Below, in pieces: positions 1 to 64,000 of a stretch of DNA of 64,000 nt. The translations under genes were made by a program, and so were the position numbers. The DNA lies in NCBI GenBank assembly GCA_965223705.1, contig OZ245015.1, positions 2,304,001 to 2,368,000 on the forward strand, written 5' to 3'. The notes beneath the pieces are model-generated. The model worked only from the letters and a program-made list of their open reading frames with translations. It was not told where the DNA came from and searched no databases. Each line of letters opens with the position of its first letter. Positions within the stretch are counted from its first letter, which is position 1. This stretch comes from Myxococcota bacterium. Its GTDB lineage: Bacteria; Myxococcota_A; UBA9160; UBA6930.

Positions 1-74
1 GGCCCTCGTTGAGTGCATGATGGACGCGCCGGGCTCGACCTGACGGGCTCCGCGCCTCCGGGAGGGTCTACGCG

Positions 75-1532
75 ATGAAAAACGCTGTCCTCGTCTTTCT
101 ATTGACGGCGCTGGCCGCAGGCATGCCGGCCTCGGCCGGCGACTTCCTCATCGTCGGCGGCACGGTCGTGAATGCGGCCGGTTCGCAGCGGGCTGACGTT
201 CGCATCCGCGGCGAGTTGATCGCCGAGGTGGGCGCGCTCGAGCCGGAGGAAGGCGAGCGTGTCATCGATGCCACCGGTCGGCTCGTCTTGCCGGGCGGTA
301 TTGATCCCCACGTGCACCTGGCGCCGATCCGCGACCTCTTCACCTTTGCCGACGACTTCGAGAGCGGGTCCCGGGCGGCCCTCGCCGGGGGGATCACGAC
401 GCTCGGTGAGATGGCGTTTCCCAACGAGGGTGAGTTACCGGTCGCCACGCTCGAGCGCGAGCGCGCTCTCATCGAAGCGCAGACGATCGCCGACGTGTTC
501 GTGCATACGACCGTCATCGAGCCCAGCGATGCCGCGATCGCGAGCGTTGCCGGCCTGGTCGAAGCGGGCCAACCCTCGATCAAAATCTTCATGAACTTCG
601 AGACGTTCGAGTCGCACGAGCCCGGCTTTCTGCGACTCATCGAGCGCGCTGGCGCGCTCGGAATCCGCATCGCCATCCACTGCGAAGACCTTCACACGAT
701 GGCGCACGTCGCCAGCGCGCTCGAGGCGGAAGGCAAGACGTCGGCGAACCATTACCCCGCGAGTCGACCCGTTTTCACAGAGGAAGTCGCAACCCAGCGT
801 GCGATGACCCTCGCCGAGATGACAGGGGCCTCGCTCTATGTCGTACACCTTTCTTCGGCCCGGGCGCTCCGTGCCGTCGCCGCGGTACGCGATCGCCTTC
901 CGGTTTTCGTGGAGACGCGGCCGATCTATCTGCATCTGACCGACGAGCGTTACCGCGGCCCTGACGCCGGGCTTTTCGTCGGACAGCCCCCGATTCGTTC
1001 CGCTGCGGACCAGCGCGCGCTGTGGGAAGGAATTGTCGCCGGGACCGTCGACACCGTCGCAAGCGATCACGCTCCTTGGACGCGCGCCGAGAAGCTCGAT
1101 CCCGCGAATACGATCCTGCACCCGCGCCCGGGCGTGAACAATCTCCAGGTCATGCTCCCGATGCTCTTTTCCGACGGCGTCGTCGCCGAAAAGATCACCC
1201 GAGAGCGTTTCGTCGCCGTGACTTCGGCGAATGCCGCAAAGCTGTTTGGTCTCTATCCGCGCAAAGGTGCCGTCGCGCCCGGCTCGGACGCCGACCTCGC
1301 GGTCTGGGATCCGGGTGAAACGCGCACGATTCGCGACGCGGACGTTCTCTCGAAGACGGGGTTCTCGATCTACTCGGGGACGGAGGTCACCGGATGGCCC
1401 GTCCTCACGCTGCGACGCGGAGCGATCGTGTACGAGAACGGCAAAATCACCGCGAGTGCGGGAAGCGGTAAACTCATTCCGAGAAAGCCCATCGGGCGTC
1501 GTTCCGGTGAACCCCAGAAGGGAGCTCGATGA
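75..1532 (+). CDS. Dihydropyrimidinase/D-hydantoinase-like cyclic amidohydrolase with N-terminal signal peptide
   Basis: PGGIDPHVH metal motif, GGITT, IKIFM (carboxylated Lys position), HCED, VVHLSS, ASDHAP, GSDADL; N-terminus MKNAVLVFLLTALAAGMPASA resembles a Sec signal; GGAGG RBS upstream. Confidence 0.85.
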   Translation: MKNAVLVFLLTALAAGMPASAGDFLIVGGTVVNAAGSQRADVRIRGELIAEVGALEPEEGERVIDATGRLVLPGGIDPHVHLAPIRDLFTFADDFESGSRAALAGGITTLGEMAFPNEGELPVATLERERALIEAQTIADVFVHTTVIEPSDAAIASVAGLVEAGQPSIKIFMNFETFESHEPGFLRLIERAGALGIRIAIHCEDLHTMAHVASALEAEGKTSANHYPASRPVFTEEVATQRAMTLAEMTGASLYVVHLSSARALRAVAAVRDRLPVFVETRPIYLHLTDERYRGPDAGLFVGQPPIRSAADQRALWEGIVAGTVDTVASDHAPWTRAEKLDPANTILHPRPGVNNLQVMLPMLFSDGVVAEKITRERFVAVTSANAAKLFGLYPRKGAVAPGSDADLAVWDPGETRTIRDADVLSKTGFSIYSGTEVTGWPVLTLRRGAIVYENGKITASAGSGKLIPRKPIGRRSGEPQKGAR

Positions 1533-2218
1533 GCCAGGTCAGCACGTGTCTGGTGGTTGGCGTGGGCCCGGGCCTGGGCGCCGCGGTGGGGCGCCGGTTT
1601 GCCAAGGCAGGGCATCCGATCGCCCTTGCGGCTCGCAACGTTGCGAGGCTCGCTGAATTTGTTTCAGAGATTGAAGCCGCGGGCGGAACCGCTCGGGGTT
1701 ATGCGTGTGACGCCACGGTCGAGGCGGACGTCGCCGCGCTGTTTGAGCGGGCAGAAAAAGACCTGGGACCGGTTGGCGTCGCCGTCTACAACGCGTCTGG
1801 CCGTGTGCGCAAGCCCATCGCCGAGACATCGGTGGAGGATTTTGTCAGCAGCTGGGAGCGCTGTTGTCTCGGCGGCTTTCTCGTCGGTCGCGAAGCGGCC
1901 CGCAGCATGGAACCGCGCGGCGAAGGAACCATCCTGTTTACGGGCGCCACGGCGAGCATGAAGGGTTATCCGCAGTCGGCCACATTTGCGGTGGGCAAGT
2001 TCGGCCTGCGCGCGCTGGCCGAATCGATGGCCCGCGAACTGCATCCGAAAGGCATTCACGTCGCACACTTCAATGTCGACGGTGGTATCGGTGAAAACGA
2101 GCAGGAATCTCTTCTGCGCCCCGAGGCGATCGCCGAGACCTACTACGCGACACATGCCCAGCATCGAAGCGCGTGGTCACACAGCGTCGAGATTCGGCCT
2201 TGGGTGGAAGGATTCTGA
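1529..2218 (+). CDS. Short-chain dehydrogenase/reductase
   Basis: GVGPGLG Rossmann motif, YNA, FTGATAS, FAVGKFGLRALAES; ATGA overlap with the upstream gene. Confidence 0.85.
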   Translation: MSQVSTCLVVGVGPGLGAAVGRRFAKAGHPIALAARNVARLAEFVSEIEAAGGTARGYACDATVEADVAALFERAEKDLGPVGVAVYNASGRVRKPIAETSVEDFVSSWERCCLGGFLVGREAARSMEPRGEGTILFTGATASMKGYPQSATFAVGKFGLRALAESMARELHPKGIHVAHFNVDGGIGENEQESLLRPEAIAETYYATHAQHRSAWSHSVEIRPWVEGF

Positions 2219-2224
2219 GGAAAC

Positions 2225-3553
2225 TCAGCGACCTTGCGATTCCATATAGGCCGGGTCAAAGAGCTTTCGCTTCACTTTCTTGCTGTTCGGATGCAGGTAG
2301 AACTGCCCGATCGTGCAGCGTCCGGCCTGCACATCGAGCACAGTAAATGCTTCGAAGAATGAAGCACCGATGCCCGCGTGCTCGCTTCCTTTGTAGAAGT
2401 CCGGGTGGGCCTGTCCGACGATGTAGATCTTCCAAAGCTTCCCGGCCACGTCATAGATGTCTTCGTAGGGGACCGTAAAGGTCTGCGCGTCCATATAGAG
2501 GCGCCTTCGCGTCACCGGATGGGCTTCGTCGACAGGCGATCCGTCGAGCACATGGATCTTGCGAAGCTGCCAGTGGATCAGCGGAAAACAGCCCCCCTGC
2601 CCGCCAAACGCGACGAACTGGTACCCGTCCTTCTGGGGGGGCGGATCCGTCGCGAACTCGGTGAGCTCGCTGTGTCGATAGAAGGGCACGAGGACGTTTG
2701 CCGTGCGTACATAAGTCCATCGGTAATCCGAGATGCGACCGTTGTACCCGCCGAAGTCCTCGATCATCAGCTCGGAGCCGAGGTAGGAATCCGTCGTCTG
2801 TCCCGTAGCAAGGCGCCGGATGCGACGCGTCGAGCCCAAGTACATCCACGCGTCGTCGCGCTTCTTGTCGTCGATATAGCGATGCATCAACAGCTGCGTG
2901 CCGCGGAGCTCGAAGGGCTCGCGCACGTTCAAGTAGAGCGAGCGCAAGATCTTGTGCTTGTTGGGCTTGAGTTCCGGCTTGGGCTCCGTGTCGACCCGAC
3001 CCATCACGTTGAGCAGGTGCCCTTCGAGCTCGATCCGCCGGTCGATGGTCCCGTCGGACATGTGCTTGTAGGTCCAGTACATCGGGTCGACGCTCAGGGC
3101 GTCGCCTGCGGCATAGCCGTATTGATAGTTCCAAATGAGTTTCTCGCCCGCGCGGGGATCGTCGGACGCCGGTTCCTCGGGGAAAGGACGGCCCGCGACG
3201 AAGCCGCTGATGTCGCCCGGTTCGGGCCCCAACTGGACCTTCCCCAACTGCTCGAGCGTCGCCTGTTTGTAGTTCTCCGAGATGTCGATCGAAAAGGTCG
3301 GCCGCGTTTCGAGTACGTAGCCACCATCCCCGACAATCCCGGCCAGGCCCTCCGGGACGGCATCGATGAAGGAAGCGAGGTTCGACGCGTCTACGGCCAC
3401 ACCGGGCGTGTAGCCGGGCATCGTGGGCGGTCCGTCGATGTAGGGGGAAAACGCATTCTGGATGATGTCGTCCGCCTGATCGGCCCGCGCAATTCCGGCG
3501 GCGGCCAAGACGAGAGCGACGAGCAGCAGCGAGCGCGTCGAAGTTCGGATCAT
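2225..3553 (-). CDS. DUF1329-family exported protein (lipoprotein-sorting-like fold)
   Basis: Start re-assigned to ATG 3553 (MIRTSTRSLLLVALVLAAAGIARA signal peptide; overlaps the RND stop). G-x-PFP, KLIWN, DDAWMYLGSTRRIRRL and YDVAGKLWK motifs; typical context after YCF48 and RND. Confidence 0.8.
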   Translation of the reverse strand: MIRTSTRSLLLVALVLAAAGIARADQADDIIQNAFSPYIDGPPTMPGYTPGVAVDASNLASFIDAVPEGLAGIVGDGGYVLETRPTFSIDISENYKQATLEQLGKVQLGPEPGDISGFVAGRPFPEEPASDDPRAGEKLIWNYQYGYAAGDALSVDPMYWTYKHMSDGTIDRRIELEGHLLNVMGRVDTEPKPELKPNKHKILRSLYLNVREPFELRGTQLLMHRYIDDKKRDDAWMYLGSTRRIRRLATGQTTDSYLGSELMIEDFGGYNGRISDYRWTYVRTANVLVPFYRHSELTEFATDPPPQKDGYQFVAFGGQGGCFPLIHWQLRKIHVLDGSPVDEAHPVTRRRLYMDAQTFTVPYEDIYDVAGKLWKIYIVGQAHPDFYKGSEHAGIGASFFEAFTVLDVQAGRCTIGQFYLHPNSKKVKRKLFDPAYMESQGR

Positions 3554-5931
3554 CGAGGATTCTCCTGTTTCGCAGTCTCGGATCGTACGAAGCGAGGCTT
3601 CGCAACCGTGATCCAGGCCGGCACGAACAATAGAGCGGCCAGCATATTGAAGATCATCATCGCGATCAGTAGCTGCGCGGCGTCGGCCTGGAAGCGCAGC
3701 GTTGAACCGACGACCCAAGCGGCGACGCCGCACACCAACGTCGCCGCGGTGAAGGTGATCGCCAAGCCGGTGGTCGAGAGGGCGAGGCGCACGGCGTCCG
3801 CCACAGTTGCAGCGCCGTCACCCATTTCTCGCCGGACTCGATCCATCAAGTAGATCGCGTAGTCGATCCCGATTCCGATGCCGACACCCACGACCGAAAC
3901 GGTGTTCAAGTTCATCGAAATGCCCGCGAACCGCATGTACGCGTGAGTCAGCACCGTGGCGAGGAGCATCGTCATGAGCATCAGCCATGCGGCGTGGAAG
4001 GATCGGTAGAAAAGGAGCACCGAGCAGAACACGAATCCGAGGACAGCCGGGACGATGCGCCAGCTCGACGTGCGGATCTCTTCGTTGATGGCCGCTGTGA
4101 CACCGACGATTCCCGCGGCCAGCTGGATCTCGAGGCCTGGGACCTCCGCCTCAGGGGATTCCACCCACGCGCGGGCGCGTTCGACCAGACGCCGGACCGT
4201 GCCGGCGCGGTAGTCCGTCGCGAAGAAACGAACGTTCGTCTCCTGTTGCGGGGAGTCGATCAGGTGGCGCAGGGCGTCGGGGATCGCGGCGGTGAACACG
4301 TAGGAATAGATCAGTGTCCCGGTGTCGTCGCTGTTCTCGGGCAGCTGGGCATAGCGCGGATCGTCATTGCGGGTGTACCGATGGAGAAGCCGTACGAACT
4401 GCGGCAGATCGAACCCGGCGACGACGGCGGGGTCTTCGAGCATGTACTGGGAGAGCGCTTCGATTGCCTCGAGGACTTCGAGTCGCCGCAACCCCTCGGG
4501 CTCCTCGGTCCGGGCGACGAGGTAAAGAGGCGCCGTCCCTTCGAACTGCCCGGCGATCGCTGCAGCAGACCGATTGTAGTCGTGGGACGGATACAGGAGA
4601 GACGAGCCCGGCTCCGTCTCCCCCACTTCGAGCCCGAGGCTGTACACGGCCGACAGGACGAATGCGACGCCACAGGCGACGAGGATCGCCCGCGCCGTCG
4701 CGGCTTGGGTGAGCCAGCGGCCCCAAGCCGGCATCGCGCGGCGCAGAACCGTCGCAAGATGTCCTCCACCCGGAGGAGGCAGCCAAGAGAGGAGGAGCGG
4801 AACGACGAGCAGGCCACTGACCGAGATCGACAACGCCCAAAACGCGCCGTAGCCCGCGAGCTTGTCGTTCAAGGGGATGTCGCTCAGCGCGATCAACGCG
4901 ATACCCGCAGCGTCGCCGACGATGGCGAGCAATCCGGGCGTCAGCAGATCCTCGAAGGCCGCGGCGGCGGCCGCTTTCGACTCGCCGTGGTGAACGAACT
5001 CCTCGCGGAATCGCTCGAGCATCTGGACCGCATGGGAGAGCGCGCGAGCGGACACGAGGAACGGAATCACCAACGTCAGCGGATTGATTCCCTGCCCCAA
5101 GAACCCCAGGTAACCGAGGCCCCAACAAGCCGAAATCGACGCGGCGAGAAGCGGGAGAAACACGCCCACCGGATGGTAAAAGTGACCGACCAGGAGCAGT
5201 GTCATGATCCCCAGCGTGAAGAGCATGACGACGCCTGCTTCGGGCAAGTAGCCGATCGCCCACCCCATCAGCACGGAGGGCCCCACCGCGTGAATCGCAA
5301 CGCCGGGCGCGCTCTCCTCGGCACGAACGGTCTGCAGCGCTGCGAACGTTTCCTCGACGTCGAGGTCGATCTCGTTCAGTTGGGCGTGAATTAGCGCTGT
5401 CGAGAAATCGTAGGAGACCAGCACCCCGAACACTTCGGGGTTCGAGGAGATACTCGACCGCAATTCTTCGAGCTGTTCCGGGCGGAGTGCCGGTGCGCGG
5501 GGGTTGTAGTACGGCCGGGAGATCAGGTTGCCGTCGGGCGTCACGAACGTGTTGCGGACGTTGCGGTGTGTGAGGCTGCGCAACAGATTGTGATCGACGC
5601 CGGGAATGGCGTCGATTCGGCGCGTGATGCGATCGAGCCGAGCGAGTCCTTCGTTCGTCAGGAGACCGCCGGGCTCGAGCTCGACCGCCGCCAAGATGAC
5701 GTTCGCACCGCCAAAGGTGTCGCGAATGCGGTTGTGGAGTTCGATCGAAGGATGGCCCGCCGGAAGGAGATCCGAAAAGCTCGATTCGAGATACAACCGC
5801 GGGATTTGCGACGCGAAGACGAGGGTCGCCGCGGCGATGACCAGGAGGACGGCGCGCGGGGCGCGGAACACCAGAGTGGTGACGCGCGCCGACCAACGCG
5901 CGCGCGCATCGGTCGAGGAAGGGGCACTCAT
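3550..5931 (-). CDS. RND/MMPL-family transporter
   Basis: 793 aa, two halves each with a large loop plus a TM bundle, FGGAN, GIGIDYAIY motif. Confidence 0.9.
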   Translation of the reverse strand: MSAPSSTDARARWSARVTTLVFRAPRAVLLVIAAATLVFASQIPRLYLESSFSDLLPAGHPSIELHNRIRDTFGGANVILAAVELEPGGLLTNEGLARLDRITRRIDAIPGVDHNLLRSLTHRNVRNTFVTPDGNLISRPYYNPRAPALRPEQLEELRSSISSNPEVFGVLVSYDFSTALIHAQLNEIDLDVEETFAALQTVRAEESAPGVAIHAVGPSVLMGWAIGYLPEAGVVMLFTLGIMTLLLVGHFYHPVGVFLPLLAASISACWGLGYLGFLGQGINPLTLVIPFLVSARALSHAVQMLERFREEFVHHGESKAAAAAAFEDLLTPGLLAIVGDAAGIALIALSDIPLNDKLAGYGAFWALSISVSGLLVVPLLLSWLPPPGGGHLATVLRRAMPAWGRWLTQAATARAILVACGVAFVLSAVYSLGLEVGETEPGSSLLYPSHDYNRSAAAIAGQFEGTAPLYLVARTEEPEGLRRLEVLEAIEALSQYMLEDPAVVAGFDLPQFVRLLHRYTRNDDPRYAQLPENSDDTGTLIYSYVFTAAIPDALRHLIDSPQQETNVRFFATDYRAGTVRRLVERARAWVESPEAEVPGLEIQLAAGIVGVTAAINEEIRTSSWRIVPAVLGFVFCSVLLFYRSFHAAWLMLMTMLLATVLTHAYMRFAGISMNLNTVSVVGVGIGIGIDYAIYLMDRVRREMGDGAATVADAVRLALSTTGLAITFTAATLVCGVAAWVVGSTLRFQADAAQLLIAMMIFNMLAALLFVPAWITVAKPRFVRSETAKQENPR

Positions 5932-6968
5932 GGACTCGATCCCGCGTCCGCGCTCGAGGCGTTCAGCCGAACCAAGCCCGCGGAACCCACGGCGAACAAA
6001 GGGCCCTCGGCGGGTCGCGTGAGACCGCGGAGATCGTGCGCGACGCCGCGACGCGGGCTCGCGAGCAGCCGCTTCCAGCGCGGCGGTGTGCCTTCTTGGC
6101 GTCGACTGGCGAAGCCGCCGGCGCCCACGATCACCATCGCCCCCTCACCCCGCGAGATGCCGTAGACCGCGCCGGAGAACTGCGTCTCCTCCTGGACCCA
6201 CTGCTCCGCGCCGGCGTCGAGCCGGAAGACCGCGCCGGTATTGCCGACGACCCACGTCCGACCATCGGGGGCGAACGCCGCTGCGTGGGGATAGAGATCG
6301 CCCTCGACCGAGGGACCGATGCGCCATTCCTTTCCGCCGTCGTCCGTCGCGAGAAACGTGCCGAATTCGCCGACGACGCGAACGCGGTCGACGCCGATCA
6401 GGCCGACCGCCGTCAGCAGGCGATCGCTGCGGTCGTCGAATACACGCCTCCAGCGATTTCCACGATCGTCGCTGCGCAAAACCGTGCTGTACTCGCCGAC
6501 CGCCCACAGGTCCCCGGTCGGCCCGCAGTGGAGGTCGAGAAGTCGCGCGCCTGCCGGTCGGTTTTCCGGGTCGTTCTGGATCGGCCGTCTCTCCCACGGC
6601 GCGTCCCGCGAGCTCCGTCCCCACAACCCGCTCCGAAAGTCCAACAGGAGGAAGCGACCGTCGGGGCACACGGTGAGAGCGATGAAAGGTGGGCGGCCGG
6701 GGAGCTCGGTCCGCTCGAACCGTTGACCGCCGTCGATCGACTCCAGCACGAGGCCTTTCGAGCCCACGGCCACGAGGCGTTTCCCGTCCCGCGCGATGGC
6801 TTGGAGCGCGTCGGCCGGCGCAGCCACCGCGAGATGCTCTCGTGCAGGGAGTTCGCGCGGACGTTCGGCTGCCGCGACTGTCACGAGTAGGACAGAGCCC
6901 AGCGCGATGGCAGCGTACCGGGCCCCCCGCGGCGTACGCGCAAAACGACAAAATCGACGCGTATCCAA
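5928..6968 (-). CDS. YCF48-like/BNR-repeat beta-propeller exported protein
   Basis: Repeated AVG-x-x-G-x-x-x-x-S/T-x-DGG-x-x-W (Asp-box) units and a hydrophobic N-terminus; first gene of the YCF48-RND-DUF1329 operon. Confidence 0.8.
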   Translation of the reverse strand: MDTRRFCRFARTPRGARYAAIALGSVLLVTVAAAERPRELPAREHLAVAAPADALQAIARDGKRLVAVGSKGLVLESIDGGQRFERTELPGRPPFIALTVCPDGRFLLLDFRSGLWGRSSRDAPWERRPIQNDPENRPAGARLLDLHCGPTGDLWAVGEYSTVLRSDDRGNRWRRVFDDRSDRLLTAVGLIGVDRVRVVGEFGTFLATDDGGKEWRIGPSVEGDLYPHAAAFAPDGRTWVVGNTGAVFRLDAGAEQWVQEETQFSGAVYGISRGEGAMVIVGAGGFASRRQEGTPPRWKRLLASPRRGVAHDLRGLTRPAEGPLFAVGSAGLVRLNASSADAGSSP

Positions 6969-7025
6969 GGGGTGGTCCTGGGCTCCTCGAGTGGGACGAT
7001 GCGGCCTCCGATCCTACACGAACTC

Positions 7026-8012
7026 TCACTCCGCTGTGGAAACCCGCGGGGGGTCGGGAGCGGGATTTCTAGGCTCCCGGACCGCGCGGTCCGAGGCGAT
7101 CACGAGGTAGACGACAGCGGAGAGCACGACGGCTCCGCCGATGAGTGTGCCTCCGCTCGGCACTTCACCGGGCCAGATCCACACCCACAGCGGTGTGAGC
7201 ACGATCTCCGAGAGGTTCAACAACGACACCTGGGCCGTCGGCACCGAGCGGTGCCCGATGTTGTACAGGGGCAGCCCGAGCCCGAGAGCGATCCCGCCGG
7301 CGGCGAACGCGAGAAGGAAGTCTTTCGCGCTGTACGCGAGACCCACCGTCGCGAACGAGACCCATCCCGCCCCGATCAGAATGGCGACCCCGGCGATGAT
7401 CGCGGGTTGTAGTGGATCCGCCTGATGCCCACCCGACCGGATCAAGACGTTGTAGAGCCCCAGCATCACCGGGATGGCGGCGGCGAAAATCACGCCGCTC
7501 GTCTGCCCGGCCTCGATTCCGGATCCCACCATGACGGCGACACCGACCGCCGCCACCGCCATCGCACCCAGTGTGAGGAGAGAAACGCTTTCGCCGAGGA
7601 AGACGCGTCCAAAGAACGCCCCGAAAAATGGAGCCGCGGGCAGCATGAAGATCGTGAGCGCCGCGGTCGTTCTCGCCAGCGCCAGAACAAAACACACGGC
7701 CATCGCGGCCATCAACAGGCCCGCGACGATCGTGCGCCCACCCAACGAAACGCGGGCCACATCCGCTCTCCGTCGTCGAATCCAAGCCACGCACAACAGA
7801 ACCAGCGCCGCGGATCCGCCGCGAACAGTCAGGAACTGCCAATCATTGGCGTGTTCGAGGGCTCTGAAGAAGATGGCCGTGAAGCTGAACAGGACCCCCG
7901 CGGTGAGGACCGAGATCGCTCCCTGCCGATACGTGAGGTCAACCGTCACCGCGCGAACGATCGCGAGAAGGTTTGGATCATCCACCCGTTTTACGCCGAA
8001 CCCCGTGTCCAT
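7026..8012 (-). CDS. DMT/EamA-family transporter
   Basis: About 10 TM segments, FFGRVFLGESV and EIVLTPLWVWIWPGEVP EamA signatures. Confidence 0.85.
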   Translation of the reverse strand: MDTGFGVKRVDDPNLLAIVRAVTVDLTYRQGAISVLTAGVLFSFTAIFFRALEHANDWQFLTVRGGSAALVLLCVAWIRRRRADVARVSLGGRTIVAGLLMAAMAVCFVLALARTTAALTIFMLPAAPFFGAFFGRVFLGESVSLLTLGAMAVAAVGVAVMVGSGIEAGQTSGVIFAAAIPVMLGLYNVLIRSGGHQADPLQPAIIAGVAILIGAGWVSFATVGLAYSAKDFLLAFAAGGIALGLGLPLYNIGHRSVPTAQVSLLNLSEIVLTPLWVWIWPGEVPSGGTLIGGAVVLSAVVYLVIASDRAVREPRNPAPDPPRVSTAE

Positions 8013-8073
8013 GGGAAGCGCTCGTTCGGGCGCTCGTTGCGCATGCTCGGCGCCCCGTCATATAGTGGAAACG

Positions 8074-9102
8074 ATGTCTTCACAACTCGAATTCGGAATG
8101 TTCGACTGGCTCGATCGAGGGACGGGCTCTACCGGTGAACTCTACGAATCCCGCATGGCGCTCATCGAGCGGGCCGATCGGGCGGGTTTCTACGGCTACC
8201 ACCTGGCAGAGCATCACGCGACACCGCTCGGCATGGCGCCCTCACCGTCTGTCTTTTTCTCCGCGGTGGCACAGCGGACGAGCCAGATCCGCTTCAGCCC
8301 GATGGCCTACCTCCTCCCCCTCTACCACCCGCTGCGGCTCGTCGAAGAGATCTGCATGCTCGATCATCTTTCCGGCGGACGTGTGGAAGTCGGTGTGAGT
8401 CGCGGCGTCTCGCCCCATGAGATCGGCTGCTACGCCGTCGAGCCCGAAGAGACGCGTGAAATCTTCACCGAAACCCTGGCGATCTATCGGGCGGCCATGT
8501 GCGAGCCCGTCCTCAATCACGTCGGAAAACACTTCCAATTCAAAGACGTGCCGATGGAGATCGAGCCGCTCCAGCGGCCCTACCCGCCCCTCTGGTACCC
8601 GTCGTTCAGCGAAGCGGGCGTGCAATACGCGGCGGAGCACGGGTTTCATTTCATGAGCCTCGGGCCACCGTCGCTCGTAGCCCACCTGATGGGCCGCTAC
8701 CGCGAGATTTCCGCGCAGCATGCCGATCGGACCGATCGCATCAACGGTCATGTCACCCAACCCAAGCTCGGCGCGATGCGACAGATCTTTGTCGCCGATT
8801 CCGACGAAGCGGCGATGGCGATCGCCGAGCCGGCCTACGCGGATTGGTACAAGTCGATTCTCAAGCTCTGGCACCGTCGCAGTGACAACTCCTACGACGG
8901 ATTTTTCGATTGGGAGAGTTGCCTCGGCGGAGAGACGGTGCTGATCGGTTCCGTCGCGACCGTCCGTGAGCAGATTGAGAAGCTCGTCGAGGAGAGCGGC
9001 ATCAACTACTTCGTCGGGTCCTTCGCTTGGGGCTCTCTCAGTCACGAGCAGAGCATGGGGTCTCTCGAACGGTTCATCGACGAGATCGTTCCCGCCCTCT
9101 AA
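8074..9102 (+). CDS. Luciferase-like (LLM) flavin-dependent oxidoreductase
   Basis: Start re-assigned to ATG 8074 (MSSQLEFGMFDW); GFYGYHLAEHH, PLRLVEEICMLDHLSGGRVEVG, PLQRPYPPLW. Confidence 0.9.
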   Translation: MSSQLEFGMFDWLDRGTGSTGELYESRMALIERADRAGFYGYHLAEHHATPLGMAPSPSVFFSAVAQRTSQIRFSPMAYLLPLYHPLRLVEEICMLDHLSGGRVEVGVSRGVSPHEIGCYAVEPEETREIFTETLAIYRAAMCEPVLNHVGKHFQFKDVPMEIEPLQRPYPPLWYPSFSEAGVQYAAEHGFHFMSLGPPSLVAHLMGRYREISAQHADRTDRINGHVTQPKLGAMRQIFVADSDEAAMAIAEPAYADWYKSILKLWHRRSDNSYDGFFDWESCLGGETVLIGSVATVREQIEKLVEESGINYFVGSFAWGSLSHEQSMGSLERFIDEIVPAL

Positions 9103-9115
9103 CCCGGAGCTTGTC

Positions 9116-10147
9116 ATGGCGCGCTTGCGAAATGCCGTCATCGGTAGCTATCCCCAACCCGCCTGGTTGGTGGATCGGGAACGACTCATCGAAAAGGTCG
9201 TCCCGCGCGTCCGCGCACAGGATATCTGGCGGGTGCCCGAGCCCTTTCTCGAAGAAGCCCAGAACGACGCAACGCTCCTCGCCATCCGCGACCAAGAGCG
9301 CGCGGGCCTCGAAGAGATCACCGATGGCGAGATGCGGCGGGAGAGTTACTCGAACCGCTTCGGAACCGCCCTCTCGGGTGTCGATATCGAGGACCCCGTG
9401 GTGGTCGAGGTCCAGAATCTAACCATGCGCCTTCCGCGCATCGTCGGTCCCCTCGGCCGGCCGCATCCCGTTGAGGTCGACGATCTCATGTTCTTGCGGG
9501 CCAACACCGATCGAAGGACGAAGATCACGCTGCCAGGTCCCTTCACCCTCAGCAAACAAGCGAACGACGAGCACTACAAAGATCCCGAGGCCTTGGCGAT
9601 GGCCTACGCCGAGCTCGTGAACCAGGAGGCACGGGACCTCGAGGCGGCGGGGGCCGACGTGATTCAGCTCGACGAACCCTGGCTGCGACAGGATCCCGAC
9701 GGCGCGAACCGCTACGCCGTCGCCGCAATCAACCGGGCTCTCGAAGGCCTTCGCGTGGAGACGGCGATCCACCTGTGTTTTGGGTACGGCTTCGTGGTCG
9801 GACCCGACAAACCCAAAGCGTACGCGTTCCTCGACGGATTGGCGGATTGCGCTGTCAATCAAATCTCGGTGGAGGCCGCGCAAGCGCAGCTCGATCTCGG
9901 CGTCTTCAAGCACCTATCGACCAAGACGATTTTGCTGGGCGTCTTGGATCTCTCGAACAACCGTGTCGAAGCGGACGAGGTCATCGCCTCCCGAATCCGG
10001 AGCGCACTTCCCTTCGTACCGCCGGAGCGGCTGGTCCCCTCGCCCGACTGCGGGATGAAATATCTGAGCCGAGAGGCCGCGTTCGGGAAGCTCTGCGCGC
10101 TGGTACGCGCGACTGAGATCGTGAACCGCGAAATCGACGCCGCGTAG
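9116..10147 (+). CDS. Cobalamin-independent methionine synthase II family (single MetE catalytic domain)
   Basis: IGSYPQP, TDGEMRRESY, IQLDEP, Zn ligands HLCFG and PDCGMK; start ATG 9116. Confidence 0.85.
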   Translation: MARLRNAVIGSYPQPAWLVDRERLIEKVVPRVRAQDIWRVPEPFLEEAQNDATLLAIRDQERAGLEEITDGEMRRESYSNRFGTALSGVDIEDPVVVEVQNLTMRLPRIVGPLGRPHPVEVDDLMFLRANTDRRTKITLPGPFTLSKQANDEHYKDPEALAMAYAELVNQEARDLEAAGADVIQLDEPWLRQDPDGANRYAVAAINRALEGLRVETAIHLCFGYGFVVGPDKPKAYAFLDGLADCAVNQISVEAAQAQLDLGVFKHLSTKTILLGVLDLSNNRVEADEVIASRIRSALPFVPPERLVPSPDCGMKYLSREAAFGKLCALVRATEIVNREIDAA

Positions 10148-10173
10148 GGTCTCCGAACGGCAGACCGAGGCAT

Positions 10174-10291
10174 GGCCGCGGCAAGTGGGGGCACCGTGCT
10201 CAAACATTCTCGCGCCGACTGGGTGATGAGAGCGCTCGCACACCTAGGCGGCGCTGCGAAACTGCGCGCGGTACCCCTACCTGCCGCGGCC
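10174..10291. other. Rod-shaped intergenic inverted-repeat structure (candidate structured RNA or repeat element)
   Basis: Outer arms 10174-10199 and 10266-10291 (22 of 26 Watson-Crick pairs), 12/11-nt internal bubble, inner stem 10212-10230 with 10235-10254, AGCG loop; lies between two convergent genes. Confidence 0.5.
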
Positions 10292-10319
10292 TCGCGACAC
10301 CCAGCCCATCCGCTAGGCG

Positions 10320-10931
10320 TTAGACGCCCCACCCCTTCAGAACTTCTTCGTGGCCGACGACCCAGCCGAAGCGGGTGCCGAAGGTCTCGAGCGCCCAGTG
10401 GTGGCGCTCGGGCGCGATCTCGCCGGTCGCGTCGGAGACGATGACGGTTCGGTAGTCGCGCTGGGACGCGTCGCGCGCCGTTGTCTCGACGCAGATGTTG
10501 GTCGTGACACCACAGATGACGAGGTTCCGAACGTCTTGTGCACTCAAGATCGACGCGAGAGGCGTGCCGTAGAACGCGCTGTAGCGATTCTTGTCGATCA
10601 CGAAGTCGTCGGGGCGTGGTGTGAGCTCGGGAATGAGTTCGATATCCGGAGTGCCCGCCGCACAGCACCGCGCTTCGACGAATGCGGGAATGATCTCGTC
10701 GGTCAACACGCCGCCGTCGAGGTAGTCGGCGCGCCACACGAGCCGCGTATAAATCACCGGAACGCCCGCCTTATGGGCACCCTCGACCAGCCGAACACAC
10801 GGGTCGATCGCAGCTCGACACATGGCGATGTCAAACCCCGCGCGCGCCGAGGACCCTTCGGGATCGCAGAATCCGTGCTGCATATCCACGACGATGAGCG
10901 CGCTGCGCTCGACTTGAATCGGTGCGTCCAT
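10320..10931 (-). CDS. Isochorismatase-family cysteine hydrolase (RutB-like amidohydrolase)
   Basis: ALIVVDMQHGF (Asp), DKNRYSAFYGT (Lys), GVTTNICVETTARDA (Cys) triad. Confidence 0.9.
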   Translation of the reverse strand: MDAPIQVERSALIVVDMQHGFCDPEGSSARAGFDIAMCRAAIDPCVRLVEGAHKAGVPVIYTRLVWRADYLDGGVLTDEIIPAFVEARCCAAGTPDIELIPELTPRPDDFVIDKNRYSAFYGTPLASILSAQDVRNLVICGVTTNICVETTARDASQRDYRTVIVSDATGEIAPERHHWALETFGTRFGWVVGHEEVLKGWGV

Positions 10932-12454
10932 CAGCTGTCCCTCGAGAGTTCGGCGACGGCCTGCTCACGCAGCACGCGCCGCAACATTTTTCCGGTCGGG
11001 TTGCGCGGCAACTGCGGCACAAAGAGGAAGTTCTTGGGAACTTTGAAGGGAGCGAGGCCGTCGCGACAGTGCCGATCGAGAGCTTCCGAGTCGAGCGTGC
11101 CCTCGCTGACGATGCACGCCACGACGCGCTCACCCCAGCGCTCGTCGGGAATACCGACGACGGCGCTCTCGATGACGCCGGGGAACTCCGAGATTCTCGC
11201 CTCGATCTCCGCGGGGATGATGTTCACGCCCCCCGAAAGGATCATGTCTTTGCTTCGACCCACGATATAGAGGTAGCCCTCGTCGTCGATGCGCCCGAGG
11301 TCTCCGGCCGTGAGCCACTCGCCGCGGCGGATCGCGGCAGTCGCTTCGTCCTGCTTCCAATAGCCGTTGAAGTGATAGGGCGACCGCGTGTAGAGCTCGC
11401 CGGTTTCGCCGTCTGGAAGACGCTTGCCCGCCTCGTCGAAGATGCCGATCTCCGTCCATGGGAACGGCAAGCCGACGCAATCGGTTTTCCGCAGCTGATC
11501 GGGCGGCCGAAGATTCGAGACGATCCCTCCCTCGGTCGAACCGTACGCCTCAAAGAGTCGCCCTGGGCCCCACTGTGCGACGATGCGTTCCTTGTCGCGT
11601 TGCGGGAGGGGCGCTGCGTTGGAAATGATCACGCGAAGATCACTCAGCGGATAGCGATCGAGGGTCGCTTTCGGCAGAGCGAACAGAGCACTGACGTGAG
11701 TGGGTACCACGAACACGTTGCTCGCACGCGTTGACTCGAGGGTTTGCAGAAGGCCTTCGGGCTCGAATTTGGGCGTGATCGTGACGGTGCCGCCGAACAG
11801 CAGTGGCGCCACGCCATAAGCGAAGCCGCCTCCGTGATAGAGCGGTGCCGTCGCCACCGTGTGGTCGGATGGCCCGAAACAGCCGTACTCCCCCGCCATC
11901 GCCATAAACGTGAGGGTCCGCGAGCGGTGCGAGAGCATCACGCCCTTCGGTTTTCCGGTGGTGCCCGACGTGTAGGAGATCGCGAAGGTGCTTTCTTCCG
12001 AAACGTCGGGCAGCGCGGCTGTCGCGCTCGCCTTCTCGCGCCATGCGTCGTAGGTCGACCCGATCACGAAGACACGCTCGGGATCGATCCCGCCCGCCTC
12101 GCGCGCGGTCTCCTCGCAGGTAGGGTGGACAAAGAGCGCGTGTGAATCGCTGTCTTCGAGGATGGCACGCAACTCGGGCGACGTGAGATGCGGATTGGCG
12201 GTCACCACCGCCAGGCCGGCGCCGGACAAACCCGCAACGAGCTCAACGTACTCGAGGCAATTCGGTGCGAGCAGCGTGACATGGCTACCGGGGCTGAGGC
12301 TTAGCGCGCCCGCTGCTGCGGCGACGCGCCGGATGCGTTCGCCGAGTTGCCCGTAGCGGAGCGACTCACCCTCACAAACAATCGCCAGGTGTTCCGGGTC
12401 TCGACCGGCCGCGCGCAACAGCCCGTTCGGCAGTGTGAGACCGGCTGCATTCAC
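10931..12454 (-). CDS. Acyl-CoA synthetase (AMP-binding, class I adenylate-forming)
   Basis: YTSGTTGKPKG P-loop, YGSTEGG, AGDLG, GRSKDMILSGG, PRNPTGK; start re-assigned to GTG 12454 overlapping the upstream stop. Confidence 0.9.
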   Translation of the reverse strand: MNAAGLTLPNGLLRAAGRDPEHLAIVCEGESLRYGQLGERIRRVAAAAGALSLSPGSHVTLLAPNCLEYVELVAGLSGAGLAVVTANPHLTSPELRAILEDSDSHALFVHPTCEETAREAGGIDPERVFVIGSTYDAWREKASATAALPDVSEESTFAISYTSGTTGKPKGVMLSHRSRTLTFMAMAGEYGCFGPSDHTVATAPLYHGGGFAYGVAPLLFGGTVTITPKFEPEGLLQTLESTRASNVFVVPTHVSALFALPKATLDRYPLSDLRVIISNAAPLPQRDKERIVAQWGPGRLFEAYGSTEGGIVSNLRPPDQLRKTDCVGLPFPWTEIGIFDEAGKRLPDGETGELYTRSPYHFNGYWKQDEATAAIRRGEWLTAGDLGRIDDEGYLYIVGRSKDMILSGGVNIIPAEIEARISEFPGVIESAVVGIPDERWGERVVACIVSEGTLDSEALDRHCRDGLAPFKVPKNFLFVPQLPRNPTGKMLRRVLREQAVAELSRDS

Positions 12455-13104
12455 CGAATGCCCCGGGTGTTGTCGCCGGGCGGGTCGTTCGGGCCTTCCC
12501 GCCAACCGAAGGCGAGCTCGCGCCAGAGGTCGCGGTAGTCGTAGTCGGTGTTGAGCGCGAGGTTCAGGCGGTTGTAGGACGCGAAGTCGCTGACGACGTG
12601 GGTCAGCTGAACGATCCCTCGATCTCCGAGACCGATTCCACGGAGTGCCTCGACCTCTGCGTCGGTCACGGACGCCGGGTCCTCATTCACGTGCAGTGCG
12701 TAGCCAAGGATTGCCTTGAGCCGCGGGTCGTCGACGGCATCGCTTCCCTTGGAAACGAAATCTCGCACCGTCGTCTCCGGTGTGCCCATGCCGTAGCTGA
12801 GAATCGTGCAGAATGCGGCTGTGCAATACGGGCAGCCGTTCGCTTGGGAGACGGCGATTCCCACGTGCTGGATCTCCGCGAGTGTGAGCTCACCCGCGGA
12901 CCAGAGGACGCGTGTGGCGCCGAGCTTGGCCTTGAGGAACTCCGGGAAGTTCAACTCCACCCGGAAGTGGTTGGGCACCGCGCCCTCCATCTCCGTAACC
13001 CACTCGAAGATGGCGCGGATCTCGGGATCGTCGGTGTCTGCGTCGGGCAGTGCCACGCGCGCTTTTCGGTCCTGCTGATCGGCTGCCAACGGGTGTTCCT
13101 CCAA
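12451..13104 (-). CDS. AhpD/carboxymuconolactone decarboxylase-family peroxidase-related protein
   Basis: VSQANGCPYC CxxC motif, GAVPN, YNRLNLAL. Confidence 0.8.
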   Translation of the reverse strand: MEEHPLAADQQDRKARVALPDADTDDPEIRAIFEWVTEMEGAVPNHFRVELNFPEFLKAKLGATRVLWSAGELTLAEIQHVGIAVSQANGCPYCTAAFCTILSYGMGTPETTVRDFVSKGSDAVDDPRLKAILGYALHVNEDPASVTDAEVEALRGIGLGDRGIVQLTHVVSDFASYNRLNLALNTDYDYRDLWRELAFGWREGPNDPPGDNTRGIR

Positions 13105-13107
13105 AGA

Positions 13108-13953
13108 CTAGTCGCGCGCAGCGACCCACTCGAGCATTTCCTGGAACTTCGCGGCGCCGTCCGCCAGCGTGGCCTTCAAATCGGTCAGCTCTTGGTAGAA
13201 CGTCGCGTCGGACGCTTCTTCCAAGGCAAGGCCCTCGGCGTACGTTCCCAAGGCGCCGCCGTCGATCAAGCTTTTGTACCGCTTCACCATCATCGGGTGG
13301 TTGCGCGACATCATGCGCGCGATCTCGACGCTCTCGCGATCGAGGGTTTCGTTGTCTGGGAATACCTGCTGTACGAGTCCCCATGTGAGCGCTAGGTCCG
13401 CTTCGATCGGAAAAGAACTCATGGTGGCGAATTTCGCATTGTTGACGCCGCAGAGATGAATCAAGCGCTGGGACAACCGGCGGCCCGGATGAACGCCGTA
13501 CTTCGCATGGTTGTCCATGAAGACGGCGCGTTCCGAAGCGAGCAAGACGTCGCAGGCCGTCGCGAGCTCGAACCCGCCGGTTACCGCGGGCCCGCCCACT
13601 GCGCCAATCACGGGGAACGGGCATTCCCAGATGGCTCGCCACGGGTCGTTCTTTCCCGACACACCGCCGGCAAAGTATTCGTCGAGGTTGCCGACGTCGA
13701 GGCCGACGGCGAAGCCACGGCCTTCGCCGCGTAATACGATGGCGCGTACTTCGTCGTTGTTCGGGTCGGGGTCGAGCCGATCGCTCAGCGCGTTGAAGGC
13801 CTGCGCCGTGGCCTGCATCAAGGCGACGCTCATCGTGTTGAAGGTGTCGGGGTTGTTCAGCGTGACGACGTAGATGCCTTCATCGCCATCGATCCGGTCC
13901 ACGAGCACGTCGTCATTCGGGCCGTAAACCGCCACCCGAGTTCGGTCCGCCAT
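13108..13953 (-). CDS. Enoyl-CoA hydratase/crotonase-family protein
   Basis: VTLNNPDTFN, FAVGLDV, PVIGAVGGPAVTGGFELATACD, ALTWGLV; start ATG 13953 (or GTG 13962). Confidence 0.85.
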   Translation of the reverse strand: MADRTRVAVYGPNDDVLVDRIDGDEGIYVVTLNNPDTFNTMSVALMQATAQAFNALSDRLDPDPNNDEVRAIVLRGEGRGFAVGLDVGNLDEYFAGGVSGKNDPWRAIWECPFPVIGAVGGPAVTGGFELATACDVLLASERAVFMDNHAKYGVHPGRRLSQRLIHLCGVNNAKFATMSSFPIEADLALTWGLVQQVFPDNETLDRESVEIARMMSRNHPMMVKRYKSLIDGGALGTYAEGLALEEASDATFYQELTDLKATLADGAAKFQEMLEWVAARD

Positions 13954-14004
13954 GAGGGGCACCTCCGTTCACTCGAAGCGAAGCTTAGCGTCGCTCGGGC
14001 CCCT

Positions 14005-14045
14005 AAAAACGCAAACAGCCGGAGCTGGGAACCAGCTCCGGCTGT
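14005..14045 (-). terminator. Intrinsic terminator after the secreted-protein gene 14088-14624
   Basis: Perfect 14-bp stem ACAGCCGGAGCTGG/CCAGCTCCGGCTGT (14015-14045) followed on the minus strand by TTGCGTTTTT. Confidence 0.8.
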
Positions 14046-14087
14046 CGATGTCGAAGGTCGCGCCGAGGGGCGCGATGAACTGTGGCG

Positions 14088-14624
14088 TTAGTCCGGGATT
14101 GCGTAAGCGCACACGCCCTTGTTGATCATCCGTACGACTGCGTTTTGGTGGTCGGGGTTGCTCGTGAAGTCGTTGTCCTGGAACTTCACCAGCACCTCGG
14201 GCATACCGCCCTGGAAGCCCGAGCGGATGATCAGACTCGAGGTTTCGTCGCAGAGCCAATTCGGCTCGGTGGAGTTGTTGAGACCCTTGAACCCCATGGT
14301 CGCAGTGCAGATGTGATTCTGCTTGATCGAGCTAAACGACTGATAGCTGAGAACTTTTTGACCGTACGGCGGGACGACAAACGAATCGTAGGCCACCGGG
14401 GTTTCCGTCTCGGTATTGATAATCGTCAGATTCGTTTGGACCGCGTAGTAGCCGGGATTGGTCACGATGCACTGACCCGTGCCGATGTAGTCAAGCTGCA
14501 ACGGGTGCGTGGCTAGTATGGGAGTCTGGAAAAAATACTCGGCCGATGCCGGCATTCCGAACAGGAACGCCGCTGCGAACAAAGCCGCTAAAAATCGCTT
14601 GCGCATATCTTTCGTCCAATTCAT
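14088..14624 (-). CDS. Secreted hypothetical protein, paralog 2 of the collagen locus
   Basis: Signal peptide MRKRFLAALFAAAFLFGMPASA; aligns with 15892-16392 (TP-L-T-L-L-YIG-QCI-N-G, L-IIN-T-T-VA, VP-GQ-VLSYQ, NH-C, IN-G); 4 Cys in the mature part; the homologous start is 14606. Confidence 0.8.
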   Translation of the reverse strand: MNWTKDMRKRFLAALFAAAFLFGMPASAEYFFQTPILATHPLQLDYIGTGQCIVTNPGYYAVQTNLTIINTETETPVAYDSFVVPPYGQKVLSYQSFSSIKQNHICTATMGFKGLNNSTEPNWLCDETSSLIIRSGFQGGMPEVLVKFQDNDFTSNPDHQNAVVRMINKGVCAYAIPD

Positions 14625-14729
14625 TGGGTCCTCCTTTCACCCTCCGCACGTAGTTGTATCACACCGGCAAAAAGCCGTGTAAGAAACCGATGACGTTTTG
14701 TGATAATTCGCCCTGCCCCGAGGGGGCAG
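14625..14729 (-). promoter_or_regulatory. Duplicated promoter/leader, copy 2, with GC palindromic operator
   Basis: TGGGTCCTCC, TCACCCTCC and CGTAGTTGTATCACACCG blocks match 16411-16452 at a constant offset of 1786; palindrome CTGCCCC-GAG-GGGGCAG at 14713-14729. Confidence 0.7.
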
Positions 14730-14788
14730 TCGCTCCTCCAGATGGGTCTGGCGTACTTCGTCCCCGTGGCGACCTCGCGCGACCGGGT

Positions 14789-15382
14789 TCACGATGGACT
14801 CGGACGGCGCCCGAGGATCCAGGAGACGCACGACTTCCGGACGCCCCGGGTTATCGGGGTCACCTGGTGGAAGAGGTGCGAGGGAAAGACGACGACACTG
14901 CCCTGCCTGCGCGCCGGAGAGAGCTCGTAGGGATTGCCTTCAGCATCGGAGATCATGAGCAGCCCGCCCTCGTACGATTCCGGGTCGGAGAGGGAGAGAG
15001 TGCTACTCACGACGCGGGTCAGCCCCTGCTCCGAACCCGGGTCGACCGTATCATGATCGTCGTCCGCTGAATCGCGGTGCCACCCATAGAACTCGCCTTC
15101 ACCGTAACAGCCGTACTGAACGCCTTGGGAAACCTCGACTTCGAGCTGCCAATATTCACGATTCGCCATGGCGGCGTAGTGAGTCATCAAGCCGTTCACC
15201 CAGTGCCAGACGTCCCAGAACGCCACACTCGCGTCGCGAAGCTCGGTGTCGACGGTGTACCCGCTCTCGCGTCCGACGGTGCCCCGGGCGGCCTCCATGG
15301 CATCGCCCTCTTCGACGATCACGTCGCAGACTTTCGCGGGAATGACGCCGTCGAAGATGTGGTAGAGCGGGAGTTGACGCAT
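14789..15382 (-). CDS. 2OG-Fe(II) dioxygenase, prolyl-hydroxylase-like (PKHD/2OG-FeII_Oxy_3 type), no signal peptide
   Basis: YGWHRD (HxD), YEGG, GSVVVFPSHLFHQVTPITRGVRKS (distal His plus R-x-S 2OG binding). Confidence 0.9.
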   Translation of the reverse strand: MRQLPLYHIFDGVIPAKVCDVIVEEGDAMEAARGTVGRESGYTVDTELRDASVAFWDVWHWVNGLMTHYAAMANREYWQLEVEVSQGVQYGCYGEGEFYGWHRDSADDDHDTVDPGSEQGLTRVVSSTLSLSDPESYEGGLLMISDAEGNPYELSPARRQGSVVVFPSHLFHQVTPITRGVRKSCVSWILGRRPSPS

Positions 15383-15424
15383 GAGGTTCCGTACCCCCCA
15401 AGTTTAGCCCCGGTCTTACCCCGG

Positions 15425-15493
15425 TCGTTTCGCAGGCCGCGAAACGAAAACCGCCGGGGCGCCTTGCAGCAGCCCCGGCGGTCTTCGTTTCGC
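15425..15493 (-). terminator. Strong hairpin terminator/attenuator between the collagen gene and the oxygenase
   Basis: 22-nt arms 15439-15460 and 15472-15493 (1 mismatch); the minus strand reads GC stem then TTTTCGTTTC; alternative 9-bp pairing of 15425-15433 with 15439-15447. Confidence 0.75.
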
Positions 15494-15883
15494 CTATTCC
15501 GGGAACCCGGGTTCGCCGGGCGGGCCCGGAGGACCGGGCGGGCCGGGATCACCCGGGTCTCCCTTCGGACCCGGCGGACCAGCCGGGCCGGGGATCCCGG
15601 GATTTCCCGGGTCTCCCTTCGGCCCGGGGTCGCCCGGTAGTCCCGGCTTGCCGGGAAGGCCCGGCTTACCCGGCTGACCGGCCGGCACCTGGGGCCACCA
15701 CGCGTTGCCCGCGCGGGCCGGTTTGGAGGAAAGCGCAATCGCTGCGGAAACGATCGGCGTCACCCACATCGATCCGATCACGCCGGTGGCGAGAATCCCC
15801 GACACCTTGCGGCGCGTCATGCGCTGTTCGCCGGTCGCGTCTTCCTGCTTCAACTCGTCGACTCGGTGGTCTTTGTCACGCAT
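15494..15883 (-). CDS. Small exported collagen-like protein (Tat-like leader plus 20 Gly-X-Y triplets)
   Basis: TRRKV twin-Arg, hydrophobic stretch with WVTPIV, PARA-G cleavage-like site, then an uninterrupted [60 protein letters not shown]. Confidence 0.9.
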
Positions 15884-15891
15884 AGACCGAC

Positions 15892-16392
15892 CTACGCGTC
15901 ACATCGCGGGAAGATGCCCTGGTTGATCAAGTTCCCGAGACCGTCGGTACGGATCGGGTCATTCGTGTAGAGATTGTTCCAGAACTGCAGCCGAATTGGA
16001 GCGAGTGCCGAGGGCACCATGGGCACTTCGTAGGGCCCCGGGACGCAGTCGCCATTCGTCTCCGTGTTGTTCGTCTGCGGCGAGGCCACGCAGAAGTGAT
16101 TCACGAGCTGCGCGGTCAGTGCCTGGTAGGAGAGAACCGCTTGGCCATGGCCCGGGACGAGCACGTCGTCGCTGGCGACGACGGTGTTGGTGACCGCATT
16201 GATGATCGCCAAGTGGGTGGCAACCGGGCTTATGCCGCCGTTGTTCGCGATGCACTGTGAGATGCCGATGTAGTTCAAGGGGAGCACACCGGTAACCAGT
16301 GCAGGCGTCTCGTAGACGGTGTTCGTGGCCGCCGCCGACATTCCCATCAAGAGGAGCGCCGCACACGCGACGCCTGAGATTCGTTTGAGCAT
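15892..16392 (-). CDS. Secreted hypothetical protein, paralog 1 of the collagen locus
   Basis: Signal peptide [22 protein letters not shown]; beta-rich, 4 Cys in the mature part; paralog of 14088-14624; ends 8 bp before the collagen start. Confidence 0.8.
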
Positions 16393-16410
16393 CCTTTGTT
16401 CCGATCCTGC

Positions 16411-16517
16411 TGGGTCCTCCCCTCACCCTCCCGGCGTAGTTGTATCACACCGCCTAAAGGCAGTGGGAGAAAGCCGTGTCATCTCAGCGGCGTTTTTGAG
16501 CGCCCCCCTAGGGGGGC
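16411..16517 (-). promoter_or_regulatory. Duplicated promoter/leader, copy 1, with perfect GC palindrome
   Basis: Same blocks as 14625-14666; the minus strand reads GGTGTGATACAACT (extended -10-like); 16-bp palindrome GCCCCCCTAGGGGGGC at 16502-16517. Confidence 0.7.
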
Positions 16518-16521
16518 AACC

Positions 16522-17319
16522 CTACGCGTCGAGTTCCTTCAGGAACGAACGCAGGTCGTTGTTGAAATCCGCCGGGCGCTCGAGCTGATAGAAATGCCCG
16601 ACATCTTCGACCACCTTGATCCTGGCGCCCGGAATGTTGTCGGCGAGGAACTGGTTGGCTTCGAGGGGCGTCGCCTGATCTTCAGCGCCCGCGATCACGA
16701 GGGTCGGCTTCGTGATCTCGCCGAGACGATCGCTGATGTTCCAGTTGAAGACGCCGCTCGGGTCTCCCGCCGATCCGCCGAAGGTGGCTTCGGTGAAGTT
16801 GTCGTCGACCATGAAGTAGCCGACCAACAAGTCCATCAGCTCGGGCTTCTGCTGCTTGCTCTTGGCGGAGAGCGCTCCTTCGAGCAGGCCCGCGAAAGCG
16901 CCGCGCCAGTCCTGCGCGAAGGCTTCTCCGGCTTCCGGCGGCATCCCCGCCGCGAGGTTCGTGCCACTGCTCAGAATGAGCGTGCCGCGGACGCGCTCAG
17001 GCGCGTCGAGATTGACCTGCATGGCGATCATGCCACCGATCGAGTTGCCGACGAGGACGGCTTGATCGATGCCCGCATCGTCGAGCACGGCGACGACGTC
17101 GGCCGCTTGCTCCTCGATCGCGAAACCCGCGGCGGGCTTGTCCGAGCGCCCGTGGCCGCGGTGGTCAATGATGATGCACTGATGTTGTTGCGCGAATGCG
17201 AAGGTCTGGAAGTGCCAGATGTTGGCGTTCGTCGAAAACGGGTGAAGGAACACGATGGGTGAGCCTTGACCGTAGGACTCGTAGTAAACCTGGACGTCGT
17301 TTCGCTTTACGTAGGGCAT
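16522..17319 (-). CDS. Alpha/beta hydrolase (enol-lactone hydrolase-like)
   Basis: DHRGHGRSD, GNSIGG nucleophile elbow, GAEDQATP (Asp), GHFYQLE (His). Confidence 0.9.
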   Translation of the reverse strand: MPYVKRNDVQVYYESYGQGSPIVFLHPFSTNANIWHFQTFAFAQQHQCIIIDHRGHGRSDKPAAGFAIEEQAADVVAVLDDAGIDQAVLVGNSIGGMIAMQVNLDAPERVRGTLILSSGTNLAAGMPPEAGEAFAQDWRGAFAGLLEGALSAKSKQQKPELMDLLVGYFMVDDNFTEATFGGSAGDPSGVFNWNISDRLGEITKPTLVIAGAEDQATPLEANQFLADNIPGARIKVVEDVGHFYQLERPADFNNDLRSFLKELDA

Positions 17320-17393
17320 GGAAGTCTCCTCAGTGGGTTGACGGGTAGGCGGAAGGGTATCAGGTCCGAGCTCTCGGGCGGAGGTGTCTTCTC

Positions 17394-18281
17394 CTAGAAG
17401 GACGTTCCGTACTTCCCGGAGTCTCGCAGGTCCCAGTAGCGGCGATCCAGTTCTTCGGTGATCGGTCCCGGAACGCGCCCGTGGAGGGGCCGTCCCGAGA
17501 TTTCCCGCACCGCCAAGGCGCCGCCGGCGGTGCTGGTCGTGAAGATCTCCTCCGCACTGAAGGCGTCGAAGGGCGACAGATCACAGGCTTCCACCTCGAT
17601 CCCGGCTTCCCGGGCGAGTTCGAGAAACGTCGCCCGCGTGATGCCTTCGAGGATCCCCTTCTTCGGCGTGCGCAGTCGCCCCTGATGGACGAGGAAAATG
17701 TTCGACGCCGGTCCTTCGGCGAGATAGCCGTCCGTCGAGAGCCAGACGACATCGTCGTAACCGGCGTCGAGCGCTTCGATTTTCGCGAGCTGAAACGACA
17801 ATCGGTCGAGGCACTTGTAGCGAGGATCCAGGGTGTCCGGCCGGAAGCCACGACCGGATGCGACATGCAAGCGGATGCCCTGGGCACGCTTCTCTTCGTC
17901 CGCCAGAAACACATAGGGCGCCGCCCACACGATGACGGTCGGGTCGACGACCCGAGGGTCCGCGACGACTTCGCGCGATACGCCGCGTGTCACGATGACG
18001 CGTACGCTGGCGTCTCGAAGCTCGTTCCGGTGCAGCGTTTCGATAATGACGTCCTGCCACTCAGCGCGGCGGAGAGGCTGGCCGAGCCGGGTGGCCTGCA
18101 GCGACTGTTCCAGGCGGTCGAGGTGGGCATCCAGCCGAAAGAGCGAGCCTTTCCAGGCGGAAACGACATCGAATACGCCGTCTCCGAGGAGGAAACCCTG
18201 ATCGAGCACCGAAATATGAGCCTCCGACAGCGGCCGGTAGGCTCCGTTGATGTAGAGGATCGGCTCCTCGTTCATCGTCAT
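17394..18281 (-). CDS. PLP-dependent aminotransferase class IV (BCAT/D-AAT/R-amine transaminase fold)
   Basis: DQGFLLGDGVFDV, FRLDAHLDRL, catalytic Lys in PRYKCLD, EGPASNIF, LEGITR, AEEIFTTSTAGG. Confidence 0.9.
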   Translation of the reverse strand: MTMNEEPILYINGAYRPLSEAHISVLDQGFLLGDGVFDVVSAWKGSLFRLDAHLDRLEQSLQATRLGQPLRRAEWQDVIIETLHRNELRDASVRVIVTRGVSREVVADPRVVDPTVIVWAAPYVFLADEEKRAQGIRLHVASGRGFRPDTLDPRYKCLDRLSFQLAKIEALDAGYDDVVWLSTDGYLAEGPASNIFLVHQGRLRTPKKGILEGITRATFLELAREAGIEVEACDLSPFDAFSAEEIFTTSTAGGALAVREISGRPLHGRVPGPITEELDRRYWDLRDSGKYGTSF

Positions 18282-18607
18282 CCTCCGCTCGACGGCGCTT
18301 TGTAGTCGATCGATTGCGCCACCTTCATGGCGGCGACCGCCTCATCCATCGAGTACAGCGGCGTCACGAACGTGTTTCCAACATCGCCGGCGACATCCGC
18401 CATGGCGACGGCCATGGCGTGCACATCGCTTTCGAGCTCGACGATGATGACGGCGTCCCACTCGCCAAACGTGAAGTAGAAATCGACCAGCCGTCCGCCG
18501 AGTTTCTCCATGATGACACTCGCCTGGGGGATGCGGTCCTGTGGGTTCGAAACGAGGCCCCGCGTGCTCGCGACGTTGTATTTGATTTGGATCATGAAGC
18601 GACGCAT
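18278..18607 (-). CDS. GYD-domain protein
   Basis: EKLGGRLVDFYFTFGEWDAVIIVE signature; start re-assigned to ATG 18607. Confidence 0.8.
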   Translation of the reverse strand: MRRFMIQIKYNVASTRGLVSNPQDRIPQASVIMEKLGGRLVDFYFTFGEWDAVIIVELESDVHAMAVAMADVAGDVGNTFVTPLYSMDEAVAAMKVAQSIDYKAPSSGG

Positions 18608-18658
18608 CGGGCCTCCCTGGGTCCCGTCTAAAGTATCATGACGGAACGCGGAGGAAGC

Positions 18659-19729
18659 ATGCACGTCGGCGTCATGATCTCATTTCAAAACCATTGGAAC
18701 AGCCCGCGCCCCGATCGGGAGATCTACGAGAACGAGCTGCGCATCGCGGGCCTCGTCGAGCCGCTGGGATTTGACTCGATCTGGAGTCTCGAGCACCACT
18801 TTACGGACTACACCCTGTGTCCCAACCCGATCCAGTTCGGGGCCTACATGGCGGGGCGAACGCGGCGAATACAGCTCGGTACGGCGGCGGTGATTCTGCC
18901 CTGGCACAAAGACCCGCTTCGGGTCGCCACCGATTTCGCCATGCTCGACAACTTGTCCGGCGGGCGTGCTCTGGTGGGTCTCGGGCGCGGAATCGGGCGC
19001 GTCGAGTACGAAGGCTTCGGGATCGACATGAGCGAATCGCGCGAGCGCTGGGAGGAGTCGCTGGGAATGATCCTCGGCGGGCTCGAAACCGGAACCATGG
19101 CCGCCCATCAAGGCAAGTACTACCAGCAGGTCGAGCGGCCGATTCGCCCCGCCCCGTTTGGCGACATTCGCGACAAGCTCTTCATCGTCTCGATGTCTCC
19201 CGACACCATCCCCTACGTCGCGGAATACGGCGCGGCGTTCATGACCTTTGCGATCGCTCCTTGGGAGCGGCGCTCGAAGGACGTCAAGCACTACCAGGAG
19301 CTGTTCGAGGCGAAGCATCAGCGCCCCGCTCCGCCGATCTCGGCAAACATGTTCGTATACGTCGACCAAGACTCGAGCAAGGCGAAGGAAATGGCGACGA
19401 AGTACATCGGTGATTACTGGCAATCGGCGGTGCAGCACTACGAAATGACCGGCGACCACTTCGCCGCGGCCGGCAAGAGCTACGAGTTCTACGCAAAGTC
19501 CGCGACGGCGCTGCGGGACCACTCCGACGCGGTGACCCAAGGCTATATCGACAACCAGATCTGGGGCACGCCCGCGGACTGCATCGAAAAGATCCGGGCC
19601 ATCACGGATCTGTGCGGGGAGATCCAAATCAACTGCCAGTTCTGCTACGCCGGCATGCCCTACGACGTGGCTGAGCAGAACATGCGGGTCTTCGCGCGGG
19701 ACGTCCTTCCGACTTTGAAGGCCTCGTGA
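18659..19729 (+). CDS. Luciferase-like (LLM) flavin-dependent oxidoreductase
   Basis: GFDSIWSLEHHF, LGTAAVILPWH, MLDNLSGGR, WGTP; start ATG 18659 after GGAGG. Confidence 0.9.
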   Translation: MHVGVMISFQNHWNSPRPDREIYENELRIAGLVEPLGFDSIWSLEHHFTDYTLCPNPIQFGAYMAGRTRRIQLGTAAVILPWHKDPLRVATDFAMLDNLSGGRALVGLGRGIGRVEYEGFGIDMSESRERWEESLGMILGGLETGTMAAHQGKYYQQVERPIRPAPFGDIRDKLFIVSMSPDTIPYVAEYGAAFMTFAIAPWERRSKDVKHYQELFEAKHQRPAPPISANMFVYVDQDSSKAKEMATKYIGDYWQSAVQHYEMTGDHFAAAGKSYEFYAKSATALRDHSDAVTQGYIDNQIWGTPADCIEKIRAITDLCGEIQINCQFCYAGMPYDVAEQNMRVFARDVLPTLKAS

Positions 19730-19742
19730 GACCGGACCGGAG

Positions 19743-20117
19743 TTACCAGGTGATTTTCTCGGGATCGCCCTTGTAGAGCGTTCGGACGAACGCGATCACT
19801 TTCCAGGCCTGGTCTTCGTCGATGATTTCCGCGAAGGCCGGCATCGCGGCCCGGCCTTCCATCAGTTGTTTGAGGAGGCTCTCGTCGCCCCCGTCACCTT
19901 GTTCCCAGCGATCGTCATTGATGCTCGGACCCATTCCGCCGCCGCCCGCAGCCCCGTGGCATGCGTAGCAGTTGAGGCGCTTGTAGAGCTTGGCCCCCTC
20001 CGCGATGGCTTCCTCGTTCCCGGTGTACGGATTCTTGCGCGGGGCTTCGGCCGCACCGGCGAGCGCGATGACGGACGCCGCGACGAGGAGGAGAAAGGGA
20101 AGCGGTCGCCGCATCAA
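19743..20117 (-). CDS. xoxG: Monoheme cytochrome c, XoxG-like electron acceptor
   Basis: Signal peptide, NPYTGNEEAIAEG, CYACHG heme motif, GGGMGP, distal Met in MPAF; third gene after xoxF-xoxJ. Confidence 0.75.
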   Translation of the reverse strand: MMRRPLPFLLLVAASVIALAGAAEAPRKNPYTGNEEAIAEGAKLYKRLNCYACHGAAGGGGMGPSINDDRWEQGDGGDESLLKQLMEGRAAMPAFAEIIDEDQAWKVIAFVRTLYKGDPEKITW

Positions 20118-20920
20118 CGGCCTCTCTCGAGGGTGGGGATGCCGAATCGTTCGAGGATCCCTGCGACGGCCTGCTGGCGGCTGCGGAGCACCTCGTCGAT
20201 CGCCCGGTGAAGGGCTTCGTCGGCGGGTCGCACCGCGATCGCCATGTCGTAGCGAAAGGGCAGTGTCGCTGTTTCCTCCGACGGAGGAACGAAACGCATC
20301 CGTAGCGGCTTGGGCTGATCGCGTCGGAAGAACCCCGCGATGGGGCCCCAGACGATCGCCACATCGACCTCCCCGCTTCCCACGGCGTCGACCAGCGCTC
20401 GAGGCGGACTGTCCGTCCCGTAGTCGCCGAACACGCTGTATCCCACCACGTTGTCGACAATCCCGCGGTCGGAGAGGGCGTGGGCGGGCGGGCTGTTCGC
20501 GTAGTCGTCGCCGATCAGATGCACGCCCACTCGGACGTCACGCAAGACGTCGGAATTCAGCGATTCCGGCTCAACTCCCGATCCTTCTCGCGAAAGAAAG
20601 ACGTACCCGGATCGGTAGTAGGGCCTCGTGGTGAGAACGCGATCGAGACCGGCTGGAACTCCCATGACCGCGTCGCAGTGCCCGTCGCGCAGCTGCCGTA
20701 AGAAGCCGCGTCGTTGCGGCCACCACAGGTAGGTGACCTCGCGGGATAGGCCCTCGCCCACGAGCTTCGCCAGCTCGTTCTCGAACCCTTGGGCTTTCCG
20801 GTTCGAATACGGCAGCCCGTTGGGATCGGCGCAGACCCTGAGCGGCTCGGCGTTCGCACTGTTCGTGAGCACCAAACACGCGGCAGCGAGCCACGCGCCG
20901 AGCGCTCCGGACCGACCCAC
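20114..20920 (-). CDS. xoxJ: XoxJ/MxaJ-type periplasmic binding protein
   Basis: LRVCADPNGLPYSN, GFENELA, WWPQRRGF, TTRPYYRSGYVF, VDVAIVWGP; adjacent to xoxF. Confidence 0.88.
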   Translation of the reverse strand: MGRSGALGAWLAAACLVLTNSANAEPLRVCADPNGLPYSNRKAQGFENELAKLVGEGLSREVTYLWWPQRRGFLRQLRDGHCDAVMGVPAGLDRVLTTRPYYRSGYVFLSREGSGVEPESLNSDVLRDVRVGVHLIGDDYANSPPAHALSDRGIVDNVVGYSVFGDYGTDSPPRALVDAVGSGEVDVAIVWGPIAGFFRRDQPKPLRMRFVPPSEETATLPFRYDMAIAVRPADEALHRAIDEVLRSRQQAVAGILERFGIPTLERGR

Positions 20921-20925
20921 CTCGT

Positions 20926-22716
20926 TTAGCGGCTGGCGGTAGTCAGCGCGTCGTCGAGCGCGAAGACGTACAGCGTGCCGCCCTTGGCCGTGTCTTTCGG
21001 GAGGTCGCCAAACGCGCCGATCGCCCCCAGGGCCGCGGTCGGGTCGTCGGTCGCGAGATCCGCGGCCACAACCAACCCGGACCAGCCGCCCACGCCCGAC
21101 AGCACGGCGACGTACTGCTTGCCGTCGGGTCCACGGTAGGTCATCGGCGCCGCGATGATTCCCGAGCCCGCCTTGAACTTCCAGAGTTCCTCGCCGCTGC
21201 GCGCATCCACGGCTTTGAACCAGCCGTCCATGGTCCCGTAGAAGACGACGTCACCAGCCGTCACCAGAGCGCCACTCCACGCGGCCCACTTCTCCTTGAT
21301 GCCCCACTTCTTGGTGCCGGTCGTAGCGTCCCAGGCCATGAATTCGCCGCGGTTTCCACCCGGGCCGGGGAACATCTTCACAATCGCACCCACATACGGG
21401 ACACCTGCGATGTAGGAGACCTCGGTTCCCTCGTAGTCCATGCAGATATTGTTGGTCGGCACGTAGAAGAGCTTCGTACGCGGTGAGTACGCCGAGGGCT
21501 GCTGGTCCTTCGCGCCCATTGCGCCGGGGCAGATGCCTTTCGTGTTGACGTCCTGCTTCGTGCGCTTTTCCGGGTTTTCGACGGGCACGCCCGTCGCGAG
21601 ATCCACCGATTTGGCCCAGTTCACCTCGGCGAATTTGTCGGCGCGGAGCACTTTGCCGTTGGTTCGATCGATCGCGTAGGCGAACCCGTTGCGATCGAAG
21701 TGAACGAGCGCCTTGTGGGTCTTTCCGTCGAGATCGAGATCGACGAGGATGTTTTCGTTGATGCCGTCGTAATCCCACGCGTCGTGGGGTGTCATTTGGT
21801 ACGCCCAACGCGCTTCGCCCGTGTCGGGGTTGCGCGCGAAGATCGACATCGACCACTTGTTCTCACCCGGACGCTGGTCCGGGTTCCAAGCGCCGGGATT
21901 GCCCGTGCCGTGATAGAAGAGATCGAGTTCTTCGTCGTAGCTGTACCAGCCCCAAGTGGTACCGCCGCCGCGCTTCCACTCGTCGCCCTTCCAGGTCGAT
22001 ACGCCGAGATCCTTGCCCTGGTGGGACGGATACGGCGACGCGAAGTCCGCTCCGATACCGACTTCGTCGTCGGGGCCGGTGCTGTATCGCCGCCAGATCT
22101 GCTTGCCGGTCTTGACGTCGTTCGCGGTCACGAAACCGCGCACGCCGAACTCACCGCCGCTGATGCCGGTGATCACCTTGTCGCGCACGACGAGAGGCAC
22201 CATGGTGATGGTTTGACCCTTCTTGTGGTCCCCCTGCTTGACGCGCCACACGACCTCACCGGTTTCGGCATCGAGAGCGACGGTGTGGGTGTCGAGCTGG
22301 TTGAAGAAGATTTTGCCGTCGGCGTAGGCCACGCCGCGGTTCACGACATCGCAGCACGCGATGGGGATGACGCTCTCATCTTGTTCCGGGACGTGCTTCC
22401 ACTTGAGTGCCGGGCCGGGCTTCGTGAGATCGAGCGCGAAGACGTGGTTCGGGAACGCGGTGACCAGATACATCGTGTCGTCGATGACCAGCGGCGCGCC
22501 TTCGTGCCCGCGCAGGACACCTGTCGACAGCGTCCAGGCCGCGCGAAGATTCTTGACGTTGTCGGCTTTGATGTCGGCGAGTTCACTGAAGCGCGTCAGT
22601 GCGTAGTCTTTTCCCGGGAGCGGCCATTCGCCTGCGCTGTCGGCGGTCGCGACGACCGGCGCGGTGACCATGCAGGCAGCGAAAAACACGACGAGGCACG
22701 AGAGCTTGCGTTCCAT
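20926..22716 (-). CDS. xoxF: PQQ-dependent methanol dehydrogenase, lanthanide-dependent XoxF type
   Basis: STGVLRGHEGAPL, vicinal CC (IACCDVVNRG), GISGGEFGVRG, GGGTTWGWYSYD, HDAWDYDGINE with the extra Asp (DYD, versus DYA in MxaF); no mxaI. Confidence 0.92.
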   Translation of the reverse strand: MERKLSCLVVFFAACMVTAPVVATADSAGEWPLPGKDYALTRFSELADIKADNVKNLRAAWTLSTGVLRGHEGAPLVIDDTMYLVTAFPNHVFALDLTKPGPALKWKHVPEQDESVIPIACCDVVNRGVAYADGKIFFNQLDTHTVALDAETGEVVWRVKQGDHKKGQTITMVPLVVRDKVITGISGGEFGVRGFVTANDVKTGKQIWRRYSTGPDDEVGIGADFASPYPSHQGKDLGVSTWKGDEWKRGGGTTWGWYSYDEELDLFYHGTGNPGAWNPDQRPGENKWSMSIFARNPDTGEARWAYQMTPHDAWDYDGINENILVDLDLDGKTHKALVHFDRNGFAYAIDRTNGKVLRADKFAEVNWAKSVDLATGVPVENPEKRTKQDVNTKGICPGAMGAKDQQPSAYSPRTKLFYVPTNNICMDYEGTEVSYIAGVPYVGAIVKMFPGPGGNRGEFMAWDATTGTKKWGIKEKWAAWSGALVTAGDVVFYGTMDGWFKAVDARSGEELWKFKAGSGIIAAPMTYRGPDGKQYVAVLSGVGGWSGLVVAADLATDDPTAALGAIGAFGDLPKDTAKGGTLYVFALDDALTTASR

Positions 22717-22730
22717 GGAACCCTCCCAGT

Positions 22731-22774
22731 GGGTGATGCCTCGTCACCCTACGCCTCGAACAAGAAGGGGTCAA
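22731..22774 (-). promoter_or_regulatory. Putative sigma70 promoter of xoxF with overlapping inverted repeat
   Basis: Minus strand TTGACC-17 bp-TAGGGT (22774-22746); IR GGGTGA..TCACCC 22731-22749 overlaps the -10. Confidence 0.5.
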
Positions 22775-22790
22775 TCGGCTTCGCGACGCT

Positions 22791-23942
22791 TCAGAGGGCC
22801 TCGTAGACGGCGGATTCGAATGCTTGGAAAGCCGACACCGAGCCGGCGTCGTAGAACGGCAGGATCTGCGACAGGTAGACGCCTGTCACACCCCGATGAG
22901 TGTCGATCCAGTAGTACGAGTTGAAGATGCCGGCCCAGGCGAGGCTTCCGGCCGAGCGGCCGGTCGGGAGCGGATCGTTCGTGACGACGAAACCCAAGCC
23001 GTGTCCACAGCCTGCGAAGTCGGCGACATCGTTGGCCAGCTCGGGAGCGGAACTCTTGAACTCGCCCAACGCCAGGGGTGCGATGTGGTCTCGCCCCGCC
23101 TCGGTGCACAGGCTTTCGCCGAGGATCCGAGACCCGTCAAGCTCCCCGCCTCGCAACACCGCTTGGAGGAAGCGCAGGTAGTCGCCAGCTGTGGAGTAGA
23201 GGCCGTGGCCACCGGCGTGGAACGGGACGTCCGGGGGTGCGGCGTCGGGATCTTCGACGAGACCGCCGTCGGGTGTCCGGTGATGCAAGGTGATCACACG
23301 CCCGTGCTTCTCGGCGGGAACGTTGAAGTGGGTATCGGTCATTCCGAGCGGCGCGAAAATGTGCTCGTCGAAGTAATCCCCCAAGCGCTGATCGCTCAAG
23401 GTTTCCACCAGTTGTCCCGCCCAATCCGTATTGATCCCGTATTCCCAAGCGGTGCCCGGGTCTCGAATGAGCGGAGCCTCCATGAACGCATCCGTGCCTT
23501 CGAAGGGATCGCCCATCATCTGCAATTGCTGGGCTTGGGCGAGGTCGGCGCTGAGAAACGAATAACCGAACCCCGCCGTGTGAGTGAGGAGCTGGCGCAG
23601 TGTGATCGTTCCTCGGACGGGCCGCAGCCTCGCCTTGCCACGGTCGTCGAAACCCTCGAGCAGCTGTCGCTTACCGATCTCGGGCAGGATCCGGCTCACG
23701 TCGTCATCGAGCCCCACGCGACCTGCCTCGACCAACTGGAGCGCGGCGAACGTGGTGATCGCTTTGGTCATCGAAGCGATTCGGAAGATCGAGTCGCTTC
23801 TCAACGGGTCGCCACCGGCGACGCACCGGTTTCCCGCTGCGCCGCAGAAACGGACGCCATCTCTCGTTGCGAACGCTGCGGCAACCGCGGGAACACGGCC
23901 ATCGGCCACGGCGTTATCGAGGACTTGCTGTACGTCCGTCAC
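22791..23942 (-). CDS. Beta-lactamase-fold serine hydrolase (EstB/family VIII esterase-like)
   Basis: FRIASMTK (SxxK), LLTHTAGFGY, PGTAWEYG, GGHGLYST, WAGIFNSYYWID; GTG 23942 after GGAGGAG. Confidence 0.9.
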   Translation of the reverse strand: MTDVQQVLDNAVADGRVPAVAAAFATRDGVRFCGAAGNRCVAGGDPLRSDSIFRIASMTKAITTFAALQLVEAGRVGLDDDVSRILPEIGKRQLLEGFDDRGKARLRPVRGTITLRQLLTHTAGFGYSFLSADLAQAQQLQMMGDPFEGTDAFMEAPLIRDPGTAWEYGINTDWAGQLVETLSDQRLGDYFDEHIFAPLGMTDTHFNVPAEKHGRVITLHHRTPDGGLVEDPDAAPPDVPFHAGGHGLYSTAGDYLRFLQAVLRGGELDGSRILGESLCTEAGRDHIAPLALGEFKSSAPELANDVADFAGCGHGLGFVVTNDPLPTGRSAGSLAWAGIFNSYYWIDTHRGVTGVYLSQILPFYDAGSVSAFQAFESAVYEAL

Positions 23943-23959
23943 GGTGGTCTCCTCCGCTG

Positions 23960-24340
23960 CTAGCCCATTCGATGGAGCGCGCAGAGCTTGTTGCCGTCGG
24001 GATCCCGCAAGTACGCGAGGTAGAGCGGACCGAACCCGCCCTCTCGAACCCCCGGCGGATCCTCGATGCTGGTGCCGCCGTTGCTCTCGCCGGCCTTGTG
24101 CCACGCGTCGACCTCGGCCTGCGACGAGCACGCAATGCCGATGGTTCCGCCATTCGCGTGTGTCGCGGACTTCCCATCGATCGGCTCTGTGACGAGGAAC
24201 AGCCCGTCGTTGTGCATGTAGATCAGCCGATTCTTGTCGTCGACCGTCGCCGGCTGGCCACCCAGCGCTCCGAACAAGGCGTCGTAGAACTTCTTCGAAC
24301 GATCGATGTCGTTGCTACCGACCATGACGTGTGAAAACAC
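23960..24340 (-). CDS. VOC/glyoxalase-family protein
   Basis: FSHVMVGSND, ANGGTIG, YLAYLRDPDGNKLCA. Confidence 0.9.
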   Translation of the reverse strand: MFSHVMVGSNDIDRSKKFYDALFGALGGQPATVDDKNRLIYMHNDGLFLVTEPIDGKSATHANGGTIGIACSSQAEVDAWHKAGESNGGTSIEDPPGVREGGFGPLYLAYLRDPDGNKLCALHRMG

Positions 24341-24435
24341 TTCGCACTCTCCTCACTCAGCCCCCGCCGCATCATCGTGCAGCAGATTCGGCCGAGGGGC
24401 CAGTGCGTGTTTTTTGCACGTGTGGTGCCCGGCGT

Positions 24436-24858
24436 CTAGCCCTGGCAGCTCTCACTCGGCCAACCGAACCAACGCCGGTGGACTCTGGGATAGACGGCCG
24501 TGCCGAGTAGGAGACCCACCACGGTGATGAGGGCGAGCAGACGACCCTCGCCGATTTGCACCCACGCGATCGACGGGCACGCGCCGGAAAGGGCCCATCC
24601 CGCGCCAAACAGCAGTCCGCCGGGGATGGTCCCGGCGTGAACTTTTCGCGGCGCATGTTGCCCGGCGGAAGGAATGAATCGAAATGCGATCCCGATCCCT
24701 GCGACGCCCGCGGCGAACGACAACGTCAGCCGCCAATCCTGGAACGTGAACATGCGATGAACTTCGCCGAACTCCGAGAACCCGATACGGCTGAGCGCGA
24801 AACCCATCATGAGGCCGAGGCACCCGGTCAAGACGTGGCAGGGAATCCGCACGCTCAA
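24436..24858 (-). CDS. YeeE/YedE-family sulfur-compound transporter, small half
   Basis: GGLLFGAGWALSGACPS motif; TTG 24858 overlaps the upstream stop. Confidence 0.8.
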   Translation of the reverse strand: MSVRIPCHVLTGCLGLMMGFALSRIGFSEFGEVHRMFTFQDWRLTLSFAAGVAGIGIAFRFIPSAGQHAPRKVHAGTIPGGLLFGAGWALSGACPSIAWVQIGEGRLLALITVVGLLLGTAVYPRVHRRWFGWPSESCQG

Positions 24859-25487
24859 AGCGAGCTCTTGATCAGGAAGGACACCGCGGCGCCCCCGGCG
24901 AAGAATGCCGCGGTGGCGAGGAAGCTTCCGGGCTGAAGCCGGCCCAAGCCCGAGAGGCCGTGGCCCGAGGTACAGCCGCCCGCCATGCGACCTCCGAAAC
25001 CGACGAGAAAGCCGCCGGCCAGCGCCGCCATGACCCCGAAGGCCCCGGTGCCCATCAACTCCTCGAAACGCGTTCCGAGGCTCCACGTGCCGGCGCCCGT
25101 CGGTGGACCGTGTAGGAAGGCCGCGAGGGTCCCTCCCAGCATGAGCGCGACGATGAAGGTGGCCCCTGCGGAAACCGGCAACCGAATTCTGGGGGACGCT
25201 CCGCAGGAGGTCGAAGCGGGAACGCCTCCGGTGAGCTCGGGCGGGAGCTCCATATCGCCGAACTGCGCCCGCGTCGCCGCGAGCAACTTCTCGTCGAGTC
25301 CGCCGCTCGAGAGTTCGATCTCTCGCGCCCGGTCCCGCTCATCTTCTCTCCAGCGTCCGATGCGCGCGAGCATTCCCGAGACGGTCAAGAGCCGTCCCGA
25401 GACCGCGACATGGATGATGCAGACGATGGCCAGGGCGGCACCGCCGAGCCACCAGGGCCAGTAGACGAGTGTGGCCCCGTCGCTCAA
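24855..25487 (-). CDS. YeeE/YedE-family sulfur-compound transporter
   Basis: YWPWWLGG, GGFLVGFGGRMAGGCTSGHGLSG motif; TTG 25487 overlaps the upstream stop. Confidence 0.85.
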   Translation of the reverse strand: MSDGATLVYWPWWLGGAALAIVCIIHVAVSGRLLTVSGMLARIGRWREDERDRAREIELSSGGLDEKLLAATRAQFGDMELPPELTGGVPASTSCGASPRIRLPVSAGATFIVALMLGGTLAAFLHGPPTGAGTWSLGTRFEELMGTGAFGVMAALAGGFLVGFGGRMAGGCTSGHGLSGLGRLQPGSFLATAAFFAGGAAVSFLIKSSL

Positions 25488-25684
25488 GCCTCGCCCTCCG
25501 CGAGCTCTTCCCCGTTCGGCAAGAGGGTCGGCGACGGCAGCTCGCCACGGCAGTTCATCTGGTAGCGGACGCAATCTTCGTAGCGTCCCTCACAGAAGTA
25601 GATCTGCCACACGCGCAAAACGGAAGTGAGCTTGAACCGCTCAAAGAGCGGGCAGTCTTCGGCGTGGGAGCACTTCTTCGACAT
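25484..25684 (-). CDS. Small Cys-rich hypothetical protein (66 aa)
   Basis: C-x5-CP...YFC-x6-CVRY...C...LLPNG; translationally coupled to the YeeE gene. Confidence 0.7.
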   Translation of the reverse strand: MSKKCSHAEDCPLFERFKLTSVLRVWQIYFCEGRYEDCVRYQMNCRGELPSPTLLPNGEELAEGEA

Positions 25685-25748
25685 CTCGGGTCCGCTTCGG
25701 AAGTCGCGGACGCGAACTTGACCGGCCGAGATAGAAACCCGGGGTGCG

Positions 25749-28022
25749 TCAGGCTTTTTCCCGACTCGTTATCCACTGAATCAACGCGTCACCGGGCATC
25801 GCTTTCGCGAACAACCAGCCCTGCAGCTCGGCGCACCCGCGCGCGGACAAGAACTCCTGGTGTGCCTCGGTCTCAACGCCCTCCGCGACCACGGGGACGT
25901 CGAGTGAGTCCGCCATGCCGAGGATGGCGGACACGATGGCGACGTCCTCGGCGTCATCCGGGAGACCGCGGACGAAGCTCCGATCGATTTTGAGGCGACT
26001 GATCGGCATCCGTTTGACAAGCGACAGGGAGGAGTAGCCGGTTCCGAAATCGTCGAGGGCGAATCCGACGCCCAGCCCGGCGAGAGCGCGAATGTGTTCC
26101 CACAACTCTTCCGAGTCGGCCATCAGAACCGTCTCCGTGATCTCGAATTCGATGCTCCGGGTCGCCACCGACGAAGCGGATAAACGGCGGGCAAGCTCAT
26201 GGATAAAGGCGACGTTCTCGAGCTGTTTCGGGGAAATGTTGAGAGACAGCCGGAAATCGGGACCGAGGCGATCGCGGTTTTCCGACAGCCAGGCGAGTGA
26301 GGTTTCGAGAGTGAACTCGCCGACATCCTCGATCAGTCCGGTCCGCTCACAGATCGGGATGAATTCCGCGGGAGAGACGGCCCCGCGTTCTTTGTGAGTC
26401 CAGCGCAGGAGTGCCTCGGCTCCGGTGACGCGACCCGAGACGCCGCACAGGATCGGCTGGAAATGCACTTCGAGCTCGCCCTGGGCGACCGCCCGGTGGA
26501 GATCGGCCTCGAGCGAGATCGGGTCGGGTTCCTGCATGTGCGGCGAGAACCGAAGGAAGCCGGCTTTCCCTCGGGCTTTCGCGGCGTACATCGCGGCGTC
26601 GGCGCTGGTGATCACGCCTTCGATGTCTTCGGCATCGGTCGGATAGATCGCGATCCCGATGCTCGCGCCGACAAAGACCTCTCGTCCGGCGACGTCGAAC
26701 GGTTTCGCGAGTTGTTGGAGGATCCGCTGCGCGACGATCTCGGCATTCTTCGGATCCTCGATCTCGTCCAAGATGACGCTGAACTCATCGCCGCCGAGTC
26801 GCGAGAGTCCGCTCGAATAGCCTCGACAAGCGCTATCGCTGTGCCGGATCGCTCGGCTCAAGCGTCGGGCGACTTCGCACAGCAGCTGATCTCCGCCGGC
26901 ATGGCCCATCCCATCGTTGATGCGCTTGAACCCGTTGAGGTCGATGTAGAGCACCGCACAGACGCGATCGTGCTCTCGACAATTTCCGAGTGTCGACTCG
27001 AGCAGCATCCTGAACGCCCGACGATTCGGCAGCCCCGTGAGCTCGTCGAGCTCTGCGGCGCGGCGTAGCGAGTCCCGGGTGCGGACCCGCGTCGCGGCGT
27101 GGCCGAGCTGCGCCGCGACGGAACGCAACACCCGATCCGCGTCGGCGGCACTGCTGACCTCGGCGAGGAATGAGACGCGTAGCGTCCCGAGGACGTCGTC
27201 GGACCAGGAGATCGGGAATTCGGCTCCGGCAAAGTCCGCCATCCGCGGAGCGTTCGCATCCGGGAACGCAAACAGGATCGGCTCCCCGGGATCGTTCGAG
27301 GAAAGCTCGATCTCAGCGCGCGCGAGGGAGAGGTTCTCCACGATCGCTTTGAGGATCTGCTTTGAAAGGTCCTCGAGGGAAAGGTCGCGACTCGCAATGG
27401 TGCTCAGCTCGAGAAGGAGCGTCGCCGTAGCGCTTTCGGTGCGTTCGATCCGCAGGAGGGTGTCGAGCTCTGCCTCGGTCGCGCGTTGGAGGCGCCCCCA
27501 GGCGAAGCACAGGACTGCGACGACCGAGATCCCCGTGACGGCGTTGGACAGTGCCAGCGCGTCCTCGGCGGGGAGTCCGCACGCGCCTCCGTGTGCCGCG
27601 TATAGGAGGATGGCCGTCGTGCAGCCGAGTACGGCCCAAACCAGGGAGTCGCGAACTCCGACGATCACCGCACCCGCCAGAGGAACCGCCGACAACCAGC
27701 CCAACGCGTTCGAATGGAGTCCCCCCAGCGCGACGATGTTGGCGGCGCACAATCCGAACAAGACTGCGCAACCGAGTCGACCGGCCAGGACATGGTCCTC
27801 GGTTCGATGGAGTACGGCGAGTGCGGCGGCCCAACCGATCAGTGAAAGGCTGTAGGCCAGCGCTGCGGACGGCCCGAGGTACCAACCCCAGGCGATCCCA
27901 AGGGGGATGCACAGGCCCATGGCGAGCCACAGCAGGAGTCTCAACTGTCGAGCGCTGCGTCCCGCACCTCGGGTCTCGACGTAGCGTCTCTGTGTTTCCG
28001 CTTCCATCCTGCGGAGCCACAT
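25749..28022 (-). CDS. Membrane-bound diguanylate cyclase/phosphodiesterase (TM sensor-GGDEF-EAL)
   Basis: N-terminal TM helices, DELTGLPNRR, RLGGDEF, AEALLRW, FEITET, DDFGTGYSSL, LKIDRSF, AEGVET. Confidence 0.92.
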   Translation of the reverse strand: MWLRRMEAETQRRYVETRGAGRSARQLRLLLWLAMGLCIPLGIAWGWYLGPSAALAYSLSLIGWAAALAVLHRTEDHVLAGRLGCAVLFGLCAANIVALGGLHSNALGWLSAVPLAGAVIVGVRDSLVWAVLGCTTAILLYAAHGGACGLPAEDALALSNAVTGISVVAVLCFAWGRLQRATEAELDTLLRIERTESATATLLLELSTIASRDLSLEDLSKQILKAIVENLSLARAEIELSSNDPGEPILFAFPDANAPRMADFAGAEFPISWSDDVLGTLRVSFLAEVSSAADADRVLRSVAAQLGHAATRVRTRDSLRRAAELDELTGLPNRRAFRMLLESTLGNCREHDRVCAVLYIDLNGFKRINDGMGHAGGDQLLCEVARRLSRAIRHSDSACRGYSSGLSRLGGDEFSVILDEIEDPKNAEIVAQRILQQLAKPFDVAGREVFVGASIGIAIYPTDAEDIEGVITSADAAMYAAKARGKAGFLRFSPHMQEPDPISLEADLHRAVAQGELEVHFQPILCGVSGRVTGAEALLRWTHKERGAVSPAEFIPICERTGLIEDVGEFTLETSLAWLSENRDRLGPDFRLSLNISPKQLENVAFIHELARRLSASSVATRSIEFEITETVLMADSEELWEHIRALAGLGVGFALDDFGTGYSSLSLVKRMPISRLKIDRSFVRGLPDDAEDVAIVSAILGMADSLDVPVVAEGVETEAHQEFLSARGCAELQGWLFAKAMPGDALIQWITSREKA

Positions 28023-28063
28023 CGGCAGAACGGAGCTGCGTCTCGATCCGGGAATCGCACTCG

Positions 28064-29701
28064 CTACTGCAGGTAGTTTGCACCTCCGATCCGCCCCGCT
28101 TTAGGGTCGATCCGCACGTGAACGACCGCGACCCGGTCCGCCGCTAGGGCGCGTTCGAGCGCGGGCCGGATGTCTGCGGGCGCTTCGACGTACTCTGCAT
28201 GACCGCCGACCATCTCGGCGATCTTCTCGTAGCGAGCCGGCAGCAGCGCGGCGATCGGCGGAGCGCCCGCGGGCAACATGCGATCTTGGATGCCGTGTCC
28301 CGCGATGCCTTCGTTATTCGCGACCACCAGGACCGGTTTCGCGCCGACCCGCGCGGCGGTCTCGACAACCATCGCGGCGGCACCGAATGCGTAGTCGCCG
28401 AGTACGGCCACGGTCGGTCGATCCGGGTGCGCGAGGCTCGCACCGACCGCATACGGCGCTCCGACGCCCATGCAGCCCGTGGTACCGGCGTTGAGGCGTC
28501 CGCGGTTCACGTAGCTGGGTAGCACCGCGCGGCACACGCCCATGATCGTCTCTCCCTCGGCGACGAGGGTCGCATCGCGCGGCGCCACAGCTCGAACCTC
28601 CGAAACGAGCCGATACGGATTGATCGGGATCGAATCGTCCTGAAGTGCCGTGCGTAGTTTTTCCTCATTTTGCGCGGTCTTTGCGCGGAGCTCCTCGAGC
28701 CAATGCTCAGATTTGGTCCGCAAGCCCTTTCCCTGCATCGCGTCCGCCAGTTCGTCGGCAGTCGCACCGGCGTCCGCGACGACACCGAGGGACAACGGGG
28801 CGCCCGAAGCCATCTCCTCGGCTTCGACGTCGACTTGGATCAATCGGGCTTCCGGGTGGAAGCGGCGTCCGTGGCCGAAGATCCAGTTGAAGCGCCCCCC
28901 GAACATCACGACGACGTCCGCCGCTCCGAGCGCCGCAGACCGCGCGCCCCCGACGAAATTCGGGTGGTCGTCGGGTAGCGTTCCCCGAGCCATGGGCGAG
29001 CACAGGTACGGGATGCCCAGATCGACGATGCGTTGCAGCGACGGTCCCGCGTCGGCCCAGGCCGCCCCCTTCCCTACCACGATGAGCGGACGCTCCGCCG
29101 ACGCCAGCGCTTCCGCGATCTGATCGACGGCGGCGGGCGACGGATAGGCGCGCGTCACGTCCGCGGCGTCGCGATAGCGCGCCTTCGCTTCCGGGATCTC
29201 GGCGGCCACGACGTCGCCGGGGAAGTCGAGGTACACGCCGCCCGGGCGGCCTTCCAGCGCTTTGCAGAGCGCGAGATGGATCCATTCACCGATTCGCTCG
29301 GTTGCGTCGACCCGTCCGACCCACTTGCAACCGGCTTGTGTCAGGGCGACTTGGTCCGCTTCTTGGAAGCCGCCCAGACCCGTCGTTTGACGAAACGCCG
29401 AGCCACCGAGAACCACGAGCGGCATCGCGCTCTGAGTCGCGACGTAAAGCGGGGTGAGCGTGTTCGTCGCGGCGGGCCCGGAACCGACGATCAGCACCCC
29501 GGGGCGTTTCTTTTGGTAGCCCCAAGCGGATGCCATGAAACCGCCGTTCATTTCGTGGCGACAGCCGATGACCTGGAGCCCCTCTTCCTGCGCCCCGGCG
29601 AAGACCTCGATCATGGGTCCGGCCACAACACCGAAGACGGTAGAGATCCCGGCTCGAGCTAATTGTCGGCCGGCCACCTGACCGCCGTGAATGGTTGCCA
29701 T
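28064..29701 (-). CDS. ThDP-dependent enzyme, oxalyl-CoA decarboxylase/2-hydroxyacyl-CoA lyase-like
   Basis: CRHE catalytic Glu, GGFQEADQ, GRPGGVYLDFPGD, RLNAGTTGCMGVG, GDYAFG...NN ThDP motif. Confidence 0.8.
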   Translation of the reverse strand: MATIHGGQVAGRQLARAGISTVFGVVAGPMIEVFAGAQEEGLQVIGCRHEMNGGFMASAWGYQKKRPGVLIVGSGPAATNTLTPLYVATQSAMPLVVLGGSAFRQTTGLGGFQEADQVALTQAGCKWVGRVDATERIGEWIHLALCKALEGRPGGVYLDFPGDVVAAEIPEAKARYRDAADVTRAYPSPAAVDQIAEALASAERPLIVVGKGAAWADAGPSLQRIVDLGIPYLCSPMARGTLPDDHPNFVGGARSAALGAADVVVMFGGRFNWIFGHGRRFHPEARLIQVDVEAEEMASGAPLSLGVVADAGATADELADAMQGKGLRTKSEHWLEELRAKTAQNEEKLRTALQDDSIPINPYRLVSEVRAVAPRDATLVAEGETIMGVCRAVLPSYVNRGRLNAGTTGCMGVGAPYAVGASLAHPDRPTVAVLGDYAFGAAAMVVETAARVGAKPVLVVANNEGIAGHGIQDRMLPAGAPPIAALLPARYEKIAEMVGGHAEYVEAPADIRPALERALAADRVAVVHVRIDPKAGRIGGANYLQ

Positions 29702-29775
29702 ATCGATCCTCCCGGAGGTTTCCGTCCCGCGCGCATTCTCGCAGAAAGTCTGCGCGGACAGGGTACTCTGACGCG

Positions 29776-31278
29776 GTGGAGCTACCTCCGAGCCGGACGT
29801 TCTTGACGCTCCTTCGCGAGGTTGCCGAGCGGGCGCCGACGCGCCCTGCCGTGGTCACGTCGACCGAGCGCGTCTCTTACGGCGATCTCCTCGCGCTGTC
29901 CACCGCCCGGGCGCGCCAATTTGCGGACGACGGACTCGAACGAGGGGACCGGGTCGCGGCCTGGATGACCAACCGGGTCGCGTGGCTCGAGTTGTTGTTC
30001 GCGACGACCGCATGCGGAGCGACCCTCGTGCCCTTCAGCACGTGGTCCACACGCGACGAGTTGCGGTTCCTGTTGAAGGATTCCGCGGTTCGCTGGTGTT
30101 TCGCGCAGAGCGTCCTTGCCGAACGCGATTTCCGGGAGGATCTCGAAAGCCTGCGGGAAGAGACGCCTGCTCTCGAGCGAGTGGTCTTTCTCAGCGAGAT
30201 GTCCGAAGCGCCTCCGCGGGATTTCGTCGATCGAGGACAGCCCGGAGACCCCGCGCTCCTCTTGTACACGTCCGGGTCGAGCGCCCGTCCCAAGGCGGTG
30301 CCGCTACAGCACGGCCCAGCGATCGAAAACGGTTTTCACATCGGCGAGCGCCAAGGGCTTTCCGAGCGCGACGCGGTGCTCGTGCCGGTGCCTTTGTTCT
30401 GGTCCTACGGATGCATCAACGCGTTACCGGCGATCCTGACCCACGGTGCGACCATGGTGCTTCCCTCGGTCTTCGAACCCTCGCAGGCACTCGAGCTGAT
30501 CGAATCCGAGCGCTGCACGGCCATCTACACGTTGCCCGCCATCACGAATGCGCTGATCTCCGCGCCCGCGTTTCGCCCGGAACGCACCGCGAGCCTGCGC
30601 ACGGGGCTGACGATCGGAACGCCAGAAGACATACGGAGAGCGGCGCGCGAGCTGGGCGCGAAGGAGATCTGCAATATCTACGGCAGCACCGAGTGCTACG
30701 GGAATTGCTGCGTCACGCCCCACCATTGGCCGCTCGAGCGCCGCGCCGAGAGCCAGGGCCCGCCGCTCCCCGGGATGGAGCTGCGAATTCGCGAAGCCGA
30801 AGGCGGTGCGATCGAGGTGCGAGGCCGCACGACGACCGGCTACGTCGGGGAAAGCGCTCGGCACAACGCCGAGGTGTTTACCCACGATGGTTTCTTCCGG
30901 ACCGGAGACCTCGGGACCCTCGACGCAGGTGGCAGCCTTACCTTTACCGGACGCAGCCACGAGATGATCAAGCGCTCGGGCATCAACGTGGCGCCCGCGG
31001 ACGTGGAGGAAGCCCTGCTTCGCCATCCCGAGGTCGCCATGGTCGGTGTGACTGGAACCCCCGATCCGCGCTGGGACGAAGCCATCATCGCGTTCGTCGT
31101 GCCGGTTCCCGGCGGGCAGCGGAACCCTAAAGTATTACTTGAGCATTGCCGCGATCTCTTGTCGCGATACAAGTGGCCTGACCACATCGAGCTGTGCGAT
31201 TCCCTGCCGCTCACGGCGACGGGGAAACTCCTGCGGCGCGAGCTCAAGGCGCTGGCCGCGAATCTCCCTCGCGCCTAG
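29776..31278 (+). CDS. Acyl-CoA synthetase (AMP-binding)
   Basis: LYTSGSSARPK, YGSTECYG, FRTGDLG, GRSHEMIKRSGINV, LPLTATGK; start estimated at GTG 29776. Confidence 0.88.
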   Translation: MELPPSRTFLTLLREVAERAPTRPAVVTSTERVSYGDLLALSTARARQFADDGLERGDRVAAWMTNRVAWLELLFATTACGATLVPFSTWSTRDELRFLLKDSAVRWCFAQSVLAERDFREDLESLREETPALERVVFLSEMSEAPPRDFVDRGQPGDPALLLYTSGSSARPKAVPLQHGPAIENGFHIGERQGLSERDAVLVPVPLFWSYGCINALPAILTHGATMVLPSVFEPSQALELIESERCTAIYTLPAITNALISAPAFRPERTASLRTGLTIGTPEDIRRAARELGAKEICNIYGSTECYGNCCVTPHHWPLERRAESQGPPLPGMELRIREAEGGAIEVRGRTTTGYVGESARHNAEVFTHDGFFRTGDLGTLDAGGSLTFTGRSHEMIKRSGINVAPADVEEALLRHPEVAMVGVTGTPDPRWDEAIIAFVVPVPGGQRNPKVLLEHCRDLLSRYKWPDHIELCDSLPLTATGKLLRRELKALAANLPRA

Positions 31279-31314
31279 TGCCCACCCGGTGGTCCATCCG
31301 GCCCTCTGGGGTGC

Positions 31315-32334
31315 CTACAAGGTCGCCCGAAACCCGCCCTTCGCGGTGATCGCTTTGGCTTCGGGGATCACGCGTTTCCCTGTGTGGTCGATTTGCTCGA
31401 GGAGCTCATCGACTTCGCCGCTCGGGCAGTCGAAGAACGCGACGACGTGGGTGTAGCCCGCCGCTGCGAACCGCTCGAGGTCCGCGAGAACCTGTTCCGG
31501 ATGGCCGGAACAAATCGGGCGCCCGTCCTCGGGCAGCGGCCGCTCTGTGACGCGCATGGACGCGAGGGCCAGCATGCTGAACGTCGTCGGGTCGCGACCG
31601 AGTGCGTCGAGTTCGGAACGCACGATGTCCTGCAGGTTTGCGAAGCGGGCGGGATCCGCACCGGGGTCGAGGAAGATCGGATAGAGACCGTCGCAGTACT
31701 TGGCGGCGCGTCGGGCCCCCGCCGGTGCCACGCTACCGAAAATGATCGGCGGCCGTGGCCGCTGCACCGGTTTCGGGTCCATGGAGAGGTTTTCGAACGC
31801 GTAGTGCGCGCCGTCGAACGCGACCACGTCGTCGCAAAAGCAGCGCTTGTAGATCTCGATGCACTCCTCGGTCATCGCGCCGCGATCGCTGTGGGAGAGT
31901 CCGAGGGCCGTGAACTCTTCTTCCATCCAGCCAGCGCCCACGCCGAGGATGAGGCGCCCGTTCGAGAGCACGTCCACGGTGGCGAACTGTCGTGCGTCGT
32001 TGAGCGGTCCTCGATATGGCGCGATGAGGACGCTGGTGCCGAGCTTGAGCCGTGTCGTCGCCGCGGCGACAGCACCCATCAGCACAGCTGCGTCGAGCAT
32101 GTTGTGGCGGCTCTGATAGGCCCGCGTTCGCGAGGCGTTCGCGACGTGTCCGCTGGTCGAGGCCTGGGGCATACAGACATGGTCCGGAAACCACATGGAG
32201 TGGAAACCGGCCGCTTCGGTGCATTGCGCGACTTCGACCGGACGCATGGCCGTCGCGTCGATGTGGTGAGCGAAAAAGTTCTCTCCGTGGCGGTAGCCCA
32301 CCCCGTGACTGGTTGCGTAGATCCCGAGTTCCAT
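31315..32334 (-). CDS. LLM-class oxidoreductase, probably F420-dependent type
   Basis: GFHSMWFPDHV, LKLGTSVLIAPYR, TVDVLSNGRLILGVGAGWMEEEF, PKPVQRPRPPI; F420 dependence inferred from subfamily resemblance. Confidence 0.82.
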   Translation of the reverse strand: MELGIYATSHGVGYRHGENFFAHHIDATAMRPVEVAQCTEAAGFHSMWFPDHVCMPQASTSGHVANASRTRAYQSRHNMLDAAVLMGAVAAATTRLKLGTSVLIAPYRGPLNDARQFATVDVLSNGRLILGVGAGWMEEEFTALGLSHSDRGAMTEECIEIYKRCFCDDVVAFDGAHYAFENLSMDPKPVQRPRPPIIFGSVAPAGARRAAKYCDGLYPIFLDPGADPARFANLQDIVRSELDALGRDPTTFSMLALASMRVTERPLPEDGRPICSGHPEQVLADLERFAAAGYTHVVAFFDCPSGEVDELLEQIDHTGKRVIPEAKAITAKGGFRATL

Positions 32335-32381
32335 CGTGGTCGCCCTTCGTGTACCCCCGACACGACGGTATGATGGGCGCG

Positions 32382-33788
32382 ATGCCTCGATCCGTCGATA
32401 TCGGCGCGAAACGCTATCGCTTTGACGATTTGAGAACGCTGCTCGCGAAGGCGAGCCCCCTGCGCTCGGGCGACCGACTCGCGGGCCTCGCTGCGGAGAC
32501 GCACGAAGAGCGGGTCGCCGCCCGTTTCGCTTTGGCCGATGTACCGCTCGCGGCGTTTCTCGAGGAACCAGTGGTGCCTTACGAAGCCGACGAGGTCACG
32601 CGGCTCATCTTCGACAGCCATGATGCCGAGGCCTTCGCGCCCGTCGCGTCGCAAACCGTGGGAGAGTTCCGCGACTGGCTGCTCTCCGATGCGGCGACGC
32701 CGGAGATTCTCGAGTGTCTCTCCCCGGGGCTGACGCCCGAGATGGTGGCGGCCGTCTCCAAATTGATGCGCAATCAGGATCTCATCGGTGTCGCGCGGAA
32801 GGTTCGCGTCGTCACGGCATTCCGAAACACGATCGGTCTACCGGGCCGGTTGTCCGTCCGCCTTCAACCCAACCACCCGACGGACGATCTCGCTGGAGTG
32901 AGCGCCTCGATCGTCGACGGACTCCTTCTCGGTTGCGGCGACGCGGTCATCGGCGTGAACCCGGCGACCGATAGCCCCACCCGAACGGGGGACTTGCTCC
33001 GTCTGTTGGACGACCTCATCCAACGCTACGCGATTCCTACACAGTCGTGTGTTCTCGCCCATCTGACCACTTCCCTCGAAGTGATGGAGTCGGGGGCGCC
33101 CGTCGACTTGGTGTTCCAGTCCATCGCCGGAACGGAAGCGGCGAACGAAGCCTTCGGCATCTCGCTGGCGCTCCTCCGAGAAGCCCGCGAGGCGGCGTTG
33201 GCCCTCCAGCGCGGGACCGCGGGTGACAACGTCATGTATTTCGAGACGGGACAGGGAAGCGCGCTGTCGGCGCGCGCGCATCACGGGTGTGACCAGCAAA
33301 CGATCGAAGCGCGCGCGTACGCAGTGGCGCGCGAGTTCGCTCCGCTCCTGACGAACACGGTGGTCGGTTTTATCGGCCCGGAATACCTGTACGACGGAAA
33401 ACAGATCCTTCGAGCGGGCCTCGAAGACCACTTCTGCGGGAAGTTGCTCGGCGTTCCGATGGGTTGCGACGTCTGTTACACGAATCACGCCGAAGCGGAT
33501 CAGGATGACATGGATATCCTGCTCACGGCCCTGGGGGTGGCCGGTTGCAACTTCGTCATGGGTGTACCCGGCGCCGACGACGTGATGCTCCACTACCAGA
33601 GCACGAGTTTTCACGACGCGCTCTCCCTGCGATCGATGCTCGGCTTGCGTCCGGCTCCGGAGTTCGAGGTCTGGCTCCACGAGCTAGAGATTCTCGATGG
33701 AGAGGGCCGCGTACGCCCTCGTCTCGCTTCGGGCGCCGCCGCGACTCGACTCCTCGAAGCGGCGGGCGGGCACTCGGATGGCGTCTGA
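32382..33788 (+). CDS. eutB: Ethanolamine ammonia-lyase large subunit
   Basis: LLAKASPLRSGDRLAG, RLQPNHPTDD, QSIAGTE, MYFETGQGSALS, GCDVCYTNH. Confidence 0.95.
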   Translation: MPRSVDIGAKRYRFDDLRTLLAKASPLRSGDRLAGLAAETHEERVAARFALADVPLAAFLEEPVVPYEADEVTRLIFDSHDAEAFAPVASQTVGEFRDWLLSDAATPEILECLSPGLTPEMVAAVSKLMRNQDLIGVARKVRVVTAFRNTIGLPGRLSVRLQPNHPTDDLAGVSASIVDGLLLGCGDAVIGVNPATDSPTRTGDLLRLLDDLIQRYAIPTQSCVLAHLTTSLEVMESGAPVDLVFQSIAGTEAANEAFGISLALLREAREAALALQRGTAGDNVMYFETGQGSALSARAHHGCDQQTIEARAYAVAREFAPLLTNTVVGFIGPEYLYDGKQILRAGLEDHFCGKLLGVPMGCDVCYTNHAEADQDDMDILLTALGVAGCNFVMGVPGADDVMLHYQSTSFHDALSLRSMLGLRPAPEFEVWLHELEILDGEGRVRPRLASGAAATRLLEAAGGHSDGV

Positions 33789-34518
33789 CCCCTGGACGCG
33801 CCTTCAAAGCCTGACACCTGCACGTGTTGGTCTCGGGCGCGTCGGAGACAGCCTCCCGACGCGAGCGCTTCTGGAGTTCGAACTCGCTCACGCGCGCGCC
33901 CGCGACGCGGTCTACGCGGAGCTCGACACCGAGCTGCTCGTCGGCGCGCTAGCGGCCGCGATGCCGGGGCGCGCGAGCCTTGTCGTGCGCAGCCGGGCCG
34001 ACGACCGCAGCACCTATTTGCAGCGCCCCGATCTCGGCGCCTCCCTCCACCCCGAGGACGAATCGAAGCTCGCGCCCGGCGACTTCGACGTGACTTTCGT
34101 TTTGGCCGACGGCCTTTCGGCGACGGCGGTCCATGCGCACGCCGTCGCGACGCTGATGGAAGCGACGCGCTTGCTCGGATCCGTCTCGGTGGCGCCCTGG
34201 GTCGTCGCGTACCAAGCACGGGTCGCGCTGGGCGATCCCATCGGTGCGGCGCTCGCGGCGCGGCTCGTCGTGATGTTGATCGGGGAACGACCGGGGTTGT
34301 CGAGCCCGGACAGTCTCGGCGCTTACTTGACGTTCGATCCGCGGGCAGGTCGAACCGACGCCGAGCGCAATTGTATTTCGAATATCCGCACCGGCGGGCT
34401 TCCGCCTGCGGCCGCGGGGGCTCGGATTGCGGCGCTGGTAACGGAATCACTGCGCCGACGGGTCTCGGGCGTTGCACTCAAAGACCGTTCCGACGCCGCC
34501 CTCGCGATTGACCGCTAG
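33778..34518 (+). CDS. eutC: Ethanolamine ammonia-lyase small subunit
   Basis: TPARVGLGRVG, HARARDAV, YLQRPDLG, ADGLSA, IGERPGLSSPDSLGAYLT, DAERNCISNI. Confidence 0.95.
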   Translation: MASDPWTRLQSLTPARVGLGRVGDSLPTRALLEFELAHARARDAVYAELDTELLVGALAAAMPGRASLVVRSRADDRSTYLQRPDLGASLHPEDESKLAPGDFDVTFVLADGLSATAVHAHAVATLMEATRLLGSVSVAPWVVAYQARVALGDPIGAALAARLVVMLIGERPGLSSPDSLGAYLTFDPRAGRTDAERNCISNIRTGGLPPAAAGARIAALVTESLRRRVSGVALKDRSDAALAIDR

Positions 34519-35315
34519 CTCGGGATGATTCCCCCATCGACGTTTAGCGATTGCCCGGTGATGTTGCGCGCGGCGGGAGACGCGAGAAAAGCGACCATGG
34601 CGGCAATGTCCTCGGGGTCGTTTGCGCGGCGCAGTGGAATGAGCCGCGTCGCCTGGGCTTCGGCTTCCTCTTTCGTGATTCCCTTGTGTTCGGCTTGATA
34701 GTCGATGATCTCGTGGTAGAGGGACGTCCGCACGACCCCGGGACAGACGGCGTTCACGTTGATGTTGTGGCGAGCCAACTGCTGGGCCGCCGTTTTGGTC
34801 AGGCTGATCACCGCCCCTTTGCTCGCGGCGTAGATGGCGTTCGAGGTTCCGATGAAGCCACGCCCGGCGATCGAAGCGATGTTGATGATCACACCGCTTC
34901 GCCGGGGGATCATCACCTTGGCCGCTCGTTGGAGACAGAAGAACACTCCTTTGACGTTCACCCGGTGAATCCGGTCGAAGTCGTCTTCGGTGAGATCCGT
35001 GATGTAGGCCCGACGGGTAATACCGGCGTTGTTGACGAGACAATCGAGCTGTCCGAAATGCTCGAGGGTCGTGCGGATCAGTCGGTCGATCTCCGCGACG
35101 TCCCCGACGTCTGCGGTCACCGGCAGCGCCTGACCGGCACCGCTCTCGCCAATCGACGTAGCCACCGCGCGCGCGGCGTCCGCGTCGATATCGGCGACGA
35201 CCACACGGGCTCCCCCTGCCGCCAGTGCGTGGGCACAGGCGCTCCCGATGCCCTTCCCTCCCCCGGTGACGATGCTGACTCGTCCGGCGGGGTCGACGTC
35301 ATGTTCAGAACTCAT
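34515..35315 (-). CDS. Classical SDR oxidoreductase
   Basis: TGGGKGIG, NNAG, YAASK, NVNAVCPG. Confidence 0.92.
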   Translation of the reverse strand: MSSEHDVDPAGRVSIVTGGGKGIGSACAHALAAGGARVVVADIDADAARAVATSIGESGAGQALPVTADVGDVAEIDRLIRTTLEHFGQLDCLVNNAGITRRAYITDLTEDDFDRIHRVNVKGVFFCLQRAAKVMIPRRSGVIINIASIAGRGFIGTSNAIYAASKGAVISLTKTAAQQLARHNINVNAVCPGVVRTSLYHEIIDYQAEHKGITKEEAEAQATRLIPLRRANDPEDIAAMVAFLASPAARNITGQSLNVDGGIIPS

Positions 35316-35321
35316 CGGTAT

Positions 35322-36392
35322 CTAGGGCGCGCCCGGCGTCTCTAGGAACGCGACGCGTTCTCCCGCGAAGCTTCCCAGGTAGATCCGGTCGCCGATGTCC
35401 AGCGCGACGGTCGCCCCGCCAAAAGGCGCGCCTTCTCCGGCGAAGAGTTCGGTGGTCGCCCCGCTGGCCGGATCGATCGAAACGACTCCGAAGCGGATAC
35501 CACAGTACGGCGTCGTGACGTGGTTGCACCCCAGTACGTCTTCAAGCTCGGTCCGATGCGAGGCCACGAGAAGCGCACCTTCGGGCGTCCAGCTCGAGTT
35601 GTCCGGTCCCTCCACCGAAGCCGTCCAGAGTTTTTTTCCGGTGCTCCGCTCGATGGCGACGACTTCGTCGCCCAAGTAGTAGTTCACGTAGAGAACGGAG
35701 CCGTCGGGCGAAACCGACACGCCGTTCGCCAACGCTCCCTCGGTGCCCGGGATCTTTCGCCAACCTCCGTCGGGAGTCCATTCGAGGACATGGCCCTGGA
35801 TTTCGGGCCGACTGTCGATTTCGAGAAGGGCTTCGACGTTGGTTCCCCGGGGTGTCATGTGGCTCGCGACGAAGCCTCCACTGGGAAGCGCTGCGACGTC
35901 GTTGAGCCAGACGTGGTCCGGTGCGACCACGCAGCCTCGCCAACGCAGCGAGGGTTCGTGCTGCTTGGCGTCCCAGATCTGAAAGATCTCGATGGACTCG
36001 CGTTCCCCATGGTTGACCACCAAGAGCTGTGCCTTCGCCCCAGGGCCCGCACCCACGTGAATCCCATGCGGAGCGATGCGCTCGCCCAGGGCCGGACCGC
36101 AGCCTTCTGCGCCCCAAGGCGTCGTGACCTTGTCGATGTCGGCGGCGGGGTTCGGATACAAGATCTCGGTGTTGTTGTTCCGGCGGAGCAACTTGATCGT
36201 CCCCGAGCGTTCGCCGGTTACGCCGCCGTACTCGCTCACGATCATGATGTCACCACCGGGAAGGAGATCGATGTCCTCCGGCGCTTGGAAACCATCGATT
36301 ACCGAGAGTTCCAGCGAGCTGGTGTCGGAACCCGAAGTTCCGCAAGCGAGAGTGAGCAAAGCCAGTAGGATCGCCGTTGCGACGTGTGTCAT
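35322..36392 (-). CDS. Six-bladed lactonase/arylesterase (paraoxonase/SMP-30-like) lipoprotein
   Basis: Lipobox LTLAC, APEDI, PHGI, VVNHG-ESIE, LNDV, ANGVSVSPDG, PDN. Confidence 0.8.
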   Translation of the reverse strand: MTHVATAILLALLTLACGTSGSDTSSLELSVIDGFQAPEDIDLLPGGDIMIVSEYGGVTGERSGTIKLLRRNNNTEILYPNPAADIDKVTTPWGAEGCGPALGERIAPHGIHVGAGPGAKAQLLVVNHGERESIEIFQIWDAKQHEPSLRWRGCVVAPDHVWLNDVAALPSGGFVASHMTPRGTNVEALLEIDSRPEIQGHVLEWTPDGGWRKIPGTEGALANGVSVSPDGSVLYVNYYLGDEVVAIERSTGKKLWTASVEGPDNSSWTPEGALLVASHRTELEDVLGCNHVTTPYCGIRFGVVSIDPASGATTELFAGEGAPFGGATVALDIGDRIYLGSFAGERVAFLETPGAP

Positions 36393-36463
36393 GGGGGCCT
36401 CCGCGAGCTATTCAACGCGGGCGCGAGGCGTCCCGTCAAGCGTCTTCGCGCCGTCGCGGCATG

Positions 36464-37723
36464 TCAGGAAATCGAGAAGGAGGCTCGGTTGTTGAGCGTG
36501 TCGCGGTCAAAGCCGGCGGCGCGCTTGTAACGCGCCGCGATCTCCTCGAGCTCGGAGCGACTGATCACGTCCTCAATGCGCTCGAAGCCGTCGGGTGCAC
36601 GCTGCGCCACGATCTCCATACATTGCTCGGGACCGACTTGGCGGTTCAGCTCGACGATCTTTGCGGTGGCGGGCCGTCGCTCGTGCTCGTACGCCGCCAG
36701 CGCTGCGCCCGGGCTTGCGTCTTTCGCCAGATGCATCGCCAGGACGCGCGCGTCGAGGATCGCCTGGGACGCCCCGTTCGAGCCGACCGGATACATCGGA
36801 TGGGCTGCATCACCGACCAGCGTCACCCGGCCCTTCCCCCAGGACGGCAGCGGATCGCGATCGACCATGGGGTACTGGAAGATCTGCTCCGCAGCTTCCG
36901 CGACTTCGGGGAAGTCGAGCCAGGGAAAGCGATACGCCCCGAAGTTTTCCAGCACGTCCGCGAGGTCCCCGGAATGCTCCCACTCCTGGGGCGGCATCTC
37001 GCGCTCGTTTTGCATGCGAACCTCGGCGACCCAGTTGATCAGCGCTTCGCCGCGCTCCCGGTGAGCGCGAGAGATCGGATAGACGACGATTCGGCGCGCG
37101 AAAGTTCCCGCCATCACCATTGATTTACCGTCGAGGAACGGTGCGCCCTCGCTGACGCCCCGCCACATGGTGACGCCGTTCCACTTCGGCGGCCCCTCGC
37201 CCGGATGGAGGAGCGCACGGACGCGCGAATGGATGCCGTCGGCTCCCACGAGCAGATCGCCGCTCGCGATGTGCTCACGGCCATCATGCCGGTTTTCGAA
37301 GACGGCTCGGATTCGATCGCCCGCTTGCTGAAACGCTTCGAAACGGTGGCCCGTAACGATCCGGTCCGCTCCCAGACGCTCAGCCGCCGCCTCGAACAGG
37401 ATTCGAAGGAGCGCTCCTCGGTGGATGGAGAACTGTGGCCACCGGTAACCCGCGTCCGTCCCGCGCGCTTCTCGCCAGATTTCCTGGCCGTGCTTCGTGA
37501 AGTAGATGAGGTGAGCGGTCGGGATGGCTTCGGCGGCCAGCGCGTCTCGCAACCCGAGCTCGGTCAATTCGCGAACGGCATGGGGTAGCAGGTTGATCCC
37601 AACACCGAGTTCGCGCATGGCCGTCGCGGACTCGTAGACCGTCACGTCGTGAAGCCCTGCTGCATGAAGACTCAGCGCCGTTGCGAGTCCGCCAATCCCT
37701 CCCCCGGCGATGACGATGCGCAT
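36464..37723 (-). CDS. FAD-dependent monooxygenase (group A aromatic hydroxylase-like)
   Basis: GGGIGG, ELGVGIN, GADGIHS, GRVTLVGDAAHPMYPVGSNGASQAILD. Confidence 0.92.
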   Translation of the reverse strand: MRIVIAGGGIGGLATALSLHAAGLHDVTVYESATAMRELGVGINLLPHAVRELTELGLRDALAAEAIPTAHLIYFTKHGQEIWREARGTDAGYRWPQFSIHRGALLRILFEAAAERLGADRIVTGHRFEAFQQAGDRIRAVFENRHDGREHIASGDLLVGADGIHSRVRALLHPGEGPPKWNGVTMWRGVSEGAPFLDGKSMVMAGTFARRIVVYPISRAHRERGEALINWVAEVRMQNEREMPPQEWEHSGDLADVLENFGAYRFPWLDFPEVAEAAEQIFQYPMVDRDPLPSWGKGRVTLVGDAAHPMYPVGSNGASQAILDARVLAMHLAKDASPGAALAAYEHERRPATAKIVELNRQVGPEQCMEIVAQRAPDGFERIEDVISRSELEEIAARYKRAAGFDRDTLNNRASFSIS

Positions 37724-37726
37724 GAG

Positions 37727-38548
37727 TCAGATCACGTCGCGGCGCCGCAGAAAGCTCAGGCATGCATCGGCAAGGCGCTCGGGGCCTTCCATCATGATGA
37801 GATGCCCGATTCCTTTCGCGATTTCCCCTTCCGCGAGGCCGTTCGGAATTGCGGCGATCGTATCGAGCACGTCTTGATCGGGGATGTGATAGTCCGCTTC
37901 GCCCTTGTACAGAAACATCGGGCACTGAATTCGGTCGAGCAGGTCGCGAACGTCGTGATCGTTCCAGGCATCCATGTCGGCGACGCAGGTCTCCTGATAG
38001 GTCGCGCGATGCTGCCACTTCGACTCGATGACTTTGCGCTCTTCACACGGAAAGTACATGGCCGACGTGGACGCGTTGTCGACAAGGGCTGGGAACCCAG
38101 GGAACGAGTGAGGATCCGCGTAGCCGGATAGGAATGAGATCGAGCCCGTCGAGGCCGCGGACTCGAAGGCCATTCCCGCGCGTATCCCGTCCGGGTGGCG
38201 GCAAGCGATCTGAAGCGTCATGTCGCCGCCGATCCCGCTTCCACAGATCACAGGCTTCTCGTCCGGACGAACGGCTTGGACAAAGTCCCAGACCCACTCC
38301 GCGTAGTCGGCCATCTTGCGAAAAGGCTTCCAGTTCACGGGGTAGGACTTTGCGTGCCCGGGAAGGTCGGGGGCGATTGTATGGAAGCCTGCCTCGGCCA
38401 TAATCGGCATGAAGTACTGCCATTGCAGGGAACAGGCCCACCCCATGTGGATACAGACCAAAGGAATTCCTTCGCCGCATTCGTCGTAGTAGGCGCGCGT
38501 ATCCTGAACGGTCGTGTAGCGTCCCGTGATCTCGACGGACATGGTCAA
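37727..38548 (-). CDS. Alpha/beta-hydrolase-fold protein with atypical nucleophile elbow
   Basis: DLPGHAKS, GSGIGG at the GxSxG position, GEAD, GHLIMME. Confidence 0.8.
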   Translation of the reverse strand: MTMSVEITGRYTTVQDTRAYYDECGEGIPLVCIHMGWACSLQWQYFMPIMAEAGFHTIAPDLPGHAKSYPVNWKPFRKMADYAEWVWDFVQAVRPDEKPVICGSGIGGDMTLQIACRHPDGIRAGMAFESAASTGSISFLSGYADPHSFPGFPALVDNASTSAMYFPCEERKVIESKWQHRATYQETCVADMDAWNDHDVRDLLDRIQCPMFLYKGEADYHIPDQDVLDTIAAIPNGLAEGEIAKGIGHLIMMEGPERLADACLSFLRRRDVI

Positions 38549-38934
38549 TTCCCTCCGTTCTTCGCCAGCAATTCGCGAATGGTAGAGAGCATCAAGTGAG
38601 TCGATTCATACATGCGGTTCGCTTGGATGAGATTCCCGTCGACGGTGATCGCGCCGGAGTCGAGTAGATGCCCTTGGGCGCGGGTTCCCCCCCCGAGAGC
38701 CCGCCAGATCTCAAGTGGCGCGGCGATCGTGTAATCCCAGCCGAGCGGATTGGCCATCGGGTAATAGGCCATATGATCGATGACCCGGCCGCCGTAGAGC
38801 TTGAGCCAGTAGCGCTCCTCACCGAATGCCAACACGACTTTGACGTCGGACCAGCGGCTGGCTTTCTCGAAGGCGTTGCTCTCATTCAGCGAACGCGTCA
38901 GGGCATCCACGAACTCAAGACTCGGGAATTTCAT
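38545..38934 (-). CDS. SCP2-like lipid-binding domain protein
   Basis: MKFPSLEF..LN, DYTIAAPLEIW, SGAITVDGNL resemble the SCP2 fold; coupled to the hydrolase gene. Confidence 0.6.
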   Translation of the reverse strand: MKFPSLEFVDALTRSLNESNAFEKASRWSDVKVVLAFGEERYWLKLYGGRVIDHMAYYPMANPLGWDYTIAAPLEIWRALGGGTRAQGHLLDSGAITVDGNLIQANRMYESTHLMLSTIRELLAKNGGN

Positions 38935-39068
38935 CAGTCGGCTCTCCGCTGCGATCGGGCGACCACCCTATCACAGGCGGATCACCCGCTGCGGCAAGCG
39001 GGCGGCAACTCGCGCCACCAAGAAGTCGTCGGGCGGCACTCACCAGCGATGCCGCGGAGGACGAGTCA

Positions 39069-39290
39069 GTGGTCGCAGGTCTGTTGATGTTCAGCGGACT
39101 CGCTTGCGTGGCGTATGGCCTCGCGATCTCGAGCCTCCGCGCCGTGGCGCCCGAGCGATTGGCGCGGCTCGCGCCGCTGCGCGCGCGCTTCGGCCGAAGT
39201 CGTGGCACGCTGATACACGGCCTGATGTTTACTTCGACTCCGATCGCACTCGGGATGTGGTTGACGTTCGAAGGGGCGATGCGCCTCTAG
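39069..39290 (+). CDS. Small two-TM hypothetical membrane protein
   Basis: Two hydrophobic segments, GGAGG upstream, fills an otherwise empty gap. Confidence 0.45.
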   Translation: MVAGLLMFSGLACVAYGLAISSLRAVAPERLARLAPLRARFGRSRGTLIHGLMFTSTPIALGMWLTFEGAMRL

Positions 39291-40945
39291 GTGGTGCGCT
39301 CGGCCGCGGCCTTGGCTTCCTCCGCGACGAAGCCGGGATACCCGCGCTCGGCCTCGCTCGTCAGTTGCTTGAAGTATTCGGGGCCTCCGACGTGCACCGC
39401 GAACTGACGGTGTTTGCCTTCGATGTTCGCGCCCGTGTACCACGAATCCGTCTGCGGAAAGAGCGTCTCGTTGGCGAAGGTGGCGACGTTCTCTCTCCAC
39501 GCCTCTTCGACGCCCGGCGCCGGCTCCATCGCGCCGAGACCGTTTTCGCGCATGTGCTGGATGCAGTCGCGGATCCAGTTTCCTTCGAGCTCGGCTCCGA
39601 GGGGCATGTTGAACAACACGTTCGGGGACTCCGGACCGTGCACCATGAAGAGATTCGGGAAGCCCGGAATCGAGACCCCGAGGTAGGTCGAGAAGCGCTG
39701 GCTCCAGCGCTCTTGCAGCGTTACGCCGCCGCGTCCGCGCGGGTTGACGCGCAGTAGCGCACCGGTGATTGCGTCGTAGCCCGTGGCGAGGACCAGCATG
39801 TCGAGCTCGTGTTCGCCGCGCGCGGTCTTGAGCCCGGACGGCGTGATGCGCTCGATCGGATCTTCGCGGAGGTCGACCAGCGCGACATTGTCTCGGTTGT
39901 AGGTTTCGAAGTAGCCATCATCCAAAATCTGGCGTTTGGTCCCTAACATATAGTCAGGCATCAATTTTCTCGCGGTCGCAGGATCGTCTACGAGGTCGGC
40001 GATCTTCTCCTTGACGAAGCTCGAGATCGTCGCGTTCGCTTCTTTGTTCGTCAGCAGATCGTTGTAGCTGTCGAACAGCATGAAGAGTCCACCGTCTTGC
40101 CAAAGGCTTTCGTAGACCTCTCGACGTTTCTCCGGGGTATGGTCGAGCGCGGAGGTCGTTGCGAGCGGATACGGTGCGCCGATCGCCGATTCGTGCATAC
40201 GGCTGCGCAGCTCCGGCCAGTTCTCTCGGGTCTCCTTCAAGTAGGCGGGATCCACCGGGCGGTTACCCGCCGGGATGCTGTACTGCGGGGTTCGTTGGAA
40301 GACCGTCAGGTGCTCGCAGGCCCGGGCGATGATCGGGATGGCCTGGACGCCGGACGAGCCGGTACCGATCACGCCGACGCGCTTCCCTTCGAAGGAGACG
40401 CCTTCGGGAGGCCACTGACCCGTGTGATGGAGTTCTCCAGTGAAGTCGTCGATCCCGGGAATGTTCGGTTTGTTCGCAGTCGACAAGCATCCCATCGCCG
40501 AGATCAGGTAAGGCGCGGAGAACACGGTGCCGTCGTCGGTGGTGACGTTCCAGCGCTGCAGGTCTTCATCGAACGCGGCGCTTCGAATCCAGGTTTCGAG
40601 CTGGACATCACGGAGCAGATCAAACTTTTCGGCCATGTACTCGAGGTATGCGAGCACTTCCGCTTGCGAGGGCTGGCGCTCCGCCCAGTCCCACTCTCGA
40701 AAGAGTTCTTCCGAAAACGTGTAGCCGTAGAACGGCGCGCTCGGGTAGTCGACGCGCGCACCCGGATAGCGGTTCCACCACCAGGTGCCGCCGACGCCCG
40801 CAGCGCCGTCGAAAACCCGCACGGCGAGGCCCAGCTCACGCAGGCGGTGGAGGACGTACAGGCCGCCGACGCCCGCGCCAATGACGATCGCGTCGAGCTC
40901 TCGCCGCTGCTCCGGCCGATGTTCTATTTGTGCGCTCGCCGCCAT
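39287..40945 (-). CDS. Type I Baeyer-Villiger monooxygenase
   Basis: GAGVGG, GGTWWWNRYPGAR, fingerprint FTGELHHTGQWP, GTGSSG, FQRTP, ATGYDA. Confidence 0.93.
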   Translation of the reverse strand: MAASAQIEHRPEQRRELDAIVIGAGVGGLYVLHRLRELGLAVRVFDGAAGVGGTWWWNRYPGARVDYPSAPFYGYTFSEELFREWDWAERQPSQAEVLAYLEYMAEKFDLLRDVQLETWIRSAAFDEDLQRWNVTTDDGTVFSAPYLISAMGCLSTANKPNIPGIDDFTGELHHTGQWPPEGVSFEGKRVGVIGTGSSGVQAIPIIARACEHLTVFQRTPQYSIPAGNRPVDPAYLKETRENWPELRSRMHESAIGAPYPLATTSALDHTPEKRREVYESLWQDGGLFMLFDSYNDLLTNKEANATISSFVKEKIADLVDDPATARKLMPDYMLGTKRQILDDGYFETYNRDNVALVDLREDPIERITPSGLKTARGEHELDMLVLATGYDAITGALLRVNPRGRGGVTLQERWSQRFSTYLGVSIPGFPNLFMVHGPESPNVLFNMPLGAELEGNWIRDCIQHMRENGLGAMEPAPGVEEAWRENVATFANETLFPQTDSWYTGANIEGKHRQFAVHVGGPEYFKQLTSEAERGYPGFVAEEAKAAAERTT

Positions 40946-41005
40946 GGAAGAAACCTCGCGTTGAAAGCTTGAGTCGTCACTGCATCATACTCCGTACGCT
41001 CGGGT

Positions 41006-42187
41006 TCAACCGATGACGGATTCCTCCCGAAGCGTCGCGATCGCTGCGGGATCGAGGCCCAGCTCGGCCAGCACCTCGTCGGTGTGCTCGCCGTGTCCCG
41101 GCGCATGGGAACGGATACGGGTCGGCGTCGCGCTGAAGCGCGCCGGAGGACGCGCCGTGACCGTGCGTCCGGCGGTCGGGTGCTCGGCTTCGACCAGGAT
41201 TTCGAGATGCCTCACCTGGGGGTCGGACATCGCCTCGGCTCGGTCGAGGACGGGTGCGCAGGGAACATCGACACTGCGCAGAGCCGTCAGCGCTTCTTCC
41301 GTGGTCAGGGTCCCGAGGGCGTCGCCGAAGGACGCCCGCATTTCGAGGGAGTGCCTCAGACGGCCGTTTCGCGTGGAGAACCGCGGATCCTCCGCGACAT
41401 CCGGGCGGCCCACCGCCCGGGCCGCAGCCTGAAACTGGCCGTAGCTCACCCAAACCGCGGACAGTTGGCCGTCCTTCGTGTTGTAGGGCGCGTACCAAAC
41501 GCTGTAGGTCGGAACCGGCTCTTCGTCGGGAAGAGATTCGTTCCAGTACACGTCGGGCCACATCCACGCGAGCAAAGCCTCGAGCATGCTGAGTTCGACG
41601 TGCTGGCCCCCCGCTCCGTTGAGTCGACCGATCAGCGCGCCCAAGGCGGCGTTCGCCGCCGTCATCGCCGTGGTCTTGTCCGCGATGACGCTCCGGACGA
41701 AGTCCCCGTTCTGCGTCGCCGCCATTCCGGCGATGCCCTGGACGATCGGGTCGTACACCGGTTGGCCCGCGTAGGGGCCGGTCGACCCGAACCCCGAGAT
41801 CGAGACGTAGATCAAGTCGGGGTTTACGGCGGACAAGGCGTCGTAGCTGATACCCAGGCGCTCGGCGACGCCGGGTCGAAAATTCTGGAGGAAGATGTCG
41901 GACTCGGCGGCGAGCTGCTTCACGAGATCGATCGCGCGCGGCTCCCGCAAGTTCAACGCGATCCCCCGCTTGTTGCGCTGCATCGCTACCCAGACGCCCG
42001 ACTGATCCCCCTTGACGGCGCCTGTCAGACGCATCGTGTCCGCGCCGTTGTGGCGCTCGATGAAAATTACTTCGGCGCCCATATCGGCCATGATGGAACT
42101 CGCCCAGGGGCCGGCCAGGACCGCCGAGGCATCGAGAACCTTGATGCCCGTCATGGGGCCGTTCTGAAATTTCGAGGCGTTGGTCAC
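41006..42187 (-). CDS. CaiB/BaiF family III CoA-transferase
   Basis: LAGPWAS..MADMGAEVI, RNKRGIALNL, QNFRPG, SISGFGSTGP, catalytic Asp in IADK. Confidence 0.92.
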   Translation of the reverse strand: MTNASKFQNGPMTGIKVLDASAVLAGPWASSIMADMGAEVIFIERHNGADTMRLTGAVKGDQSGVWVAMQRNKRGIALNLREPRAIDLVKQLAAESDIFLQNFRPGVAERLGISYDALSAVNPDLIYVSISGFGSTGPYAGQPVYDPIVQGIAGMAATQNGDFVRSVIADKTTAMTAANAALGALIGRLNGAGGQHVELSMLEALLAWMWPDVYWNESLPDEEPVPTYSVWYAPYNTKDGQLSAVWVSYGQFQAAARAVGRPDVAEDPRFSTRNGRLRHSLEMRASFGDALGTLTTEEALTALRSVDVPCAPVLDRAEAMSDPQVRHLEILVEAEHPTAGRTVTARPPARFSATPTRIRSHAPGHGEHTDEVLAELGLDPAAIATLREESVIG

Positions 42188-42276
42188 GGGCTCTCCTGCG
42201 CGTTTCGCGCTCCATCATACGGCAGCTCGGATTCGCTATCTTTTCGCTCGAGAGCAACCCCCCCGAGGAGTACCCG

Positions 42277-42900
42277 ATGGCGACGACCTGGTCCGTGCAA
42301 GGCGAGTACATGGAAGCGTGCAGCTGCGATTTCTTGTGCCCCTGCCTGCCGACCAACTCCACGGGTCCGGCGACGCATGAGTTCTGCAAAGTCGCCCTCG
42401 CCTTTCAGATCGATCGCGGTTTCTTCGGTTCTGTGACACTCGATGGTGTCCGGTTCGTCCTGTTCGCCCAGTCGAAAGAGGTGATGGGAACCGGCGACTG
42501 GATCGGCGGCCTGGTGATCGACACCGCGGCGACAGACGCCCAAGCGGAAGCGATCGTCGCGATCAATTCAGCGGAGGGTGGCGGTCCGTTGGGGCACGTG
42601 GCGGCTCTCATCTCGGATTTCCGCGGCGTCGAGCGCCACCCGATCGTGTTTTCGCGCGAGGGCCGAACAGCGAGCGTTACGATCGCAGGGCTGCTCGATC
42701 AGTCCGTCGAAGGCGTCGAGAGCATGAGCGCTCCCGGGGAGAACATCGTCATCGAGAACACCGCACACCCGGTCAACTCGCGACTCAACCTCGCGAAGGC
42801 CGTGCGCAACGTGATCAACGCGTTTGGCATCCACTGGGACCGCGCCGAGAACACCAACGGACATTTCGCTCCGTTCGAGTGGGGCGGCGAAGCGGCGTGA
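42277..42900 (+). CDS. DUF1326-family protein
   Basis: WSVQGEYMEACSCDFLCPC, ATDAQAEAI, GHFAPFEW; paired with DUF2182. Confidence 0.85.
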   Translation: MATTWSVQGEYMEACSCDFLCPCLPTNSTGPATHEFCKVALAFQIDRGFFGSVTLDGVRFVLFAQSKEVMGTGDWIGGLVIDTAATDAQAEAIVAINSAEGGGPLGHVAALISDFRGVERHPIVFSREGRTASVTIAGLLDQSVEGVESMSAPGENIVIENTAHPVNSRLNLAKAVRNVINAFGIHWDRAENTNGHFAPFEWGGEAA

Positions 42901-43694
42901 CTCCACCGGCTGGCTCGAGCCCTGGCAAGGCCCGAGGGCCGAGCTTTCAGTCCATCCGACAAATCTCCGGAGCTCTCGGACTCGCGCTTCTGGCGGTGGT
43001 CTGTTGGGCGGCGTTGGCGAGCGGTCACGCGGCCATGGCTCCCGACGCCACCGGGCCCGTCGCCTGGGTGATGCACCGGATGATGCGACCGGACGCGGCT
43101 CTTCCCTACATCGTTGCGGCGAGCGTGATGTGGATCGTGATGATGGTCGCGATGATGGCGCCCGCAGCGCTGCTCATGGTCGCGATATTTCGACGCATGC
43201 GTCGCAGCGATCGACCCGATCGAGACAGCTCGCTGTTTGCCTCCGGCTACTTGATCGGATGGTCCGCTTTCGGAGTGGTCGCAGCGGTACTTCAATGGTG
43301 GCTTCACCACAACGGCTGGATCAGCGGGATGGCCCTCGCCTCGAGCGGGACGATGACCGCCGCCCTCCTCATCGCAGCCGGTGCCTACCAGCTCACGCCG
43401 CTCAAGGAGGCGTGCCTCGCGCGCTGCCAAACGCCTATGGCCTTCTTCCTCGAGAACTGGCGGGAAGGCGCCCTTGGCGCTCTCCAGATGGGTCTGCGAC
43501 ACAGCGCGTTCTGCGTCGGCTGCTGTTGGGTGCTCATGCTTCTGATGTTCGCCGGCGGCGCGATGAGTCTCCTCACCATGGCTGCCCTGTGCGGTTTCGT
43601 GCTGGTGGAACGGCTGGCGCCCGCCGGGCCTTGGCTTCCGCGGGTGCCGGGCATCGCGCTCCTCGTGTGGGGCGTGGCGCTTCTCTTCGTCTAG
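42897..43694 (+). CDS. DUF2182-family putative metal-binding membrane protein
   Basis: MWIVMMVAMMAP, FASGYLIGW, YQLTPLKEACLARC, FCVGCCWVLM; GTG 42897 overlaps the upstream stop. Confidence 0.88.
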   Translation: MTPPAGSSPGKARGPSFQSIRQISGALGLALLAVVCWAALASGHAAMAPDATGPVAWVMHRMMRPDAALPYIVAASVMWIVMMVAMMAPAALLMVAIFRRMRRSDRPDRDSSLFASGYLIGWSAFGVVAAVLQWWLHHNGWISGMALASSGTMTAALLIAAGAYQLTPLKEACLARCQTPMAFFLENWREGALGALQMGLRHSAFCVGCCWVLMLLMFAGGAMSLLTMAALCGFVLVERLAPAGPWLPRVPGIALLVWGVALLFV

Positions 43695-44662
43695 TCCCGC
43701 GAAAACCGCGCGCGATAGCCCGCCGGCGATACAGCGAGGTCTCGGCGGAAGGTCCTGCGCATGGTCTCTGCGGTTCCGAACCCACACGCCGCGGCGATGC
43801 CTTCCAACCCCTCATCGCTCTCTTCGAGAAGTTGTCGCGCGCGTTCCAGTCGAATGCGCTGGACGTAGCGCGCCGGGGAATCTCCCGTCTGGTCTGTGAA
43901 GACCCGGACGAAGTGACGGGGGCTCATCCCGGCGCGGTGCGCCATCGCGTCGACACGATGATCGAGATCGGGGCGGCGCATCAGGGCGTCGAGCGCCGCG
44001 CGAATGCCTCGGTGTTGGGGCGCCGCGGTCCGCAACGCCTCGCTGAATTGCGACTGTCCCCCCGGTCGGCGAAGAAACATCACCAACGCGCGCGCGACGG
44101 CCAGGGAGAGTTCGCGGTCGTGGTCTTCTTCGACCAGCGCGAGCGCCAGATCGATGCCCGCGCTCACGCCGGCGGAGGTGTAGAGATCGTTGTCTTTGAC
44201 GTAGAGGGCGTCCTTCTCCACCCGACATCGCGGGGCACGCGCCGCGAGCGCGCCCTGCGCCAGCCAGTGCGTGGTCGCTCGGCGATTGTCGAGCAACCCG
44301 AGGCGAGCGAGCACGAACGCGCCTGTACAAATGGAGACCACGCGCCGCGCACGCGCGGCAGCGCGTTCGCACCAAGCGAGGGCGTCGGCGTCGAAGGTCT
44401 GCTCGGCGAACGCCAGACCACCGGGCACAACGAGCGTGTCGATCGGGCCGCGGACTTTCGCGAACGCGGTGGTCTGTACGGTGACTCCCGTCGCCGTCGG
44501 CGTGGACCTCTCGGGCCCGGTCACGGAGATCCGGTAGCCGGGTGCGCGAGGGCGGTCGCCGGCGAGGATGTGTGTTGCGGCCGCAAAGACGTCGGCGGGC
44601 CCGGAGAGGTCGAGAAGCTGCGCACCGGGAAAGAGGACGAAGACGACGTGGCGGTCCGGCAT
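43691..44662 (-). CDS. GlxA/FtrA-family AraC regulator with DJ-1/PfpI sensor domain
   Basis: LLDLSGPADVF, SICTGAF, ATTHW, TSAGVSAGIDLAL, RRPGGQSQFS, C-terminal AraC double HTH; start ATG 44662. Confidence 0.92.
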   Translation of the reverse strand: MPDRHVVFVLFPGAQLLDLSGPADVFAAATHILAGDRPRAPGYRISVTGPERSTPTATGVTVQTTAFAKVRGPIDTLVVPGGLAFAEQTFDADALAWCERAAARARRVVSICTGAFVLARLGLLDNRRATTHWLAQGALAARAPRCRVEKDALYVKDNDLYTSAGVSAGIDLALALVEEDHDRELSLAVARALVMFLRRPGGQSQFSEALRTAAPQHRGIRAALDALMRRPDLDHRVDAMAHRAGMSPRHFVRVFTDQTGDSPARYVQRIRLERARQLLEESDEGLEGIAAACGFGTAETMRRTFRRDLAVSPAGYRARFSRD

Positions 44663-44672
44663 CCCGACGAGT

Positions 44673-44709
44673 ATGGCATAAATCGTTGGAGATATGTCAT
44701 TTACGCCAT
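44673..44709. promoter_or_regulatory. Putative operator of the GlxA-family regulator in a divergent promoter
   Basis: 11-bp inverted repeat ATGGCATAAAT/ATTTACGCCAT (1 mismatch) in an AT-rich gap between the regulator and the GST/DJ-1 operon. Confidence 0.55.
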
Positions 44710-44752
44710 CCCAGGATCTCACATAATGCCGTGAGATCGCGGAGGAGTGCGG

Positions 44753-45664
44753 ATGGCCGTTGTCGAGAATCCCCGAAGTGCGTTGCCGGCGAAGCTGCGC
44801 GGGCTGCACCTCTTCCACTACGGAGCCGCGCCCTGCCCGCAGCGCGTTCGCTTCCTTCTCGCCGAGAAAGGCATCCGGCGCGCCGCCGATGTCCGCTGGG
44901 ACTCGGAGGCCCGCGAAACCCTCGAAGCGCCCGCCGGGAGCTACATCGCCCGGGCGGTTTCCCTGCCACGGCAGCAGAACCTGACTCCCGGTTACGCCGC
45001 CGTACATCCGCACATGGTGGTCCCTGCCCTGGTTCACGACGGCGTGGTCCACATCGAATCCGTCGAGATCATGAACTACATCCACGACGAGCTGCCGGGC
45101 CCCTCCCTCGTTCCCGATGGCGTCGCGGGAGAAACGTGTCGGCGTCTCATCGCCGAGGCCGCGGCTCTTCAACCTTCTGTTCGACATGTCACGTATCGCT
45201 GGAGTCTCGGCGGAATCGCGAAACTCAAGCCCGAGAAGCAGGCCCAGGTGCGCGCCCTCGACGCTCCGGACTCGCCCGAACAGCTCGGCCGTTTCTACAC
45301 GGATTTCAGCAACGACGAGATTCCCGAACGCGTGTTCGCGGGTCATGTCCTGAAGCTCGAAGCGGGTTTCGGCCGCGTGGACGCGCTCCTCGCAAGCGAC
45401 GGGCGGACTTGGGTCACCGGCGAGCGCTTCTCCATGGCGGACATCCTTTGGTCGGTCAAGACACTTCGTCTGTTCGAGGCGGGCTACCCGTTCGGCGAGC
45501 GCTTTCCGACGTTGTCGGCATGGTTTGACCGGGTTCGGGCGCGCCCGGGTTTTCGCGAAGCGATCTGGCGTGACGTCCGCGTGATGTCCCGCGTCTTTCG
45601 ACTGCGGGGCACGATCCAGAATTACTTCGGCCGTGGTTTGCGTGCCGCGCTGGCCACACCTTAG
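44753..45664 (+). CDS. Glutathione S-transferase family protein
   Basis: LFHYGAAPCPQRVR, PHMVVPALVHDG, ESVEIMNYI, WVTGERFSMADI, RARPGF. Confidence 0.85.
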   Translation: MAVVENPRSALPAKLRGLHLFHYGAAPCPQRVRFLLAEKGIRRAADVRWDSEARETLEAPAGSYIARAVSLPRQQNLTPGYAAVHPHMVVPALVHDGVVHIESVEIMNYIHDELPGPSLVPDGVAGETCRRLIAEAAALQPSVRHVTYRWSLGGIAKLKPEKQAQVRALDAPDSPEQLGRFYTDFSNDEIPERVFAGHVLKLEAGFGRVDALLASDGRTWVTGERFSMADILWSVKTLRLFEAGYPFGERFPTLSAWFDRVRARPGFREAIWRDVRVMSRVFRLRGTIQNYFGRGLRAALATP

Positions 45665-45672
45665 GAGGTGCT

Positions 45673-46341
45673 ATGTCGAAATTGAAAGTCGGTGTCTACC
45701 TGTTCGAAAACATGACCATGCTGGACGGGTTCGCTCCACTGCAGTTCTTCGCGTTCGTCGAGGACTTCGAGACGTTCACGTTCGCCAAGACGCGAGAGCC
45801 GGTACGAGGTGACGCAGGGGCCCTTCTGACCCCCGACTACGGCTTTTCGGATTGTCCGGAGATCGATGTTCTGGTCGTCGGCGGCGGGGGAGACCTGCTG
45901 CCGCAGCTCCGAGATCGCGAGGCGGTCGAGTTCTTGGCGAAAGCGGGTGAAGGCGCGCGCTACGTGACCTCGGTGTGTTCTGGCGCCCTGCTACTTGCGG
46001 AAGCGGGCCTCCTCAAGGGCCACCGCGCCGCGACACATTGGGCCTACACGGAACTCCTCGCCGCATATCCCGACGTCACGGTGGTCGACGAGCGGGTGTG
46101 CGTCGATCGCAATCGCATCACCGGGGGCGGCGTGACGGCGGGAATCGATTTCGCCTTGACGGCGATTGCCGAGATCGCGAACCCCACCGAAGCGCAGGCG
46201 CTCCAGCTGATGTTCGAGTATCGCCCGGCGCCGCCGTTTGATGCGGGATCACCCGAGACGGCACCGCCGGAGATCTCCGCCGCAGTCCGCGCGCGGGCGG
46301 CGGAGATCACCGCGCCGGCGATGGCCCATATCCGCGGTTAG
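45673..46341 (+). CDS. DJ-1/PfpI family protein (isonitrile hydratase-like)
   Basis: TMLD, TSVCSGAL nucleophile Cys, AATHW, TGGGVTAGIDF, EYRPAPPFDAGSP. Confidence 0.9.
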   Translation: MSKLKVGVYLFENMTMLDGFAPLQFFAFVEDFETFTFAKTREPVRGDAGALLTPDYGFSDCPEIDVLVVGGGGDLLPQLRDREAVEFLAKAGEGARYVTSVCSGALLLAEAGLLKGHRAATHWAYTELLAAYPDVTVVDERVCVDRNRITGGGVTAGIDFALTAIAEIANPTEAQALQLMFEYRPAPPFDAGSPETAPPEISAAVRARAAEITAPAMAHIRG

Positions 46342-47435
46342 GCCTGCGCGATGAAGAAGCTGTTCGCGCGATCTTCGCGGACACCGGTGACTTCGATCTC
46401 GGCGAAACCCGCGGCCTTGAGATACTCGATCGTCTTCTGCTCGCCCCACGCGGCGCCGAGTCCCTCACCCCCATAGGCGAGTGAGACCTGCATGCAGTGC
46501 ATGGTCGAGATCGTGTACAGGAACGGTGCCATCGGCTCATCGAGCATGTCGGCGAGATCGCTCGATGCCTTGGGCTCGACGCACAGGTACGTCCCCCCGG
46601 GCCGCAACATGCGGTGGATCGCGGCCAGGACGGTCGCGGGATGCGCCTGATCGTGGATGGCATCGAAGGTCGTCACGAGATCGAAGGCCTGCTCCTCGTT
46701 GAGCTTCGCCGCGTCGGCGACTTCGAATCGGACGTTTTCGACGCCGCGTTCGCGGGCGCGCTCCCGCGCGTCGGCAACGGCCTGCTCGGAGAAGTCGAAT
46801 CCCACGAATTGGCTCTTCGGGAAGGCTTCGGCGAGGAGGCATAGGGCCAAGCCCGTGCCGCACCCGACGTCGGCCACGTCGACGCCGGCGGCCAGCCGCT
46901 CCGCGCCTCCGGGCAAAATCGGAACGACGGCATCGATCAGCGTGCGTTCTTGCCGGTCGCCCGAGGATTGCGCCATCACCTCTTGGAACTGCGGGTACTT
47001 GTCGTAGGGAACGCCACTGGCGTCGGCGAAGGATTTGGCGACGTCGTCCTCGACCCCACCGAAGAGGCCGATGTACTGCGCCTGAACCGCGAGGTTCAGC
47101 GGCCCCGCGCGTCGGGTGACGAGACCGGCGAGCTCCACGGGCAGACGGAAGGTCCCGAGCGTGGGGTCATGCTCGACGAGGCCCGCACACGCCATCGCGG
47201 CGAGCCACTCGCGCACGGGCCGGGGGTGGAGCCCCGCCTTCTCGGCGATGCCCTCGGGTGTCGCCGCCGGGGCGCCGTCCATCGAATCGAACAGGCCGGT
47301 CTTGTGGCCGATGCTCACCATCAGCCCCATCGCACCGGAGTTCAGGATTCCCACCATCTGTTGGAGAAATGCCTTCGAACGCGCCTTGTCGAATTCGGGC
47401 GTTCCGTCTTGAGAATGGTCGCTTGCAGTAGCCAT
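46338..47435 (-). CDS. Class I SAM-dependent methyltransferase with N-terminal wHTH (Rv2258c-like)
   Basis: VREWLAAM, VADVGCGTG, FDAIHDQAHP, HCMQVSL..GGEGLGAAWGE. Confidence 0.9.
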   Translation of the reverse strand: MATASDHSQDGTPEFDKARSKAFLQQMVGILNSGAMGLMVSIGHKTGLFDSMDGAPAATPEGIAEKAGLHPRPVREWLAAMACAGLVEHDPTLGTFRLPVELAGLVTRRAGPLNLAVQAQYIGLFGGVEDDVAKSFADASGVPYDKYPQFQEVMAQSSGDRQERTLIDAVVPILPGGAERLAAGVDVADVGCGTGLALCLLAEAFPKSQFVGFDFSEQAVADARERARERGVENVRFEVADAAKLNEEQAFDLVTTFDAIHDQAHPATVLAAIHRMLRPGGTYLCVEPKASSDLADMLDEPMAPFLYTISTMHCMQVSLAYGGEGLGAAWGEQKTIEYLKAAGFAEIEVTGVREDRANSFFIAQA

Positions 47436-47516
47436 CGGGTCCTCGCATTAGTGGGTCGCCCGGGGATGCTACCGTCGATCGACCGAGACGCGACGCTCAT
47501 CGGGAGAAAGAGGGCC

Positions 47517-48593
47517 ATGTACGAACACGCACCGATTCGGGTCCGGGGGGACATTGCCGCAGCGCATCGTGCGATTTGGGACGCCCTGGCTCGCCCGGGG
47601 ACCTGGTGGACTTCCACAGAGCGAATCGGAATCGCCCGGGAGGCGCGACGCGCCCGGGCGCGGCACGGCTTGGCGCCGATGCCGGACGAACCGCAGGAGC
47701 CGTCGCTCCCCGCCGTAGCGATCGAGGTCGCACAGCGCGTCGGCGGCGATCCTGCCACCCTGGACGAAGGGTGGTTTCGCGGAGTGGCCGGCCGGCTATT
47801 GGACGCGGAGTACGTCGAACTCGTCGCCGTCGTCGTGCAGACCGTGAGCGTCGACGTCTTTTGTCGAGCAATCGGCGTTGCCCTCCACCCCTACCCAGCG
47901 CCGGGGCCCGGCTCGCCGAGCTGTCAGCGTCCCGTCACGGCGGTCGAAGAAGAGGCGTGGGTGCCGACGATTCCCTCCGGAAAGGCCGGTGGCGACGCCG
48001 GGCGCGATCTCTACGGCGACACGCCCATGCCGAACGTGATCCGCGCCCTGAGCCTCGTGCCGAACGACGCGGGACTCGCCCTGCAGCAATGCGTCGCGCA
48101 ATACCTCGAGATCCCCCAGGTCCTCGACGCCTCCTACGAACCGGGTCGGGGGCTGTCGCGGGCCCAGATCGAATTGATCGCGGGCCGGGTCTCCGCGATC
48201 AACGAATGCTTCTACTGAACGTCTTCACACGCGTGGCTGCTCCGTGCGAGTGGCGAACAGCAGGGAACACCGTTCGATCCGCGGGCGGTCGCGACCCCGG
48301 GACTCGACGGTGGGATTCCCCACGGCGACGTGCTGATCGAGTTCGCAAACGCCGTGATGGGAGAGGACGGCGATCGGCTCGCACGGGCGCGCGATGCGGT
48401 GTGCGAAGCCGTTGGGGATGCCGGCTTTCACGAGGCCGCCGCAACCGCCGCGAACTTCAACCAAATGGACCGCATCGCGGATGCGACGGGCATTCCCCTC
48501 GACAGCGGCGGGCGTCAGGTGATGGCGGCGCTCGGCAGGGAGATCGGCGCCGATCGCTTTGCTTCGGCAAAGAACACCCTGCAGCGGTTGTAG
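47517..48593 (+). CDS. AhpD-like selenoprotein (358 aa, CxxU, Sec at codon 234)
   Basis: The ORF ending ECFY-TGA (48216-48218) continues in frame with no other stop (TSSHAWLLRASG...NFNQMDRIADATG) to TAG 48593; the TGA sits at the second Cys of the AhpD CxxCxxxH motif; hairpin immediately 3'. Confidence 0.85.
48225..48253 (+). promoter_or_regulatory. Putative bacterial SECIS element
   Basis: TCAC-A-CGCGTGG / CTGCT loop / CCGTGCG-A-GTGG stem starting 7 nt after the in-frame TGA. Confidence 0.65.
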
Positions 48594-48675
48594 GCAGTTT
48601 TCTCAATGAGTACAGCCGCTTAGGTTATAATGGCAGACCGAGTCGCCCATCGGCTCCCCTTCCCACGCTAACGAC

Positions 48676-49356
48676 TTGAAGGTGTTCGCATTGAGCTACG
48701 CGTCTATTTCGGTTTCCCTCCTGCTCCTTGTGGGGGTTTTGTCGGGGTGCGGCGCACCTCCTTCGTTGTTCGAGCTGACGGAGAAGGCTGCGGCGGAAGG
48801 GGATGCCGTCGCCCAGTACAACTTCGCGCTCATGAACAATTTCGGGAACGGCGTCGAGCAGAACACCGGAGCCGCCGTCGAGTGGTTCAAGAAAGCCGCG
48901 GATCAAGGGCATACGGAAGCGCAGTATCACTTGGCCAAGGCCTACGAGACGGGCAACGGTACGGCGGCGGACCCCGGAGAAGCTGTGAAGTGGTACGAGC
49001 TCGCGGCAAAAGAAGGCAACGCCGAAGCGCAGTTCGCGCTCGGTAAGCTGCTCGACCCCGCCGATCCGGATGCCGACGGCGCGCAGTGGTTTCGCGCGGC
49101 CGCTGAGCAGGACCACGCGGCGGCGCAGTACCGGCTCGGCCGCCTCTACCGAGAGAACGCGCGCGGTCCCGACGATTACGTCGAGGCCTATTTCTGGCTT
49201 CGGCTCGCGGCCGATTTCGACGATCGCGCCTACAAGGTCCTCGAAGAGATGGTGGCCTTCCAGCGCGATGAGGACGGCGAGTTCATCATCGGGCGTTTTC
49301 AGATCAAAGAGGCCAAGGCGAAGATCAAGGCTTGGTTGGAGGCACGGTCTCAATGA
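48676..49356 (+). CDS. Sel1-repeat (SLR) lipoprotein
   Basis: Lipobox LSGC; repeats AQYNFA, WFKKAADQGH-AQYHLA, WYELAAKEGN-AQFALG, AQYRLG; TATAAT at 48626-48631 upstream. Confidence 0.88.
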   Translation: MKVFALSYASISVSLLLLVGVLSGCGAPPSLFELTEKAAAEGDAVAQYNFALMNNFGNGVEQNTGAAVEWFKKAADQGHTEAQYHLAKAYETGNGTAADPGEAVKWYELAAKEGNAEAQFALGKLLDPADPDADGAQWFRAAAEQDHAAAQYRLGRLYRENARGPDDYVEAYFWLRLAADFDDRAYKVLEEMVAFQRDEDGEFIIGRFQIKEAKAKIKAWLEARSQ

Positions 49357-50231
49357 GTTTTTCGGGCGCGGCAAAGCTTCTCGGCGTGTTGGCCATTGTC
49401 CTGAGCGTCGCCGGCGCCGGTCTCGCCAACCTGCGGATCATGCAACCCGCGGCGGGCTTTGGCCTCTTCATGCTCGGCCTCCTGCTCGGCCTCGTCGCAT
49501 TCGTGCTGGCGTGCTTCGCGATCGCCCGGGCCGGTAAGCTCGGGGTGCCGCGGCGCAACGCCGCCGCGGGTTTCGTGCTCGGGCTTCTCGTGGTGTTTTT
49601 CGTCACGAGCCTCATTGTCACGCGCGGCTTTCGCACGACGCCCCAAGAATGTTCGGATCTGCCGTCCTGTGCGATGGCGGGGGTCGATGCGTTCTATGCC
49701 GCCGCCTATCGGCCGGCCGAGTTCGCGACAGAGCAGTTGCGGGAGTTTTCCCCGATCAACGACATCTCGACCGATCTCGACAACCCGCCGGAATTTACGG
49801 TGGCGCCGGTCAAGGGCGGCGACTGGTCTCTCCCCGACGCCTCCCGGCAGCGGCAGCCCGAGGCGTATCCCGACATCACAACGGTCTTCGCCGGCGGTCA
49901 ACCGACAGAGAACTACCCGATCGTCCTCGATGTCGCGCGCGAGAAGGGTTGGACGATTCTCGTGCAACGGCCGGATTTCTTCGCGTTCGAAGCGACGGCC
50001 GAAACCGGCATGTTCCGCTTCGTCGACGATATCTCGGTGCGAATGTACGCCTCGCCGCGCTGCCCGCGTCCGATGAACGGCCGCTGCAACAGCACGGCGG
50101 TCGACATCCGCTCGAAATCGCGTGATGGCGTGAGCGACATCGGCAAGAACGCCGCCCGAATTCGAGAGTTCACACGGCGGATCCGCGAGCTCACAGTAGA
50201 GAGCGCACCTCCGCGAGAACCGACCCCCTAG
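49353..50231 (+). CDS. DUF1499-domain membrane protein
   Basis: Three TM segments, PINDISTDLDNPPEF, AYPDI, FRFVDD, DIRSKSRDGVSDIGKNAARI. Confidence 0.88.
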   Translation: MSFSGAAKLLGVLAIVLSVAGAGLANLRIMQPAAGFGLFMLGLLLGLVAFVLACFAIARAGKLGVPRRNAAAGFVLGLLVVFFVTSLIVTRGFRTTPQECSDLPSCAMAGVDAFYAAAYRPAEFATEQLREFSPINDISTDLDNPPEFTVAPVKGGDWSLPDASRQRQPEAYPDITTVFAGGQPTENYPIVLDVAREKGWTILVQRPDFFAFEATAETGMFRFVDDISVRMYASPRCPRPMNGRCNSTAVDIRSKSRDGVSDIGKNAARIREFTRRIRELTVESAPPREPTP

Positions 50232-50248
50232 CACACAAGAGGAAAGCG

Positions 50249-50734
50249 ATGGACCCGGAAATCGCCGCGCGACTCGAGGCTTTGGAGACAGAAGTGAAAG
50301 AGCTTCGCGACCGTGAAGCGATCCGGAGTCTCCGCTTTCGCTACCACGAGTGCATCAACAGCGAAACGCTAGCGGCGATTCCGGACCTCTTTACTGAGGA
50401 CGCCGTCCTCGACTTCGACTATCTCGGTCAGGCCAGCGGGCGTGCTGAGATCGCCGGGTTCTTTTCCCGCGTCGACAGCCTGCTCTCCTTCGTACGGCAA
50501 TTCATGCATAACCACGAGATCCGGATCTCGGGGGATTCGGGCACGGGTTACGCCTACCTCGAGGCGAAGACGATCTCTGCCGGCGACGCCTATTTCGTTG
50601 CTGCGCGTTACGACGATGAGTACGTGCGGCAGGACGGGGCGTGGAAGTTCAAGAAAATGTCGCTGACGCCGTACTTCACGGTTCCGTTCAAAGAGGGTTG
50701 GGCCCAGGAAAACCGCCTCAAGATGGGTCGCTAG
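50249..50734 (+). CDS. SnoaL-like/NTF2-fold protein (LinA/BaiE-like)
   Basis: LRDREAIRSLRFRY, LFTEDA, HNHEI, ARYDDEYVRQDGAWKF. Confidence 0.85.
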   Translation: MDPEIAARLEALETEVKELRDREAIRSLRFRYHECINSETLAAIPDLFTEDAVLDFDYLGQASGRAEIAGFFSRVDSLLSFVRQFMHNHEIRISGDSGTGYAYLEAKTISAGDAYFVAARYDDEYVRQDGAWKFKKMSLTPYFTVPFKEGWAQENRLKMGR

Positions 50735-51702
50735 CGCTCGGCCCCCCCGTCCGGATCCGACAACCGCACGAGGCCTCGTTTGGGCCGATCGTCCATCACC
50801 ATCCAGAGGAGCTCCGGGCGGGCGTAGTGCCCTGCTCCGTCGAGCCACGTCTTGACGTCGCGGAGCTCGGCGAGATCGATCTCCGCGGTGAGGAGAGCTT
50901 CCTCCTCCCCCGTGTGGGGGCCCGCCAGATCCGCCGTGAACGGATGGATGATCGCCGACCATCCGCCGCCGGACTTGAGGAGCGCCTGGGGCCCGAGCTC
51001 GCTCTCGAGAAACGGGATCACGTCCGGGCCGACGGGGCTCGAGGCGCACACGACGAAACACTGACCCGTCAGCGCGTGGCTTCTCATCATCGCGTCGATC
51101 TGGCGATCGGCAACGGCTTCGAAGCCGGCCATGGTCGACAGTGACGGCCAGGCGCCCACGTGGAGCTCGATCCCCTGCTCCACCAGCGCTTGGCGCGCGA
51201 GGTTCATCGTGTGCTCCCAGCACGCGAGCCCGCCGACCCTACCGACCGAGCTTTCAAAGACGCTGAGTGTCGACGCGTCGCCGCGACCCCAGACGTAGCG
51301 CTCCGCGTACGTCGGTTGGAGCTTGCGGTGGACTCCGAGGAGACGACCGTCCGCTTCGATGAAGGCGATGGCGTTGTAGAGTGTGCCTCCTGCTCGCTCC
51401 GTAAACCCGAGCGCGACCGCGACGCCGGATTCTCTCGCCGCCTGCTGCACTTGCTGCATCGGAGCGCCGTCGGCCTCGATTGCGGCGTCGTGGTAGCGCC
51501 GGTTGAGAGCTCCTTGCACGAGGGGCGGGTAGCAGTTGATCCAATAGGGGAAGCCGGGAACGAAGACCTCCGGAAACGCCACGAACTGAACGCCTGCGTC
51601 TCCGGCCCGCGCGATCCAACGGGTCGCCTTATCAATCGTGGCGTCGGTGTCCATGAAGACCGGCGCTACGTGTGCCGCCGCGATTTTTCGCACGGGGCTC
51701 AT
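50731..51702 (-). CDS. Nitrilase (carbon-nitrogen hydrolase)
   Basis: E-K-C triad: FPEVFVPGFP, HRKLQPTYAER, GGLACWEH; GHYARP; start re-assigned to ATG 51702. Confidence 0.92.
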   Translation of the reverse strand: MSPVRKIAAAHVAPVFMDTDATIDKATRWIARAGDAGVQFVAFPEVFVPGFPYWINCYPPLVQGALNRRYHDAAIEADGAPMQQVQQAARESGVAVALGFTERAGGTLYNAIAFIEADGRLLGVHRKLQPTYAERYVWGRGDASTLSVFESSVGRVGGLACWEHTMNLARQALVEQGIELHVGAWPSLSTMAGFEAVADRQIDAMMRSHALTGQCFVVCASSPVGPDVIPFLESELGPQALLKSGGGWSAIIHPFTADLAGPHTGEEEALLTAEIDLAELRDVKTWLDGAGHYARPELLWMVMDDRPKRGLVRLSDPDGGAER

Positions 51703-52571
51703 CGCTTTTCCTCGCCGCTCCCCGGCAGACGAAAGACCCTGAGCGCATTCTCTCGCAGCAACTTGGCCCGCGGACCGTCGCGGAGCTTCAACCCGTCGAT
51801 CTCTCTCATCGCCCGTTCGGGATCGATGACCGGCCAGTCGGTTCCGAAGAGGACTTTGTCCTGTCCAAAGGAGTCCGCGTAGCGAAGGAACGCCTCTGGC
51901 CAATGGCGCGGGGCGTGCGCATCCGATCCGATGAACACGTTCTCGTGTTTCCACGCCATCGCGATCATCTCTTCCGTCCAGGGGATCCCGATGTGGATGC
52001 CGATGAGGCGCAGCTCGGGAAAGTCGCATGCGACAGAATCGAGGCAAATGGGCCGCCCCACGCTGCGGAGTCGGCGGTCCCGCTGATAGTTCAGGCTCTG
52101 TCCCACCTGCATCATGATCGGGATATCGAGTTCGCAACACTTGGCGTAGTAGGGGTAGACGCGCGCGTGATCGGGCGGAAGCTCGAACCAATGCGGATAG
52201 AAGTGCGCACCGACAAAGCCCTCTTCGCGCACGGCCCACTCGAGCTCGCGCAGGCCTTCCATGCCGCGGGTGGGGTCGACGCCGGCCAATCCGGAAAACC
52301 GGTCGGGATGTTTTCGGCACACCTCCGCGACGTACGCGTACGGAATCTCGAATGATCCCCGTACTCGCAAGTCGCCGCCTCGGACGGCGATGAGCAGCGA
52401 GCGTTCGATCCCTGCGCGATCCATGCGCGCCAAATAATCGTCGATCGACACACCCGCTCGGAGCGCTTCGGGAAACCGGATCTGGTCGAGGAACTCGGGA
52501 TCGAGTCCGGTGCGGCTCTCGCGGACTTCGCGTTCTGTGAAGAGGTTGCAGACGGTATCGATTGCGCGCAT
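51699..52571 (-). CDS. Amidohydrolase_2 family protein
   Basis: RFSGLAGVDP, YPYYAKCCELD, HIGIPW, KVLFGTDWP, ENALRVF; start ATG 52571. Confidence 0.88.
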   Translation of the reverse strand: MRAIDTVCNLFTEREVRESRTGLDPEFLDQIRFPEALRAGVSIDDYLARMDRAGIERSLLIAVRGGDLRVRGSFEIPYAYVAEVCRKHPDRFSGLAGVDPTRGMEGLRELEWAVREEGFVGAHFYPHWFELPPDHARVYPYYAKCCELDIPIMMQVGQSLNYQRDRRLRSVGRPICLDSVACDFPELRLIGIHIGIPWTEEMIAMAWKHENVFIGSDAHAPRHWPEAFLRYADSFGQDKVLFGTDWPVIDPERAMREIDGLKLRDGPRAKLLRENALRVFRLPGSGEEKR

Positions 52572-52634
52572 GGCTCGAGCATACCCCGCGCTGGCTCGCA
52601 CGGGATGGTACGCTCACGAAAAAGAGGCGTTGCG

Positions 52635-53981
52635 ATGGCTGTTGTACGTCGAGAAGCGGACTATCTGATCGTCGGCGCGGGTGCCATGGGGATGGCTTTC
52701 GCGGATGTGGTTCTCAAGGAGCAACCCACTGCGACGATCGCCATGGTGGATCGCCACGCTCACGCCGGGGGGCACTGGAACGACGCGTACCCCTTCGTTT
52801 TCCTTCACCAACCGGCGGCCTTCTACGGCGTAACCTCCGAGAAGCTCGGCAGCGGCGGCTCCGAGCTAGCCTCTCGTTCGGAAATTCTCGCGTACTACGA
52901 GCGCGTCCTGCACAAGTTTGAGTCGACGGGGCGATTCGAGTTCTTTCCGACGAGTGAACACCACGCCGATGGTTCGATCACATCGCGGATCGATCCCGCC
53001 CGCCGCATCGAGATCGCGGTTCGAGACCGGCTCGTCGATGCGACCTACCTGAACGTTCAGGTGCCCTCGATTCGGCCGCCCCAATATGAGGTCGATGACG
53101 GCGTTCCAATCCTAGCGATCAACGGACTGGCCAAGATCCACGAGCCCTATGACGCGTACGTCGTTGTCGGCGCAGGGAAGACCGGCATTGACGCCGTGCT
53201 GTTCCTCATCGATCAGGGGGTCGATGCGGGTCAGATTCGGTGGATCGTTCCGAATGACTCCTGGTTTCTCGATCGCCCCCAGATTCAGCCGGGGCGGATC
53301 GTGGACTTCTTCGTCGCGCCGTTCGACATCGTGTTGAGATGCGACTCCGTCGACGAAGTCTTCCACGAACTCGAGGCCGACGGGCAGCTCCTCCGACTCG
53401 ATGACAACGAATGGCCCACGAAATACCGCTGCGCCACCGTGAACGGCGAAGAGCTCGAGAAGTTACGCGAGGTAGGAGAAATCGTTCGTCTCGGGCGCGT
53501 GCGGCGCATCCGCCGCGATGTCATCGAGCTCGAGCGAGGAAGCGTTCCGAGCCGCGAAAAGACGCTCTACGTGGATTGCACAGCCGACGGCCTGGCGCGA
53601 CGTCCGGTCCGCCCCGTCTTCGAGAAAGGCCGCATCACGCTCCAGTCACTCACCATGTGTCAACAGGTGTTCAGTGCGTCGGTCATCGGACATGTGGCCG
53701 GGATGCGCACGGACGACGCCGACCGGAACGGACTCTGTGGGCCGGTGCCTCACCCGGAGGTGCCCGCGGATTTTCTGCGCTGTATGCACGGGACCTTCAC
53801 GAACGCGCGAAAGTGGGCGCGGCGCATACCGTGGTTTCTCGACCGGAATCGTTTGAACTTCGGACACCACGATTCCCTCGTACGGAGGATTCAGCTCGGG
53901 TGGATCCTCCATCGCGTGGTGCCCGGGGTGATCGAGCGCTGCGAGAGCATCCTCTCGAAGGAAGGCGTTCCGGTCGGCTAG
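52635..53981 (+). CDS. NAD(P)/FAD-dependent oxidoreductase
   Basis: DYLIVGAGAMG, GGHWNDAYPFV-LHQP, second Rossmann GAGKTG. Confidence 0.85.
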   Translation: MAVVRREADYLIVGAGAMGMAFADVVLKEQPTATIAMVDRHAHAGGHWNDAYPFVFLHQPAAFYGVTSEKLGSGGSELASRSEILAYYERVLHKFESTGRFEFFPTSEHHADGSITSRIDPARRIEIAVRDRLVDATYLNVQVPSIRPPQYEVDDGVPILAINGLAKIHEPYDAYVVVGAGKTGIDAVLFLIDQGVDAGQIRWIVPNDSWFLDRPQIQPGRIVDFFVAPFDIVLRCDSVDEVFHELEADGQLLRLDDNEWPTKYRCATVNGEELEKLREVGEIVRLGRVRRIRRDVIELERGSVPSREKTLYVDCTADGLARRPVRPVFEKGRITLQSLTMCQQVFSASVIGHVAGMRTDDADRNGLCGPVPHPEVPADFLRCMHGTFTNARKWARRIPWFLDRNRLNFGHHDSLVRRIQLGWILHRVVPGVIERCESILSKEGVPVG

Positions 53982-53993
53982 GGACGAAGCCGA

Positions 53994-54467
53994 TTAGGCG
54001 GGAGGGTGATCGAGCAGATCGAGGACCGGCGCGATGGCGTCTTCCGACCGGCCGCGGAGTTCGCGGGCCGTGAATTCCTGAATCGCGACTTCGTGCGCGG
54101 TGACCCGCGCGAGCAACGTTCGGTCGCTTTCGGGGGCCATGGATTCGAGCTTTTCGAAGAAACGAACGTACTTGGGCAACGCCGCGTCGAGCCAACGGAC
54201 GGTCGCCGCAAATCCCTTGGGGGCCCATTCGGCGGCTTCTGCGCGGCCGCGCTCGGCGTTTCGGGGGTCCTCTTCGACCTCGCCTCCGAGCGCTGCAACA
54301 AGCGGTTTGAGACGCTCCTTCGTCTCGGTCTCGAGCTGCGCGAGAGCGCTCCATTTGAAGCGGTGTTTCGAGTCGTCCGTGCGAGCAGCCAGCTCGCGAA
54401 ACAATGCCTCCCCGTGGAACTCACCCTGGTAGGATTGACAGACCCGCTTTCGGTAGTCGTCGTTCAT
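53994..54467 (-). CDS. Helical hypothetical protein, possibly ferritin-like
   Basis: YQGEFHGE, LAQLE and AHE in an all-helical sequence; downstream of the BLUF gene. Confidence 0.55.
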   Translation of the reverse strand: MNDDYRKRVCQSYQGEFHGEALFRELAARTDDSKHRFKWSALAQLETETKERLKPLVAALGGEVEEDPRNAERGRAEAAEWAPKGFAATVRWLDAALPKYVRFFEKLESMAPESDRTLLARVTAHEVAIQEFTARELRGRSEDAIAPVLDLLDHPPA

Positions 54468-54497
54468 GCCTCGGAGGCTACCAGAAATCGCGCCCAC

Positions 54498-54965
54498 TCA
54501 GTGTTGGACTTGCCGCCGGAACCGTCCTTCCCGGAACGCGAGCAAGAGCTCCCTCGCTTTGTCGGGATGGTCGTCCATTCGGTTCTTGCGGAATCCCGTT
54601 CGGAGGAAGTCGCTCATGCCTTTCGGCATCTTGCCGCTGAGCCCGACCGGTCGAAAAAAGCCCATCGACCAGTGGTCGAAGCTGCGCCCCTCGACCTTTC
54701 CGCGGAACAGGACCGTCGCGTCGGTGTGGCGGTCGTCGCCTTCGATGTGCTCGTAGAGAGCCTCCACCACGGTCTCGTCACCTTCGAGAGCCTGTAGAAA
54801 CGAGCCCTCGTGATAGAGCAGCATGCCGGTGATCTCCGCCAGCTTGTTCTTCCGCCTCGCTCTGCTGAGGAGCGCCTCGAGCTCCTCGGCGTCGATCGGC
54901 CGCGTCGCTGCGCTCGCATACACCAACTGATGGACGATCTCCGGTGCGTCTTCGTCGGATTCCAT
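54498..54965 (-). CDS. Stand-alone BLUF blue-light photoreceptor
   Basis: LVYAS (Tyr), RKN..ITGMLLY, FLQALEG (Gln), DDRH, RSFDHWSMGF (Trp/Met); ATG 54965 after GGAGG. Confidence 0.92.
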   Translation of the reverse strand: MESDEDAPEIVHQLVYASAATRPIDAEELEALLSRARRKNKLAEITGMLLYHEGSFLQALEGDETVVEALYEHIEGDDRHTDATVLFRGKVEGRSFDHWSMGFFRPVGLSGKMPKGMSDFLRTGFRKNRMDDHPDKARELLLAFREGRFRRQVQH

Positions 54966-55092
54966 GGCACCTCCTTCGGGACGCATCGTCCCTCTCGCGG
55001 CCCCTCTCAATCGGGGAAACTCGGTACCGAGCAATCCGGAACATTCCGTCGATTTCGCCTGGTAGGATGGGTGTAGGAGGCTCCGGGATCTC

Positions 55093-57162
55093 ATGTTCAG
55101 CATCGGCGTCGATGTCGGCGGCACATTTACGGACCTGGTTTGCGCGAACGAGCGTGGGGAAGTGCGTTCCGAAAAACTACTGACGACGCCCGAAGATCAG
55201 GCCGTGGGCGTGCTCCAGGGCATCGAACAACTCGCGCGTTCTTACGGCACCGGTGTCGCGGAGTTTCTGGGCGAGGTCTCCGTCGTCATTCACGGGACGA
55301 CCGTCGCAACGAATACCATGCTCGAATACAAGGGAGCCCGAACCGGGTTGATAACCACCGCGGGCTTCCGAGACACCATCGAGATCAGGAGGAACTACAA
55401 GGAAGCGGCGTTCGATATCCATCTCTCCGCGCCCCACCAGATCGTCCCGCGGCGGCGACGACTCGGCGTGACCGAGCGGATCAACTACGCCGGCGAAATC
55501 GTCAAACCTCTCGACGAGGACGAGGTCCGCACGGCCGCGGCGCGGCTGGCCGCCGATGGCATCGAATCACTTGCCATCTGCTTCCTGTTCTCGTTCTTGA
55601 ACCCGATCCACGAGCAACGCGCACGAGACATCGTGCGCGAGCAGTTACCCGACCTACACATTTCGCTGTCGTCGGAGGTGTTGCCTCAGGTCCGGGAATT
55701 CGAACGGTTGAGCACGACGTTGGTGGACGCCTACGTGACGCCCGGCCTGCGGCGCTACCTGGGGTCGCTGGCGAACCTCCTCGCCGAGCGGGGTTTTGCG
55801 GGCGAGACCTTCATCATGCAGGGCAACGGCGGCGTGGTGGGCATCGAGGAGGCGAGTCGCCGGGGGATTCACGCCCTGTTGTCGGGTCCAGCCAGCGGGG
55901 TCGTGGCCGGCGCACAGCTGGGACACCTGTCCGGGTTTGAGAACGTGATTACCGTCGATATGGGCGGAACGAGCTTTGATGTCTGTCTCGTCCAGGACGG
56001 TCAGCCGAAGACGGGCACCGACCAGTGGATGAGTCGCTATCGGGTCGCTGTTCCGTTCATCGATATCCACACCATCGGCGCGGGCGGTGGGAGTATCGCA
56101 TGGGTCGACGAAGGCGGTGCTTTGCGTGTCGGCCCCGAGAGTGCAGGAGCCCGTCCGGGTCCGGCTTGCTACGGGTTCGGGGGCCGCGAGCCTACGGTCA
56201 CGGACGCCGATCTCGTGCTCGGATACATCGATCCCGGAGGATTCCTCGGCGGCGACATGCGGCTCGATCTCGCCGCGGCGAAAGAAGCGATCGAAAGTCA
56301 TGTCGCAAAGCCCATGGGCATGACCGTCACCGAGGCTGCGGCCGGTGTGTTTCGCATCGTGAACCATGGAATGAGCAACAGTGTCCGGCAAGTGTCGCTG
56401 TCGAAAGGATACGACCCTCGGGACTTTGCGTTGACCGCCTTTGGTGGCGCCGGCGCGATTCACGCGAGTGCCCTGACCGAAGACCTGGGGATCCGGCGCG
56501 TTCTTGTCCCGAAGGGCACCGCTCCGGTGCTTTGCGCGCTGGGGGATCTGCTTTCGGACCTGCGCGTGAGCCGCGTCCGAAGCTTCTACGGGCGGAGCGG
56601 CGACCTGCGAGCCGAGGCTCTCGCCGCGCTGTGTGAGGAGATGCGCGGTGAAGCCGGGGAGGAGCTCGCCAATCAGGAAGCGGATCTTGAGACAACCCTG
56701 GCCCGTTTCAGTCTGGAGATGCGCTATCTCGGTCAAACGCACGAAGTGACAGTGCCGCTTTCGGGTCACGGGGCCGTCTCGGAAAGCGAGCTCACAGCCA
56801 CCTTCGACCGTTTCCACGAACTGCACGAGCAGCTCTACACCTTCAAGAAGCCAGGCGACGAAATCGAGGTGCTGAGTGTCCAGCTCGACTTGATCGGTGT
56901 GAGGCACAAGCCGTCGCTCCCTTCCTCTGCACTCGGTGACGAGGATCCCGCCGCGGCCCTGCGGACCCATCGTCCTGTCTACTCGTTCCAGAAAAAGGAC
57001 TATGTCAGCACGCCCATCTACGACGGAGACAGGTTGCAGGCCGGCCACAGGGTCGACGGGCCGGCGGTGATCGAAGAAGCGCGGACGTCGATCGTCCTGT
57101 TCCCGGAGCAGTCGGTCAGGCTCGATGCCTACTTGACCTACGTGATCGAGACGGGCCGATGA
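55093..57162 (+). CDS. Hydantoinase A/5-oxoprolinase ATP-binding subunit
   Basis: GVDVGGTFTD, HGTTVATN, EFER, LSGPASG, DMGGTSFDV, GAGGGSI, SAGARPGPACYG, FGGAG. Confidence 0.93.
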   Translation: MFSIGVDVGGTFTDLVCANERGEVRSEKLLTTPEDQAVGVLQGIEQLARSYGTGVAEFLGEVSVVIHGTTVATNTMLEYKGARTGLITTAGFRDTIEIRRNYKEAAFDIHLSAPHQIVPRRRRLGVTERINYAGEIVKPLDEDEVRTAAARLAADGIESLAICFLFSFLNPIHEQRARDIVREQLPDLHISLSSEVLPQVREFERLSTTLVDAYVTPGLRRYLGSLANLLAERGFAGETFIMQGNGGVVGIEEASRRGIHALLSGPASGVVAGAQLGHLSGFENVITVDMGGTSFDVCLVQDGQPKTGTDQWMSRYRVAVPFIDIHTIGAGGGSIAWVDEGGALRVGPESAGARPGPACYGFGGREPTVTDADLVLGYIDPGGFLGGDMRLDLAAAKEAIESHVAKPMGMTVTEAAAGVFRIVNHGMSNSVRQVSLSKGYDPRDFALTAFGGAGAIHASALTEDLGIRRVLVPKGTAPVLCALGDLLSDLRVSRVRSFYGRSGDLRAEALAALCEEMRGEAGEELANQEADLETTLARFSLEMRYLGQTHEVTVPLSGHGAVSESELTATFDRFHELHEQLYTFKKPGDEIEVLSVQLDLIGVRHKPSLPSSALGDEDPAAALRTHRPVYSFQKKDYVSTPIYDGDRLQAGHRVDGPAVIEEARTSIVLFPEQSVRLDAYLTYVIETGR

Positions 57163-58247
57163 ATCCGATGCACGACCTCTTGCGGACCTTGCGAACGCGG
57201 TTTCTCCGCGTATCCGCCGCGTTGCCGTTGATCGATCGTCAACAGATCGCGTTCGCTCTCGCCGATCGCGACGGGCGCGTCGCCGCAGCGGACAATCCTT
57301 TGCGGCTCGCCGCTCTCCAACACACCGGCGACCACATCCGCGCCGCCTTCGACGGAGAGCTCGACGGCGACGATGTGGTGATGACCAACGATCCCTTTTC
57401 CGGCGGCACGCGAATTCAGGACGTGACTCTTCTTCGTCCGCTGGAGCGCGCCGGTCAGCGGATCGGCTACGTCTTGGCGACTACGCCCCTACCCGATCTC
57501 GGCGGCATGGCGCTCGGCGGAACCTACCCGTACGCGTTGGAGATCTGGGCCGAGGGTGTGCGCGTCACCCCGGTCCGCCTGTTTCGAAAAGGCGCCCTTC
57601 AGAACGATGCCCTCACGATGCTGACCCTCAATAGCCGGCTGGCGAAAATGGTCGAGCTCGATGTCCTGGCCCTCGCCGAAAGCCTCGATGAAGCGGCCGA
57701 TCATGCTCGCTCACACTCGAGCCTCGACGGCGAAACGCTTCCTTCCGCCGTGGACGCAGCTGGCGAGGCGTTTGGCGCGCGTCTCGCCGAACTGCCGGAG
57801 CGGGAGCTGCGCGCGCGTGGCCCGACCATTCATCAGTGTCTCGATCCCGAGCCGCTCTTTGTGGAAGTTGCGGCAAAGGTCCGTGAAGGCCGCATCAAAC
57901 TCGATTTCGCGGGGACCTCACCCGCGAGCCGCGGGTTTGTCAACGCGACGCTATCGGCGACTTGGTGCGGTGTGGCCGCTGCCTTGGCGGGAGTCGTGCC
58001 GCGCGTCCATGCGAACGCGGGGTTGCTCTCCCGCGTCGAGCTCGCGGTTCCCGAGGGCGGGCTGCTCGACGCGAAGCTCCCACGGTCGGTGGGCGGATCG
58101 ATCCACAGCGTGGTCGACGCCGTTGCGCGCGCGGTTAGCGGCGCAATGGCCGCGGGCGGACTCGAAAGTCCCGTCTCGACGACCGCGCGTCCCGAGCGCG
58201 TGTTCCGCACACCTGGTTGTGGCCTGGCCGGCTGCCCGTTTGATTGA
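57159..58247 (+). CDS. Shortened, degenerate hydantoinase B-like subunit
   Basis: NDPFSGGT, DLGG, AEGVR..PV, NSR, DFAGTSP..GFVN; only 362 aa and metal-binding His residues appear replaced. Confidence 0.75.
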   Translation: MNPMHDLLRTLRTRFLRVSAALPLIDRQQIAFALADRDGRVAAADNPLRLAALQHTGDHIRAAFDGELDGDDVVMTNDPFSGGTRIQDVTLLRPLERAGQRIGYVLATTPLPDLGGMALGGTYPYALEIWAEGVRVTPVRLFRKGALQNDALTMLTLNSRLAKMVELDVLALAESLDEAADHARSHSSLDGETLPSAVDAAGEAFGARLAELPERELRARGPTIHQCLDPEPLFVEVAAKVREGRIKLDFAGTSPASRGFVNATLSATWCGVAAALAGVVPRVHANAGLLSRVELAVPEGGLLDAKLPRSVGGSIHSVVDAVARAVSGAMAAGGLESPVSTTARPERVFRTPGCGLAGCPFD

Positions 58248-58258
58248 GGAGAGCCAAC

Positions 58259-59998
58259 ATGATCGATCCCATCACAGCCCTCGTGATCAAGGATTCTCTG
58301 GAGGCCATATCCGAAGAGATGAGCAAGACGGTCGAGCGGACCGCGGTCCATCCTCTGTTCAACGAGGTTCACGACTACTCGACCGGAGTCTTCTTTCACG
58401 ATGGAGAAGATGTCCGCCTTGTCGCGCGCGCCACGGCGATCCCGGTCCACATCTTCGCCTCGATCTTGTCCGTCGAGGCGCTGATGGAAGCGTTCGAAGG
58501 GGATATCCACGAAGGCGACATCGTGATGCTGAACGACCCGTACTACGGAGGAACCCATCACGCGGACTGGACGGTGATGAAACCCGTATTCATCAACGGG
58601 AAGCCGGCGCTCTTCCCCTCGGTTCGGGCACATATGGCCGATTTCGGGGGTCCTGTCGCGGGCGGCTACAACCCCGAGGCACGAGACATCTGGCAAGAAG
58701 CCCTGCGGATCCCACCGATCAAGATCTTCGAACGGGGCGAGCCGAGGCAGGACGTGCTCGATTGGATTCTCGCGAACACCCGCATTCCGCACGTACTGAG
58801 GGGCGATCTGGCCGCGATGTTCGGCGCCTGCAACTTGGCCGAGCAACGCATCGAGGTCCTCTTTGAAAAGTACGGAGCGGCTACGGTCTACGACAGCATC
58901 GAGTACACGCTCGACTACGCCGAGAAGCGCTTTCGCGCTGAAGTTGCGAGGTGGCCGGACGGCGATTACAGCGCGACGGCGATCCTCGATCACGACAGCC
59001 AGGGCAACTACGACCTCGAGGTGCGCGCGAACGTGACGATCGCGGGCGATGATCTCCGCATCGATTTCACGGGCAGCAGCCCTGAAACGCCGGGGTTCGT
59101 GAATAGCCCGTTTGGAAATACCGCGTCTTGGGCATACACGGCACTGTGCTCCGTTCTTCCGGACGATATCCCGATCAACTCGGGCGTGTTTCGCGCCGTA
59201 GAGATCACGGCTCCGGAAGGTACGGTCGTGAATCCGTTGCCGCCCGCCCCTTGTATGTTCAGCACGGTCGTCATCGGTGGGGATATCGGTACGGCCACCA
59301 TGCGCGCGCTCGAACAAGCGATCCCCGACGCCGTCGGGACGGTGTCGCTCAACTACTGCCTGTGTACGACGTACGGACACGATTCTCGCTACGACGATAT
59401 GTTCGTCACGATCGAATACGGGAATACGTTGGTCGCCGCGGGAGGAACACGCGGAGAAGATGGTTGGGGCGGTTGGCCGGCTCCGATGTGCGGTCTGATC
59501 TACTCGACGGTGGAGATGAGTGAGATTCAGTTTCCATTCTTCTACCACGAATACGAGTACGTAAAGGACACCGCCGCGCCCGGGCAGTGGCGCGGCGTGC
59601 CCGGTTTCGCCATGAAACGCGAGAGTGTCCGGGACACGTCGATGATCAACGTGGCGCTCACCGGCGTTCGGCACGCCTCTCCGGGTTTTGCCGGGGGCCA
59701 CGACGGAGCGAGCAGCCGCTACGTGTTGAACTGGGGAAGCGAAGACGAGTTCGAAGTCTTGGAGTCCGCCGCGAACACACCGTCGCCGCCGGGGACCGTG
59801 ATTGCGACCTTCAAGGGCGGCGGCGGCGGCTGGGGAGATCCCCTCGCGCGCGATCCCGAACGCGTGCGCGCAGACGTGCTCGACGAGCTCTTGAGTCGAG
59901 AGCGCGCCGAACGCGACTACGGTGTCGTGCTGACCGAGGCGCTCGAGATCGATGGCGCCGCCACCGAAGCCCTCCGCGCGGAGCGCCTAGCCGGATGA
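58259..59998 (+). CDS. Hydantoinase B/oxoprolinase catalytic subunit
   Basis: EEM..ERTA..EVHDYS, PVH, NDPYYGGTHHAD, AHMADFGG, PGQWRG, GGGGGWGDPLARDP. Confidence 0.93.
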   Translation: MIDPITALVIKDSLEAISEEMSKTVERTAVHPLFNEVHDYSTGVFFHDGEDVRLVARATAIPVHIFASILSVEALMEAFEGDIHEGDIVMLNDPYYGGTHHADWTVMKPVFINGKPALFPSVRAHMADFGGPVAGGYNPEARDIWQEALRIPPIKIFERGEPRQDVLDWILANTRIPHVLRGDLAAMFGACNLAEQRIEVLFEKYGAATVYDSIEYTLDYAEKRFRAEVARWPDGDYSATAILDHDSQGNYDLEVRANVTIAGDDLRIDFTGSSPETPGFVNSPFGNTASWAYTALCSVLPDDIPINSGVFRAVEITAPEGTVVNPLPPAPCMFSTVVIGGDIGTATMRALEQAIPDAVGTVSLNYCLCTTYGHDSRYDDMFVTIEYGNTLVAAGGTRGEDGWGGWPAPMCGLIYSTVEMSEIQFPFFYHEYEYVKDTAAPGQWRGVPGFAMKRESVRDTSMINVALTGVRHASPGFAGGHDGASSRYVLNWGSEDEFEVLESAANTPSPPGTVIATFKGGGGGWGDPLARDPERVRADVLDELLSRERAERDYGVVLTEALEIDGAATEALRAERLAG

Positions 59999-60002
59999 AT
60001 GG

Positions 60003-61454
60003 CTAGGCGTCGCGCGCGACGTGAATGCCGGGTTTGCGATCGCGCCAGGGCATGGCTTCTTCGAGCTGCGCGGCCAAGCGGAAGAGCGTCGCCTCGTCGC
60101 CGAATCGACCGACGACCTGGACACCGATCGGCAAGTTGTCTCGGCCCTGATGCAGCGGCAGCGAAATCGCCGGCTGACCGGTGGTGTTGTAGAGCGGAGT
60201 GAACGCCACGTAAGTGAAGACTTGCTGCGTCCATTCCCAAGCGCTCAACCCCGATGCGTTCTGGTCGATCTCTCCAAGTGGTGCCGGGGGACGAGCCATC
60301 GTCGGCGTGACGAGAGCGTCGTAGCCGTCAAAAAAGGCACCGACTTCGCGCGAGACGCGGTTGATCCCTTCGATGGCTCGGGTGAGGTCGCACGCGGAGA
60401 AACGACGGCCCTCCTCGATGCACGCCCATGTCACGGCTTCGACGCTCTCGGGCGACAGCTTCCGGCCGAGCGCCTGGGCGGTCTGATCTGCTGAATAAGC
60501 GGAGAAAGCCGTCCAGAGGATGTGGGTCTCTTCGAGGAAGGGATCCCAATCGAGCGGGGGAGACGCTTCGACTACCTCGTGCCCGAGGGACTCGAGCACC
60601 TGGGTCGTTTTCGCGACGGCCTCGACGCAATCGGGATCGGTGGGTTTCGTGGCGGGCGAGGTCGATGTGAACGCGATGCGGAGACGACGCGGGTCGGCTC
60701 CGACTTCCGATGCGTACGGCCGCTCCGGCGGAGCCAGTAGTCCGGGGGCGCCGCTATCGCTACCCGCGACCGCGTCGAGCATCGTCGCACTATCGCGAAC
60801 CGTGCGGGAGACCACGAACTCCGTAGCGAGGCCGAACAAGAGATCTCCCAGCTCGGGGCCGCTCGGAATCCGGTCCCTCGTGGGCTTGAGTCCGACGAGA
60901 CCGTTGCAGGAAGCGGGGATCCGGATGGAGCCCCCACCGTCGTTGGCATGCGCCACCGGAACGATCCCGGCCGCGACAGCAGCGCCGGAGCCTCCACTCG
61001 AGCCACCGGCGCTGTGGGCGGGGTTCCACGGATTGCGAACCGGTCCGAACCGGACGGTCTCGGTGGTCGGGTTGTAGCCGAACTCCGGCGTCTGGGTCGT
61101 GCCGACCAGAACCAGCCCGGCCCGGCGAAAGCGCGCCATCAGCTCGGTATCGGTCTCGGGGACGTAGCCTTCGGCGAGGTGACTCCCCATCTCGCAGGGA
61201 ACGCCCGCCGCGTGGCAAACGAGCTCCTTGATCACGAACGGAACACCGCGGAATGGACCCCCGGGAAGGCCTTTCGCAACAGCTCCCTGGGCTTCCTCTC
61301 GAAGTACCTGCAGCACGGCGTTGAGCTCGGGGTTGATTCGCTCGATCGCTTGCAGTGCGGTTTCGGCGAGTTCTTCGGGCTTGACGTCGCCTCGGGCAAT
61401 CCATGAGGCGAGTTCTGTCGCGTCTGCACGGGCGTATTCGTCGAGGGAAAGCAT
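60003..61454 (-). CDS. Amidase signature family enzyme
   Basis: GVPFVIKE (Lys), NPWN, GGSSGGS, NDGGGSIRIPASCNGLVGLKP; start re-assigned to ATG 61454. Confidence 0.93.
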   Translation of the reverse strand: MLSLDEYARADATELASWIARGDVKPEELAETALQAIERINPELNAVLQVLREEAQGAVAKGLPGGPFRGVPFVIKELVCHAAGVPCEMGSHLAEGYVPETDTELMARFRRAGLVLVGTTQTPEFGYNPTTETVRFGPVRNPWNPAHSAGGSSGGSGAAVAAGIVPVAHANDGGGSIRIPASCNGLVGLKPTRDRIPSGPELGDLLFGLATEFVVSRTVRDSATMLDAVAGSDSGAPGLLAPPERPYASEVGADPRRLRIAFTSTSPATKPTDPDCVEAVAKTTQVLESLGHEVVEASPPLDWDPFLEETHILWTAFSAYSADQTAQALGRKLSPESVEAVTWACIEEGRRFSACDLTRAIEGINRVSREVGAFFDGYDALVTPTMARPPAPLGEIDQNASGLSAWEWTQQVFTYVAFTPLYNTTGQPAISLPLHQGRDNLPIGVQVVGRFGDEATLFRLAAQLEEAMPWRDRKPGIHVARDA

Positions 61455-61586
61455 GGGGGTCCTCCAGGGTGGTCGCGTACCACGGTAGACCTTCCGGGGG
61501 AGTCCGCGCACCCCGTTTCTCGGGCGCAAGCGCTTTGTCCGAGATCCTGCGATCCTTCGCGTCCGTTGCAACCGAAGGAACGACTA

Positions 61587-63476
61587 ATGCACCCCCTCGA
61601 GCCCTTTCGCGCGGACGAACTCACTGCGGCGGTCGATTTACTGCGGGAGTCGGGACACGTCAGCGATGCCGCCCGCTTTTCCTGTGCCCTTCCGGTCGAA
61701 CCTTCCAAGGAAATGCTGCACTCGTGGCCCGATCGTGCGGGTTGTGAGCGCGAAGTGCGCTTGATCGGCTACGACCGCCAGCGGGGCGGAAGTTTCGAAG
61801 CCCGCGTCTCGCTCACGCAGAAGAAGCTCCTCGAGTTCTCGACGATCGCGGCCGGGCACGCGCCGATTTCGTTGGCCGATGTCGCTCGTGTCATCGGTAT
61901 CACCAAGGCCGATCCGGACTGGCAGGAAGCGATGCGCAAGCGAGGCGTCGCAGACTTCTCCCTCGTTCAGATCGATCCCTGGCCCGGGGGCGGTTTCGTT
62001 CCCGAAGGCGCTCCCGAAGGAGCCCGAGTGATGCGAGCCATTTCGTTCCTGCGCGAAGACGCGTCGGACAACGGCTACGCGCGTCCCGTCGAGGGGCTGA
62101 TTGCCTACGTCGACCTCGAGCGCGAGGAGGTGTTCCGCATCGACGACCACGGCGCGGTCCCGTTCCCGCCGGAGTCCGCGCGCTACGACGCAGCAAGCGT
62201 CGGTCCGCTTCGAGACGACCTCCGGCCGATCGCCATCGAGCAGCCGGAGGGACCGAGTTTCGTCGTCGAAGGTCACGAGATCCGTTGGCAGAAGTGGCGC
62301 TTCCGCATCTCACTGCACCCGACCCACGGGCTTGTGCTGCACGAGCTCGCCTATGAAGACGGGGGTCGCGTCCGGCCGATCCTGCATCGAGCGTCCTTGG
62401 CCGACATGGTTGTCCCGTACGGGGATCCGTCCCCGATGCACCACTGGAAGCACGTGTTCGATGCCAGCGAGGCCTCGATCGGGCATCTCGCGAACTCGCT
62501 CAAGCTCGGTTGCGACTGCAAGGGTCACATCCACTACTTCGACGCGACGCACCTGGGGCCGAAGGGAGAGCCCGTCACCGTAGAAAACGCGATTTGTATG
62601 CACGAAGAAGACTACGGCGTGCTGTGGAAGCACTCCGACTACGAGCGGCAGCAGACGGAGGTCCGGCGGTCGCGTCGACTCGTCGTAAGCGCCATTCACA
62701 CCGTGGGAAACTACGAGTACGGCTTCTTCTGGTACCTCTATCTCGACGGGACCATCCAGATGGAAGTCAAGCTCACGGGCATCGTTGGCATTTCGGCGGT
62801 CGAGCCCGGGGCGGCGACGGACTCTGCGCCGCTCATCGCGCCGCAACTCGCCTCGCCGGTCCACCAACACTTGTTTTGTTTTCGCCTCGATTTCGAGATC
62901 GACGGACCGGAAAACTCCGTCTGGGAAGTCAATGCCGAACCGCTCCCGCCTGGGGCGGAGAACCCGGCTGGGACGGGCTTTGCTTCCCGAGCCCGCCCGC
63001 TCGCACACGAGCAGGAGGCGATGCGCGACGTCGATCCGGGCCGCAGTCGCTATTGGAAGGTCACGAATCCGAACGTGACGAATCGCTTGGGAGTTCCCGT
63101 GGCCTACAAGCTGCTGCCTCAAGGAACGCCGACGATGTTCGCCGACGAGCGATCCGTTTTCGGACGGCGCGCCGGGTTCGCCAAGCACAATCTCTGGGTA
63201 ACCGCCTACGACCCCTCGGAATTGAGCGCCGCTGGTGACTTCACGAATCTCCATCCAGGTGGCGCAGGGCTCCCGGCATACGCTGCGCGGGATCGCCCGC
63301 TCGAAAACACCGATGTCGTGGTCTGGCACACGTTCGGCCTGACCCACACACCGCGCCCCGAGGATTGGCCCGTCATGCCCGTTGAGTACTGTGGCTTCAC
63401 GCTACAGCCCGTGGGTTTCTTCGAACGCAATCCGGCGCTCGACGTCCCGCCGGAGAACTCCGGCTTGCATGGCTGA
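61587..63476 (+). CDS. tynA: Copper/TPQ primary-amine oxidase (TynA/MaoA family)
   Basis: HPLEP, SLKLGCDC, TVGNYEY (TPQ consensus), HQH and THTPRPEDWPVMP Cu ligands; no signal peptide. Confidence 0.9.
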   Translation: MHPLEPFRADELTAAVDLLRESGHVSDAARFSCALPVEPSKEMLHSWPDRAGCEREVRLIGYDRQRGGSFEARVSLTQKKLLEFSTIAAGHAPISLADVARVIGITKADPDWQEAMRKRGVADFSLVQIDPWPGGGFVPEGAPEGARVMRAISFLREDASDNGYARPVEGLIAYVDLEREEVFRIDDHGAVPFPPESARYDAASVGPLRDDLRPIAIEQPEGPSFVVEGHEIRWQKWRFRISLHPTHGLVLHELAYEDGGRVRPILHRASLADMVVPYGDPSPMHHWKHVFDASEASIGHLANSLKLGCDCKGHIHYFDATHLGPKGEPVTVENAICMHEEDYGVLWKHSDYERQQTEVRRSRRLVVSAIHTVGNYEYGFFWYLYLDGTIQMEVKLTGIVGISAVEPGAATDSAPLIAPQLASPVHQHLFCFRLDFEIDGPENSVWEVNAEPLPPGAENPAGTGFASRARPLAHEQEAMRDVDPGRSRYWKVTNPNVTNRLGVPVAYKLLPQGTPTMFADERSVFGRRAGFAKHNLWVTAYDPSELSAAGDFTNLHPGGAGLPAYAARDRPLENTDVVVWHTFGLTHTPRPEDWPVMPVEYCGFTLQPVGFFERNPALDVPPENSGLHG

Positions 63477-64000
63477 TTCGGAGCGCCACGCCGACCGCCC
63501 GCGGCGTGGCATCGCCTATATGCTCGCGAGCGAAGGGACGCTCTCCGTGAGCGATGCGGCCGCGAAGTGGCTCGCGCCGCACTACCCCGCGCTTGAAATC
63601 ATCTGGTTCCGATCGCTGCTCGGTATCCTGCCCGCCGCCGTGATCTGCGCGCGGTCACAGCGAGGCTTTCGGACGAATCGACTCGGGGCGCACGCACTGC
63701 GGGTACTCCTCATGATCGCGGCCTGGGGGCTGTTCATCGATTGCCTGCGGGTTCTGCCGCTGGCCGACGCGTTCGCGATCGCGTTTGCTTCACCCATCGC
63801 GATTACCCTCGCCGGCCGGGTCCTGCTCGGCGAGCGGGTGAGCCGCGAGCGTTGGTTCGCCGTCGGAATCGGCTTTGTGGGCGTGCTCGTCGTGTTTCAA
63901 CCCCAAGCGGTGGGCCTGAGTTGGCCGGCGATCGAAGCGTTGTTGGCGACGATTGCCTGGTCGCTCTCGACCATTGTCTCGCGTCGACTCGCCGCCACGG
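63469..64000 (+). CDS. DMT/EamA-family transporter (partial, runs off the window)
   Basis: Read manually from ATG 63469: MADSERHADRPRRGIAYMLASEGTLSVSDAAAKWL...LPLADAFAIAFASP...LLGERV; no stop before 64000. Confidence 0.85.
   Translation, partial: MADSERHADRPRRGIAYMLASEGTLSVSDAAAKWLAPHYPALEIIWFRSLLGILPAAVICARSQRGFRTNRLGAHALRVLLMIAAWGLFIDCLRVLPLADAFAIAFASPIAITLAGRVLLGERVSRERWFAVGIGFVGVLVVFQPQAVGLSWPAIEALLATIAWSLSTIVSRRLAAT

Follow-up and report, generated by a model that had tools for sequence, protein, structure and literature searches.

The bacterium analysed here probably makes a hydroxyproline collagen from an export-tagged mini-collagen and an adjoining prolyl hydroxylase-like enzyme, as judged from the sequence and a structure model. 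The two genes lie on the minus strand of the window (the whole 64,000-nucleotide stretch of DNA that was analysed). We consider it likely that they form a two-gene substrate-enzyme cassette, in which the Y-position prolines of the collagen would be 4-hydroxylated before export, enabling a trimer to form without a helper; the activity, its position, the export route and the helix are what we infer. This reading draws on the anatomy of the genes, the fold and conserved residues of the enzyme, the recurrence of the gene pairing and a Y-position composition that tracks the type of enzyme nearby. The locus is a compact candidate for a native bacterial hydroxyproline collagen, and its features are listed in Table 1.

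In the proposed pathway, the precursor would be made in the cytoplasm, and the oxygenase, with O2, Fe(II) and 2-oxoglutarate (2OG), would hydroxylate prolines of the unfolded tail, most likely at C4 of the Y-position Pro in X-Pro-Gly. The leader would export the product, probably by the Tat route, and would be cut off at the A-x-A site. As the tail has no trimerisation domain, hydroxyproline would be what holds the triple helix together, letting three 71-residue chains maintain a short helix. Imino-rich (GPO)n peptides need no trimerisation domain to fold once n exceeds 6 (PMC10765305). The biological role may be that of a surface, matrix or adhesion peptide.

Table 1. Features of the collagen-oxygenase locus (window coordinates).
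Feature	Position	Strand	Remarks
Collagen precursor gene, 129 aa	15494..15883	-	leader plus 71-aa Pro-rich collagen tail
Predicted twin-arginine-like leader, residues 22-58	15710..15820	-	T-R-R, hydrophobic stretch, W-x-x-P-[IV]-V motif, A-x-A cut site
Gly-X-Y run, residues 69-128	15500..15679	-	20 triplets, 16 X-Pro-Gly sites, two KGD
22-bp hairpin directly after the collagen stop	15439..15493	-	inverted repeat
197-aa Fe(II)/2OG oxygenase, predicted prolyl-hydroxylase fold	14789..15382	-	PF13640, E = 5.9e-15
Upstream 166-aa secreted-type beta-sandwich protein	15892..16392	-	stop 8 bases before the collagen start
Downstream 178-aa paralogue of the upstream protein	14088..14624	-	36% identical
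62-nt element upstream of the first flanking gene	16411..16472	-	82% identical to 14625-14686
Second copy of the 62-nt element, upstream of the downstream paralogue	14625..14686	-	by similarity

Anatomy and composition of the collagen precursor

The initial annotation described 20 uninterrupted triplets with Pro at Y in 17 of them (the exceptions being GPK, GPA and GPK), four GPP triplets and a mature product of about 70 residues that is almost pure repeat. Our recount agreed with this description: the Gly-X-Y pattern is unbroken across residues 69-128, Y is occupied by 17 Pro, two Lys and one Ala, the four GPP triplets are present, and the predicted A-R-A cut at residue 58 would leave a chain of 71 residues. 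Ten residues precede the repeat, one follows it and the tail has no Cys, in keeping with the claim that it carries neither a trimerisation domain nor an anchor. Pro at X and Y together makes up 40% of the released chain (7 of 20 at X), a GPP-rich block is located at the end of the chain, and Thr is found at Y in 0 of 20 triplets. The Pfam Collagen profile (PF01391) matched the precursor with an E-value of 6.8e-11 and 42.2 bits, above the family cut-off of 27.2.

The Y-Pro bias had also been called animal-like. It is indeed high, but it exceeds the animal level, as the 38 animal collagen matches that were picked from a profile search with three precursors had a median Y-Pro of 0.50 and a maximum of 0.64. 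The binomial probability of at least 17 Pro in 20 Y positions was 3e-6 at the human fibrillar rate of 0.335 and 2e-11 at 0.16, the median of the Pro-rich bacterial controls described below, although both values overstate the significance because the triplets are not independent. Human collagens contain 33.5-42.2% Pro/Hyp, and Thr is the commonest bacterial Y residue, at 31.6% over all bacteria (PMC8968730). The K-G-D pairs highlighted in the initial annotation do occur twice in the tail, but they are uninformative on hydroxylation, since collagen-like proteins from bacteria, archaea and viruses are enriched in them as well (PMC11923368). The genome contains three collagens, with Y-Pro in 17 of 20 triplets (window), 10 of 25 and 4 of 25.

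All four Gly codons are used in the repeat (GGC 7, GGT 6, GGA 4 and GGG 3), so a DNA-repeat artefact is unlikely and the pattern seems to be kept at the protein level. The minus strand was taken as the coding strand because a leader is present and the start lies 8 bases past the stop of the upstream gene. The opposite strand of a G-X-P repeat also reads G-X-P, which gives a shadow at window positions 15500-15562 on the plus strand; this symmetry leads to false collagen calls in GC-rich genomes (survey loci L096 and L121). Contigs from four DNA runs (two samples from one study, possibly the source) cover the collagen gene, and none of them lists a difference in it.

Gene neighbourhood

The minus-strand order is 62-nt element, 166-aa gene, collagen, hairpin, oxygenase, second element and 178-aa paralogue, and the collagen-oxygenase pair looks as though it was placed inside a tandem duplication. 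The 62-nt element is a probable promoter/RBS region; no third copy was found in the genome by blastn, and a search for a sigma-70 promoter gave no match. Contigs of three of the four runs have one extra G after position 14625, close to where the downstream gene begins. The two flanking proteins are part of a family with five members in the genome; their model is a beta-sandwich, and they lie outside the conserved cassette, because they are absent from the related cassettes examined. A fold search with the flanking protein gave a best Z-score of 8.1 with an rmsd of 3.1 over 100 aligned residues (TM1070) and nothing pointing to a trimerisation partner, and an Atlas search returned only clusters without names.

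The oxygenase gene starts 111 bases downstream of the collagen gene, and this gap folds at -65.2 kcal/mol (z -6.1). The hairpin within it may be a terminator or an mRNA-stabilising stem, and it was not listed by a scan for consensus terminators. If leaky, it would yield more precursor than enzyme message; it could instead be a sign of separate transcription. A conserved precursor-enzyme hairpin was considered and rejected, as only the window and one metagenome locus (L148, z -3.3) had a strong one among 16 gaps.

Leader and export

The window leader appears to be a worn member of a leader family without a name. An HMM of 36 leaders from other genomes gave it the best score among the 60,326 six-frame segments of the genome (E = 0.0064, with the runner-up at 1.1), and a smaller HMM of 18 leaders again ranked it first, but with an E-value of 0.48. 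The Tat consensus is S/T-R-R-x-F-L-K, followed by a hydrophobic region and an A-x-A site. TRR, the hydrophobic region and ARA are present in the window leader; the F-L-K part is worn, with the RR lacking a following x-F-L-K (relatives have RRKVLK). None of the Tat signal models of Pfam and NCBIfam matched the precursor, and the NCBIfam leader models gave no match to the leader. Two TatC genes are present in the genome. Animal collagens made up most of the matches in the three-precursor profile search, and a leader regular expression found no leader-plus-collagen protein among the stored matches.

In RRE-dependent RiPP systems (PqqD/HPr-rel type), an RRE protein is linked to the precursor and binds its leader. 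PqqD has four matches in the genome, none of them inside the window. Two of these genes, at G000:C1:1529787-1533505 and 4508409-4512564, sit among nucleotidyltransferase-like, HPr-kinase-like and glycosyltransferase-like ORFs (neighbours assigned by eye), and such PqqD-containing gene sets are possible partners in trans. Additionally, an Atlas search with window 15494-15718 (residues 1-75) gave a match at a low score of 0.77 to a 163-aa cluster with PqqD in 95% and Collagen in 38%, hinting at RRE-fused collagen precursors.

Structure and conservation of the oxygenase

Apart from the oxygenase, the genome (4.56 Mb, 95% complete) has no PF13640 match, and the oxygenase gene adjoins the most Y-Pro-rich of the three collagens; the chance of such closeness was roughly 0.13%. 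No signal peptide is evident in the enzyme sequence. The structure model (pLDDT 89.9) was most similar to Pseudomonas putida PPHD (4iw3), with a Z-score of 20.0 and an rmsd of 3.7 over 180 aligned residues. Trichoplax PHD (6f0w; Z-score 19.3, rmsd 2.9, 176 residues), the algal P4H with bound (Ser-Pro)5 (3gze; 19.0, 2.8, 175 residues) and the viral collagen P4H (5c5t; 18.6, 2.4, 163 residues) followed, and PiuC reached a Z-score of 18.2, tied with several others. By sequence, the best solved matches were PiuC/PKHD-type enzymes (E = 3e-11), ahead of the Chlamydomonas P4H (8e-6). The NCBIfam equivalog models for PKHD-type PiuC/YbiX gave 46-69 bits against cut-offs of 143-399.

The iron triad H102-D104-H172 and the 2OG-binding R182 are present in the oxygenase and are conserved in its clade (H102, D104 and R182 in 20 of 20 sequences; H172 in 19). 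In an alignment to 2jig, Y99 and R123 coincide with the Tyr of the YEPHYD motif and the Arg of the GQRVVT motif of CrP4H, which we take to be Tyr140 and Arg161. R123 is kept in all 20 clade sequences, and the Y99 site is Tyr in 10, Phe in nine and His in one. A substrate Arg (R322 in PHD2, R161 in CrP4H) and Tyr (Y310 and Y140) are common to P4Hs, with Leu replacing Tyr in P3Hs (PMC4396695), and this Tyr contacts the substrate proline (PMC9676403). Y99 and R123 are accordingly listed here as predicted substrate contacts. The modelled fold and these residues fit a P4H without proving one. The animal C-P4H features that were looked for (dimerisation and PSB domains and a PDI partner) were not found, the enzyme being a 197-aa single domain.

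No close relative of the oxygenase was found in 40 relatives (one weak match had a stop) or in 400 genomes of the phylum, so it is not a housekeeping gene here; the phylum set gave five distant matches, none with a leader or collagen within 1.5 kb. In 243 genomes of the order to which the genome G041 belongs, close relatives occurred only in G041 and the genome G053, with a distant match in G319. Searches with alignment A4 yielded 0 confirmed of 71 metagenome and 33 viral pattern matches. Both enzyme trees are quick trees with midpoint roots.

Y-position composition and the neighbouring enzyme

We compared collagens with and without an oxygenase neighbour at all PF01391 loci in 69 genomes of the family of G041 and 121 genomes of the order of the window, reading about 7 kb on each side. 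There were 87 loci, of which five were dropped for having fewer than 10 clean triplets. Neighbours were detected with an HMM and four phmmer queries within about 7 kb, by which other 2OG families may be missed; many survey contigs were short, and two likely false frames (L096 and L121) were kept among the controls.

The 10 collagens beside the enzyme family (six loci) had a median Y-Pro of 0.43, with nine at 0.3 or higher, whereas the 84 collagens without the enzyme (76 loci) had a median of 0.02, with 10 at 0.3 or higher; the median of 37 Pro-rich controls was 0.16. Counted per locus with the window left out, the five positive loci ranged from 0.25 to 0.66 (median 0.41), compared with a median of 0.03 for the 76 control loci (p = 4e-4, which ignores kinship, as the five loci represent three lineages). 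About 11% of the controls reached the lowest lineage value of the positive set. The 41 controls with at least 12 kb read gave the same picture (median 0.02). Equal frequency of the Y-Pro bias away from an oxygenase had been named as grounds for abandoning the initial proposal of selection for hydroxylation, and the frequencies are not equal in this survey. The proposal gains support from this difference and from the predicted P4H fold and substrate residues of the neighbour.

Four of the five positive loci comprise large collagens beside a separate enzyme subclade. One collagen beside an enzyme (L046) has a low Y-Pro of 0.17. High Y-Pro without a detected neighbour was found at L115 (0.61), in the second collagen of the window genome (0.40) and in four collagens of the genome G061 (0.30-0.33), whose only PF13640 match is a fusion with a PLOD-type domain. 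For the G061 collagens and the second collagen of the window genome, an enzyme might act in trans. The score for a YadA anchor was weak in L045, and none was found in six other collagens tested from L046-L048.

Collagens beside lysyl-hydroxylase-type genes only have a different composition: Y-Lys is 0.26 and Y-Pro 0.07 at L064:6382-8433, and the respective values are 0.35 and 0.04 at L174:11279-12751, a locus that came from the PLOD search. These Lys-rich, Pro-poor Y positions are the mirror image of the window. Y-position composition tracks enzyme type, Y-Pro versus Y-Lys.

Related cassettes and collagen-modifying enzymes

The nearest homologue with gene context (52% identity) is at locus L003 of G041 and groups with the window enzyme with 99% SH-aLRT support in a quick tree. 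On either side of it is a collagen bearing the same leader; these two, with Y-Pro of 0.92 and 0.49 and interrupted repeats, are the only collagen genes found in G041. This genome has 43 further leader-type matches, and Pro was at most 0.10 in 12 of the 13 other tails examined. The L003 enzyme abuts a 646-aa fusion of GT25, GT_PLOD and 2OG domains (L003:4629-6569) that matches human LH3 (E = 6e-45) and COLGALT1 (1e-25). Lysyl hydroxylase, GT_PLOD and GT25 domains are linked to collagen in the relatives L003, L045, L046, L064, L168 and L174. A query with the PLOD fusion had no match in the genome of the window, and no linkage of PLOD and COLGALT was seen there.

A second fusion of COLGALT-like GT25, PLOD glycosyltransferase and lysyl-hydroxylase-like domains was observed at L168:8638-10629 (G061), with split versions at L045, L046, L064 and L174. 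Strong GT_PLOD matches (E of 1e-60 or near) occurred in six of the 243 genomes of the order of G041. The leader-family proteins at L083 and L093 (G061) carry long mucin-like TTAAP repeats followed by short Lys-rich collagen, and the PLOD fusion lies elsewhere in that genome.

In G053, a 77-aa leader protein with polyproline at its end precedes the close enzyme. Scanning metagenomes produced 26 loci, of which 21 hold close relatives, 19 of them with upstream DNA. We found a Pro-rich ORF directly upstream in 17 of these 19, with a full leader in 15; L145 and L146, which are nearly identical to each other, lack such an ORF. With several of the loci being near-duplicates, the number of independent types is perhaps six or seven. 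Some tails are polyproline and others extensin-like (SPPPP, YY), (Thr/Ser/Ala-Pro)n or (Pro-Ile)n, and all 19 cassette tails that were measured had Pro of 0.24-0.59. What is common to the enzyme family is a leader, any proline-rich tail and a P4H-fold enzyme, not collagen as such. Because these relatives pair the same leader, a Pro-rich tail and an oxygenase, the window can be regarded as the collagen version of a two-gene cassette. The Pandoraea members of the clade (L004 and L005) have no Pro-rich neighbour.

At L144, a GlcNAc-transferase of PF11397 (E = 4.6e-49) directly precedes an extensin-like precursor. We take PF11397 to be the Gnt1 family, which glycosylates hydroxyproline (on Skp1). 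Extensin-like precursors with SPPPP runs and YY motifs lie between this transferase and the oxygenase at L143:15-491 and L144:4526-4939. The other strand of L144 carries a PqqD, HPr-kinase-like and nucleotidyltransferase set, with PqqD two genes from the precursor. Weak O-fucosyltransferase-like neighbours were seen at L150, L160 and L166, and a conserved ORF of about 510 aa without a Pfam match lies downstream of Thr-Pro cassettes (L147:2299-3834 and L148:6020-7585). The Pandoraea homologue L004:433-1020 follows a tRNA-Lys (L004:130-205), and a frameshift seems to be present close to the start of the P. anapnoica copy (L005).

A broader proposal can be put forward tentatively, as a possibility that falls somewhat short of our confidence in the window itself. 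Bacteria may run dedicated two-gene cassettes for exported hydroxyproline polymers, with collagen-, extensin-, AGP- or polyproline-like tails behind one leader. The window would then be a minimal natural hydroxyproline collagen, a 20-triplet helix folding without a trimerisation domain, and relatives would add an animal-style kit (P4H, lysyl hydroxylase and COLGALT- and PLOD-type glycosyltransferases), with Y composition tracking the enzymes.

Alternative explanations

Several observations count against the two-gene cassette. PiuC-type enzymes are the best sequence matches and PiuC ties structurally; a very strong hairpin separates the genes, with a comparable one in one of 15 other gaps (L148); some close enzymes have no Pro-rich neighbour (Pandoraea L004 and L005; L145/L146); Y-Pro is high in several collagens with no neighbour detected (L115, the second collagen of the window genome, G061) and low in one beside the enzyme (L046); the leader is worn; and the P4H Tyr is Phe in nine of 20 sequences and His in one. 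The positive set of the survey, moreover, covers about three lineages besides the window, and some of the metagenome loci duplicate one another closely. The enzyme might hydroxylate the tail and the product still be a single polyproline-II chain without a triple helix, its hydroxyprolines serving as a glycosylation handle for transferases in trans. Such a chain would suit the mostly non-collagen tails of the cassettes, the glycosyltransferase genes beside several of them (PF11397 at L144; the weak O-fucosyltransferase matches), the interrupted repeats of L003 and a window tail without a trimerisation domain. It would, however, have no need of Gly at every third residue, which is unbroken over 20 triplets of mixed codons. 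The window cassette has no glycosyltransferase, neither PF11397 (searched without a positive control) nor the PLOD fusion was found in the 95% complete genome, and (GPO)n peptides of sufficient length fold unaided, as noted above. We regard the single chain as unlikely.

A shade less probable again is that Y-Pro was selected for the unmodified imino-acid stability of a very short helix, with the oxygenase being a passenger or having another target (PiuC-like or PPHD-like). The separating hairpin, the PiuC-type matches, the stand-alone relatives in Pandoraea and the high Y-Pro controls such as L115 are what one would expect of a passenger. An enzyme of that kind is hard to reconcile with the Pro-rich ORF that precedes 17 of the 19 readable close relatives, with the division of Y-Pro and Y-Lys by enzyme type, or with the lack of close relatives in the 40 relatives and 400 phylum genomes, which argues against a housekeeping role here. 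A spurious ORF, produced by GC-rich low-complexity sequence or by shadowing a gene on the plus strand, is largely refuted and would be very surprising. G-X-P repeats do read on both strands, and the controls L096 and L121 look like false frames, but the window ORF has a family leader, close spacing to the upstream stop and all four Gly codons, and same-leader collagens stand beside the orthologous enzyme in L003. The substrate-enzyme cassette is the reading we prefer.

Comparison with known systems

The predicted cassette resembles animal collagen P4H (the alpha2beta2 C-P4H acting on X-Pro-Gly) in its Y-Pro-rich Gly-X-Y substrate, in the P4H fold of its enzyme and in the presence there of the Tyr and Arg for the substrate, and the LH3-like and COLGALT1-like domains of L003 recall animal LH3/PLOD and COLGALT1, although there they lie in one protein. 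Unlike animal C-P4H, the window enzyme is a single domain without a PSB domain or PDI partner; a cytoplasmic enzyme and a Tat-like leader would take the place of ER processing, and there is no C-propeptide. Identity to solved P4Hs was at most 25% in the structural alignments. The small, monomer-sized enzyme resembles the algal and plant P4Hs (CrP4H-1; extensins and AGPs) and PBCV-1 vCPH, the algal P4H being the best sequence match outside PiuC and both showing the high Z-scores given above. Additionally, the SPPPP and YY, polyproline and (T/S/A)P tails of sister cassettes are like plant hydroxyproline-rich glycoproteins. The window differs from the algal and viral systems in being a bacterial gene pair with an RR leader and in having Arg (R182) at the 2OG-binding position, which is Lys in algal and collagen P4Hs.

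Among bacteria, Bacillus anthracis P4H hydroxylates (PPG)n in vitro with a preference for Y (PMC8968730). The window enzyme is likewise a bacterial enzyme of the P4H kind proposed for Gly-X-Pro, but here the enzyme gene lies next to that of its putative substrate. According to reviews, the majority of bacteria are unable to produce hydroxyproline collagen and have Thr at Y instead (PMC8968730, PMC11923368). Scl1/Scl2, BclA and Lcl have Thr or charged residues at Y, favour X-Pro over Y-Pro and carry V or C-terminal domains and anchors, unlike the window collagen with its 17 of 20 Y-Pro and no flanking domain; the NCBIfam Scl models gave it 25-27 bits against cut-offs of 325-400. PPHD (the EF-Tu prolyl hydroxylase) and PiuC/YbiX provide the top fold and sequence matches, respectively, yet the window enzyme falls below their NCBIfam cut-offs (69 bits versus 143 or more), is patchy, was not found in relatives and is tied to Pro-rich precursors.

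For collagen-like proteins, Iyer et al. (2010) predicted hydroxylation by 2OG oxygenases of other enzyme families encoded alongside them (PMC2938197); the accessible text of that report describes no P4H-fold enzyme, leader or Y-Pro bias in those operons. A literature search found no description of a leader-tail-P4H cassette, in a body of texts that did not cover supplements (that of Iyer et al. may list such operons) and missed most subscription papers. The proposed chemistry and the fold are as in animal, algal and viral P4Hs. With two genes and a size suited to E. coli, the locus offers a way to ask whether bacterial collagen is hydroxylated by the bacterium that encodes it, and it would also put to the test the bacterial roots of collagen modification proposed in 2010. 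The enzyme, if it is active, would be a 197-aa single-domain P4H matched to Gly-X-Pro, which would be useful for recombinant collagen, and the cassettes as a wider family would be the bacterial equivalent of the hydroxyproline-rich proteins of plants.

Additional observations

Another member of the flanking-protein family was found directly downstream of a conventional Thr-at-Y collagen gene (G000:C1:1863787-1866715), which is the second meeting of this family with collagen in the genome. A SecB-like gene lies beside the large-collagen loci L047, L048, L051 and L174 (confirmed by Pfam at L047 and L174), and two different 2OG oxygenases occur in tandem at L047, L048 and L051. Elsewhere in the window, positions 19743-22716 on the minus strand encode a PQQ-dependent dehydrogenase (PF01011), followed by an apparent substrate-binding protein and a cytochrome c, an arrangement that we take to resemble a methanol dehydrogenase cluster.
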